Shown piece by piece: positions 1 to 46,499 of a DNA stretch of 46,499 bases; position 1 is the stretch's first letter, and each line of letters starts with the position of its first letter. This DNA is from a bacterium. Lineage in GTDB: Bacteria; Desulfobacterota; S145-22. The stretch is from contig JALTIG010000272.1 in NCBI GenBank assembly GCA_027004185.1, forward strand, positions 1-46,499. Reading direction: 5' to 3'. The position numbers were made by a program, and so were the translations under genes. Under the pieces are notes generated by a model. It was not told the origin of the DNA and made no database searches. It saw nothing but the letters and a program-made list of their open reading frames with translations.

Positions 1-55
1 AAGCTGATATCGGTTTCCTTGGTGGTTCGTTTCAAGGTGACCGATCGTTTCTTCA
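1..55 (-). CDS. hisB: imidazoleglycerol-phosphate dehydratase, 5' end only (runs off the window)
   Basis: Minus-strand ATG at 55-53 is preceded by GGGAGG (69-64). The translation MKKRSVTLKRTTKETDIS fits the conserved R.TKET.I N-terminus of HisB. It is absent from the ORF track because it is truncated. Confidence 0.55.
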
Positions 56-75
56 TGTTTTGCCTCCCTAAAGGT

Positions 76-1329
76 TTATTCCTTGACGCGCCGGATATTA
101 GCTCCTACGGCCCTGAGTTTTTCCTCCATCCTTTCATACCCCCGGTCCAGGTGGTAAATACGAGAGATTTCTGTCGTTCCGCTGGCGGCCAGGCCAGCCA
201 GGACAAGAGAGGCACTGGCCCTGAGATCTGTTGCCATGACCGGGGCGCCGCTGAGCTCTCCCCGACCTCGGATGATCGCGCTGTGACCTTCGACCTGGAT
301 ATCTGCGCCCATCCTTTTGAGTTCCCCCACGTGCATAAAACGGTTTTCAAAGACGGTTTCCGAAATAACACTTAGCCCATTTGCCAGGCACATCATGGCC
401 ATGAGCTGGGCCTGGACATCTGTTGGAAACCCCGGGAAGGGAAGGGTTTTGACGTCCACGCTTTTGATGGGGCCTGTCAACAAACAACGCAGCCCCCCAT
501 TTTCCTCGTAGATTTCCATCCCAGCCTCGTGCAGCTTCTCGATCACTGCCTTCAGGTGCTGAGGTTGGGTCCCCTTAAGAAAGAGGTTCCCCCGCGTCAT
601 CCCTGCGGCTACCATGTAGGTAGCAGCTTCCACGCGGTCTGGCATGATGGTGTATTCCGTTCCGTGGAGACCAGGAACTCCCTTAATAACCAGGGTATTA
701 GTGCCAAGTCCCGAGACCTCTCCTCCCATTTGGTTGATGAATTCTCCGACCTCAACCACCTCTGGTTCCCGGGCTGCGTTTTCGATAACCGTGGTTCCCT
801 CTGCGAGGGCCGCGGCCATCATGAGGTTCTCAGTCCCCGTGACCGTGGGCAAGGGAAGGTCTATGGTGGTTCCCTTGAGACGTTTTGCCCTGGCATGGAT
901 GTACCCATGTTCCAAGGTGATTCGGGCGCCGAGGGCCTGGAACCCATCGAGGTGAAGGTTGATGGGGCGGGTACCGATAGCACAGCCACCAGGGAGGGAG
1001 ACCTTGGCTTCACGCGCACGGGCCAGCAAAGGACCCATGACAAGGATGGAGGCACGCATGGTCTTGACAAGTTCATACGGCGCTTCGATGGTCCCCAGGG
1101 TCTTGGCATGAATGGTAGCATCCCCCCCAGAGCGATCAACGGTGATCCCCATTATCCTCAAGAGTTTCTCCACCGTATCGATGTCTCTCAGCGCGGGAAC
1201 ATTGTGAAGGTGAACCGGTTCGTCGGTCAGTAGCGAGGCAATAAACAGGGGCAAGGCTGCATTTTTTGCCCCGGCAATCTGAATCTCCCCGATCAGGCGC
1301 TCACCGCCCTGAATAATCATTTTGTCCAA
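76..1329 (-). CDS. murA: UDP-N-acetylglucosamine 1-carboxyvinyltransferase
   Basis: 417-aa ORF. N-terminus [24 protein letters not shown] is typical of MurA. TTG start lies 1 nt after the prmC stop. Full-length EPSP-synthase-fold protein. Confidence 0.93.
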
Positions 1330-1330
1330 T

Positions 1331-2206
1331 TCAGAGTCTCCACGCTGAAACCACTCGAGGATATCCCGAGAGGTCGTGGTCTATCCTGACGCCGTGATAT
1401 GCCCGGGTCTCTTGAATAAGATTCATAACGGTTTCTCCCTGGTCTGGTGCGATCTCCGTAGCGAAAAGCCCACCCTGTCTGAGGTGTATGGGGGCCTCTG
1501 AAATCAAGCGCCGGAGGATGGCTAAACCGTCTTCTCCTCCGTCCAGGGCTTTCATTGGTTCAAAGCGCTGAATACCGGGAGGAAGACGGGAGATTTCATC
1601 CCTGCGGACATAGGGAGGGTTAGAGACCACGAGGTCAAAAAAAGGTGTGGGGCGAAAGGCCTGGAAAAGATCTGCACAGAGAAGGTAAAAAGGACCATCG
1701 GTTTCATAGGTGTGACAGTTCATCGAGGCTACGGCTAAAGCCTCGGCATCGATATCCACCAGGAAAGAATGCACTTTCAAGAACGATGCAATGGCCAGAG
1801 CCAAGGCACCCGAACCGCTGCCTATATCAACCAGTGTCTTAGGAGAAAACTTTCCCTCTTCCGCGATCCTTTTTTTGACTACCTCCACAACTGTCTCCGT
1901 TTCTGGCCTCGGGATGAGAACCCGGCGATCCACATAGAGCACCCGACTCCAGAACTCCTTTTTGTTGCGTATGTATGAGACGGGCTCTCCCTCGGTCCGC
2001 CGCTTGATGAAGGCCCTGTAGCTTGCGCGTTCGCTCTCCGTCAAAGGTTGGTCATAATGGGTATAGAGCGCAATTCTTTCCATATCAAGCACTTTCGAAA
2101 GAAGGACCTCCGCGTCCAGACGAGGCGTAGGTATTCCTTTCCTTTTGAAATAATCAGTTGTCCAGTTCAAAGCGTCCATGATGGTCCATAACGGCTTACT
2201 CGGCAT
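1331..2206 (-). CDS. prmC: peptide chain release factor N5-glutamine methyltransferase
   Basis: Has the NPPY catalytic motif (VVSNPPYV) and the SAM motif [11 protein letters not shown], and lies directly downstream of prfA. Start moved to the ATG at 2206 (GAGGAA 8 nt upstream), giving an 11-nt overlap with prfA. The ORF track extends to 2248. Confidence 0.85.
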
Positions 2207-3296
2207 GGTCTGTTTCCTCTGATCCGGCTTTGAGGCGCTCTGATTCAAAATGGGCGATGAGGGGGTCGATTAACTGAGAAAGCTCTCCTTCGAGGATTGA
2301 ATCGAGTTTGTACAGCGTCAGGCCAATCCGGTGGTCAGTAACCCGGTTTTGTGGGTAATTGTACGTGCGTATACGCTCACTCCGGTCCCCTGAGCCAACC
2401 ATGTTCCGGCGTTTCTCAGAGATCTCCATGTGCTTTTCTTGTTCCATCCGGTCCAGCAGTCGAGCGCGAAGGACTTTCATGGCCTTTGTCTTATTTTTAT
2501 GCTGAGATTTTTCATCTTGGCATGTTACGACGATCCCAGTTGGTTTGTGAGTGATACGCACCGCGGAATCTGTCGTATTGACGTGTTGCCCCCCAGGGCC
2601 GGAGGAGCGGTACACGTCAATTTCCAACTCTGTTGGGTCGATTTCTACATCGACCTCTTCTGCCTCGGGAAGCACAGCCACTGTGACCGCGGAGGTATGG
2701 ATCCTTCCTTGGGATTCCGTTTCGGGAACGCGCTGAACCCGGTGAACACCTGATTCATACTTCAACTGACTGTAGGCTCCTTTCCCCTCGATGAGGAAGA
2801 TAACCTCCTTGAATCCGCCAATCCCTGTCACATTCTGGCTGAGCATTTCCATTTTCCAATTCTTCTTTTCCGCGAAGCGGGTATACATCCTGAAGAGCTC
2901 CGTGGCGAAGAGGGCTGCCTCTTCTCCCCCCGTTCCGGCACGGATCTCCATCACGATGTTTTTTTCGTCGCTGGGATCTTTGGGGAGCAATGCTCGTTGG
3001 ATAGCTATGAGCACCTGTTTCCGCTTTTCTTGTAGTATCTTAATTTCTTCATGGGCAAGTTCTCGGACCTCCTCATCGGAATCGTGAAGAAGGCTTCTAT
3101 TTTCCTCGAGCTGGGTCTCGATGGATTTTTTCTGATGAAAAAAATCCACGATCTTGGATAGATCAGCGTGTTCCTTGGCGTACTGTGTGTATAGGTTACG
3201 GTCTCGGATGACCTCCGGTCGACTCAACTTGGAAGACAGTGTGTGGTAACGTTCTTCCAATTCCTCCAATTTCTGGTCAAGGCTGAATTTGGACAT
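2196..3296 (-). CDS. prfA: peptide chain release factor 1
   Basis: 366 aa with the GGQ motif ([20 protein letters not shown]) and class-I release factor architecture. Followed by prmC. Confidence 0.93.
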
Positions 3297-3314
3297 GAAG
3301 AATCCTTCTGGGAT

Positions 3315-4055
3315 CTAAAGGGTTTTAAAGAAATGTCGGACTGACCGGATTTTCCCACAATTCATTGCCCCTTCCGGGCAGGGCCCCACTATGCAAGCAG
3401 GGCCCGCATCTTCAAAGAGCGCGGGAGCAATGGGTTTCACCTGCCTTAGCATTTCTATGGCCATCATCCGGATTTCCCACTGTGCCCGATTACAGCACCT
3501 CAGGCGGAAGAAGTATCGTAGTTCCCGTGCGTTCATGGTGAGGATCAGTTTTGTCTCTGCGGCATTGGGAAGTACAAAACGGGCATCTTCTTGAGATGCC
3601 TCCCCCTTGTCCCCGAGAAGCTGGTTCCATTCGTCATACCAAGACTGAATTTGGCGCATTTGCTTGTCGAACCGGTCTATATAAAACTGTCCAAGTGACT
3701 TGATGCGAGGAGGAATGACATAATTAAACACTCCGTCAGGGCTCTTGTTCGACGTCTTGCCAACGTATCGCTGGCTTTGAACAGAGAAACTCGCAATACG
3801 ATGCCTTGTCAACTGGGCTAAAAGACTCCGTGAAACCCCTTCGATCCCGAAGGTAAAACTCGCGTGTTCAATGGGTGAAAGATGACCGAAGGCCAAGAGC
3901 CTCTTTATCAACGCCTTTTCATCCCCTGCCTTAAAAGAGGTGGCCAGTGAGGCGATATCCGTTTCTGTGTAACAGAGGCGTGCCGCCAATGCAATGGTTG
4001 CCTCCGGATTGGGGGTCCACTTTAGAAGCTTGACTTGAAGACTGGTTTCTCCCAT
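3315..4055 (-). CDS. thyX: FAD-dependent thymidylate synthase
   Basis: 246 aa carrying the ThyX signature RHRIASFSVQSQRY (RHR..S....SQR). Confidence 0.9.
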   Translation of the reverse strand: MGETSLQVKLLKWTPNPEATIALAARLCYTETDIASLATSFKAGDEKALIKRLLAFGHLSPIEHASFTFGIEGVSRSLLAQLTRHRIASFSVQSQRYVGKTSNKSPDGVFNYVIPPRIKSLGQFYIDRFDKQMRQIQSWYDEWNQLLGDKGEASQEDARFVLPNAAETKLILTMNARELRYFFRLRCCNRAQWEIRMMAIEMLRQVKPIAPALFEDAGPACIVGPCPEGAMNCGKIRSVRHFFKTL

Positions 4056-4059
4056 GTTT

Positions 4060-4293
4060 TCATTGCGTTACGGCCGGAGCCTTTTGAGCTGGCATCTTTG
4101 CGCCGTATTTCCGCCTGAATTTTTCTATCCTACCGGCTGAATCAACAATCTTTTGTTTACCGGTAAAAAACGGATGGCATTGTGAGCAGATCTCTATATG
4201 GATCTCTTTTTTGGTTGAAAGCGTCTTAAATTCCGCTCCGCAACTACATCTAACCGTCACCTCGTGCAGCTTTGGATGAATACCTTTTTTCAT
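4060..4293 (-). CDS. rpmE: 50S ribosomal protein L31
   Basis: 77 aa. MKKGIHPK...CSCG....[10 protein letters not shown] is the Zn-ribbon form of L31. A GAAGGAGG RBS lies upstream. Confidence 0.93.
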
Positions 4294-4557
4294 TTTTATA
4301 ACAATAACCTCCTTCTTTCACAAGATACCAAACATTTATATTATCAAACTTCACAATAAAAAGCAACTTTAATTTCTTTCCCCTGGAAACTAAAACTGAT
4401 GGGATGGTATCATTGAATTTAAGTGTCGGCCTGTTGTGAGTTAACATGCCACATGGTAGTGGTTCCAGAGGGAGTCTAATAGGGAGAAGATGTGTTTAAA
4501 CAACACGGATATGTATGGGCATTGAAAGCCTCATGCGAACCCGGGAAAATTTGACTC

Positions 4558-5091
4558 TTATCTCTTCTCCCCAGCTCTTACAGGTACCTTAAGCAAATTT
4601 TCTGGGGGTACCAGAGGGCAGGCATAATCCTTGCTATATGCGCACCAAGGGTTATATGCCCTATTAAAATCAAGGATCCACTTCCCGCTTGCAGTGCGGT
4701 CAACTAAATCAAGGTCGAGATACCGACCTGCCCCATATGTTTCCTTGCCGCTCGTAGCATCGCGAAAGGGAACGAATAATCGCTCTTCCTCGGGATCGCT
4801 TTTATAGGCCTGTAGAGTGCAATCTTCGTTTCCAATTCTGAATCGGAATTCACCCCATTGCAGGAAGTGCCTTATATTTCCTTTGGTGTCTTCGATTTCT
4901 ATTGTTTTTTTATCATTATGTTCATGCAGTTCGAGTTCAAACCTCAATTTTGGGTCCGGTGGATAGTACTTAAGTCCTTTGAACTTCTGTCTTTCTTCCA
5001 ACGAGATTGGGGATTGCCAATGCGTCGCAAAAAATATGTCCTTTTCTTTCCTTTCCTCCTCAAGCCTCTCTTTCCATTTTTGTATGTTCAT
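4558..5091 (-). CDS. DUF1684 domain-containing protein
   Basis: C-terminal block FRDATSGKETYGAGRYL...LDFNRAYNPWCAYS..YACPLVPPENLL..VRAGEK matches the DUF1684 signature as I recall it. Confidence 0.7.
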   Translation of the reverse strand: MNIQKWKERLEEERKEKDIFFATHWQSPISLEERQKFKGLKYYPPDPKLRFELELHEHNDKKTIEIEDTKGNIRHFLQWGEFRFRIGNEDCTLQAYKSDPEEERLFVPFRDATSGKETYGAGRYLDLDLVDRTASGKWILDFNRAYNPWCAYSKDYACPLVPPENLLKVPVRAGEKR

Positions 5092-5109
5092 TTTAGCCTC
5101 ACCCTCTCT

Positions 5110-5682
5110 TTATTTCTTTGTGAAATTTAAAATGTAGCCGCTGTTATAGTGCCTGTCATGTATAAGCTCCTTATAAAATTGCATTTCAAAGCTGAACCTT
5201 GCATCTTCTATCTCCCTTATAACATCTTCTAACTGCATATTTGATAGACTCCATAACGGTTCATCCGATTTATAGTGTTTCGGATAAACTGAAAGGAGAC
5301 CCCCGTTCTTTAAGACCCTGAGAGATTCGTTATAAATTTTATTTCTTTCCGCAGTATCCATATAGTGCAGAACATCATAAAGTAAGACTACATCGACAGA
5401 TTCATCCTCCAAACCAATCTTTAATTCCGCTGAACGATTATGCATTGGAACTATATTTTTTAGGCCTTCCTCCTTAGCTGTACTCATCAATCTGTTTAGC
5501 GAATCCATGTCCTTATCAACTGCATATAATATACCTCCTTTTCCAACTACCTTTGCGGCTGGAATTGTATAATGACCGACATTACAGCCAAAATCCAAAA
5601 CAACCTGTCCCTCTCTAATGCCGATATTCCTTAAAAATATCTCCCCTTTCCCTTTTAACCATTCTTTAACGTCAACTTCCAT
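5110..5682 (-). CDS. class I SAM-dependent methyltransferase
   Basis: 190 aa with motif I VLDFGCNVGHYT and the post-I acidic residue (AVDKD). Low-GC gene. Confidence 0.7.
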   Translation of the reverse strand: MEVDVKEWLKGKGEIFLRNIGIREGQVVLDFGCNVGHYTIPAAKVVGKGGILYAVDKDMDSLNRLMSTAKEEGLKNIVPMHNRSAELKIGLEDESVDVVLLYDVLHYMDTAERNKIYNESLRVLKNGGLLSVYPKHYKSDEPLWSLSNMQLEDVIREIEDARFSFEMQFYKELIHDRHYNSGYILNFTKK

Positions 5683-5744
5683 GCCTTTTTCTCGTCCGGG
5701 AATAGTGCGAGTTCATGTTACGTCTTGTGTGGCTACGATATTGC

Positions 5745-5767
5745 AACCAAAGGGGGCAATGCCCCCT
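5745..5767 (-). terminator. putative intrinsic terminator downstream of the MBL-fold gene
   Basis: Minus-strand reading is AGGGGGC-ATT-GCCCCCT followed by TTGGTT. It is preceded by a second strong hairpin at 5789-5817. The U-tract is weak. Confidence 0.35.
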
Positions 5768-5882
5768 GTCTGCGTCTGCCTGTCGCGGCTGCCTGTCTGC
5801 GTGCAACGCACAGGCAGGTAAAGTTCATAGCCTTTAGCATGCGGTATATATGTTTTAGATGTAACTGCTGTTCCCATATTCT

Positions 5883-6524
5883 TCATAGCAAAATTATTCT
5901 GCCTGCACCACCATCAACATAATTCTCAGCATATAGTGATTTTATCTCCGCTTTATGTTGAGTGCAGTGAGTAGGACAAATCAGCCCTAAGTTTTTAAAT
6001 AAATCAAATTCACTAAATCCATGTAATCCGCCAATAATCCCGTAAAGCTCTCCAAATTGCGAGGCGGCTTGAAGAATATGCGCCATTCTTGGATGAGAAC
6101 ATCCTGTGATAACAATTATTCCTCTCTCTGTTTTGATCGCCATGCTCTGCTCTATACCATCCAGCTCGCCAGTAGAAAAGACGTTTTCATGGATTTGCTG
6201 AGGCCGTTCGATGCTTACAACTTCCCTTGCCCCGGGGGGTTTAAAACAGGAAATGGGAATATAGACCTTAACCTCATTATTCACCTGAAGAAGGCTCTGA
6301 AGCCCCCCAATGTGATCAAAATGGGGGTGTGAGATAAAGACTTCATCTATAGAGATGGGATCGATATTAAGTTTTTGCATATTTGAAAGGAGTATGGAGC
6401 CGCTTGAGCCTGTATCGAAGAGGATCCTCGGGGTGTTTTCTACTTCTACAAGGCAAGAGAAACCCCAATCGGATTTGAGGCCTTTTTGATAAACGGTATT
6501 ATCATAGACAATAGTGACTTTCAC
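5883..6524 (-). CDS. MBL-fold metallo-hydrolase (COG1237-like)
   Basis: 213 aa with the HxHxDH motif (SHPHFDHIGG). The N-terminus MKVTIVYDN....GL..DWGFS resembles the COG1237 family. GTG start with AGGAGG 5 nt upstream. Confidence 0.7.
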   Translation of the reverse strand: MKVTIVYDNTVYQKGLKSDWGFSCLVEVENTPRILFDTGSSGSILLSNMQKLNIDPISIDEVFISHPHFDHIGGLQSLLQVNNEVKVYIPISCFKPPGAREVVSIERPQQIHENVFSTGELDGIEQSMAIKTERGIIVITGCSHPRMAHILQAASQFGELYGIIGGLHGFSEFDLFKNLGLICPTHCTQHKAEIKSLYAENYVDGGAGRIILL

Positions 6525-6726
6525 ATTGACCTCCTATTTTTTCTATTGCCATTCAGATGGCAAGGAATTAAGTCTCACCTTTAAGATATTCCCCTCCCTT
6601 TTAATGCTTATTTTCTTCCCTTCAGGTGTGATTGTCAATAAAATCTCATAAATCCTTAACGAAGGCTAGTGGTAATATAAGGCATCTCAAAAGCAGGTTC
6701 ACTACTCGTTACTGATTATATAACAT

Positions 6727-7371
6727 CTATTTTTTTATTTCTACCCAAAAACCTGCCGGGTCGTCAAGTATACGGAAATTCGTTATACCCGCTTTTGATA
6801 TAACATCACTTATTGTTTCAGGGGAACTGTAAGCTTTTGCGTCCTCTTTCAGGGAACGGTCTCTTAGACTCTTCATTCTGTTTAATTCTTCCTCGGTTAC
6901 ATACCTTCCAAACCCGCCTCCAACAAATCCTATGCCACTCCCTTTCAAAACTCTATAGATTTCCTTAAATACCTGAACCTTATCTTTCCAACAATGGTAT
7001 GCCCCCCTGCTGATGATAAAGTCGGCAAATTCACTGCCAAAAGGGAGTTCGTTTGCATCACCCTGGACAGGAATAATCCTGTCTTTCAAACCTTCATTTT
7101 CAATATTGCTGCATGCTAGCTGACATATGGCCTTTTCCTTTTCCAATGCGTATATCCTTAATTTAGAATGCCTGCATAATTCAACTGCAAAAATGGCCGT
7201 GCCACAACCAATGTCAATGCCTACGCCTTCCAGAACACCATAATTCTCAACGAGTTGTTTCACTGTCGAGATAATCGCTGGCATAAAGTTTTCTCTGACC
7301 ATTTTATCGAAACGTTTTGCCTCTAAGTGGTCCATTTCACTGTAATCAGCCGGAACGTGTTTCTCAGGCAT
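6727..7371 (-). CDS. class I SAM-dependent methyltransferase
   Basis: 214 aa with motif I GIDIGCGTAIFAVEL. Confidence 0.65.
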   Translation of the reverse strand: MPEKHVPADYSEMDHLEAKRFDKMVRENFMPAIISTVKQLVENYGVLEGVGIDIGCGTAIFAVELCRHSKLRIYALEKEKAICQLACSNIENEGLKDRIIPVQGDANELPFGSEFADFIISRGAYHCWKDKVQVFKEIYRVLKGSGIGFVGGGFGRYVTEEELNRMKSLRDRSLKEDAKAYSSPETISDVISKAGITNFRILDDPAGFWVEIKK

Positions 7372-7551
7372 CGTTTTACTCTCCTTTTAAACTTTGAAAG
7401 ACTTTCTATCCGGTTCCATCTATCCGCCCTGCCTCTTTCCCATTTATGTGTTAGTTGGGATTCATGATATGCGGTTAGTTTGTTGTACTAAGGAATCTCT
7501 TGGCTCATACTTCACATCACCGGAAGAATCTTGCCCGAGTGGATGTGATTG

Positions 7552-8241
7552 TTATATTGCGTATTCAACTGCCTTCTCAGCATGAATGGCTGTTGTATCG
7601 AATAATCTTACTTTAGTATCAGCTTGACTAACTAACATCCCAATCTCTGTACAACCGAGAATGACTGCCTCTGCCCCTTGTGTAGCCAAAGTATCAATAA
7701 TGCGCAAGTACTCAGCTTTTGATTCGGCTTTGATGTTGCCTAAACAAAGCTCTTGATAAATAACCTTGTGAACAATTTCTCTATCCTTTTTACCTGGCAC
7801 TAACACCTGAAGACCGTACTTGTTTATCAGCCTACCTTTGTAGAAGTCTTGCTCCATAGTAAAGGCCGTACCTAATAGACCTACCGTATGAATACCTTCC
7901 CTGACTAGAGCCTCTGCTGTTGCGTCAGCGATATGTAGCAAAGGGATTTCAATTGCAGCCTCAATTTCTGGCGCAACCTTGTGCATCGTATTTGTACAGA
8001 TGAGCAGAAAATCTGCCCCGGCTGCTTCAATGTTTTTTGCTGCTTCTGTTAATAGTTTTGCAGTACCCTTCCAATCGCCAGCATGTTGTAGCTTCTCAAT
8101 TGGCTCGAAATCAACGCTGTACATGGCAATCTTCGCAGAGTGTAGGCCGCCGAGGCGTTGCTTTACGCCCTCATTGATTGCCCGATAGTAACCGAGGGTA
8201 CTTTCCCAACTCATTCCGCCAAGCAAGCCGATTGTTTTCAT
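7552..8241 (-). CDS. aspartate/glutamate racemase family protein
   Basis: 229 aa. N-terminus MKTIGLLGGMSWEST, plus the two catalytic Cys contexts LICTNTMH and LGCTEIG. Confidence 0.8.
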   Translation of the reverse strand: MKTIGLLGGMSWESTLGYYRAINEGVKQRLGGLHSAKIAMYSVDFEPIEKLQHAGDWKGTAKLLTEAAKNIEAAGADFLLICTNTMHKVAPEIEAAIEIPLLHIADATAEALVREGIHTVGLLGTAFTMEQDFYKGRLINKYGLQVLVPGKKDREIVHKVIYQELCLGNIKAESKAEYLRIIDTLATQGAEAVILGCTEIGMLVSQADTKVRLFDTTAIHAEKAVEYAI

Positions 8242-8349
8242 TTGCTATGCCCCTTTCTCCTTCCACCATGCCAGTGTGATTTTTTTATTTTTCACTATAA
8301 ATTCTTATACTTGCATGGTAGCCATGTCAAGCTCGGAAACACCGCAAGT

Positions 8350-9771
8350 TTAACTATGATGTTGGATACTGCCACCACCCCCGCCCAGGACCGCATAAAG
8401 CCTTACCAGGTTGGCGGATCGGATCAGTTTGAGATGGGTGAGAATCTGTTCCTGAATGTAGAGGGTACGCTGAGCGTCAAGGACACTTAAATAGCTGTCG
8501 AGCCCGATAAGATAACGGTTTCTGGAAAGTTGGTAGGTTTTCTTAGCGGCCAGGGTGAGGGATTCTTGTGCCTTGATTTCATCGTTGATGGTACCCTGTA
8601 TCGCCAGTGCATCGGCCACTTCCCGAAAGGCTGTCTGGATGGCTTTTTCGTATTCCGCCAGGGCGATTTTCCGTTCCGTTTTGCTGACCCTGTAAGCAGC
8701 CCAGGTACGGGCATCGAAGATGGGCATCGTTACACGGGGAATGAAAGACCAGGTTCCGTTACCAGAGCTAAAAAGACCTGAGAGCTCGTCACTCGCGGTT
8801 CCTATCTCTGTTGTTAAGATAATACGGGGAAAAAAGGTTGCCCGGGCAGCGCCGATGGAGGCGTAGGCCGCCTTGAGTCGATGCTCCGCCGAGATGATAT
8901 CTGGACGTTTCAGGAGTACCTCTGAGGAAAGGCCGGGTGAGATAGCCTTGATGGGAGCCACACTTTTAAGATCAACGGGCAGCAGGTTTTTCGGGACCGG
9001 TTTGCCGGTAAGGAGGTTTAGGGCGTTGAGATCCAGTGCAGCCAGCTGGGTATAGCGTGGAATGTCCCGCCGCGCCGCTTCCATCTGTGTCTGAGCCCGG
9101 CGTATATCCAGTTCCGTAGCAAGGCCGGCTTTAAATAGCTTTTTTATTAAATTATAAGAGTTCAATTGGGTGGCGTACGTATCCATGGCCAGTTTGAGGT
9201 TCTCCCGGTCTGCGGCAAGGGTTAGGTAAACCTGTCCAACCTCTGAAATCAGCGCGATCCGCGCACTACGCCGTGCCTGCTCCGTTGCCAGATATTCCTG
9301 CAGTGCCCGTCTTTTCAGGCTGCGGATGCGACCAAAAAAGTCGATTTCCCAGGATGTAGCGCCGAGATTAACCGTTAATTCCTTTGTGGTCCGTGGCTCC
9401 CTAAACGGTGTCAGGTCTGCGGCGCTTCGTCGTTTGATTTCACTTCCAGAGGCATTGAATGATGGGAATAAGGCAGCCCGTTGAACGCCATAAAGGGCCC
9501 GGGCGTGCTCTACATTCAGGGCTGCGAGCTTCAAGTCACGGTTGTTCTTAAGAGCCATCCTGATGACCTTTTGGAGCCTGGGATCGGTGAAGAAATCCCG
9601 CCAACCGAGTTTATCGGCCATTGGCTCTTTGGAGGAAGCCTGTCTATCTTTATACGCCTTACCATGCGGCCATTCAGTTGGAATCGGTGCTTTAGGCCGG
9701 GTGTATTTGGGCGATAAGGTGCCACATCCGAGAAGGAGCGAGAAAATCACGATCCACAAAAGAGTTTTCAT
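8350..9771 (-). CDS. RND efflux outer-membrane lipoprotein (NodT/OprM family)
   Basis: Start trimmed to the ATG at 9771, giving MKTLLWIVIFSLLLGC (lipobox), 14 nt after the RND pump stop. The body contains duplicated OEP-type helical repeats. Confidence 0.85.
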   Translation of the reverse strand: MKTLLWIVIFSLLLGCGTLSPKYTRPKAPIPTEWPHGKAYKDRQASSKEPMADKLGWRDFFTDPRLQKVIRMALKNNRDLKLAALNVEHARALYGVQRAALFPSFNASGSEIKRRSAADLTPFREPRTTKELTVNLGATSWEIDFFGRIRSLKRRALQEYLATEQARRSARIALISEVGQVYLTLAADRENLKLAMDTYATQLNSYNLIKKLFKAGLATELDIRRAQTQMEAARRDIPRYTQLAALDLNALNLLTGKPVPKNLLPVDLKSVAPIKAISPGLSSEVLLKRPDIISAEHRLKAAYASIGAARATFFPRIILTTEIGTASDELSGLFSSGNGTWSFIPRVTMPIFDARTWAAYRVSKTERKIALAEYEKAIQTAFREVADALAIQGTINDEIKAQESLTLAAKKTYQLSRNRYLIGLDSYLSVLDAQRTLYIQEQILTHLKLIRSANLVRLYAVLGGGGGSIQHHS

Positions 9772-9784
9772 ATCCGATAGTCTC

Positions 9785-12700
9785 CTAACTTGGAGGGTTA
9801 AGATAATGCTTAGTTTCCTTTGTCTTTTGTCTTCTTTTAAACAGTCGATAGACCAACACGAAGAATAGGGGGATATAGAAGAGATCAATAAATGTTGCTG
9901 AAAGCATCCCTCCACACACGGCGGTGCCGATGCCGTTTTCTGCCCCCGCTCCCGCACCGGTCGTGATGGCAAGGGGAAGCACACCGAAAAAGAAGGCCAG
10001 TGAGGTCATGATAACCGGTCGTAACCTCACACGCGCTGCCCCGAGGGTTGCCGGTATTAATTCCTCACCCTGCTTCAGGCGTTCCTTGATAAATTGAATG
10101 ATAAGAATGGCGTTTTTGGTTGAGAGCCCCATGGTGGTCAGAAAACCGATCTGAAAATAGACATCATTGTAGAATCCCCGTAGCCAGGTTGCGACCGTAG
10201 CGCCCAACACGCCGAGTGGGAGCATCAGCAGATTCGCGAGCGGGATGGGCCAGCTTTCATACAGGGCAGCCAGGAAGAGAAAGATCACAAATACGGTGAA
10301 TCCATATACCAGCGGTGCCTGGATCGTGGCCATTCGTTCCTGATAAGAAAGCCCCGTCCAGTCATAGGCGATCCCTTTTGGGAGCCTGGAGGCCAGTTCT
10401 TCCATGGCAGTCATCGCCTCTCCGGTGCTTCTTCCAGGTGCCGGTTGCCCCCAAAGCTCGATCGATGGAAAGCCATTGTATCGTTCGAGTTTTGGAGAGC
10501 CATAGGTCCACCGGCCTTTGGCAAAAGAGGAAAAGGGGACCATCTCTCCTTGGTTGTTTCTTACGTAGAGCCTTTTTAGATCCTTGGGAAGCATCCGAAA
10601 AGGGGCATCCGCCTGTACATAAACCCTTTTTACGCGCCCAGCTTGGACAAAATCGTTCACATATGCACTTCCAAAGGCCACTGAAAGGGTATCATTGATG
10701 GCAGAGATGGGAATTCCCATGGCGCCTGCCTTTTCCCAATCTACATTGATTTTATATTCCGGGACATCCTCCATTCCGTTGGGACGTACCCGAATCACCC
10801 GAGGATCCTGCATGGCCATACCAAGGAGTTGGTTGCGGGCTGCCATGAGTTTTTCATGTCCCAACCCCCCAAAATCCAGAAGCTCCAAATCGAACCCTGT
10901 TGCATTGCCAAGCTCAATAATGGCCGGAGGGGGGAAGCAGTATACCCTGGCGCTTTTGATTCGGGAGAACACCTGCATTGCTCTCCCGGCTATCGACCTG
11001 GCCCTTAATTCCGAGCGCCGCCGCAGGCTCCAATCTTTGAGCTTTACAAAGCCCAAACCGACATTCTGCCCCTCCCCACTGAAAGAAAAGCCCGCAACGG
11101 CCGCAAAGGACTTTACAGCTTTCTTTTCACGGGTTGCGAAATAGTGCTCGATATGTTTCAAAAGGTTTCGGGTTTGTTCCAAGGTGGAACCGGGGGGAAG
11201 TGTAGCCTGGACTAACAAGATCCCCTGGTCTTCATTAGGGAGATAGGCGGTTGGCATATGCAAGAGCAGGTATCCCATCAGACTCACGAGGATAAGATAG
11301 ATAAAGATGTATCGGAGTTTCTTGGCCAGAATGTGCCTCACGAGTCGGACATAGAGGTTTCTGGAATGATCGACCATCCGGTCAAACCTCTTGAAAAAGG
11401 GGCGAAAGAGAAAGAACGTATTTTCAGAAGGACTATGTCCTTTTGACACCGGTTTTAGAAAGGTCGCGCAGAGGACCGGTGTGAGGATCAGGGCAACCAG
11501 AACGGAAAGAAGCATGGCAGAGGTAATGGTTACGGAGAACTGGCGGTAGATAATCCCTGTGGAACCCGGGAAAAAGGCCATGGGGCCGAAGACTGCCGAC
11601 AGGACCAGGGCGATGCCGATCAAGGCACTGGTAATCTGCCGCATGGATTTTGCGGTCGCTTCCCTGGGGGACAATCCCTCTTCTTTCATGATACGGTCCA
11701 CATTTTCCACGACCACAATGGCGTCGTCTACTAAAAGCCCAATAGCCAGGACCATGGCAAACATGGTGAGCATGTTGATGGAAAACCCCATCGTCCAGAT
11801 CACCCCGAAGGTTCCCAGGAGGACCACCGGCACAGCAATGGTGGGGATCAGGGTGGCACGGAAGCTCCCAAGGAATAGGAACATAACCAGGAAGACAAGG
11901 ATAATTGCCTCGTACAAGGTTTTTACTACCTCATGAATGGCGACCCGGGTAAACGGGGTGGTATCGTAGGGGTACACCACCTTCATCCCGTGTGGGAAGT
12001 AGTGGCTCATCTTCCGTAGCCTCCGCTTGATACGCGCCGCGGTATCCAGAGCGTTGGCACCTGGTTCCTTACGGATCATGAGAATGGCCACGGGCTTCCC
12101 ATTGTACCGTGCTACAATATCGTAGCGTTCCGTCCCGAGCTCTGTCCGGGCGACATCCCGGATGCGAACCACGGAGCCATCCGGGTTGGTGCGTAGGGGG
12201 ATAGCGGCAAACTCTCCAGGCGTTTTAAGGTAATGCTGAACGATAATAGAGGCGTTCAGGCGTTGGCCTTTGATAGCCGGCGCACCGCCAAATTGCCCCG
12301 CTGACACCTCCACATTGTATGTGCGAAGTGCCCTAATCACATCCTCCACGGTGAGGTGATAATTCGTCAATTTGTCCGGATTGAGCCAGATCCGCATTGC
12401 GTATTCGGTTCCAAAGGCCCTGACCTCCCCCACACCTGGGATCCGTGCTAAGACCTTTTCCAGGTTGGATTTGGCATAATCCCTCAGATCGATGTCATTC
12501 ATGCTACCGTCTTCCGAGATGATCCCCACGGCCAACATATAGTTATGGGTCGATTTACTCACCCGGACCCCTTGACGCCGCACCACATCCGGGAGGCTCG
12601 CCATGGCAAGCTGTAGTTTGTTTTGAACCTTGGACCACGCCAGGTCAGGATCCATTCCTGGGGCGAAGGTCAACTCGATGCGAGAGGCACCTGAGGAACT

Positions 12701-12949
12701 GCTGGTACCGGAAAGGTAAAGCAGCTTGTCGAGCCCAGTCATCTTTTGCTCGATAATCTGCGTGATGGTGCTTTCTACCGTCTCGGCTGAGGCACCTGGA
12801 TAGAAGGCATCCACCGCTATAACCGGGGGTGCAAGCTCCGGATACTGTGAGATGGGAAGGAAGACAATCGCCAGCACCCCGGCGCTCATAATGGCAATGG
12901 CGATGACCCAGGCAAAAACCGGACGGTCCAGAAAGAATCGAGACAACAT
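9785..12949 (-). CDS. RND multidrug efflux permease (HAE1, AcrB/MexB-like)
   Basis: 1054 aa. N-terminus MLSRFFLDRPVFAWVIAI, 12-TM/large-loop architecture, and the conserved block AIGLLVDDAIVVVEN. Confidence 0.93.
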   Translation of the reverse strand: MLSRFFLDRPVFAWVIAIAIMSAGVLAIVFLPISQYPELAPPVIAVDAFYPGASAETVESTITQIIEQKMTGLDKLLYLSGTSSSSGASRIELTFAPGMDPDLAWSKVQNKLQLAMASLPDVVRRQGVRVSKSTHNYMLAVGIISEDGSMNDIDLRDYAKSNLEKVLARIPGVGEVRAFGTEYAMRIWLNPDKLTNYHLTVEDVIRALRTYNVEVSAGQFGGAPAIKGQRLNASIIVQHYLKTPGEFAAIPLRTNPDGSVVRIRDVARTELGTERYDIVARYNGKPVAILMIRKEPGANALDTAARIKRRLRKMSHYFPHGMKVVYPYDTTPFTRVAIHEVVKTLYEAIILVFLVMFLFLGSFRATLIPTIAVPVVLLGTFGVIWTMGFSINMLTMFAMVLAIGLLVDDAIVVVENVDRIMKEEGLSPREATAKSMRQITSALIGIALVLSAVFGPMAFFPGSTGIIYRQFSVTITSAMLLSVLVALILTPVLCATFLKPVSKGHSPSENTFFLFRPFFKRFDRMVDHSRNLYVRLVRHILAKKLRYIFIYLILVSLMGYLLLHMPTAYLPNEDQGILLVQATLPPGSTLEQTRNLLKHIEHYFATREKKAVKSFAAVAGFSFSGEGQNVGLGFVKLKDWSLRRRSELRARSIAGRAMQVFSRIKSARVYCFPPPAIIELGNATGFDLELLDFGGLGHEKLMAARNQLLGMAMQDPRVIRVRPNGMEDVPEYKINVDWEKAGAMGIPISAINDTLSVAFGSAYVNDFVQAGRVKRVYVQADAPFRMLPKDLKRLYVRNNQGEMVPFSSFAKGRWTYGSPKLERYNGFPSIELWGQPAPGRSTGEAMTAMEELASRLPKGIAYDWTGLSYQERMATIQAPLVYGFTVFVIFLFLAALYESWPIPLANLLMLPLGVLGATVATWLRGFYNDVYFQIGFLTTMGLSTKNAILIIQFIKERLKQGEELIPATLGAARVRLRPVIMTSLAFFFGVLPLAITTGAGAGAENGIGTAVCGGMLSATFIDLFYIPLFFVLVYRLFKRRQKTKETKHYLNPPS

Positions 12950-14292
12950 CAGGTGTTCCCACCCGCATGTTTTTTCGATCCCGTCCAGTCATGACCAACG
13001 TGTTTCTTTCGTCTCCCCAAGGGGATCGCCTTTACGACCATTCCCGGCCTGACGTACTGACGTCCCTCGACAATCACCCGGTCACCCGGTGCAAGACCGG
13101 AGGTCACCAGCCATCGATTGCCGAGGGCCCGGTCTATTGTCAACATTCGCAGGATTACCTTGCCGTGTTTGTTTACAAGCAGAGCAAAGGGATTTCCCTT
13201 CCGATCATGGGATACCCCCTGTTGGGGGACCAGGATGCCGTTAGCCTTGACCCCTTCCATTAAAACCACGCGGACGAACATTCCTGGAAGAAGCACCTTC
13301 TCAGGGTTTGGGAAAAGTGTTCTTAGAATCACCGATCCCGTGGCAGGATCTACGGTGACGTCGCGAAATTCCAGGGCCCCTTCCAACGGATAGGGGCTGC
13401 CGTCCTCTAAGATGAGCCGAACCTTGTTTTGCGTGGGTCCTTGGAACCCGGGATGTCCTACTTTCTCCATGCGATGTTTTAAACGCAGCAACTCGGTAGA
13501 GGATTGCGGCACATCCACATAGATAGGGTCCAGTTGCTGAATGGTCGCCAGGGCCCTGGGTTGGTAGGCAGTGACAATGGCACCCTCGGTCACGCTGGAT
13601 CGGCCGATTCGCCCAGAGATGGGTGCCTTGATCCGTGTATATCCCAGGTGGATGGTGGCGATTTTGACTGCCGCTTCGGCCTGTTTGATGGTGGCTTCTG
13701 CGGCAGCGATCGCCCGACGATCGCTTTCTGCCTGGGCCTCATAGGCATGGAGGGTTGCCTCGGCCACATTTGCCTCTGTTACGGCCTGATCCCGCTGGCT
13801 GGTGGAGACGGATCGGCACTTGTATGCCGTTTCAAAACGTTTGCGATTTTGCCGGGCCAACATGAGGATGGCCCTTTGCCGGGCAAGATTGGCCAGACTT
13901 GCCAATAGGGCGGCCCGCGCGCGGTCGGCATTTTTCCGCGCGCTGACAAGGGCGGCCCTGGCGTGTTCGAGGGCCGCTTTAAAAGGAGCGGGATCGATCT
14001 GGTAGAGCACCTGCCCCGCTTTGACCTCTGTGCCTTCCTTGAATAGGCGTTTCAGGATCAGGCCGCTGACCTGGGGACGGATTTCCGCGATGCGGAAGGG
14101 CGCCGTGCGTCCCGGTAGCTCGGTTGTTAAGACTACCTGTTGAGGTTTTACTGTAAAAACGAAGACCTTTGGAACCCCGTGGGTGTGTGGGGAGGAGGGC
14201 TTTTTTCTGTTGCAACCGATCGTTAATCCAAGGCATCCCACGAGGATCAGCAAGATCCCCAAGCGTCTAACCAAGTTGCACCGCAGTTTCAT
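12949..14292 (-). CDS. RND efflux periplasmic adaptor (membrane fusion protein, AcrA-like)
   Basis: 447 aa with a lipoprotein signal (LVGCLGLTIGC), a coiled-coil hairpin region and a beta-barrel C-terminus. Its stop overlaps the pump start by 1 nt (TGATG). Confidence 0.88.
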   Translation of the reverse strand: MKLRCNLVRRLGILLILVGCLGLTIGCNRKKPSSPHTHGVPKVFVFTVKPQQVVLTTELPGRTAPFRIAEIRPQVSGLILKRLFKEGTEVKAGQVLYQIDPAPFKAALEHARAALVSARKNADRARAALLASLANLARQRAILMLARQNRKRFETAYKCRSVSTSQRDQAVTEANVAEATLHAYEAQAESDRRAIAAAEATIKQAEAAVKIATIHLGYTRIKAPISGRIGRSSVTEGAIVTAYQPRALATIQQLDPIYVDVPQSSTELLRLKHRMEKVGHPGFQGPTQNKVRLILEDGSPYPLEGALEFRDVTVDPATGSVILRTLFPNPEKVLLPGMFVRVVLMEGVKANGILVPQQGVSHDRKGNPFALLVNKHGKVILRMLTIDRALGNRWLVTSGLAPGDRVIVEGRQYVRPGMVVKAIPLGRRKKHVGHDWTGSKKHAGGNT

Positions 14293-14310
14293 AAATCCCT
14301 CCTTGACAAG

Positions 14311-14328
14311 TTAAAATAGATATTTTAA
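14311..14328. promoter_or_regulatory. inverted repeat TTAAAATA-GA-TATTTTAA, candidate TetR operator
   Basis: Perfect 8-bp arms with a 2-bp spacer, in the divergent tetR/efflux intergenic region. It lies between the predicted efflux promoter and the MFP start codon. Confidence 0.5.
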
Positions 14329-14346
14329 TTAGCTATTTAAAATCAC

Positions 14347-14375
14347 CTTATAAAAAACCATCCTTCCCTTGTCAA
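14347..14375 (-). promoter_or_regulatory. sigma-70-type promoter for the efflux operon
   Basis: Minus strand reads TTGACA (14375-14370), 17 nt, TATAAG (14352-14347). The -35 box is embedded in the palindrome CCCTTG-T-CAAGGG (14366-14378). Confidence 0.5.
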
Positions 14376-14456
14376 GGGGAAGATGCCCTTTCGCGGTAGT
14401 GGGAGGAGACGTTACGGAGGGGGAGAATGAACCAACGATGAAGGGGGAAGATCTAC

Positions 14457-15107
14457 ATGGCTAACCGGGAGGATGGGAAGGAAACTCGAAAGAGAATTCT
14501 GGATGCCGCCTGTGAAATTTTCGCTGATAAGGGGTACCATGCCGCCAAGGTTGCGGAGATCTGCAGACGCGCCGGGGCCAACGTTGCATCGGTTAACTAT
14601 TATTTTGGTGATAAGGCGACCTTATACCTCGAGGTGTGGAAAGAGTCGTTTAAAAGGTGTGTGGTTTCGCATGTACCGGATAGTCAAGCCCAATCCCCAG
14701 AGGAACAGTTACGTGCCTATATCCATTCGCTCATTCGGGACTTTGCGGATAAGGGAGATAGGGGACAATTTACCCGTTTGTACCTGACGGAGTTGGCGCA
14801 CCCCACCGGACTCATCCACGATCTTTGGCACGACCTGATCCAACCTCGCCGCCTGGTTTTGCTTGACATTATCCGGAAGATAGCGGGGCAAAACGTCCCA
14901 GAAGAGGCCATCCTGTTTTGCGAGATGAGTGTCATCAGTCAATGTCGAACCCTTCTGACCGTTCGTCGAAATGACCTGGAATATCTTCTCGGGCAGCCAC
15001 TGTCCACGGATCTGATAGGGAGGCTGGCCGATCATATCACGCGATTTTCCCTGGCTGGGATCAGGGCGATCGGGGAACAGGCAGTCCGGAAGGATACGGC
15101 GTGTTGA
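14457..15107 (+). CDS. TetR/AcrR family transcriptional regulator
   Basis: 216 aa with the N-terminal HTH RKRILDAACEIFADKGYHAAKVAEICRRAGANVASVNYYFGDK. Divergent from the RND operon. Confidence 0.88.
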   Translation: MANREDGKETRKRILDAACEIFADKGYHAAKVAEICRRAGANVASVNYYFGDKATLYLEVWKESFKRCVVSHVPDSQAQSPEEQLRAYIHSLIRDFADKGDRGQFTRLYLTELAHPTGLIHDLWHDLIQPRRLVLLDIIRKIAGQNVPEEAILFCEMSVISQCRTLLTVRRNDLEYLLGQPLSTDLIGRLADHITRFSLAGIRAIGEQAVRKDTAC

Positions 15108-15182
15108 GGATAAAACAGTCACCTTTTCTGAGCCTTTGGGGGGCAGGGGATTCAGGGGGGGTGTGAAGGGTAGGCTTTGAAT

Positions 15183-15782
15183 TCAGAATTCCGTCCGCTG
15201 TTTGAGGGAGGTGCTGAGGGTTTGGGAATCGATAAATTCGATCTCTCCTCCTACGGGGACGCCCTGGGCGAGACGCGTTAGCCTGATGGGGAAAGGTTGT
15301 AGCCGATTCTGAAGATAGAGGGCCGTAGCTGTCCCACTGGCATTGGGGTTGGTGGCAATGATGATCTCCTGGATAGGTTCGTGTTGCAGCCGTTGGAATA
15401 GCTCCTCGATCTTCAGTTTTTCTGGGCCAATACCCTGGAGGGGATTGATGCTGCCGTGCAGAACGTGGTAAAGGCCCTGAAACGCCCCCGTCTGTTCGAT
15501 GGCAATCAGGTCGTTTGGGGCTTCCACCACGCAGAGAATGCGTGGATCCCGTTTTGGATTCCGGCAGATAACGCACAATTCACTATCTGAAAGGTTAAAG
15601 CATCTTTTGCAGAGCCTGAGGGAGTGCTTGACAGCCCTAATGGCTTCTGCCAGGTTGTCGCTATATGCGTGGCTGGCATGCAGGATATGAAAGGCCATCC
15701 GGGTAGCACTTTTTCTGCCGATACCAGGAAGCTCATTTAACAGGTCGATCAATCGGACGATGGTTTTGGGATAAGGATCCAT
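15183..15782 (-). CDS. recR: recombination protein RecR
   Basis: 199 aa with the HhH motif LPGIGRKSATRMAF, a C4 zinc finger CKRCFNLSDSELCVIC and a Toprim region. Confidence 0.93.
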   Translation of the reverse strand: MDPYPKTIVRLIDLLNELPGIGRKSATRMAFHILHASHAYSDNLAEAIRAVKHSLRLCKRCFNLSDSELCVICRNPKRDPRILCVVEAPNDLIAIEQTGAFQGLYHVLHGSINPLQGIGPEKLKIEELFQRLQHEPIQEIIIATNPNASGTATALYLQNRLQPFPIRLTRLAQGVPVGGEIEFIDSQTLSTSLKQRTEF

Positions 15783-15788
15783 GATCGC

Positions 15789-16103
15789 TTAGAAAAGGCC
15801 GGGGATGGACAGTCCTCCGGTTAGTTTTTTCATCTCTTCCGCCATCATCTCCTGGGAGTTATGTAGGGCATCGTTGACCGCAGCGACGATCAGGTCCTGC
15901 AGCATCTCAATATCCTCGGGGTCCACCACGTCAGGTTCTATGACGATGGAAAGGACCTCTTGTCTGCCGTTGACCTGGACTCTGACCATCCCTCCCCCTG
16001 AGGTTGATTCAACGATCCTGTCCGCCAACTCTTCCTGGATCTGTGCCATCTTAGCCTGCATTTTCTGGGCCTGCTTCATGATATCCGATAGCTTTGCGCT
16101 CAT
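15789..16103 (-). CDS. ybaB: YbaB/EbfC family nucleoid-associated protein
   Basis: Start trimmed to the ATG at 16103 (GGAGG upstream; dnaX stop at 16105-16107). The product begins MSAKLSDIMKQAQKMQAKMAQIQEEL and ends ...LTGGLSIPGLF, typical of the family. Confidence 0.9.
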   Translation of the reverse strand: MSAKLSDIMKQAQKMQAKMAQIQEELADRIVESTSGGGMVRVQVNGRQEVLSIVIEPDVVDPEDIEMLQDLIVAAVNDALHNSQEMMAEEMKKLTGGLSIPGLF

Positions 16104-16104
16104 G

Positions 16105-17760
16105 TTACCTCCTTTGATCTTTTTCGATAGGTTTGACTTCAATGAGATGTCCCCCAAGAATCCCAAGAATATCCTGGATGACGGGATGTTCTCTAAATCC
16201 CCCTTTAGTTGGTGTTTCTTGTCCATTTCCGGAAGGTGCTTTGATGTCCCCGCCTTCCTTGAAAACGACCCGCGCGACCTCGTGTCCGGTGAACTTTTCG
16301 AGAAGTGCCTTGAGCTGTGCCTCTTTTTCGGGGGTATCCAAGAGCTTCAAGGCAAATGATTGGGATGGGAACTGAATTTCAGCCACTTTGCCCCTCCACT
16401 GAAAGCCGGTTGCCTCGGAGAGTTGTACCGAAAGGGCCATGGCCCTTTTTTTGGCAAAGCGGAGAAACTCTTCAAAAAAGTTATCCACTGGTTCCTGTGG
16501 AGGGTGAGTATCCGTGGTATGACTGGTTGGTTTCCTGTGGTTGGAAGGTGAGGAGGAAAGTTGAGGAGAAACCGGTCCCGTTTCACGGGATTTGGGAGGG
16601 ATGGAGGCATCCTTACTGTAGCCGAGTTTCTCCTCCAATTGCCGGATCAGACTGTTTAAGGATACGGCCTGTTTTAGATGAATCATCCTGACCAGCGCCG
16701 TTTCTAACCCGATGCGTGCGTATTCACTCTGAAGGATGAACCGTTCTCTCTCATGGAGGAGGTGAATCCAGTGTTCGATCTGTTCAAGGGGGACGGGGCG
16801 GATCATCTCCTGCATCTGGTGAATTTCCTCACTCCCCCGTTCCAAAGGGATTTTCCGATCGCCCGCGGCTTTCAGTAGTAGTAGGTCGTGGAGAAAGAGG
16901 AGGAAGGAGCGGTAAAAATAGGCGAGATCGGTTCCCGCATCAACAAGTTGGTGGATCAAGGTAAGAAGCTCTTCAGGACTTTCTTTTATAATGCATTCCA
17001 GAACCTTCATCATCACGGTGCTGTCCACTACGGAGAGCAGAGACCGAGCGTCCTCGAACGTGATCCTTTTTTCTTCGGAGAGGAGAAAAAGCTGGTCCAG
17101 GATTACTTCGGCATCCCTCAGACTGCCGGTGGACTCCCGTGCCACGAGCATTAGGGCCTTTTCATCCGCCTCAAATCCCTCCTTTTTGATGATCTTCTCC
17201 AGGTGCATGATCATGTCTTGGAAAGGGATCCTCCGAAAGTCATAACGTTGGCACCGGGAAAGGATGGTTACAGGAATTTTGTGGGGTTCCGTGGTAGCAA
17301 GGATAAAGATGACATGTTCAGGAGGCTCTTCCAAGGTTTTTAATAGGGCATTAAAGGCCCCCTTTGACAACATGTGTACCTCGTCAATGATATAAACCTT
17401 GTACCGGAGTGTGACGGGAAGATACGCCACGGTTTCCTTTAATTTACGGATTTCATCCACGCCGTTATTGGAGGCCCCGTCGATTTCGTGGATGTCTAAA
17501 CTGGTTCCATGGGCAATCTCCGTGCATGCAGGGCATATGCCGCAAGGATCTGGAGTCGGGCCTCTTTCGCAATTCACGGCCTTGGCAAGGATTCGGGCCA
17601 CAGAGGTTTTCCCTACCCCGCGGGGTCCGCAGAAAAGGAGGGCATGAGCCACGCGGTTTTGTGTAAGTGCGTTTTTTAGGGTTTTGGTAATGACCTGCTG
17701 ACCAACAACCTCTTCAAAGTTTTGAGGACGCCATTTTCTCGCAAGGACAAGGTAAGACAT
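16105..17760 (-). CDS. dnaX: DNA polymerase III subunit gamma/tau
   Basis: Walker A GPRGVGKTS, a Zn module CGICPACTEI, and SRC (TILSRCQRY). Start placed at the ATG at 17760 because MSYLVLARKWRPQNFEEVVGQ aligns with the canonical DnaX N-terminus. The ORF track extends 4 codons further to 17772. Confidence 0.92.
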   Translation of the reverse strand: MSYLVLARKWRPQNFEEVVGQQVITKTLKNALTQNRVAHALLFCGPRGVGKTSVARILAKAVNCERGPTPDPCGICPACTEIAHGTSLDIHEIDGASNNGVDEIRKLKETVAYLPVTLRYKVYIIDEVHMLSKGAFNALLKTLEEPPEHVIFILATTEPHKIPVTILSRCQRYDFRRIPFQDMIMHLEKIIKKEGFEADEKALMLVARESTGSLRDAEVILDQLFLLSEEKRITFEDARSLLSVVDSTVMMKVLECIIKESPEELLTLIHQLVDAGTDLAYFYRSFLLFLHDLLLLKAAGDRKIPLERGSEEIHQMQEMIRPVPLEQIEHWIHLLHERERFILQSEYARIGLETALVRMIHLKQAVSLNSLIRQLEEKLGYSKDASIPPKSRETGPVSPQLSSSPSNHRKPTSHTTDTHPPQEPVDNFFEEFLRFAKKRAMALSVQLSEATGFQWRGKVAEIQFPSQSFALKLLDTPEKEAQLKALLEKFTGHEVARVVFKEGGDIKAPSGNGQETPTKGGFREHPVIQDILGILGGHLIEVKPIEKDQRR

Positions 17761-17782
17761 GGGGCTATCCATTTAAAGGGTC

Positions 17783-17902
17783 AACCGACTGGATAGCCAG
17801 GCACCCCTGCGGCACACACAAGATCCCACTACCGCTGCTTCCTTCCGGACCTGACGGGGTTCGCAGGTTCATGTTGCGCAGGACCCGGCTATCCAGGCCG
17901 TT
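17783..17902 (-). ncRNA. ffs: signal recognition particle RNA (small, 4.5S-type)
   Basis: Minus strand contains the domain IV core GUCAGGUCCGGAAGGAAGCAGC and its partner GUGUGCCGCAGG. It is closed by a 10-bp terminal helix CUGGAUAGCC/GGCUAUCCAG. The position upstream of dnaX is classical. Ends are approximate (about 5 nt either way). Confidence 0.85.
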
Positions 17903-17918
17903 CATCCTCATGTGTCCA

Positions 17919-18012
17919 TGGCGGAGAGAGAGGGATTCGAACCCTCGGTACCCCTTGTGAGGGTACACACGATTTCCAATCGTGCTCCTTCGGCCAGCTC
18001 GGACATCTCTCC
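17919..18012 (-). tRNA. tRNA-Ser (anticodon GGA)
   Basis: Hand-folded: acceptor GGAGAGA/TCTCTCC, anticodon stem CACGA/TCGTG with loop TTGGAAA, long variable arm (GTACCC...GGGTAC), T-loop GAGGG-TTCGAAT-CCCTC, and encoded CCA. Confidence 0.85.
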
Positions 18013-18023
18013 CCCTTTATTTA

Positions 18024-18051
18024 ATTATATCACATCCAACTTCGATGTGAA
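18024..18051 (-). promoter_or_regulatory. sigma-70-type promoter for tRNA-Ser(GGA)
   Basis: Minus strand reads TTCACA, 16 nt, TATAAT. The -10 box ends 11 nt before the tRNA 5' end. Confidence 0.45.
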
Positions 18052-18063
18052 GCTTTGGCAGTA

Positions 18064-18154
<91 letters not shown>

Positions 18155-18294
18155 GCACGGGGATTATTTTCTAACACATGAATCGGAAACGTGTCAATTC
18201 ACAAATCGCTAAGTGTAGGTGGGGGGAAGACATGGTTTCTCAATAGGCATTGTATTTTTACCTCTTATATTATATAGGAGAAAGAGAGTTGGTT

Positions 18295-18441
18295 ATGGCG
18301 GGGAAAAAAACAACCATTTGGGTTTATATGGGGTTTCTCTTTTTTGTTTTGCTCCTTCTTCTTGGGGTCAGTATGGGGGAAAACCTGGCTATCCTGGAAA
18401 AGGCTACGAAGATCTGCCTCAGTTGCATCGGGCTTGGGTAA
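18295..18441 (+). CDS. small (48 aa) single-pass membrane protein with C-terminal CxxC (hypothetical)
   Basis: ATG at 18295 with a purine-rich RBS (AGGAGAAAGAGAG). Product is MAGKKTTIW-[VYMGFLFFVLLLLLGVSMG]-ENLAILEKATKICLSCIGLG. The stop TAA lies 2 nt before the next gene's ATG. Positive-inside topology puts the CxxC outside the cytoplasm. No family recognised. Confidence 0.45.
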   Translation: MAGKKTTIWVYMGFLFFVLLLLLGVSMGENLAILEKATKICLSCIGLG

Positions 18442-18443
18442 CC

Positions 18444-19337
18444 ATGAGGGTTTTTAGAAGACTCATTCAAGTCGCAGCGACCTTACTGACCAACTCCTCA
18501 TTTGGGTTTCTTTTCACCCGGAAGATCTATCAAGGTCCTTTGAAAGCGTTTTGTGTTCCTGGGCTGAACTGCTATTCCTGTCCGGCAGCTACCTTTGCTT
18601 GCCCTCTTGGGTCACTCCAGTTTATTTTTGCGGGGATCCGTCCCTCCCTGGCAACCGCCCGCTATCATGTAGGAAGTTTTATCATCGGATTCCTTGGGTC
18701 GATTGGGATGCTGGCAGGTCGGTTTCCATGCGGCTGGCTTTGCCCTTTCGGGTTTCTCCAGGAGCTTCTTTACAAGATCAAGTCCCCTAAGATCAGGCTT
18801 CCAAAATTCCTGAATTACGGGAAGTATCTGTTTTTGGGGCTCTTTGTTGTTATCCTTCCCCTCACGCTCCTGGATCCCTATGGCTACGGCACAACTTGGT
18901 TCTGTAAGTATGTCTGCCCAGCGGGAACGCTTGAGGCTGGGATCCCCATGCTCATTCTTGATCCCAGACTGCGGAGGCTGGCAGGGGTCCTTTTTTACCA
19001 TAAGCTTGCTATTCTCATAGTTCTGACAGTGCTAATGATCCTTGCAAGGCGCCCATTTTGCCGCACCGTATGTCCGCTTGGTGCGATCTATTCGCTCTTT
19101 AATAAGGTCAGCATTATCCGGATGAGGTTTGTCGAGGAAAACTGCGTGCGATGTGATCAGTGCTATCGGGACTGTCCCATGGAACTGAAGTTCTATGAGG
19201 GGGCTAACCAGCTCAACTGCATTCGGTGTTTCAAGTGTTTTACAGATTCGTGCCGTTTCGGTGCTATCCAGGTTGAAATCGTGGGACTTAAGGTGTCATC
19301 CCTTAAAGGGAGGATACATGAAAATCTTGTCAAGTAG
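18444..19337 (+). CDS. membrane-bound 4Fe-4S polyferredoxin (NapH/MauN/CcoG-like, COG0348)
   Basis: Start trimmed to MRVFRRLIQ. Repeated CxxxCP motifs: CYSCP..ACPLG, CGWLCPFG, CKYVCPAG and CRTVCPLG. There are two ferredoxin clusters, CVRCDQCYRDCP and CIRCFKCFTDSC, and several TM segments. Confidence 0.8.
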   Translation: MRVFRRLIQVAATLLTNSSFGFLFTRKIYQGPLKAFCVPGLNCYSCPAATFACPLGSLQFIFAGIRPSLATARYHVGSFIIGFLGSIGMLAGRFPCGWLCPFGFLQELLYKIKSPKIRLPKFLNYGKYLFLGLFVVILPLTLLDPYGYGTTWFCKYVCPAGTLEAGIPMLILDPRLRRLAGVLFYHKLAILIVLTVLMILARRPFCRTVCPLGAIYSLFNKVSIIRMRFVEENCVRCDQCYRDCPMELKFYEGANQLNCIRCFKCFTDSCRFGAIQVEIVGLKVSSLKGRIHENLVK

Positions 19338-19833
19338 ATCCTGTAGATCTCTCACGCTCTTTTCTCTCATTGCGGTGCTGGTATTTATCGGGTGCCAGAA
19401 AGAGGGAAAGACGTCTCAAAATAAGAAGATCACTGTCTTGACCCCTGTGACGTTCGAAAAAACCATCCAAGCCCACCATGGCCATATCCTTATCGTCAAT
19501 TTTTTTGCCACATGGTGTGAACCGTGTCGAAAAGAGCTTCCCGATATCATCTCCCTGTCAAAGGAGTATGCTTCCAAGGGCGTCGATGTCATCGGGATCA
19601 GCCTGGACAAGAACGGGACAAGGGTTCTACGCTCTTTTCTCGAGAGGTTGAAATTCCCTTACCCCATTTACCTTGGCAACCAGGCCCTCATGGATACCTT
19701 GAAGATTCAGGCCATCCCCATGACCTATTTCTATGATAGAAAGGGAACGCGTGTCAAAACCCTTCTGGGGATTGTCGGCCGCAAACGTCTTTCGAGTTTG
19801 ATCAAAGCCCTGCTAAAGGTTCCCTCTTCCTGA
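19318..19833 (+). CDS. TlpA/ResA-family thiol:disulfide oxidoreductase lipoprotein
   Basis: Start at the ATG at 19318 (AAAGGGAGG upstream; 20-nt overlap with the previous gene). Lipobox LVFIGC and thioredoxin active site WCEPC. Confidence 0.85.
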   Translation: MKILSSRSCRSLTLFSLIAVLVFIGCQKEGKTSQNKKITVLTPVTFEKTIQAHHGHILIVNFFATWCEPCRKELPDIISLSKEYASKGVDVIGISLDKNGTRVLRSFLERLKFPYPIYLGNQALMDTLKIQAIPMTYFYDRKGTRVKTLLGIVGRKRLSSLIKALLKVPSS

Positions 19834-19845
19834 TAAGAATCTGGT

Positions 19846-20865
19846 CTAAAAATAGTCTCTTATCAGGAGCTCGGCGATTTGTACGGCATTGGTAGCGGCG
19901 CCTTTTCGGATGTTATCTGCCACTATCCACAGATTGATTCCCCTTTCGATGGATTCATCTTCTCGGATTCGCCCTACGAAGGTTTCGTCCTTTCCAGCGG
20001 CATTGATTGCAAGGGGATAGAGGTTTTTCTCGGGATCATCCACCACAACGACACCGGGGGCTTCGGCAAGTAGTTCTTTGACCTCTTGAGCAGAGAGTTT
20101 TTTCTTTGTTTCCACATTTACCGATTCGGAGTGGCCGTAGAACACAGGGACTCGAACAGTGGTCGCAGTAACCCGTATAGAGGGATCCTCAAGGATTTTT
20201 CTTGTCTCATTTACCATCTTCATCTCTTCCCTCGTGTACCCATTTTCAAGGAAGACATCGATATGAGGCAAGCAGTTGAAAGCGATCTGGTGGGGATAGA
20301 CTTCCGTCTTAACCGGCTTGAAATTAAAAATTGATATGGACTGATCCTGCAACTCCTGGATGGCCCGTTTCCCCGTTCCCGAAACTGCCTGATACGTCGA
20401 CACGACGATCCTTTCAATACCTGCAGCATCGTAGATAGGTTTTAACGCGACACCCATCTGGATAGTGGGACAGTTGGGGTTTGCAATAATGCCCCGGTTC
20501 CGGAATCCAGCGATCTGGTGGGGATTGACCTCCGGGACCACTAGGGGAACTTCGGGTTCCATCCGAAAGGCACTGGAGTTATCTACCACCACTGCCCCCC
20601 TATCGGCAGCGATGGGCGCGAATTCTTTACTTACAGATCCGCCTGCCGAAAAAAGCGCGACGTCGATTCCTTCGAAAGACTCTGGGGTTAACAAGTCGAC
20701 CTTGTGGACCTTTCCATGGAACAGCATGGTGCTCCCAGCGCTTCTCTCAGAGGCAAGAAGTTTCAAGTTGTTAACCGGGAAGTTCCGTTCCTGAAGCACC
20801 TCTACCATCATATTCCCTACGGCGCCTGTGGCGCCAACAACAGCAACGTTATACCCCCCCTCCAT
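19846..20865 (-). CDS. asd: aspartate-semialdehyde dehydrogenase
   Basis: NAD motif VAVVGATGAVG and an Asd-type catalytic region. Start set at the second ATG (20865), 6 nt after GGAGGA. Confidence 0.9.
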   Translation of the reverse strand: MEGGYNVAVVGATGAVGNMMVEVLQERNFPVNNLKLLASERSAGSTMLFHGKVHKVDLLTPESFEGIDVALFSAGGSVSKEFAPIAADRGAVVVDNSSAFRMEPEVPLVVPEVNPHQIAGFRNRGIIANPNCPTIQMGVALKPIYDAAGIERIVVSTYQAVSGTGKRAIQELQDQSISIFNFKPVKTEVYPHQIAFNCLPHIDVFLENGYTREEMKMVNETRKILEDPSIRVTATTVRVPVFYGHSESVNVETKKKLSAQEVKELLAEAPGVVVVDDPEKNLYPLAINAAGKDETFVGRIREDESIERGINLWIVADNIRKGAATNAVQIAELLIRDYF

Positions 20866-20929
20866 GTAATTTCCTCCCATTTATCATACTTCGTAACGCT
20901 TATATTTTGATTAAACCAAGTTTAACATG

Positions 20930-21430
20930 TTACTTTTGCCCCTGTAAAGAAGCCTTGAGGTGAGGGATTAGTCCCCCTGCATCCAACAGGGTTTGCATGA
21001 AGGGGGGGATGGGAGCCGTTTTGAATCTCCGGGAGGTTCTTTTGAGTAGGATCTCACCCGTATCACCATCCACCTGTAGGATATCCCCCTCGATGACCTC
21101 TCGGTACAATCCCTCGCAAATGAAGATAGGAAGGCCCATGTTGAAGGCATTTCGGAAGAAGATGCGCGCAAAGCTGTTTGCGATGATACACGCGACCCCT
21201 GCTCCCTTGAGGGCGATGGGAGCGTGTTCCCGGGATGACCCGCTTCCGAAATTTTTGCCTGCGACGATGATATCTCCCCTTTTGACCTTTTTCGGGAATT
21301 CAGGTTTCGCATCTTCCATGCAATGTTTTGCCAGTGCTTCTGGATCAAAGGTGGTGAGATAACGTGCTGGAATAATCTGATCTGTGTCCACGTTATCCCC
21401 AAACACCCAGGCCCTTCCTGTCAACCTCAT
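20930..21430 (-). CDS. leuD: 3-isopropylmalate dehydratase small subunit (short LeuD/HacB type)
   Basis: 166 aa with the aconitase swivel-domain motif [14 protein letters not shown]. It overlaps leuC by 4 nt. Confidence 0.88.
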
Positions 21431-22704
21431 ACCGTTTCCTCCCTTTTGATAGCGGATGGGTGCACAATCTTACCAGCTACAGCGCTGGCCGCTGCAACCG
21501 CAGGGGACGAGAGGTAAACCTCACTCTCCGGATGTCCCATGCGACCGGGAAAATTGCGGTTCGTTGTGGATAGTGCACGTTCCCCTTCTGCGAGTATTCC
21601 CATATGTCCCCCGAGACAGGGACCACAGGTTGGTGTACTTACCGCCGCACCTGCTTCAATGAAGATTTCGATCAAACCTTCTTTCAGCGCCTGGAGATAG
21701 GTTTCCTGAGTGGCGGGGAAAATGATCAGGCGGACCTCTGGATGAACCTTCTTTCCCTGTAAGATTTCTGCGGCTATTCGAAGGTCAGAGATTCGTCCGT
21801 TGGTGCAGGAGCCGATGATCACCTGATCGATGGGGATGTTTTCTGCTGCCTCAACCGGATGAACATTTTCGGGGAGTGAGGGGAAGGCAACCTGTGGGTC
21901 GATCTTCTCCACATGGTATTCCCGCGTTTCTATATACCCGGCACCTTCATCCGCCTGATAAAGTTTGGGAGGATGCAAGGCCCTTCCTTTTAGATAAGAC
22001 AGGGTTATGTTGTCTGCTTCAAAGATACCATTCTTTGCCCCCGCCGGGATTGCCATGTTTGCCATGGTTGGACGTGCGTCCATTGGCAGGGTTTTGGTAG
22101 TGTCGCCGCCGAACTCCATGGACCGGTAAAGAGCGCCGTCCACACCAATATCTCCAATGGTGTACAGGATAAGATCCTTCCCTGTGACCCAGGGTTGGCG
22201 TTTGCCGTGGTAAATAAATCGCATCGCTTCCGGAACCCGGAACCAGCATTGTCCGGTTGCCATGACTGCAGCGAGATCTGTGCTTCCCACGCCCGTTGCG
22301 AAGGCCCCGAGAGCTCCATAGGTACAGGTGTGGCTGTCTGCCCCAATAATGACATCCCCTGCCGTGACTAAGCCCTTTTCAGGTAAAAGGGCGTGTTCGA
22401 TCCCCATTTGACCCACTTCGTAATAGTGGGTGATTTTTTGGGCGTGGGCAAAGTCGCGCATTGTCTTGGCCTGGGTTGCTGCTGCGATGTCTTTGTTGGG
22501 TACGAAATGATCTGGAACAAGTGCAATCCTTTCCGAGTTAAAGACACGATCAAGGCCAAATTCCTTGAAGGTCTGGATGGCAAGTGGAGCCGTAACATCG
22601 TTCCCCAGAGCCAGATCAACCCGACACTGAATGATCTGGCCTGGGATGACTTCACCTTCTATGCAATGGTCTTCCAATATCTTCTGAGTCAAGGTTTTTT
22701 TCAT
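21427..22704 (-). CDS. leuC: 3-isopropylmalate dehydratase large subunit
   Basis: 425 aa with aconitase-family Fe-S ligand contexts ([26 protein letters not shown]). Confidence 0.9.
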
Positions 22705-24263
22705 TAGATAACCCCTTTTTTGGTGTCTTGGGTTACGATGTTCTTTCCCCTCTTAGCCTTTTGTAATTCCAGCTTGTTCAAGGCATTGATATAGGCCTTA
22801 GCACTGGCCACGATGATATCCGTATGGGCTCCCTGCCCGAGGACCGAGATACCGTCTTCCTCTACATGCACTGTTACCTCCCCTTGGGCGTCGGTTCCAC
22901 CGGTAATGGCATTGATGGCGAATCGGAGAAGTCTGCTTCTGGAGTGTGTCATCTTCTTGATAGTTTTAAGAGCAGCGTCAACCGGTCCGTCGCCAAAGTC
23001 CACATCCCTTACAGATTCTCCATCGATCTCCATGGTAACTACGGCCGTGGGGATGGCAGAAGTGCCGCTTACGATATTCAGGTAGTTCAGCCGATACCGG
23101 TACGGAATCCTCAAGACCTCGTGCATCACGATGGCTACGATGTCTTCGTCATAAACGGTTTTCTTTTTATCTGCCAAGGCCTTGAAGAGTTCGAATGCCT
23201 TTTGAATCTGCTCCGTGTTCAGGTCAAACCCGAGGGATTTGAGTCTATCACGGAAGGCGTGTCGTCCGGAGTGCTTTCCCATCACGAGGGAGCTTTTGGG
23301 GATGCCTACCGATTCGGGTGTCATGATTTCGTAAGTCAATTTTTCTTTGAGGACCCCGTCTTGATGGATTCCGGCCTCGTGAGCGAAGGCATTGGCGCCT
23401 ACAATGGCCTTGTTGGGTTGAACCTTCATGCCGGTGATTTGCGAGACGAGGCGACTCGTAGGATAGATGAGCGTCGTATCAATTCCCGTTTCGTATGGAA
23501 AAAGGTCAGATCGGGTCCGGAGAGCCATAACAACCTCCTCCATCGCCGTGTTGCCGGCGCGCTCCCCGATTCCATTGATGGTACACTCTACCTGTCGCGC
23601 GCCATGCTGGATCGCCATAATGGAGTTAGCTGTGGCTAGCCCGAGGTCGTTGTGGCAGTGTACGCTCAGGATTGTTTTTTCGATTCCCTCTACTTCCTTT
23701 CGGATAGAGTCCAGGATATGGACGTACTCAGTCGGTACCGTATATCCTACAGTGTCAGGGATGTTGATAGTTGTGGCCCCTGCCTTTAGGGCCGTCCGGA
23801 CCACTTCTATAAGAAAGGATAGCTCCGTTCGCGTGGCATCTTCCGCGGAAAACTCCACGTCATCCGTCATCTTTTTTGCATAAGTCACTGCATTGGCGAT
23901 ATCTCTAAGCACCTCTTCACGGCTCTTTTTCAGTTTGTGTGTCAGATGAATGTCAGAGGTTGCAATGAAGGTATGGATACGGGGGTATTTGGCCGCCCTG
24001 ACTGCATCCCATGCCCGGTCGATGTCCTCCCGGTTTGTCCTGGCCAAACCCGCCACCGTGCACCTCTCCAGGGCCTTGGCTATCGTTCGAACTGACTCGA
24101 AATCCCCTTCCGAAGAGATCGGAAACCCCGCTTCGATGATATCCACCCCCATCTGTTCCAATTGCTTTGCGACCCTCAGCTTTTCCTGGATGTTCATGGT
24201 TGCGCCCGGAGACTGTTCTCCGTCTCGCAGGGTCGTGTCAAAGATGTAAATATGTTCAGACAT
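22704..24263 (-). CDS. leuA: 2-isopropylmalate synthase
   Basis: 519 aa. N-terminus [15 protein letters not shown], the HxH motif [10 protein letters not shown], and a C-terminal LeuA dimerisation/regulatory domain. Confidence 0.92.
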
Positions 24264-24284
24264 CTGGATCGGCCTCCCTGTGTT

Positions 24285-25355
24285 TTATTTTCTATTATAC
24301 ACGATCCGATGAAGAAAATCATAGAATCTTTCTTCCTCAAGGATCTGAGTTTTTATTGAAACCACATAAACCCGCTCGAAAAGGGGGTGTCCCTCCCATT
24401 TAACCCAATCCTTTTCTGTTGTAATGACGGGATGATGAGCAATCTGGAAGGCGATACGTTCCAGATCTTTGCTGGAATAGGGATGGTGATCCGGGAAGGG
24501 GGTGAAACCAACGATCCTGACCCCAAGCTTCCCGATAGTTTCAATGAACGATTCGGGGTTTGCAGTGCCACAGACACCCCAAACCTCCTGGTTTTTGAGT
24601 TCTTCAGCCGGGATTGTTTTTCCAGAACTGCCTTCCCATACCTCGGACACCTTCAGGTGAGCTTTGAAGATTGGCATTTCTGATGGGCACAAATCCAGAA
24701 TATTTTTTGGTAGGGTTCCGGTATAGTGGGTAACCATGAGACAGGTGGCCCGTTTCAGGTTCCTGGCGAACTCCCTGAGGGGACCGGAGGGCAGGACACG
24801 ACCGTTTCCCAGGCCCTTTTTCCCATCCACAAGCAGGATGTCTACGTCGCGATACAGGCGCCGGTGCTGGAAGGCATCATCTAAGATTATGAGATCTAAT
24901 GGAAAGTGCGTGAGCGCCCTAAGACCCACGGAAACCCTGTCAGAACCAACGAAGATGGCAGCTCCTTTTAGGTGCCTCGCTATGACTTGGGGTTCGTCTC
25001 CTGATTCTTTTATCCCCATCAGGACCTGTTCCCCATTAGATACGATCCAGCCCTTATGCCTTGTTCTCCTGTAACCACGTAAGATGATGCCGATATGGGT
25101 TGTTGGGTGCCGTTTTTTCCATCCTCTCGCGATTTCGATTGTCATGGGCGTTTTTCCAGTTCCTCCGACGGTCAGATTTCCAATAGAGATAGCTGGAACG
25201 GGTAGCCGGTGGCATTTGAAGACATTCAGGTCGTATAGATAGTTTCGCATCTCCATGGCCATGCCGTAAAGCCAACCAATGGGGGTCAGGAGGGATGAAA
25301 GACGGTTTGACATTTCCCATGGGGGAGTAGTGGTTTTTATCTTCAATTTTGACAT
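24285..25355 (-). CDS. lpxK: tetraacyldisaccharide 4'-kinase
   Basis: 356 aa with the P-loop in the LpxK context ISIGNLTVGGTGKTP. Confidence 0.88.
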   Translation of the reverse strand: MSKLKIKTTTPPWEMSNRLSSLLTPIGWLYGMAMEMRNYLYDLNVFKCHRLPVPAISIGNLTVGGTGKTPMTIEIARGWKKRHPTTHIGIILRGYRRTRHKGWIVSNGEQVLMGIKESGDEPQVIARHLKGAAIFVGSDRVSVGLRALTHFPLDLIILDDAFQHRRLYRDVDILLVDGKKGLGNGRVLPSGPLREFARNLKRATCLMVTHYTGTLPKNILDLCPSEMPIFKAHLKVSEVWEGSSGKTIPAEELKNQEVWGVCGTANPESFIETIGKLGVRIVGFTPFPDHHPYSSKDLERIAFQIAHHPVITTEKDWVKWEGHPLFERVYVVSIKTQILEEERFYDFLHRIVYNRK

Positions 25356-25488
25356 TGTTGTTTCTCTTTATAGTATAGAGAATGGGGTAAGGCAACCGGA
25401 ATACGCTGAAAATTACCTATCTCGTGTGGACAGTAAGGGTAGTTTTTCTTCTCAAGCTGGGTAGTATTAGGTAAAGGGTAATATCATC

Positions 25489-25510
25489 CCATGCGATCCG
25501 CATGGTTTTT
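25489..25510 (+). terminator. intrinsic terminator oriented on the plus strand (orphan)
   Basis: CCATGCG-ATC-CGCATGG followed by TTTTT. On the minus strand the hairpin is not followed by a U-tract. Confidence 0.5.
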
Positions 25511-25612
25511 AGATCTGGACGTTTTGAAAAGTGATTATGTATTATACCACTTTGGTGGCTGTGAATCACGCCTCTAATGTCTGAGGAAGCCGTCAAAAAT
25601 TGCTAAAGGAAG

Positions 25613-28600
25613 TTAGCCAGTTGCCAGAATCTCTTGGATCTTTTTTGACAGTTTTTCCATTGAGAAGGGTTTCTGGATAAACCCATTACATCCCATTTCC
25701 ATAATCTTCGAGGCCTCTCCGTCGATACTGTATCCGCTTGCGAGCAGTACTTTGACTTGTGGATCTACCCCCCGTAGAGCCTGAAAGATGTCCCGTCCCC
25801 CCATCCCCGGCATGATCATATCCAGGATGACAAGATCAAATTTTCCGTTTTCTTTCTGAAAAATCTCGATCGCCTCCCGTCCCCTGTTGCATGTTTTCAC
25901 ATCGTAACCGAGGGCGACGAGAAGCTGTTGCCCGACATCAAGAATCCTTTCCTCATCGTCTATGAGGAGAATCCGTCCCTTTCCCTTGGCAAGTTTTTCT
26001 GGGATCTCACTTTTGGGTCGAACCTTTTTATTGCTGGCGGGGAGGTAGAACATGAATGTGCTCCCCTCCCCGGGTGCACTTTCAACCTCTATGGTCCCTC
26101 CGTGATTTTTGATAATGCCGTATACGGAAGCCAAACCCAAACCGGTCCCTCGCCCTTTCTCTTTTGTGGTGAAAAAGGGTTCAAAGATCCGTTTTTGGGT
26201 TTCCTTGTCCATCCCTATTCCCGTGTCGGTAATTCTAACCTTTACGTATCTTCCCGGACGCATGGTGCGAAGGTACCGGTCAGGTTTCCTGAAGGTTTTA
26301 TTCTTTGTTTGGATAAAGAGTTGCCCCCCGTTAGGCATGGCCTGCCAGGCATTAACAAAAAGGTTCAACAAAACTTGCTCGATTTGGCCCCGGTCAACCT
26401 CCACGGTCCACAGGTTATCCAAAAGTTTCAGATGAATTACTATCTCTTTTTTGGCTCTTCCGAAAAGCCTTACCTCCTTTTCAATCAAGGCATTGAGGTC
26501 GGTGGGTTCCACCTCGTATCGCCCGCCTCGCGCGAATCCTAGCAACTGCGAAGTCAGTTCTGACCCACTGCGAATAGATTCTTCTATATTTTGCAACCTT
26601 TCGTAATCAGGTGAATCTTCGGACATATTGAGTTTTAGCAGGGAGATAGAGCCCTGAATTCCCATCAGGATGTTATTGAAATCATGGGCTATTCCTCCTG
26701 CAAGTGTGCCGATCGCTTCCATCTTCTGAGCTTGAAGCATCTCTTCCCTTAGTTTTCTGATGCGCCTATCGGCCCGAATACGTTCCGTTACATCCCTTGC
26801 AATTCCGCTTATATATGGGGCCCCATCCTTGGGTTTGACCAGGATGCTTTTGTGTTCGAGGTAAACCTTTCTGCCGTTTTTCGTTATATAGACCGATATC
26901 CCTTGATGATGGCCTGTTTTTTTAACTGCTTCAAGGTACTCGCTATCATAAAGGGGCTTTAATTCTTCTTTCATGTATTCAGACCCTTTTAAGCCGATCA
27001 TTTCTTCCGGTGTGTAACCTAAGAGGTTAACCAGGGCCCGATTGACCGATAGGAAACGGCCTTCAAGATCTTGCTTGTATATCAGGTCAGATACAGAGTT
27101 AAACAGATCTCGGAACCGTTTTTCTGACTGGTGGATGATGGATTCCGCCTTGATACGTTCCGTGATATCCCGCAACACCACGAGTATTCCAGCAGGTTTT
27201 CCCGTATGATCGCTGTAACGGGAGGCGCTGATACTGAGGCTGAGGATTCGGCCGTCTTTTGTTAAGCGACGGGTTTCAAATCCATGAACCGGTGCACCGG
27301 TTTCGAGGAGTTTTTCGATGGCACCCACAGTAGTCTCTTTTTCTGATTCCGGGACGAAAGGGATTTTTTTGCCTTTAATCTCTTCGAATGTCCAGCCAAA
27401 GATTTTTGTAAAAAAGGGGTTGACAAATTCTGCTTCCCCTCGAAGGTTGTAAACGATGATGGCATCCGGAGAAGAATTCAAAAGGGATCGGTAAAGTTCT
27501 TCCTGTTGCTTGGATGCCTTGTAGAGTTCCCTGTAACGACTTTCTTCTTCCCGCAACCTTGCCTCGGCCTTTCTTTTCTCAGTTACATCCGAAAAAACAG
27601 ACATGATAGCGGGTTGCTCCTGGTAAGTGATAGGCACCGAAAAGACCTCTGCCTCGATGATATCCCCTTTAAACGTGATAAATTTTCCGATGGCCGGTTG
27701 CAGGGATTCTCCTTTGAGGAGTCTGTCGACCCGCTCCTGGACAAAAGGCAATACATCCGGATGAACAAGATCCTTTAATCCTTTCCTATTGAAGTCTTCC
27801 TTAGAACTTGCCTTGAACAGTTTCAGGGTGGCGGCGTTTACGAGGAAAAGGGTCTGCTTATTGTACACGGCTGTGGGGAGGGGAGAGGCCTCAATTAGCT
27901 GCCGGTACCTTTTTTCACTTTTTTTGAGCAGCTCTTCCATCCTTTTACGCTCGGACACATCTTCGGCCATGACCAGTACAGTGGGATTTTCCGGATCGGG
28001 CTCGAAAAGCGAATACCAGAGGTGGCAGTCAAACACCTCCCCATTTTTCCGAACCCACCTCGTTTCTACTTGGGCCGTCTTGTTCTCGGTACTGAGGAAT
28101 TTGAGGCGTCTTCCTGCCCTTCGGTATTCTTCATCATCTGGGTAAATTATCCGGGCCTCTTTTCCTATCAACACGCCGAGGGGATATCCGAGCATCCTTG
28201 CCATGGCTTGGTTGTGCCATAGCATGATCTTGTTTCTAACCAGACCGATGCCGAGCGGGGAGCTTTGAAAAACCCGTTCCAGACGTTTTTCACTTTTTTT
28301 GAGCTCTTCTCCTATCCGTACCCTTTCTGTGACGTTCTCGTAAAGGCCATAGGCACCGGCTACTTCCCCATCCACAATGGCTGGAACGGCATAGAATTCT
28401 ATATCGATAGGTGTTCCGTCTTTACGAATCCGTTTTCCCTTTCCTTGGATGGGGTGTCCCGATAAGGTTTTGGCTGAGTAGTCCTTGGCTTCCTGTAAGG
28501 ATTCGTCATTGCCGGCTATGAGCTCATCCAGGTTTTTACCTATAATTTCCGATTGCTTGTATTGGAAGAGACTTTCAAATACAGGGTTGCAGGAGATAAC

Positions 28601-28771
28601 CCTGAGATTTTTATCAACCGTGACAATTCCGAGTGATGAGTGCTGTATCAAGGATCTTAAGAGTTTTTCTTCTCTTTCCAGGCCGACAAGGGTTTTTTTT
28701 ATCCTGGTAAGCTCTTTCTTCAGGTTCTGAATTGTTTGATTGTCACTTTTGGGATCTGTTTTTTCAGGCAT
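25613..28771 (-). CDS. multi-PAS hybrid sensor histidine kinase with C-terminal receiver
   Basis: 1052 aa with repeated PAS/PAC modules (several ...DVTERxxAE... boundaries). H-box GGIAHDFNNIL, N/G boxes (NLFVNAWQAM, DTGIGM, GTGLGL), and receiver RILLIDDEE...DLVILDMIMPGMGG. Confidence 0.9.
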   Translation of the reverse strand: MPEKTDPKSDNQTIQNLKKELTRIKKTLVGLEREEKLLRSLIQHSSLGIVTVDKNLRVISCNPVFESLFQYKQSEIIGKNLDELIAGNDESLQEAKDYSAKTLSGHPIQGKGKRIRKDGTPIDIEFYAVPAIVDGEVAGAYGLYENVTERVRIGEELKKSEKRLERVFQSSPLGIGLVRNKIMLWHNQAMARMLGYPLGVLIGKEARIIYPDDEEYRRAGRRLKFLSTENKTAQVETRWVRKNGEVFDCHLWYSLFEPDPENPTVLVMAEDVSERKRMEELLKKSEKRYRQLIEASPLPTAVYNKQTLFLVNAATLKLFKASSKEDFNRKGLKDLVHPDVLPFVQERVDRLLKGESLQPAIGKFITFKGDIIEAEVFSVPITYQEQPAIMSVFSDVTEKRKAEARLREEESRYRELYKASKQQEELYRSLLNSSPDAIIVYNLRGEAEFVNPFFTKIFGWTFEEIKGKKIPFVPESEKETTVGAIEKLLETGAPVHGFETRRLTKDGRILSLSISASRYSDHTGKPAGILVVLRDITERIKAESIIHQSEKRFRDLFNSVSDLIYKQDLEGRFLSVNRALVNLLGYTPEEMIGLKGSEYMKEELKPLYDSEYLEAVKKTGHHQGISVYITKNGRKVYLEHKSILVKPKDGAPYISGIARDVTERIRADRRIRKLREEMLQAQKMEAIGTLAGGIAHDFNNILMGIQGSISLLKLNMSEDSPDYERLQNIEESIRSGSELTSQLLGFARGGRYEVEPTDLNALIEKEVRLFGRAKKEIVIHLKLLDNLWTVEVDRGQIEQVLLNLFVNAWQAMPNGGQLFIQTKNKTFRKPDRYLRTMRPGRYVKVRITDTGIGMDKETQKRIFEPFFTTKEKGRGTGLGLASVYGIIKNHGGTIEVESAPGEGSTFMFYLPASNKKVRPKSEIPEKLAKGKGRILLIDDEERILDVGQQLLVALGYDVKTCNRGREAIEIFQKENGKFDLVILDMIMPGMGGRDIFQALRGVDPQVKVLLASGYSIDGEASKIMEMGCNGFIQKPFSMEKLSKKIQEILATG

Positions 28772-28976
28772 AGGGTTTACCTTTGAAAGGGTTTGTGAAA
28801 AACTTTTGCCTGTACTGCTTATAACCTATCAAAGATTATCCGAAATCGCAAAGGCTCCCTTTTATCCTCCATGAGGAAGCCCTTTGTCACTTATGAAAGC
28901 ATGGACTTTTCATGGCTTGACAGGGGGGGGAGGGGATTGATATCTTTTGTTTCACTGAGTTTGGGAAGGGGTACCT

Positions 28977-29306
28977 ATGAAAGAGGGGATTTTGCTTTAT
29001 CTTACACAGAAGAAGACATGCACAGATGAGCAGTTGGGGAGGTTTATCGACCTAAATGGCCTTGCTGGGGTTCCCCTGGTTGTGACAGGGGGAGCAGAAG
29101 GCACCATAAGTTTTTACGATGCCTACAAGATGCTGGGAGAAAAGGGTGTAGATATTGTTGAATGTTTCTCAGCCAGGATTAACGATGAAGGTGAGCTTGA
29201 ACTGTTGGCTTCCAACATCACTCTTCCGGTTGGGATTGACCTCCTGAAATTTTGTAGGCCCGAAGAATTGGGGCTTTCTGATGAGGTTACGCAGAATAAT
29301 ACCTGA
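28977..29306 (+). CDS. hypothetical protein (109 aa)
   Basis: ORF with GGGAAGGGG upstream and a TTGACA-containing upstream region. No recognisable motif. Coding status rests on ORF length and position only. Confidence 0.4.
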   Translation: MKEGILLYLTQKKTCTDEQLGRFIDLNGLAGVPLVVTGGAEGTISFYDAYKMLGEKGVDIVECFSARINDEGELELLASNITLPVGIDLLKFCRPEELGLSDEVTQNNT

Positions 29307-29321
29307 TCATCCTTTTTATGG

Positions 29322-29350
29322 TTGACATTGCCATGCATTTGATGTATGTG
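29322..29350 (+). promoter_or_regulatory. candidate sigma-70 promoter of rplM-rpsI
   Basis: TTGACA (29322-29327), 17 nt, TATGTG (29345-29350), about 30 nt before the rplM start. Confidence 0.4.
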
Positions 29351-29379
29351 GAGCTTCCGATAGAAAGGAAGGATGGGAC

Positions 29380-29826
29380 GTGATGAAGAAAACGACAATA
29401 TTGAAGCCTGCTGATGTCAAAAGAAGGTGGGTTCTCGTCGACGCAGAAGGGAAAATCCTCGGAAAGATGGCTAGTGAAATAGCGGCAATCCTTCGGGGGA
29501 AGACAAAGCCAACCTATTCTCCCCATATGGACGTGGGCGATTTCGTGGTAGTGATAAACGCGGAGAAGGTTGAAATGACGGGACGCAAATGGACGCAAAA
29601 GATGTACTATTATCACACAGGCTACCCCGGAGGCATTAAGGGGATCCCGGCTGAAAAGCTGCGCCAGAAACATTCGGAGGACATTATTCGCAGAGCGGTG
29701 TGGGGAATGCTTCCCAAGAACAGGTTGGGGAGAAAATTGATTAAAAAGTTAAAGGTTTATGCGGGGCCGGAACACCCTCATGCGGCACAACAGCCTGAGC
29801 CCCTACGATCGGAGATAGGAGCGTAA
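29380..29826 (+). CDS. rplM: 50S ribosomal protein L13
   Basis: [31 protein letters not shown] is the L13 N-terminus. GTG at 29380 or ATG at 29383 could be the start. AGGAAGGA RBS. Confidence 0.93.
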
Positions 29827-29829
29827 AAT

Positions 29830-30219
29830 ATGGTGAAACGTTACTACGCAACAGGAAGGCGTAAGGCCTCAGTGGCACGTGTATGGATGCAGGAAGGGAC
29901 CGGTATGATCATCATCAATAAGCGTCCAGCGGATGAGTATTTTGGTACAGAGTCAGGACGCTCGGTGATTCAGCAGCCGTTTGAGATTACCGGAACTGTA
30001 GGCAAATTTGATGTCATGGTGAATGTTCAGGGTGGTGGAATTACAGGACAGGCCGGGGCAATTCGACATGGCATTACCCGAGCCTTGATGGTTTATGATA
30101 GGACCTTGCGCCAGCCCTTGAAAAAGGCGGGTTTTGTTCGGCGGGACCCCAGGGTGAAGGAACGAAAGAAATACGGTCAGCGAGGTGCACGGGCCAGGTT
30201 CCAGTTTTCAAAACGTTAA
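29830..30219 (+). CDS. rpsI: 30S ribosomal protein S9
   Basis: 129 aa. YYATGRRK near the N-terminus and the C-terminus [16 protein letters not shown], typical of S9. Confidence 0.93.
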
Positions 30220-30229
30220 AGGGATGCCA

Positions 30230-30256
30230 GGGGGGGCCATCTGGCCCCCTTTTTTA
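30230..30256 (+). terminator. Rho-independent terminator after rpsI
   Basis: GGGGGCCA..TGGCCCCC GC-rich hairpin followed by T6. Confidence 0.8.
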
Positions 30257-30308
30257 TCCGTTTGTCGCTCTAAGAGTTTTAGAAGGTTTTTCTCTATGTG
30301 AGGGAATC

Positions 30309-31346
30309 ATGGTTAGAACAGGAGTCGTAGGAGGTTCCGGGTATACAGGCGGGCAACTTATTACCCTCCTTTTAAGTCATCCGCACGTGTCGTTGATGTG
30401 GGTAACGTCACGTAAATTTGAGGGACAACCTGTCAATGAAACCTTTGGATTCCTGCGCCATCTTACGGATTTGATGTTTGTCCGTTTTGTTCCGGATCTT
30501 CTGAGTGACGTGGATATCGTTTTTACCGCAGTGCCTCACGGTCAGGCGATGGAAATTGTGTCAAGCGTCGTCAGGATGGACAGGCGCGTCGTCGATCTGA
30601 GCGCTGATTTCAGGTTTAGGGATGTTCGGCTGTATGAACGGGTTTACCAGAAACACTTGGCTCCCGCCCTAGCCCGGGAGGCTGTATATGGCTTACCCGA
30701 ACTTTTCTATGACGCGATACGATCTGCCCGTGTGGTGGGAAACCCTGGGTGTTATCCGACTTCGGCAATACTGGCGGCGGCCCCTATGGTGATACACAAC
30801 CTTCATGATCCTGAGGTCCCAGTGATTATCGATTCAAAATCAGGGGTCAGTGGAGCTGGTAGGGGGCTGTCCCTGACCACCCATTTTTGCGAGGTGGATG
30901 AGGGACTTATGCCCTACAAGGTTTTATCTCACCGTCACCAACCTGAGATTGCCTCAGTTCTCCGATCAACCGCGGAAGCATTAGGTTCTGTATATTTTAC
31001 CCCACATCTCATTCCCATGAGTCGGGGGATTCTTAGCACCGTCTATCTCCCTCTGAAGAAAAGGATGAATAGAGATGAGGTCCAAGACATTTATGGTGCA
31101 TTTTATGAAGGGAAGCCCTTTATCAGGGTCCTTCCGGATGGGGTGTACCCCTCGACCCATCATGTCCGTGGAAGCAATTACTGTGACATTGGGTTAGCCC
31201 TTTCCCCCGATGGCCGCCTCCTTGTGGCTATGGCAGCTATCGATAACCTCGTTAAGGGTGCCTCTGGGCAGGCGGTTCAGAATATGAATATCATGATGGG
31301 GCTGGATCAGACCCTTGGATTGGGTGTACATCCTCTCTTTCCGTAG
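30309..31346 (+). CDS. argC: N-acetyl-gamma-glutamyl-phosphate reductase
   Basis: 345 aa. N-terminal VGGSGYTGG, the catalytic Cys context GNPGCYPTS, and the C-terminus DNLVKGASGQAVQNMN. Confidence 0.9.
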   Translation: MVRTGVVGGSGYTGGQLITLLLSHPHVSLMWVTSRKFEGQPVNETFGFLRHLTDLMFVRFVPDLLSDVDIVFTAVPHGQAMEIVSSVVRMDRRVVDLSADFRFRDVRLYERVYQKHLAPALAREAVYGLPELFYDAIRSARVVGNPGCYPTSAILAAAPMVIHNLHDPEVPVIIDSKSGVSGAGRGLSLTTHFCEVDEGLMPYKVLSHRHQPEIASVLRSTAEALGSVYFTPHLIPMSRGILSTVYLPLKKRMNRDEVQDIYGAFYEGKPFIRVLPDGVYPSTHHVRGSNYCDIGLALSPDGRLLVAMAAIDNLVKGASGQAVQNMNIMMGLDQTLGLGVHPLFP

Positions 31347-31362
31347 CATGGGACAAGATCCC

Positions 31363-31390
31363 TTGTGATTTTGTTCCCTGACGGTATAAT
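31363..31390 (+). promoter_or_regulatory. candidate sigma-70 promoter immediately upstream of mutS
   Basis: TTGTGA (31363-31368), 16 nt, TATAAT (31385-31390). Confidence 0.45.
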
Positions 31391-31396
31391 ACATTT

Positions 31397-34042
31397 GTGA
31401 GCGGGAAACAGAAAGGGGTCAGACAGACCCCCATGGTGCGGCAGTATCTTCAGATCAAGTCCCAGGTTCCGGACACGATCCTCTTTTTCAGGATGGGTGA
31501 TTTTTATGAGATGTTTTTCGAAGATGCCCTGGTCGCTTCTAAGGTCCTTGATATTGCATTAACTTCGAGGGATAAGAACAAGGAAGGGGGTGTCCCCTTG
31601 TGTGGGATCCCGTACCATGCCTGCGATCAATACCTTGCGAAGCTTATCCGTGAGAATTACCGGGTTGCCATTTGCGAGCAGGTGGAGGATCCCAAAACAA
31701 CCAGGGCTATCGTCAAGCGGGAGATCGTTCGGATTGTAACCCCTGGGTTGCCCGTCGGTCTGGAATCTATCCTTGAAGCCGATAATATCTTCATTGCTTC
31801 CCTCTATCCGATCAATGGAATTATGGGTTTGGCCTTTCTCGATATCCTGACAGGAGACCTGAAACTTTTTTCTGACAGGAGCGAGGAGCTTGTATTGGAT
31901 CATCTACAGGTTCACCAACCGAGGGAGATTCTTGTTTCCCGCCAACTTCTCATGAATGGGTGGCCCTGGGCGGGAAAACTGAAGAAGATGGCACTGGTAA
32001 CCCCCTTCGATTTGACCGATATTCAGGACTTTGAGCGTTTGGATGACCTCTTCAAAGCGGTGACACGACCGGGTGGGGAGACACCAAAAGCCCTGTCTGA
32101 AGTGGAGTGTGGGACCCTCAGGTTTCTCCTCGCCTACCTTGTTTGGACGAAAAATGATCACATTGAGCATGTTAAGAGTCTTCAAGTGACCCTTCGCCGT
32201 CCCTATCTAAGGATTGATGATTTTACCCGTCGCAACTTGGAGATCTTTGAACCTTTGAATGGTAAATCGAAACGAGCTACTCTCCTGTCCGTTTTTGATG
32301 AGACCTGTACCCCCATGGGAAAGCGGCTCATGCGGGAGTGGTTACGATACCCACTCCAGGAAGTGGAGGAGATCAACCGCCGTCTTGATGCTGTCGAGGT
32401 GTTGCGGAGCCGGGGGGGGCAGCGCGGACGCCTCCGAGGTATCCTCGGAAAGATGTCGGATCTGGAACGGTTGGTTGGCCGAGTAACGTCCGAGCGTGCC
32501 AACGCGCGTGACCTCGTCCAGCTTAAGGATTCCCTGGCGTTTCTTCCCACCCTACATGAGGCACTCAAGGTGTTTGATGTGCCCCTTATCAGGGAAATCC
32601 GTGACAGGCTTGATCCCATGGATGAGTTGGTTGACCGTCTTTCGACTACACTTGTGGATGCGCCACCTATCAGTATTCTGGAAGGAGGGATGATTCGAAA
32701 GGGTGTGTCAGACGAGTTGGATGAGCTCTGGAAGATTCGAGCCTCAGGGAAAAACTGGATGATTAAGCTCGAGGCTCAGGAGCAGAAGAGAACGGGGATC
32801 AGCTCCTTGAAGATTCGTTATAACCGGGTATTCGGGTATTACATCGAGGTAACAAAATCAAATCTCCACCTTGTGCCGGAGGATTACCAACGGAGGCAGA
32901 CCTTGGTTAATGCGGAAAGGTTTATTACCCCCCAGTTGAAGGAGATGGAGGAAAAGGTCCTTTCCGCGGAGGAACGGATTCAAAAGCTGGAATATTCCCT
33001 ATTTGTGTCGCTCCGGGAGGAGGTCAAGGGACACACAGAGAAGATTCAGGAGATTGCTGCATCCCTCGCGGTTCTGGATGTCCTCCTCTCCCTTGGAGAG
33101 ATTGCTCAGCGATACCGGTACTCCCGGCCGATTGTAATGAAAGACAGTCGTTTATGGATTAAACAGGGTCGGCATCCCGTGGTGGAACAGATTAACCTTC
33201 AGGAATCCTTCGTCCCTAACGATACCGAGCTGGACAGTGAACAGAACCAGATCATGCTAATTACGGGACCCAATATGGCAGGAAAGTCGACCTACATCCG
33301 GCAGGTAGCACTGATTGCCCTGATGGCCCATGTGGGCTCTTTCGTACCGGCGGAGGAGGTGCACATGGGGATCATCGATCAAATATTTACCAGGGTAGGG
33401 GCCTCAGACAACCTTGCCATGGGCCTCTCTACCTTCATGGTGGAAATGCAGGAGACTGCCACGATCCTGGCTAATTCAACTGTGAAGAGCCTGATTGTGC
33501 TGGACGAGATCGGGCGGGGAACGAGCACATTTGATGGTTTGAGTATCGCCTGGGCCATCGTGGAATATCTCCATGACCGGTACAAGGAGGGGGGGACAAA
33601 AACCCTTTTTGCCACCCATTACCATGAGCTGACCGATCTCGCCCGGTTGAAACCTCGGGTCCACAACTGGAACGTGGCTGTAAAGGAGTGGAACGATGAG
33701 ATTATTTTTTTGCGGAGATTGGCCAGAGGAGGCATGAACCGAAGCTACGGGATCCAGGTGGCACGGCTCGCCGGACTGCCTCAGAGTGTGATTAAGCGGG
33801 CGAAAGAGATCCTGTTCAACCTGGAAAAGGGTGAGTTGACGGTTTCCGGTGTTCCCACGATTTCAGTTTCTTCACACGAGGAGCGGCCCAGACCTGCCTT
33901 TGTGCAACGGGAACTTTTTGCTGCTCGGCACTCCCCTGTGGAGGAAGCGATCAGGAAGATATCTATCGATCAAATAACCCCTCTTGAAGCGTTGAATCTC
34001 CTGCATCGGTTCCAGGAGTTGTTGAAGAAAAAAGAGGCTTAG
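31397..34042 (+). CDS. mutS: DNA mismatch repair protein MutS
   Basis: 881 aa. N-terminus ..TPMVRQYLQIKSQ.PDTILFFRMGDFYEMFFEDA, Walker A GPNMAGKST, and DEIGRGTSTFDG. GTG start. Confidence 0.93.
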   Translation: MSGKQKGVRQTPMVRQYLQIKSQVPDTILFFRMGDFYEMFFEDALVASKVLDIALTSRDKNKEGGVPLCGIPYHACDQYLAKLIRENYRVAICEQVEDPKTTRAIVKREIVRIVTPGLPVGLESILEADNIFIASLYPINGIMGLAFLDILTGDLKLFSDRSEELVLDHLQVHQPREILVSRQLLMNGWPWAGKLKKMALVTPFDLTDIQDFERLDDLFKAVTRPGGETPKALSEVECGTLRFLLAYLVWTKNDHIEHVKSLQVTLRRPYLRIDDFTRRNLEIFEPLNGKSKRATLLSVFDETCTPMGKRLMREWLRYPLQEVEEINRRLDAVEVLRSRGGQRGRLRGILGKMSDLERLVGRVTSERANARDLVQLKDSLAFLPTLHEALKVFDVPLIREIRDRLDPMDELVDRLSTTLVDAPPISILEGGMIRKGVSDELDELWKIRASGKNWMIKLEAQEQKRTGISSLKIRYNRVFGYYIEVTKSNLHLVPEDYQRRQTLVNAERFITPQLKEMEEKVLSAEERIQKLEYSLFVSLREEVKGHTEKIQEIAASLAVLDVLLSLGEIAQRYRYSRPIVMKDSRLWIKQGRHPVVEQINLQESFVPNDTELDSEQNQIMLITGPNMAGKSTYIRQVALIALMAHVGSFVPAEEVHMGIIDQIFTRVGASDNLAMGLSTFMVEMQETATILANSTVKSLIVLDEIGRGTSTFDGLSIAWAIVEYLHDRYKEGGTKTLFATHYHELTDLARLKPRVHNWNVAVKEWNDEIIFLRRLARGGMNRSYGIQVARLAGLPQSVIKRAKEILFNLEKGELTVSGVPTISVSSHEERPRPAFVQRELFAARHSPVEEAIRKISIDQITPLEALNLLHRFQELLKKKEA

Positions 34043-34051
34043 GAAAGGGGG

Positions 34052-34813
34052 ATGATCTGGACAGCACCCTTCCTATTTTTGGGTATTTCCTTCCTATTTT
34101 CCATGCTTGGAATGGGAGGTGCCCAGCTTTATATCCCTATCCTTTTCTGGATGGGTCTGGATTTCAAAACAGAGGCTATTCCCCTTGGTATCTTTCTAAG
34201 TCTGGTCAGCAGTCTTTCGGCCACCCTAATCTATCGCCGCAAGGGAATGATAGATTGGCACATTGCAATCCCTTTTGGGATTGCAATGGTTGTGGGAGCT
34301 CCCCTGGGTACATGGGTCAACGTACTGATCTCGACCCGGGCCGTCATTATCGCTTTTTCTCTCCTGACACTCCTTGGTGCCCTGGTGATGCTTTCTGGAT
34401 GGAGCCCGCAACAGAAGGTCGTAACTCCGCTTGGGAAGCTGTTACTTGGAATCTTCGGTGGGGTAGGGTTGGGGTTCGATGCCGGACTTATTGGAAGGGG
34501 TGGTGGGGCTATGGTGGTCCCGCTTCTGGTGCTGTTTGGCATTGGATCCAAAACCGCTGCGGCAACATCCATGTTTGTCGTGATATGCTCCACGTCTGCC
34601 AGTCTTGTGTCTCATATCATCGCAGGAGCCCATCCTGTCTGGGCTCTCTGGGTGACCTGTTCCCTCGCAGTCCTCATCGGTGGGAATCTGGGAGCGAGGA
34701 CTATGAGCGGGAAGATGAGACCGAAGGATGTTCGCGTGGTCTTTGGAATCATCCTCATGATCGTGGCCTTTATCCTGTTAGTTAACGATGTTATACTTGC
34801 AAACTCCTTTTAA
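34052..34813 (+). CDS. TauE/SafE family anion (sulfite-type) exporter permease
   Basis: 253 aa polytopic membrane protein. Two-fold internal repeat with G-rich helices (GMGGAQLYIP / GRGGGAMVVP), typical of TauE/DUF81. Confidence 0.7.
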   Translation: MIWTAPFLFLGISFLFSMLGMGGAQLYIPILFWMGLDFKTEAIPLGIFLSLVSSLSATLIYRRKGMIDWHIAIPFGIAMVVGAPLGTWVNVLISTRAVIIAFSLLTLLGALVMLSGWSPQQKVVTPLGKLLLGIFGGVGLGFDAGLIGRGGGAMVVPLLVLFGIGSKTAAATSMFVVICSTSASLVSHIIAGAHPVWALWVTCSLAVLIGGNLGARTMSGKMRPKDVRVVFGIILMIVAFILLVNDVILANSF

Positions 34814-34821
34814 GGATAAAA

Positions 34822-35739
34822 GTGATGCATACTCATATACATGATCACGGCTTACATGGCGATCACCTGGAGAAGAATATTTTGATCAGTATTGCATTGA
34901 ATGGTGTTATTGTCGTTATGGAAGTGTGGGGAGGGATTGCATCGGGATCCCTTTCTCTCCTTTCAGACGCGATGCACAACATGAGCGATGTGGCGGCCTT
35001 GAGTATTGCCCTTTTCGCCCGGAGGCTTGGGCATAAAGGACCCACGGATGCCTACACCTACGGGATGAAACGTGCAGAAATCATCGCAGCCATGATTAAT
35101 ACAGTAGTCCTTTTGTTAGTGATCTCTTTTATTATTCGGGGAGCAGTCGAGCGGTTTTTTCACCCCCGTGCCATCCATGGTGGGGTGATGCTCGTGGTGG
35201 CTCTCGTAGCTTTTTTCGCAAATCTGTTTTCTGTTTTTCTTTTGAAGGGCTATGCGCAGGATGATCTGAATACTCAGAGTGCTCTTTTACACCTGGCACA
35301 GGATACCGCGTCCTCCGCGGTCATTGTGGGGATTGCTCTAGTTTCCTCTTGGCGTTACGGACCGTACCTGGATGCTACTGCCTCGATCCTAGTGGCCTTA
35401 GCGGTCCTGTTTAGTGCATGGCAAATCCTGAAAGAAAGCTTTAGAATCCTTATGGAAGCCACACCAGCGGACATCGAGATCCGGAAGATCAAGGAGGATT
35501 TGGAGAGGAAGTTTCCTGGGATAGACGTACATCATATCCATGTCTGGGTAGTTGGGGCGGGCCAGAAGGCCCTTACTGCACATGTCATGATGGATGACTG
35601 CACCCTGTCAGAAGGAGAGAAAATTTTAAAGGGGATTGCACATGTCCTTGCGGAGAGATGGGGCCTCGAGCATGTCACACTTCAGCCAGAGGTAGCAGGG
35701 TGTGGTTCAACCCATACGCTTGGCGCAGGGTTTCAATAG
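34822..35739 (+). CDS. cation diffusion facilitator family metal efflux transporter (CzcD/ZitB-like)
   Basis: 305 aa with a His-rich N-terminus (HTHIHDHGLHGDH), the TM2/TM5 metal-site contexts (HNMSD, HLAQD), and a C-terminal cytoplasmic domain. Confidence 0.8.
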   Translation: MMHTHIHDHGLHGDHLEKNILISIALNGVIVVMEVWGGIASGSLSLLSDAMHNMSDVAALSIALFARRLGHKGPTDAYTYGMKRAEIIAAMINTVVLLLVISFIIRGAVERFFHPRAIHGGVMLVVALVAFFANLFSVFLLKGYAQDDLNTQSALLHLAQDTASSAVIVGIALVSSWRYGPYLDATASILVALAVLFSAWQILKESFRILMEATPADIEIRKIKEDLERKFPGIDVHHIHVWVVGAGQKALTAHVMMDDCTLSEGEKILKGIAHVLAERWGLEHVTLQPEVAGCGSTHTLGAGFQ

Positions 35740-36165
35740 TTATGGACGAGAGCATACCTCTAATGAATTGAAAAAATAGACAATCTCTGTTTCTGCGGTT
35801 TCAGGCGCATCAGACCCATGCACGATGTTTTGTTCGATGTTATCTCCATACTGGCGCCGAATGGTTCCCTCTTCGGCTTCTTCTGGGTTCGTGGCCCCCA
35901 TCAATTTCCGATTGAGTTCAATCGCGTTTTCTCCCTTCAGGATCATAACAACGATGGGGCCGGAAGACATAAAGGTGGTTAGGCTGTCATAAAAAGGTTT
36001 CCCCTTGTGGACAGCGTAAAACCCTTCTGCCTCTTTCTTTGTGAGGTGCAGCATCTTCATGGCCACGGGGATCAGACCGTTTTCCTCAAAACGTTTGATA
36101 ACCTCGCCGATAAGGTTCTTTCGAACGCCGTCGGGCTTGATAATGGATAATGTTTTCTCTTCCAT
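35740..36165 (-). CDS. ndk: nucleoside-diphosphate kinase
   Basis: 141 aa. [10 protein letters not shown] and the active-site NIVHGSD. Confidence 0.93.
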
Positions 36166-36315
36166 GACAACCTCCCACGTCTTTGAGGTGGCTTTTATCC
36201 TTTACGTGTGGGGATGTCAAGAAGTAAGGGTTTGAGAAGGGTAAAGGTTGGGGTGGTGGCTTGAAAACTCTCCATAAGTATATTATACAGGGGCCGAATC
36301 GGGGAGGTTGAACAG

Positions 36316-37404
36316 TTGAGGCGACCGATATATCCCTTTTCCGCCATCGTAGACCAGGAAGGGATGAAAAAGGCGCTGATCTTAACGGTGATAGACCCAA
36401 CGCTGGGAGGTGTTCTCATCCGAGGGCAACGTGGGACTGCGAAGAGCACTGCGGTCCGGGCATTGGCGCAGCTTTTGCCATCTATTGAGGTGGTCAAAGG
36501 GTGTCCCTTCCACTGCCACCCCTCGGATCCCAGCCTTATGTGTGAGGCCTGTCGCAAGAGGTTCCGGGAAATGGGGACAGCGCTTCCTTCCATAAGCCAG
36601 AAGATGCGTGTTGTGGAACTTCCAATTGGGGCAACGGAAGATCGGGTTATTGGAACGCTGGATATGGAGACTGCACTGCAGACAGGCCAGAGAAGATTTG
36701 AACCTGGAATCCTTGCGGAGGTTCATCGCGGATTTCTCTATGTGGATGAGATTAACCTACTGCCCGATCACCTCGTCGATATCCTTCTTGATGCAGCGGC
36801 CATGGGGGTGAATTATGTGGAGCGCGAGGGGATTTCTTTTTCTCATCCCAGTCGTTTCGTTCTGGTCGGTACCATGAATCCGGAAGAAGGGGAACTGCGT
36901 CCCCAGTTGATGGACCGCTTTGGGCTTTGTGTTGAGGTCAGGGGGATTGAAGACCCCGAGCAACGCCGTGAAGTTGTAATCCGCCGGTTGGCATATGACC
37001 GAGACCCGAAGGGGTTTCTTGAACATTGGCGTTCCCAGGATGAAAGGTTGGGGCTGGCGATTTCAAGGGCTCAACAATCGGTTTCGTCTGTGGAGCTCTC
37101 TTCCGAGGCTCTCAAGCTGATCTCTCAGATCTGTTCTCACCTAAAGATAGATGGACACCGTGGAGATATCACGATGGCCAAGGCCGCCGCAGCCCTGGTG
37201 GCCTACAATGGCCATACACGGGTTCGGGAGCAGGATGTCAGAGAAGCAGCGATCCTCGTGCTTCCTCATCGTATCCGCCGGTCACTGATGGATGATGAAG
37301 TTCCCTTTTCCTTGGAGATGGTAGATCAGGCCATTGAGAAGGCTAAGAGGGAGGGATCCCTGGCTGAGATTCCTTCACCTCCGAAAAAAAAAAGACCTCA
37401 ATAA
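36316..37404 (+). CDS. ChlI/BchI-like AAA+ ATPase (Mg-chelatase I-subunit family)
   Basis: TTG start with GGGGAGG 8 nt upstream. YPFSAIVDQEGMKKAL, P-loop GQRGTAKST (Ala where the GK glycine is expected), Walker B LYVDEINLL, and GTMNPEEGELRPQLMDRFG. A Cys4 insert lies at C63/C67/C76/C79. The ORF ends ...PPKKKRPQ just after an A10 run. Confidence 0.85.
   Translation: MRRPIYPFSAIVDQEGMKKALILTVIDPTLGGVLIRGQRGTAKSTAVRALAQLLPSIEVVKGCPFHCHPSDPSLMCEACRKRFREMGTALPSISQKMRVVELPIGATEDRVIGTLDMETALQTGQRRFEPGILAEVHRGFLYVDEINLLPDHLVDILLDAAAMGVNYVEREGISFSHPSRFVLVGTMNPEEGELRPQLMDRFGLCVEVRGIEDPEQRREVVIRRLAYDRDPKGFLEHWRSQDERLGLAISRAQQSVSSVELSSEALKLISQICSHLKIDGHRGDITMAKAAAALVAYNGHTRVREQDVREAAILVLPHRIRRSLMDDEVPFSLEMVDQAIEKAKREGSLAEIPSPPKKKRPQ
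37384..37393 (+). repeat. A10 homopolymer (A_AAA_AAA slippery context) at the 3' end of the ChlI-like ORF
   Basis: Counted directly: ccg-aaaaaaaaaa-gacc. In the 0 frame it reads AAA AAA AAA AGA. Confidence 0.95.
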
Positions 37405-37514
37405 GTCTACGTGAGAGCAGGGATAGGGTTACCACGCGAGTTTTCCCCATTGGTGAAGCCATCTATAACCTGACATTACCGGAGGCCAAGACCAAAAGAT
37501 CCCTACAGGCTCCG

Positions 37515-38264
37515 GTGGGGAGGTCTGTCAAGGCACCCATACCGTTTGAGGGTGCGTATGTACGAAGTGTCCTGCCCAGAGGGAAACCAAAGGATATTGC
37601 GTTAGATGCCACGCTGAGGACGGCGGTCCTGTTTCAGGAGAGGCGCGGAAAGGGAAGGGATCAACCCCTGATTGTGCGTCCCGGGGATATACGGGTGAAA
37701 TGGCGACAGAGGAAGGTGGGTCGGTGTGTGCTTTTTGTTGTGGATGCCAGCGGTTCCATGGGGGTCCAAGCCCAGATGCGAGAGACCAAGGCTGCTATTT
37801 TATCTCTTCTTCACAGGGCATACCAGAATCGGGATCGGGTGGGTCTGGTTGTATTTCAAGGGATTCGGGCTCGCCTGGTACTTCCGCCGACCGGTAGTGT
37901 GGATCTGGCTCGGAGATATCTGAGGGTTATCCCGACGGGAGGGAAGACGCCATTGGCCTCCGGACTGGCTTTGGGATTGGCGACGATAAAAATGGAAAGG
38001 CTCAAGCACCCGGGAGAAAGGGCCTTGATGATTATCGTATCGGATGGCCGGGCCAATGTTGCTCTCAATGGGGAGGATCCACTGGATGATGCGGTTATGG
38101 TGGCCAAACGGATCTGGAGGAGTGGGGTGGATGTATTGTTCCTGGATACGGAGGTTGATCCCTGCGCCTTTGGATATGGATGGGATTTAGCTAGAATCAT
38201 GAAAGCAACTTACCTTTCACTTGAACAATTGGACGCAAGGCGTCTCGTTTCGCTCATTACATGA
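37515..38264 (+). CDS. VWA domain protein (ChlD/BchD C-terminal-half-like)
   Basis: MIDAS motif VLFVVDASGSMG, preceded by DIALDATLRTA. The first canonical start is the GTG at 37515, which has no SD. The same frame is open back to 37368, so the true 5' end is uncertain (see finding at 37368-37520). Confidence 0.75.
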   Translation: MGRSVKAPIPFEGAYVRSVLPRGKPKDIALDATLRTAVLFQERRGKGRDQPLIVRPGDIRVKWRQRKVGRCVLFVVDASGSMGVQAQMRETKAAILSLLHRAYQNRDRVGLVVFQGIRARLVLPPTGSVDLARRYLRVIPTGGKTPLASGLALGLATIKMERLKHPGERALMIIVSDGRANVALNGEDPLDDAVMVAKRIWRSGVDVLFLDTEVDPCAFGYGWDLARIMKATYLSLEQLDARRLVSLIT

Positions 38265-39916
38265 AAATGCCCGCTTCCTTTTCCCGTTCACATGCGACCC
38301 GCGAGTGTTTGGTGCGCTTATGGGTGGCGCCGGATCTTAAGGATATAGAGGACCAGGTCCGGAAGATCAGCGAGTTGGGTATTCGCAGTGACGCTAATAC
38401 GGTGGTTGTCAAGGAAAACAGGCTTCGTACTATATACAAGGCACATTTTCCCTTTTTTGAGGGTCCCGTTCTGGTTAAATCCTTTCATTTCCCAACCATG
38501 AGACGCACTCTGCGCGGGGTGTTTACCCCTTATGCCGATCGAGAATTGAAAAATGCTAAACAGGCTCAAAGGCGGGGTATTCCCGTTGTCGAACCGCTTT
38601 TCCTTATCCGGAAGAGGGAGGGATGGTTTCCAGCTGTTTCCCTCGTTGGATACCGATATCTGGAGGGGGTTTCTCTCTACCAGTGGTTTTCGGAGGGGAA
38701 GGGGCTGCCCGAAGAAGAAAAGGAGCAGCTACTGCGTGCCGCAGGTCTGTTTGCTGCCCTCTTGCACAAAAAGGGGGGACTACACAATGATTTTCATGCG
38801 GGAAACCTGTTAGTAAGAGATAATGGAACTCTAGTCCTAACCGATCTGTATCCCCTTTCTTTCAGCAGAAACCCTTCCCTAAAGAGCAGGATGGAAGGCT
38901 TATCACAACTTATCGCATCTTTGGCCCCTTTTGTGGGAAGGAAAGGGATCGACGTACTCCTTGACACGTATTGTAAGGTATCTAAAGTTCACCAGCCCTC
39001 AACCTTTAAAGAGAGGATCCTGGCACGCCATGTGGAGATTCGACGTCATCATGAAAAGAGCAGGTCCGCCCGCTGTATGAAGAACAGTTCCCAGTTTTAC
39101 CAGTTTCGAGATGACTCATGGCGCATCGCGGCGAGGCGGTTTATTACAGTAGATAAGATACAGGAACTTCTTGGTGAATTTAACGCTCTCTACCAGAGCC
39201 ACCCGGAAAGGGCCCTGAAGAATGCCCCTGAATCTGTGGTCTACATAGTAAAAAGACCTGGATCGGAGTGTGAGTGGTGTGTTAAATGGTATCGAAAGCG
39301 GGGTGGGCTAGATGATCTCAAGGAAGGGATTAGAGGAGGGCGTGCCTTACGGGCATGGAGGGCTGGGAATGGGCTGCTGTTCCGTGGGATGCCGGTGGTG
39401 ATTCCATATGCCATGGTTCAAACTAAGCAGGGTGGATTTTTGATTGCCGAGGCCGCAGAGGGGAAGGAATTGGATCGCTTGCTCTCCCGGTGGTTAGAGT
39501 TAAAGGATGGGGAGATTCGGCACCGCATGTACCCTTTAGCTGAGGAGTTGGGACATCTCTTGGGACAGCTTCATGAAAAGGGGATCTTTCATGCGGATCT
39601 GAAGGCATGTAACATAGTGGTAAAAGAGGATAAGAAGAAATTTTCTATCAAGCTGTTGGACTATGATCGCGTGAAATTTTTTGATATCCTACCTCAAAGA
39701 TTTATGATAAAAAACCTTGTTCAGCTTAATAATTCTATCCCAAAGGGGGTTTCCCGAAGCCTCCGGTTTCGGTTTCTTCTAGCCTATGTGGAGAAACATC
39801 CCATTATTAGGCTGAATGTGAAGGATCTTTTCCGGATGGTGTGGCATGGAAGCCAGGGGAATGCTATCGTGTATGTAACGGATCAAGGAGACAGGGAGGA
39901 AGATTGGGGATCCTAA
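38261..39916 (+). CDS. protein with two tandem lipopolysaccharide-kinase (Kdo/WaaP/InaA-type) domains
   Basis: 551 aa. First catalytic loop LHNDFHAGNLLV with LVLTDL; second FHADLKACNIVV with KLLDYD. The ATG overlaps the VWA stop (ATGA). Confidence 0.65.
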   Translation: MKMPASFSRSHATRECLVRLWVAPDLKDIEDQVRKISELGIRSDANTVVVKENRLRTIYKAHFPFFEGPVLVKSFHFPTMRRTLRGVFTPYADRELKNAKQAQRRGIPVVEPLFLIRKREGWFPAVSLVGYRYLEGVSLYQWFSEGKGLPEEEKEQLLRAAGLFAALLHKKGGLHNDFHAGNLLVRDNGTLVLTDLYPLSFSRNPSLKSRMEGLSQLIASLAPFVGRKGIDVLLDTYCKVSKVHQPSTFKERILARHVEIRRHHEKSRSARCMKNSSQFYQFRDDSWRIAARRFITVDKIQELLGEFNALYQSHPERALKNAPESVVYIVKRPGSECEWCVKWYRKRGGLDDLKEGIRGGRALRAWRAGNGLLFRGMPVVIPYAMVQTKQGGFLIAEAAEGKELDRLLSRWLELKDGEIRHRMYPLAEELGHLLGQLHEKGIFHADLKACNIVVKEDKKKFSIKLLDYDRVKFFDILPQRFMIKNLVQLNNSIPKGVSRSLRFRFLLAYVEKHPIIRLNVKDLFRMVWHGSQGNAIVYVTDQGDREEDWGS

Positions 39917-40698
39917 AAACACTTGCGCTTGACGCCAGTGATCTATACAAATACCGGGTCCTGATCTGGACCTTGACAGTTAAGGAACTGAAGCTTCGAT
40001 ACCGGGGATCAGTCCTTGGGTTTTTTTGGTCGTTTTTGAATCCATTGCTTCTGATGGCGGTTTATGCCCTGGTTTTTTCCGTTTACATGCGGATACAGAT
40101 GGAACATTATGCGGTTTTCATGTTTTGTGGGTTATTGCCCTGGATCTGGTTTTCCGCTTCGCTTCTGGAAGGTGTGAACAGCATCGTTGGAAAGGGAGAT
40201 CTTATTACCAAAGCCTTTTTCCCCCCACAGATCCTTCCCCTGGTAACACTTTTTTCCAATCTTATCAATTTTCTCTTGAGCCTGCCCGTTCTTTTTATCT
40301 TTCTCTGGGCGTGCCATATTTACCCCGCATGGCCACTCGTGACTCTGCCGCTACTCCTGTTTGCCCAGTTTCTTTTCACCCTGGGGCTGGCTTTGGCCCT
40401 CTCTGCTCTCAACGTTCATTTTCGTGACCTGACGCACATTCTGGGGAATCTTTTGACCCTTTGGTTTTTTGTTTGTCCTATCATTTATCCCTTAAAACAG
40501 GTCCCGGAGCGTTTCCGGTTTCTCATCGATTTTAATCCCATGGGCCTTTTGACGCTTATGTATCAGGATGTTTTCTTCTACAATAAGCTGCCGAATTTAA
40601 GGATCCTTGGGTGGTTGATTATTCTTGGGGGAGGGATTGTTATTATTGGAAACGCTATTTTCAATGTCTACCGTGAATCGTTTGCGGAGGACCTATGA
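39904..40698 (+). CDS. wzm: ABC-2 type polysaccharide/O-antigen exporter permease
   Basis: The conserved N-terminal block ..YRVLIWTLTVKELKLRYRGSVLGFFWSFLNPLL and six TM segments. Start proposed at the TTG at 39904 (GGGAGGA upstream; 264 aa). The ORF track ATG at 39841 would overlap the kinase gene by 76 nt. Confidence 0.8.
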   Translation: MGILKTLALDASDLYKYRVLIWTLTVKELKLRYRGSVLGFFWSFLNPLLLMAVYALVFSVYMRIQMEHYAVFMFCGLLPWIWFSASLLEGVNSIVGKGDLITKAFFPPQILPLVTLFSNLINFLLSLPVLFIFLWACHIYPAWPLVTLPLLLFAQFLFTLGLALALSALNVHFRDLTHILGNLLTLWFFVCPIIYPLKQVPERFRFLIDFNPMGLLTLMYQDVFFYNKLPNLRILGWLIILGGGIVIIGNAIFNVYRESFAEDL

Positions 40699-41921
40699 GT
40701 GAAATAGCTATCGAGGTTGATCATGTCTCAAAGCGCTTCAAAAGGTCTGTTCTTAGAAACAACTATGTCACCCTGAAGGATGTCCTGCTGCGCAGGCGAC
40801 GGGTTTCAAAACGGGATCGTTTTATTGATGTCTTAGAGGATATTTCGTTTGCAGTTCCAAAGGGTAGGACGTTTGGGATCATCGGGAAGAATGGTTCAGG
40901 CAAGAGCACTTTACTGAAACTGATTGCGGGGATCTACCGTCCTGACTCTGGGCGTATCAGGGTACGTGGAAAACTCTCTTCCCTGATAGAGCTAGGGGCG
41001 GGATTTCACCCCGAGTTTACGGGGCGTGAGAATGTCTACATTAATGGGATCCTTTTGGGGTTAAGCAAGCAACAGGTCCAAGAACGATTTGATCGGATTG
41101 TCCAGTTTGCGGAGTTGGAGGATTTCATCGATATGCCTGTTAGGACCTATTCGTCTGGAATGTATATGCGCCTTGGGTTTTCCGTGGCTGTGCATGTAAA
41201 CCCTGAGATCCTTATTATTGATGAAGTGTTGGCCGTGGGCGATGAATCTTTCGGACACAAGTGTAAGGAGATTATCCGGCAGTTTAAGGCGTCCGGGAAG
41301 ACGATCGTAATGGTCACCCATGATATGTCTGCGGTGGAGCGCTGGTGTGATGAGGCGCTATGGCTTAACAAAGGTCAAATAGCTGACCGGGGAGAACCGC
41401 GCCGCATTATCGACTGTTACCGAGAGAATGTTAAGGAGGATGAGGAACAAAACTTTGAGGTGGCGCATCAAATTGGGACCACCATTATGAGTGATCGATG
41501 GGGGGACCGGCAGATTGAGATCACCGAAGTCAGGCTTCTCAATGAGGCAAACATGGAACAGTCGATTTATCACATAGGTGAACCAACCATTATAGAGATG
41601 ACCTACCATATCCATCGTACTCCTACGCAACCCGTCGTATTCGGTGTGGGGATCTTTACTCCTGAGAACATCTGTTGTTATGGGACCAATACGGATATTG
41701 AAAAGATCCCCATTCAGTTGAACGAGGATAATGGAAAGGTCCGATTTGTCATAAAAGAAAATCTATTGATTGAAGGCACCTATTTTCTGGATGTGGCTGT
41801 GCATGCGGAGGATGGGTATCCCTTTGATTACATCCGGCATCAAACTGCCTTTGCCATTCGGAGTGGTATTAAGGATGTAGGGATCTGCCGACTGTCTCAC
41901 GATTGGGAGGTTAACATATAA
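40695..41921 (+). CDS. wzt: polysaccharide/O-antigen ABC exporter ATP-binding protein with C-terminal extension (Wzt-like)
   Basis: Walker A GKNGSGKST, signature YSSGMYMRL, Walker B ILIIDEVLAVGD, and a roughly 150-aa C-terminal beta-rich domain. The ATGA overlaps the wzm stop. Confidence 0.85.
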   Translation: MSEIAIEVDHVSKRFKRSVLRNNYVTLKDVLLRRRRVSKRDRFIDVLEDISFAVPKGRTFGIIGKNGSGKSTLLKLIAGIYRPDSGRIRVRGKLSSLIELGAGFHPEFTGRENVYINGILLGLSKQQVQERFDRIVQFAELEDFIDMPVRTYSSGMYMRLGFSVAVHVNPEILIIDEVLAVGDESFGHKCKEIIRQFKASGKTIVMVTHDMSAVERWCDEALWLNKGQIADRGEPRRIIDCYRENVKEDEEQNFEVAHQIGTTIMSDRWGDRQIEITEVRLLNEANMEQSIYHIGEPTIIEMTYHIHRTPTQPVVFGVGIFTPENICCYGTNTDIEKIPIQLNEDNGKVRFVIKENLLIEGTYFLDVAVHAEDGYPFDYIRHQTAFAIRSGIKDVGICRLSHDWEVNI

Positions 41922-42001
41922 TGAATTATGCTTCTACCATTATGAAGCAACTTAGAAACAGAGTATGAGAGGTTCTTGCTCTATACCGATTGGGAGGTAA
42001 G

Positions 42002-42964
42002 ATGGCGACATATCTTGTAACCGGTGGTGCCGGATTTATTGGCTCTCACCTTGTAGATGCACTTCTGGACCGTGGGGATACCGTGTTATGCCTGGACAAC
42101 CTTTCTACTGGAAAGATCGAAAATATCAACCATCTGGAGCTGAATGAGCGGTTTATGTTTCTAAAAGCGGATATCAGGGATATAGGGACGCTTCAACAAT
42201 TGATGAAGGGGGTTGATTTCGTTTTTCACGAGGCAGCGCTGGGATCGGTTCAACGATCGGTTGAGGACCCCTTTACCACCCACGATATCAATGGTACTGG
42301 AACCTTGAATATTCTGATGGCGGCAAGGGAGATGGGGGTAAAACGCGTGATTTATGCCTCTTCTTCTTCCGTTTACGGGGATAGTGAAACCCTCCCTAAA
42401 ATTGAAACCATGACCCCGTTGCCCAAATCACCTTACGCCGTTTCAAAGCTGATGGGTGAACATTATGCTTCTGTTTTTACGGAGCTTTTTGGGTTAGATG
42501 TTGTCTGTTTGCGCTATTTTAATGTTTTTGGCCCAAGGCAGGATCCCTTTTCTGACTATGCAGCCGTGATCCCCATTTTTGTCCGACAGTTGTTAAGGGG
42601 GGAGCCCCCCACGATCTTTGGAAATGGGGAACAGAGTCGAGACTTCACATATGTAGCAAATGTGGTGGAGGCCAACCTACGTGCCTGTGTGGCGAGAAAG
42701 GTTGGAGGGAAGGTGTTTAACATCGCGTGTGGAAGGCGGATCAACCTAAACTCCCTGCTTAACCTTTTAAAAGCCCTCATAGAGCCTTACAGAAGGGGAA
42801 CGCTGGCTATAGAACCTGTTTATGGACCACCGCGGCCCGGTGACGTGAAACACAGCCTAGCAAGTATTGAGGCTGCTAAATCCTGGTTGGGATATACCCC
42901 TACCTTTTCTGTGGAGGAGGGTTTGAAGGCCTCGATCGAATGGTACGTGAATAACTTACATTAA
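42002..42964 (+). CDS. NAD-dependent nucleotide-sugar epimerase/dehydratase (extended SDR)
   Basis: GGAGFIGSH Rossmann motif and YxxxK (SPYAVSKLMGE). Start at the ATG at 42002, 3 nt after GGGAGGTAAG. Confidence 0.85.
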   Translation: MATYLVTGGAGFIGSHLVDALLDRGDTVLCLDNLSTGKIENINHLELNERFMFLKADIRDIGTLQQLMKGVDFVFHEAALGSVQRSVEDPFTTHDINGTGTLNILMAAREMGVKRVIYASSSSVYGDSETLPKIETMTPLPKSPYAVSKLMGEHYASVFTELFGLDVVCLRYFNVFGPRQDPFSDYAAVIPIFVRQLLRGEPPTIFGNGEQSRDFTYVANVVEANLRACVARKVGGKVFNIACGRRINLNSLLNLLKALIEPYRRGTLAIEPVYGPPRPGDVKHSLASIEAAKSWLGYTPTFSVEEGLKASIEWYVNNLH

Positions 42965-42998
42965 GAAATGGGTGACCTAAAAGTACAGGAAGGTAATT

Positions 42999-43454
42999 GT
43001 GAAGATAGATGTCGAGACAGGGGGTTTCCCCTGGGAAAAGGCCCTTCAATCTGGGTTAAAATCTGGTCTTGCAACTACATTCAGGCTCTTAAAGGTGATG
43101 ATTCCCTTCTATTTTCTCATCGAATGGTTAAAGCTGACGCCAGTTTTAGGATGGTTAGGGCATTTTCTTGCCCCTGTCATGAAGATATGGGGGTTACCGG
43201 GAGAGGCTGGATTTGTGCTGGTGACGGGGAATCTGGTGAACCTGTACGCGGCCATTGCCGTAATGATCCCGTTGCATCTATCAGTCCCGCAGATCACCCT
43301 GATGGGGCTCATGCTTGGGATCTCGCATAATATCGTTTTAGAAACCGCTGTACTGAAAGAAGCCCATGCACCGGCTTTGAGGTTGGCCTTTCTGCGCCTC
43401 GCGAGCTCGTGTCTCGTAGGGTGGGTTGTCAGTAAGGTTTTGATGGGGAATTAA
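42999..43454 (+). CDS. nucleoside-recognition (Gate) domain membrane protein
   Basis: 151 aa. GTG start with an AGGAAGG RBS. The motif MKIWGLPGEAGFVLVTGNLVNLY resembles the Gate domain of FeoB/SpmA-like proteins. Confidence 0.55.
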   Translation: MKIDVETGGFPWEKALQSGLKSGLATTFRLLKVMIPFYFLIEWLKLTPVLGWLGHFLAPVMKIWGLPGEAGFVLVTGNLVNLYAAIAVMIPLHLSVPQITLMGLMLGISHNIVLETAVLKEAHAPALRLAFLRLASSCLVGWVVSKVLMGN

Positions 43455-43979
43455 ATGGCGCACATGTTGACCTTTCATGGCCTTATTGTAACCCCTCTTT
43501 TGGGGGCATTGAAACTGTCTCTTCGGTTGCTGGTGATTGTTGTGCCTTTGCTTCTGGTTTTCGAACTCATCAGGGCCCTCCCTTTCTGGAAACGCTTCGG
43601 TGGATTGAATGAACGGCAGGGGTGGGCGGACCGTGTTGGCCTTTCCCCTCATACCTTGGTTCCCCTTTTTACCGGGATCTTTCTTGGGATTGTTTACGGT
43701 GCAGGGGTGATTATCAAGATTTCAAGGGAAAAGGCCTTGGGGAAACCGGACATGTGGTTGATGGGACTATTTCTTGCTACATGCCACGCAGTGGTCGAAG
43801 ATACCCTGATCTTTGTTGTGGTGGGGGGGATGGGTTGGTGGATAATCATCCCGAGAATACTCTTGGCGAGCTTGCTTTCGCTAGGGTTTTTGTTAGGGAT
43901 GAAGTGCAAAATGCGAAACAAATTTCATATTAAACGAAATAAATTTCATGATGGTGGTTCAGGAAGACAAATTCATTAG
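43455..43979 (+). CDS. nucleoside-recognition (Gate) domain membrane protein, second subunit
   Basis: 174 aa polytopic protein. It starts directly after the stop of the previous gene, a pairing as seen in SpmA/SpmB-like two-gene sets. Confidence 0.5.
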   Translation: MAHMLTFHGLIVTPLLGALKLSLRLLVIVVPLLLVFELIRALPFWKRFGGLNERQGWADRVGLSPHTLVPLFTGIFLGIVYGAGVIIKISREKALGKPDMWLMGLFLATCHAVVEDTLIFVVVGGMGWWIIIPRILLASLLSLGFLLGMKCKMRNKFHIKRNKFHDGGSGRQIH

Positions 43980-44056
43980 TGTTCTGGAAAGGTGTGGAAA
44001 AACTTTTACTTTAATCTGATATGCCTTGCAAGTTTTTGGGATTTATCTGTAAAAAA

Positions 44057-44072
44057 TGGCATACAAATTGCT
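44057..44072 (+). promoter_or_regulatory. sigma-54 (-24/-12) promoter
   Basis: TGGCAT-ACAAA-TTGCT matches TGGCAC-N5-TTGCW with correct GG/GC spacing. It lies upstream of the pilin operon. Confidence 0.6.
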
Positions 44073-44089
44073 AAAAATAATAAAAGGGA

Positions 44090-44623
44090 ATGAGTGTGTT
44101 TAAGAAGATCCAAAGTTGCCGCGGCATCAGCGCTATGGAACTGGCCGTTGTACTGGCCTTGATTGCTATCATGAGCACGATGGCTGTCCCCTATCTCGGT
44201 GGATGGCTGGATCACTACCGGACGGTCGGATCTTCTCGAGAGGTGGCATCAACATTGCAGGCAGCGCGGATTAAGGCAATCACAACGAATCGGGAATGGC
44301 GTGTTGTGATCCAACCCAGCACAGGAACCTTTTATATGGAGCAGCAAGGCGATAATGGACAATGGATTCATGAGGGGGGGAGTAAAACCCTGCCGCGTGG
44401 GGTTAAATTTACCGATGCAGGTGGGAATGGTACAAGTCCTCAACTAAGCATAGCTTTTAAGCCTTCAGGTAAGGCGCTGTTTACTGTAGGAGCGAGAAAT
44501 TACATTGCATACTCTGTATACATTACGGGGAAATCTGGTGATCGCTACAAGATTACGGTCCTTTCACTCACTGGACGAGTCAAAATCTATGCATGGAATG
44601 GGAAAAAGTGGGCTTCTACGTGA
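44090..44623 (+). CDS. GspH/FimT-family minor pseudopilin
   Basis: Prepilin-type N-terminus MSVFKKIQSCRG|ISAMELAVVLALIAI (Gly-1, Glu+5), then LQAARIKAIT.N, typical of the GspH/FimT domain. Confidence 0.7.
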   Translation: MSVFKKIQSCRGISAMELAVVLALIAIMSTMAVPYLGGWLDHYRTVGSSREVASTLQAARIKAITTNREWRVVIQPSTGTFYMEQQGDNGQWIHEGGSKTLPRGVKFTDAGGNGTSPQLSIAFKPSGKALFTVGARNYIAYSVYITGKSGDRYKITVLSLTGRVKIYAWNGKKWAST

Positions 44624-44672
44624 TCGTTATTTATGGATGGAAATGTGTAGAAAGTAATTAAGGATTGCGAAA

Positions 44673-45152
44673 ATGCCTATAAAGTTGGAGGGGTACAAAG
44701 TGGTGCGATCGAATCGTTATGGTGGTAAGAGAACGGTCCCTAAGTATAGGCGAACTATTGGAGAATCAGGTTTTACCCTGATCGAAGTGATGATCGCGAT
44801 TTTGATCTTGGCAGTGGGGATGTTGGCCATGGCGATGCTTCAGGTGACCGCTATCAGGGGGGGCTCATTTTCGGATGAGGTAACCCAGGCGTCAATCTTT
44901 GGACAAAACAAGATTGAGGAATTGAGAAATACGAACTATGCCTCAATAAATAACGGCAAAGACTCTGTGAACAGCAGCACGGGGATAACCTTTACGCGTA
45001 CATGGACTGTAAAAGAAACCCCTCCGCCCGGGACCACAGGGGTTCCCTTATCAGAGATGAAATCCATCGTTCTGAAGGTGTCTTGGTTAGGGCCACATGG
45101 ACAGAAGCACCAGGTCCAATTTGCGACTATTGTGTATCCTGAGAAGATGTGA
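44673..45152 (+). CDS. pilV: type IV pilus minor pilin PilV-like
   Basis: ..GESG|FTLIEVMIAILILAVGMLAMAMLQ is the class III signal plus PilV-type N-terminus. An alternative GTG start at 44700 lies 6 nt after GGAGGGG. Confidence 0.75.
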   Translation: MPIKLEGYKVVRSNRYGGKRTVPKYRRTIGESGFTLIEVMIAILILAVGMLAMAMLQVTAIRGGSFSDEVTQASIFGQNKIEELRNTNYASINNGKDSVNSSTGITFTRTWTVKETPPPGTTGVPLSEMKSIVLKVSWLGPHGQKHQVQFATIVYPEKM

Positions 45153-45262
45153 GGTATCCGATATTGAGTAGGCAGGTGTTTTTTTGAAATCTCAGGTTTG
45201 AAAGGAACGTCTGTTAATAGACGTTTCATATTCAAAATCGATGAGTTTGGGGAAGAGGCTAT

Positions 45263-46243
45263 ATGTCTAAAATGATCTACAAAAAGGGGGAGGGATGTAT
45301 TGAAACAACAAAGAAAAAGCTGATCCCTAGGGATGCGGGGTTCACACTGGTTGAGCTCCTTATCGCTCTGGTTTTGAGCGTGGTGATTATAGGGGCCGTT
45401 TATTACAGTTTTAATACCCAGCAGAAGAGTTTTTCCCTTATCAATCAGAAAGTCAGTATGCGGCAGCAGGGAAGAGCTGCGATAGATTTTATGATGCGTG
45501 ACATCCGAATGGCGGGATCGAGGGTTCCAAAAAGCAAGGCTATGGTGATTACAGATTCAACGCAGGGTCCCGATCAGGTTTCAGTCCTTTTCGCGAGCTC
45601 TGAAAAGGATTTTATCTCAGGGTTTATCATTACCTCTTCGACGAATGGCAGTTCCGATTCCGTGACAGTGGTGACGCAGGACGGTAGCGGCTTTGCGCCT
45701 AACAATGCGTATTACAAAAAGAATATCATTTTGATGAAAAGGGATGGAAGTTGTAGTGTGATTAGAAAGATACAGAATTATGGTGTTTCTGGATCCGGTG
45801 CGTATAGAATATTCCAACTGACTTCTTCCCCAGCTTCTTCCATCTTCGGAGATTCTCAAGCGGACTTGTCTGCTAATTATAAGAACCAATATGCCTATAT
45901 AGTTTCGACAAATACGTACAGTGTTTCGTCTCATACCCTGTATCTAAATGAGAATAATGGCGGGCCTAAAGTCCCACTTTCGGAAAATGTGGACGACCTT
46001 CAGATCGCATACGTGGACAGGAAAGGGACATGGTACTGCACAGGCTCAAATTCAGCCTCGCCTCCGAGTATCCCTGATTTGAGTGCCGTGCGTATTACCT
46101 TGCTTGTCAGGACCGCTATCCCTGATCCGGATTTTATGGGACAACGCCCTGCCATTGAAGATCATGCGGCTGCCAAAAAGACGGATCATTATCGGCGAAG
46201 GTTGCTTAGATCGTATGTAAAAATCAGGAACCTGGGGTATTAA
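45263..46243 (+). CDS. pilW: type IV pilus minor pilin PilW-like
   Basis: ..RDAG|FTLVELLIALVLSVVIIGAVYYSF....Q, at a size (326 aa) and operon position typical of PilW. Confidence 0.7.
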   Translation: MSKMIYKKGEGCIETTKKKLIPRDAGFTLVELLIALVLSVVIIGAVYYSFNTQQKSFSLINQKVSMRQQGRAAIDFMMRDIRMAGSRVPKSKAMVITDSTQGPDQVSVLFASSEKDFISGFIITSSTNGSSDSVTVVTQDGSGFAPNNAYYKKNIILMKRDGSCSVIRKIQNYGVSGSGAYRIFQLTSSPASSIFGDSQADLSANYKNQYAYIVSTNTYSVSSHTLYLNENNGGPKVPLSENVDDLQIAYVDRKGTWYCTGSNSASPPSIPDLSAVRITLLVRTAIPDPDFMGQRPAIEDHAAAKKTDHYRRRLLRSYVKIRNLGY

Positions 46244-46244
46244 A

Positions 46245-46499
46245 GTGCAAAAGATAGCGGTAAGGGGAAAAATTGATGAACAGGGGTTTGTTTTGGTGGT
46301 CGCCCTGATTGTCATGTTGGTGGCGACGGTGGTGGGGATCTTTGCAATTCAGAACACGACAATAGATACAAGAATATCGGGGAATGAAAGAATGATGACC
46401 CTCAAGTTTGATGCGGCGGATGCGGCAGCAAGTGCTGGGGTGGCCTGGTTTAAGGCCAACTTCTCAGGGGGAGGGAGGCGGCTTGAGGCCTCCATTCCT
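46245..46499 (+). CDS. pilX: PilX-like minor pilin, 5' part (runs off the window)
   Basis: The GTG at 46245 opens a frame with no stop to the window end: VQKIAVRGKIDEQGFVLVVALIVMLVATVVGIFAIQNTTIDTRISGNE...AADAAASAG, resembling the PilX N-terminal domain. Not in the ORF track because it is truncated. Confidence 0.6.
   Translation, partial: MQKIAVRGKIDEQGFVLVVALIVMLVATVVGIFAIQNTTIDTRISGNERMMTLKFDAADAAASAGVAWFKANFSGGGRRLEASIP

Follow-up and report, generated by a model that had tools for sequence, protein, structure and literature searches.

Does the junction between a ChlI-like open reading frame (ORF1) and the VWA open reading frame that follows it in this window (the whole 46,499-nt stretch of DNA analysed here, available as one assembly) mark the boundary between two genes, or does it lie inside a single chlD-type gene from which two proteins are made by slippage on a run of ten adenines (A10)? 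ORF1 (36316..37404, plus strand) encodes a 362-aa ChlI/BchI-like AAA+ module with lid in the 0 frame, the short product of standard decoding, and begins with a TTG at 36316 that is preceded, 8 nt upstream, by a Shine-Dalgarno (SD)-like GGGGAGG (36301-36307). Its 3' end reads CCG AAA AAA AAA AGA CCT CAA TAA (stop 37402-37404); the A10 tract (37384..37393, plus strand) begins at codon position 1, which puts A_AAA_AAA in phase with the 0 frame; in the -1 frame, the G next to the tract completes an AAG codon. The -1 frame carries a TGA at 37365-37367 and then no stop until the TGA at 38262-38264, which leaves a 37-nt overlap (37368..37404, plus strand), bounded by the first of these TGA codons and ending with the ORF1 stop, in which both frames are open. 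The coordinates of the perfect 0-frame heptamer given in the initial annotation were thereby reproduced, as was its claim of a -1 frame free of stops from 37368 to the VWA stop at 38264. Apart from A10, the 46.5-kb window contains no homopolymer of at least nine bases. Because dinucleotide shuffles of the window lead one to expect 0.51 such tracts per window (mean; at least one in 31 of 100 shuffles), the presence of A10 alone is no evidence, and statistical weight for the tract by itself was rejected; what exceeds chance is its placement at the ORF junction together with its invariance in 12/12 orthologues.

The two frames, read as one, correspond to a single protein family. ORF1 residues 2-326 align with ChlI (8osf/6l8d) and BchI (1g8p), with conserved Walker B (LYVDEINLL) and ELRPQLMDRFG motifs and a Walker A sequence (GQRGTAKST, 36424-36450, plus strand) that has A where ChlI has G in the alignment with 8osf and 1g8p; against the BchI/ChlI model TIGR02030, ORF1 scores 430.2 (cut-off 466.95), its motifs being conserved against both 8osf and 1g8p. 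ORF1 matches positions 1-329 of TIGR02442 and the -1 frame matches positions 382-641, while the conceptual -1 fusion, 649 aa in length, matches positions 1-641 in a single stretch with 736.8 bits. That score is on a par with those of the natural fused orthologues (719-747.5 bits) and, like them, stays under the curated cut-off of TIGR02442 (779.45); the fusion likewise falls under the curated cut-off of the BchD/ChlD model TIGR02031 (429.4 against 499.55). The C-terminal integrin-I/VWA domain with the MIDAS DxSxS motif that characterizes BchD/ChlD is present, the VWA region matching the BchD VWA domain structure 2x31. The nearest homologues are single ORFs of 647-649 aa, of which the fusion covers 100% at 67-83% identity. 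The locus combines a ChlI-like AAA+ ORF followed by a VWA ORF that overlaps it in the -1 frame, an A-rich, orthologue-conserved slippery site inside the overlap, and a conceptual product collinear with single-ORF ChlD homologues. The residues across the frame junction of the fusion are ..SPPKKKKTSISLRE.., and the predicted junction peptide is PPKKKKTSISLR (in longer context, ..SPPKKKKTSISLR..). The ChlD-like fusion of about 650 aa foreseen in the initial annotation agrees with the single-stretch match of the conceptual 649-aa product, and the present gene calls of 362 and 249 aa should be merged in the annotation into a single chlD-type gene that uses slippage.

The VWA ORF as called mechanically (37515..38264, plus strand; Pfam VWA_2 and VWA; MIDAS motif DASGS at 37743-37757, plus strand) comprises 249 aa from a GTG. 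This GTG is the sole ATG, GTG, or TTG in the -1 frame across 37368-37517, none of GGAG, GAGG, AGGA, AAGG, and GGTG occurs in the 20 nt preceding it, and a promoter and terminator scan between both ORFs found neither. The linker upstream of it (37392..37514, plus strand; -1-frame translation KTSISLRESRDRVTTRVFPIGEAIYNLTLPEAKTKRSLQAP) contains no start codon, and its 41 codons are open and homologous to ChlD-type linkers, the TIGR02442 homology setting in at residue 22 of the -1 frame, which is 28 codons before the GTG. In the VWA frame, this spacer has a dN/dS of ~0.13 between the window and the fused orthologue L085, and likewise in the split-split pair L081/L082; it is under purifying selection in that frame, split genes included. 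The VWA part itself shows a dN/dS of 0.08-0.10. A weak VWA start and a coding spacer, both suspected from the initial reading, are what was found, and the similarity of the -1 frame to ChlD-family linkers that it had proposed is present in the HMM comparison. The called VWA ORF is most probably the C-terminal part of a 649-aa ChlD-like product, in which case the call of a separate 249-aa gene misses the true N-terminal 41 residues.

The comparison set comprised 12 distinct orthologues, the window included, with 65-84% amino acid identity and saturated synonymous sites (pairwise pS 0.56-0.83). Source samples of the orthologues include the NCBI MAGs GCA_027073795.1, GCA_027055435.1, and GCA_054024735.1, the Logan runs SRR33214773 and SRR6056610, and the JGI metagenomes 3300028843 and 3300003543. 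Close orthologues were retrieved one at a time via the contigs that encode them; when genome and metagenome contigs were searched with the fusion protein, nearly all relatives among the matches listed had 40-51% identity, L001 being the only close one among them. The junction is [G/C]A10G in all 12. It is in frame in nine (GAA AAA AAA AAG) and out of frame in three, namely the window and two 363-aa split forms, L081 and L082/L083/L084, the latter locus being identical in three independent metagenome assemblies. The distance from the AE[I/M] codons to the tract is 12 nt in the split genes and 13 nt in eight of the nine fused genes, including L168 and L172, which have other codons at the I/M position; the remaining fused gene, L173, shows no conservation of the residues before the tract, and no spacing can be read from it. 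On this alignment, the base that the out-of-frame genes lack is missing from the variable upstream linker, not from the tract. Orthologues with -1-frame stops upstream of a good VWA start, which the initial annotation had named as a refuting outcome, did not turn up. In the rest of these genes, only 42% of Lys codons are AAA and only 38% of Glu codons are GAA. Tract conservation in the fused genes might derive in part from the conserved EKKK peptide encoded there; this peptide offers no explanation for why only GAA and AAA are used to encode it.

What the sequences show is the gene anatomy, homology that is collinear throughout, a spacer constrained as coding sequence, and conservation of A10 at the nucleotide level in fused and split orthologues alike; that slippage takes place, with what efficiency, and through which machine, we infer. 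One chlD-type gene very probably gives rise to two proteins by programmed slippage on A10. Standard decoding would yield the 362-aa ChlI-like AAA+ subunit, which ends three codons past A10, whereas a shift to the -1 frame would yield a 649-aa ChlD-like subunit composed of the same AAA+ module, the linker, and the VWA/MIDAS domain; the shift could arise through the addition of one A by RNA polymerase, giving an A11 mRNA, or through a -1 slip of the ribosome on A_AAA_AAA. The short and long products would then pair in the manner of Mg/Co chelatase motors, one as the I-type and the other as the D-type partner. The proposal in the initial annotation that recoding at A10 generates an I-like protein and a ChlD-like fusion is, at the level of homology, spacer dN/dS, and orthologues, supported. 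The occurrence of an identical A10 in frame or out of frame suggests a slippage efficiency high enough to keep both arrangements viable.

As to the slipping machine, we lean slightly towards transcriptional rather than ribosomal slippage as the main route, and the A10 shared across fused and split orthologues points to RNA polymerase. Purely ribosomal -1 frameshifting with no part for RNA polymerase, acting on A_AAA_AAA here and on A_AAA_AAG in the fused orthologues, is a possible but doubtful alternative. Slippery heptamers stand in phase in both arrangements, and the literature treats its chlD cases as programmed ribosomal frameshifting (PMC3711429; PMC9227772), although the reporter assays behind it do not tell transcriptional from translational events. 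The conserved A count is nevertheless ten rather than seven, and the frame that only an A-deletion or +1 shift would reach also closes early in eight of the nine fused genes (after 2-3 codons in seven and 12 in L167, as against 19 in L173). Both alternative frames together stop 1-19 codons past the tract, and 23 of the 24 distances are below the gene-specific median. Nor was a conserved or significant downstream stimulatory RNA structure found by folding against shuffles and by RNAalifold across the 12 orthologues: single-sequence folds gave z-scores between -1.84 and +1.69, with the strongest folds, at -1.4 to -1.8, in three of the 140-nt tract-spanning segments, no single-sequence fold was common to several orthologues, and the RNAalifold consensus amounted to -0.98 kcal/mol. 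A conserved upstream SD-like stimulator was likewise absent among the orthologues. In E. coli, ribosomes shift only modestly on A_AAA_AAA when no stimulator is present. Because the fused orthologues carry the classic A_AAA_AAG in frame, ribosomal frameshifting stays in contention. Observations on the side of RNA polymerase slippage are that all ten A's are kept and not only a heptamer, that they are kept in two different codon phases, that both alternative frames close early, and that no conserved stimulatory RNA structure accompanies them.

Readings that dispense with slippage, among which the initial annotation had listed an error in assembly, a phase-variable tract, and a pseudogenising split, are far less probable. 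An assembly or sequencing artefact, by which a genome truly fused in frame (through A11 or an extra linker base) would merely appear to be split and no recoding would occur, is highly unlikely: homopolymers are error-prone, nine of 12 orthologues are in frame, and an A11 tract would turn the junction of the window into an in-frame PPKKKKTS, but the length of A10 equals that in every fused orthologue, the difference residing in a non-homopolymer base of the upstream linker, and the same arrangement of 12 nt plus A10 recurs in L081 and in the three independent assemblies of L082/L083/L084. As A10 is equally long in fused and split orthologues, a simple A10/A11 miscount is not indicated and was rejected as the main reading. 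The chance is similarly slight that the genes are genuinely split, with the VWA protein translated separately from GTG 37515, or form a young pseudogene, the A tract being incidental. Gene callers do predict VWA genes of 245 aa in the split orthologues, and chlI and chlD commonly exist as separate genes in other settings; against this stand the 41 open, linker-homologous codons before the GTG, which are under purifying selection at 84% identity between split genes, the lack of any start codon or SD sequence before it, and its position 111 nt past the ORF1 stop, a gap too wide to allow coupling. The VWA part, given its low dN/dS, is not decaying, and pseudogene decay was ruled out by values of 0.08-0.13 over both regions. 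Least probable of all is phase variation at the DNA level, in which replication slippage at A10 would switch the population between a split genotype (I only) and a fused one (D): tracts such as A10 are hotspots of slippage during replication and relatives show both frame states, yet these states differ outside the tract, neither the 12 distinct orthologues nor the 17 assemblies include an A9 or A11 variant, the I subunit would go on needing its partner in an off state, and the protein is cytoplasmic rather than the product of a typical phase-variable surface gene.

The chlD-like stop overlaps the start of a 551-aa partner gene with two Kdo/WaaP-like kinase domains (38261..39916, plus strand), and both this 4-nt ATGA overlap and the gene order kinase, Wzm, Wzt are present in all orthologous loci. 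A protein with a CobN-Mg_chel domain was found neither in the window nor at the 12 orthologous loci, whereas cobN lies directly upstream in L010, L013, L014, and L036, which are homologues of 44-47% identity. A second ChlI/CobS-like gene is absent from the window ORFs scanned against Pfam, and no separate chlI or cobS was called within 3-6 kb of the chlD-like gene at the orthologous loci. A bolder and rather improbable conjecture is that A10 acts as a frame-independent, bidirectional transcriptional-slippage device that would give the same two proteins from either frame, that the lineage has flipped the arrangement at least twice and thereby reset the default short:long ratio, and that the ChlI/ChlD-like AAA+-VWA motor serves the translationally coupled dual Kdo-like kinase and the Wzm/Wzt glycan exporter instead of a tetrapyrrole chelatase. 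If true, this would give such a motor a non-chelatase job. The clade, which has no nearby cobN or chlH and always has a kinase-like gene and an O-antigen-type ABC exporter, bears on the role of ChlI/ChlD pairs that lack a large subunit, a question raised in PMC9227772.

Among known systems, the cobaltochelatase-type family TIGR02442 (CobN-associated ChlID) and BchD/ChlD TIGR02031 share with the fusion the collinear order of AAA+ module, linker, and VWA domain with MIDAS DxSxS, and they are its best HMM matches over the full model length; the fusion differs from them in scoring under both curated cut-offs and in having no cobN or chlH nearby. The resemblance to dnaX tau/gamma is an analogy of mechanism only. 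In both cases, one gene with an A-run has two AAA+ products with a common N-terminal module, the long form is made by standard decoding in one arrangement and by recoding only in the other, and an A9-A10 tract that lacks a strong stimulator speaks for slippage by RNA polymerase, whereas protein family and function are unrelated and the extra C-terminal part here is a VWA/MIDAS domain. For dnaX, -1 programmed ribosomal frameshifting on A_AAA_AAG in E. coli, transcriptional slippage on A9 in Thermus thermophilus, and a two-ORF type with A10 are on record (PMC3711429).

Closest is the fs-chlD system, a phenomenon that Antonov reportedly also treated in MBE in 2020. Recoding of chlD has already been published, and the present locus is a further, well-conserved example (PMC3711429; PMC5009743; PMC9227772). 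A cluster of -1 frameshifts in Mg-chelatase genes occurs on poly-A with an efficiency of 10-63% that rises with tract length, reporters of chlD tracts in E. coli giving 40% for A9 and 63% for A11 (Antonov et al. 2013; PMC3711429); the same system is discussed by Atkins et al. (2016; PMC5009743) and Kuznetsov et al. (2022; PMC9227772). As in those cases, an upstream ChlI-like ORF of ~1 kb is followed by a VWA ORF that is read in the -1 frame, the overlap holds an A-rich shift site (A_AAA_AAR, 7-11 A's) subject to purifying selection, and there are fused homologues; cobN and chlH are absent nearby, and some published cases are likewise devoid of them ('stage 1', PMC9227772). The locus departs from them in its lineage (uncultured Thermodesulfobacteriota-like MAGs as opposed to the genera named in 2013), in the absence of the downstream structure that is usual but not obligatory according to PMC9227772, in one invariant A10 common to fused and split orthologues, and in its place inside a kinase-Wzm-Wzt operon. 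What is unusual here is the tract shared by fused and split orthologues and the conserved operon, devoid of cobN, in which a Kdo-like kinase and Wzm/Wzt accompany the gene, and the clade, with an identical A10 in frame or out of frame, amounts to a natural experiment for the fs-chlD system.

The coordinates of the initial annotation were confirmed by reading the sequence and listing its ORFs. The ChlI-like AAA+ ORF (ORF1; 36316-37404, plus strand, 362 aa) opens with a TTG that has GGGGAGG 8 nt upstream, and ends CCG AAA AAA AAA AGA CCT CAA TAA, the first base of the A10 run (37384-37393, plus strand) being codon position 1. The -1 frame, after a TGA at 37365-37367, is open until the stop at 38262-38264; its VWA part had been said to have a weak start, and indeed GTG 37515 is the sole start codon of this frame before 37518, with no Shine-Dalgarno (SD)-like tetramer in the preceding 20 nt. 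The A10 run is the only homopolymer of at least nine bases in the window; as dinucleotide shuffles yield a mean of 0.51 A10 per 46.5-kb window, a lone tract is not improbable, and the weight must rest on its position and conservation.

ORF1 carries the Pfam domains AAA_lid_2, Mg_chelatase, and AAA_5; its Walker A reads GQRGTAKST, and conservation extends to the sensor region, Walker B, and the ELRPQLMDRFG segment. It aligns over residues 2-326 with the ChlI/BchI structures 8osf, 6l8d, and 1g8p, ending approximately where free-standing ChlI ends. The -1 frame product carries VWA_2 and VWA; this C-terminal part matches the VWA domain of BchD (2x31) and includes the MIDAS motif DASGS (37743-37757, plus strand). 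Of TIGR02442, a 641-position NCBIfam model of the ChlID type (‘putative cobaltochelatase’), ORF1 matches positions 1-329 and the -1 translation positions 382-641, beginning at residue 22, 28 codons before the GTG. The conceptual fusion that would result from a -1 step at A10 has 649 aa (..SPPKKKKTSISLRE..) and matches positions 1-641 in one stretch at 736.8 bits, within the 719-747.5 bits of natural single-ORF orthologues. By the curated cut-offs, which are not reached, there is no strict membership of TIGR02442, TIGR02031, or TIGR02030. The collinear match supports the proposed ChlD-like fusion of I-like module, linker, and VWA domain.

Comparison of orthologous loci, which the initial annotation had suggested, recovered both fused and split forms with the same A-tract. 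The nearest homologues (P0001-P0015; 67-83% identity, 100% coverage) are single ORFs of 647-649 aa, all with ..EKKK.. at the junction; two further homologous proteins (P0016 and P0024) have 363 aa and stop just past KKK as in ORF1, the split form of P0024 being identical across three independent metagenome assemblies. At the DNA level, the 12 distinct orthologues compared, the window's own gene among them (pairwise amino acid identity 65-84%), all have exactly A10, preceded by G or C and followed by G; the DNA around it is otherwise poorly conserved. The tract is in frame in nine of them (GAA AAA AAA AAG, EKKK), so that their 0 frame holds the classic A_AAA_AAG heptamer, and out of frame in three (the window, L081, and L082; AAA AAA AAA AGn). 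Tract length is the same in both frame states and the difference lies elsewhere: from the conserved AE[I/M] codons to the tract there are 12 nt in the split genes and 13 nt in eight of the nine fused genes (counting L168 and L172, with other codons at the I/M position; L173, whose upstream residues are not conserved, is not scorable). All-A encoding in every gene, despite codon use elsewhere in these genes (AAA for only 42% of Lys, GAA for 38% of Glu) and saturated synonymous sites between orthologues (pS 0.56-0.83), implies that selection acts on the nucleotides of the tract themselves. The split state probably arose at least twice, given that the window lies nearest the fused L085 (83%) and apart from L081 and L082 in a neighbour-joining tree, suggestive only as it carries no bootstrap, and that the base preceding the tract differs between the window and these two loci (G versus C).

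The initial annotation's impression that the spacer (the -1-frame linker, 37392-37514) is coding has held up. The VWA frame is open from the tract to GTG 37515, or the equivalent region, in all split genes; the spacer encodes a conserved RVTTRVFxIGExxYDLTFPE segment, and its dN/dS is about 0.13 both for the window versus L085 and for the split pair L081/L082, against 0.08-0.10 across the remainder of the VWA part. On this comparative evidence the spacer is translated. Since, in addition, no promoter-like or terminator-like site was found between the two ORFs, decay is excluded and the evidence argues strongly against independent initiation at GTG 37515. A true split or a pseudogene is accordingly very improbable, with the spacer under constraint and the start codon missing. 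Equally slim is the chance of an assembly error, against which stand a tract as long as in the fused genes and the recurrence of split forms across independent assemblies; DNA phase variation is, if anything, a shade less probable, there being no tract-length variants in 17 assemblies and the frame states differing at bases outside the tract. Recoding at the A10 tract, as originally interpreted, is instead supported by tract conservation, coding spacer, and fused orthologues.

Both non-VWA frames terminate 1-19 codons past the tract in all 12 genes; 23 of the 24 distances fall below the gene-specific median of alternative-frame open length, and the chance per gene of both frames closing so early is 0.00-0.23, so leaving the VWA frame by a slip, whichever way it goes, would yield a compact, ChlI-sized protein. 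No stimulatory RNA structure was detected (single-sequence fold z-scores -1.84 to +1.69, structures differing between orthologues; RNAalifold consensus -0.98 kcal/mol), nor is any SD-like element upstream of the tract conserved among the orthologues. This lack of a stimulator, the retention of all ten A's, beyond a heptamer, and in two codon phases, and the early closure of both alternative frames are more readily explained by slippage of RNA polymerase than by an event at the ribosome alone. A ribosomal -1 shift on A_AAA_AAA (window) or A_AAA_AAG (fused genes) is possible and may contribute; the protein made would be the same by either route, its junction carrying four Lys. Thermus dnaX and the two-ORF A10 dnaX genes discussed in PMC3711429 use polymerase slippage.

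In all 12 loci (window 38261-41921; L081-L086, L167-L175), the chlD-like gene ends in an ATGA shared with the start codon of the next gene, whose product of about 549 aa bears two Kdo/WaaP-like kinase domains; Wzm (ABC2_membrane) and then Wzt (ABC_tran and Wzt_C) come after it. These downstream neighbours are constant and the upstream ones vary. No CobN/ChlH gene occurs in the window or nearby in the 12 loci; cobN lies directly upstream in homologues at 44-47% identity (L010, L013, L014, L036). The gene appears to work like a chlD motor gene, any chelatase role being putative. Among the matches listed, distant fused chlD-like genes have in-frame A9-A10 tracts at the AAA+/linker junction (L028:997, L029:7056 from a Chloroflexus sp. 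MAG, L037:5977 from a Chloroflexaceae MAG, L111:4065, L112:4068, L115:1533, L126:4050, L140:1957; also L014, L104, and L109); in the eight with coordinates, a stop follows the tract after 0-4 codons in one alternative frame and after 3-19 in the other. Making the short subunit from slippery tracts that lie in frame may thus be widespread.

Elsewhere in the window, AAAAAAAG occurs in dnaX (16105-17772, minus strand) at gene nt 1321 (about 16433-16452; about codon 441 of 555), with the perfect palindrome GGGCCATGGCCC immediately after it, and the -1 frame closes 22 codons further on; this may be a candidate tau/gamma recoding site, though the heptamer is out of canonical phase. Directly upstream, the bacterial small SRP RNA (17792-17890) and two tRNA-Ser genes (GGA, CGA; within 17792-18154), all on the minus strand, form an ordinary arrangement. 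A G8 homopolymer (32412-32419, plus strand) inside mutS (31397-34042; ..SRGGQR..) could act as an indel hotspot in this mismatch-repair gene. A T8 run (28693-28700) sits in the first codons, about 70 nt from the start, of a large PAS/HisKA/receiver hybrid kinase gene (25613-28771, minus strand), and a G8 run (28923-28930) precedes that gene by about 150 nt, within 1.5 kb (28772-30308) that contain short ORFs only.

Programmed -1 frameshifting on poly-A was described for 23 bacterial and archaeal magnesium-chelatase genes from six genera, each of which had been annotated as a pair of neighbouring genes about 1 kb long; fused homologues were already noted, and E. coli reporters gave 63% frameshifting on A11, 40% on A9, and 10% on A7 (Antonov et al., 2013; PMC3711429). 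A 2016 review places A_AAA_AAR in these genes under strong purifying selection (PMC5009743), and some anaerobes have such frameshifted chlD genes (fs-chlD) without the large subunit or pathway, their function being unknown (Kuznetsov et al.; PMC9227772). The window locus shows the testable defining features of fs-chlD but lacks the ‘usual’ downstream structure; the phenomenon is already published, and the locus adds a new comparative case that is unusually clean.
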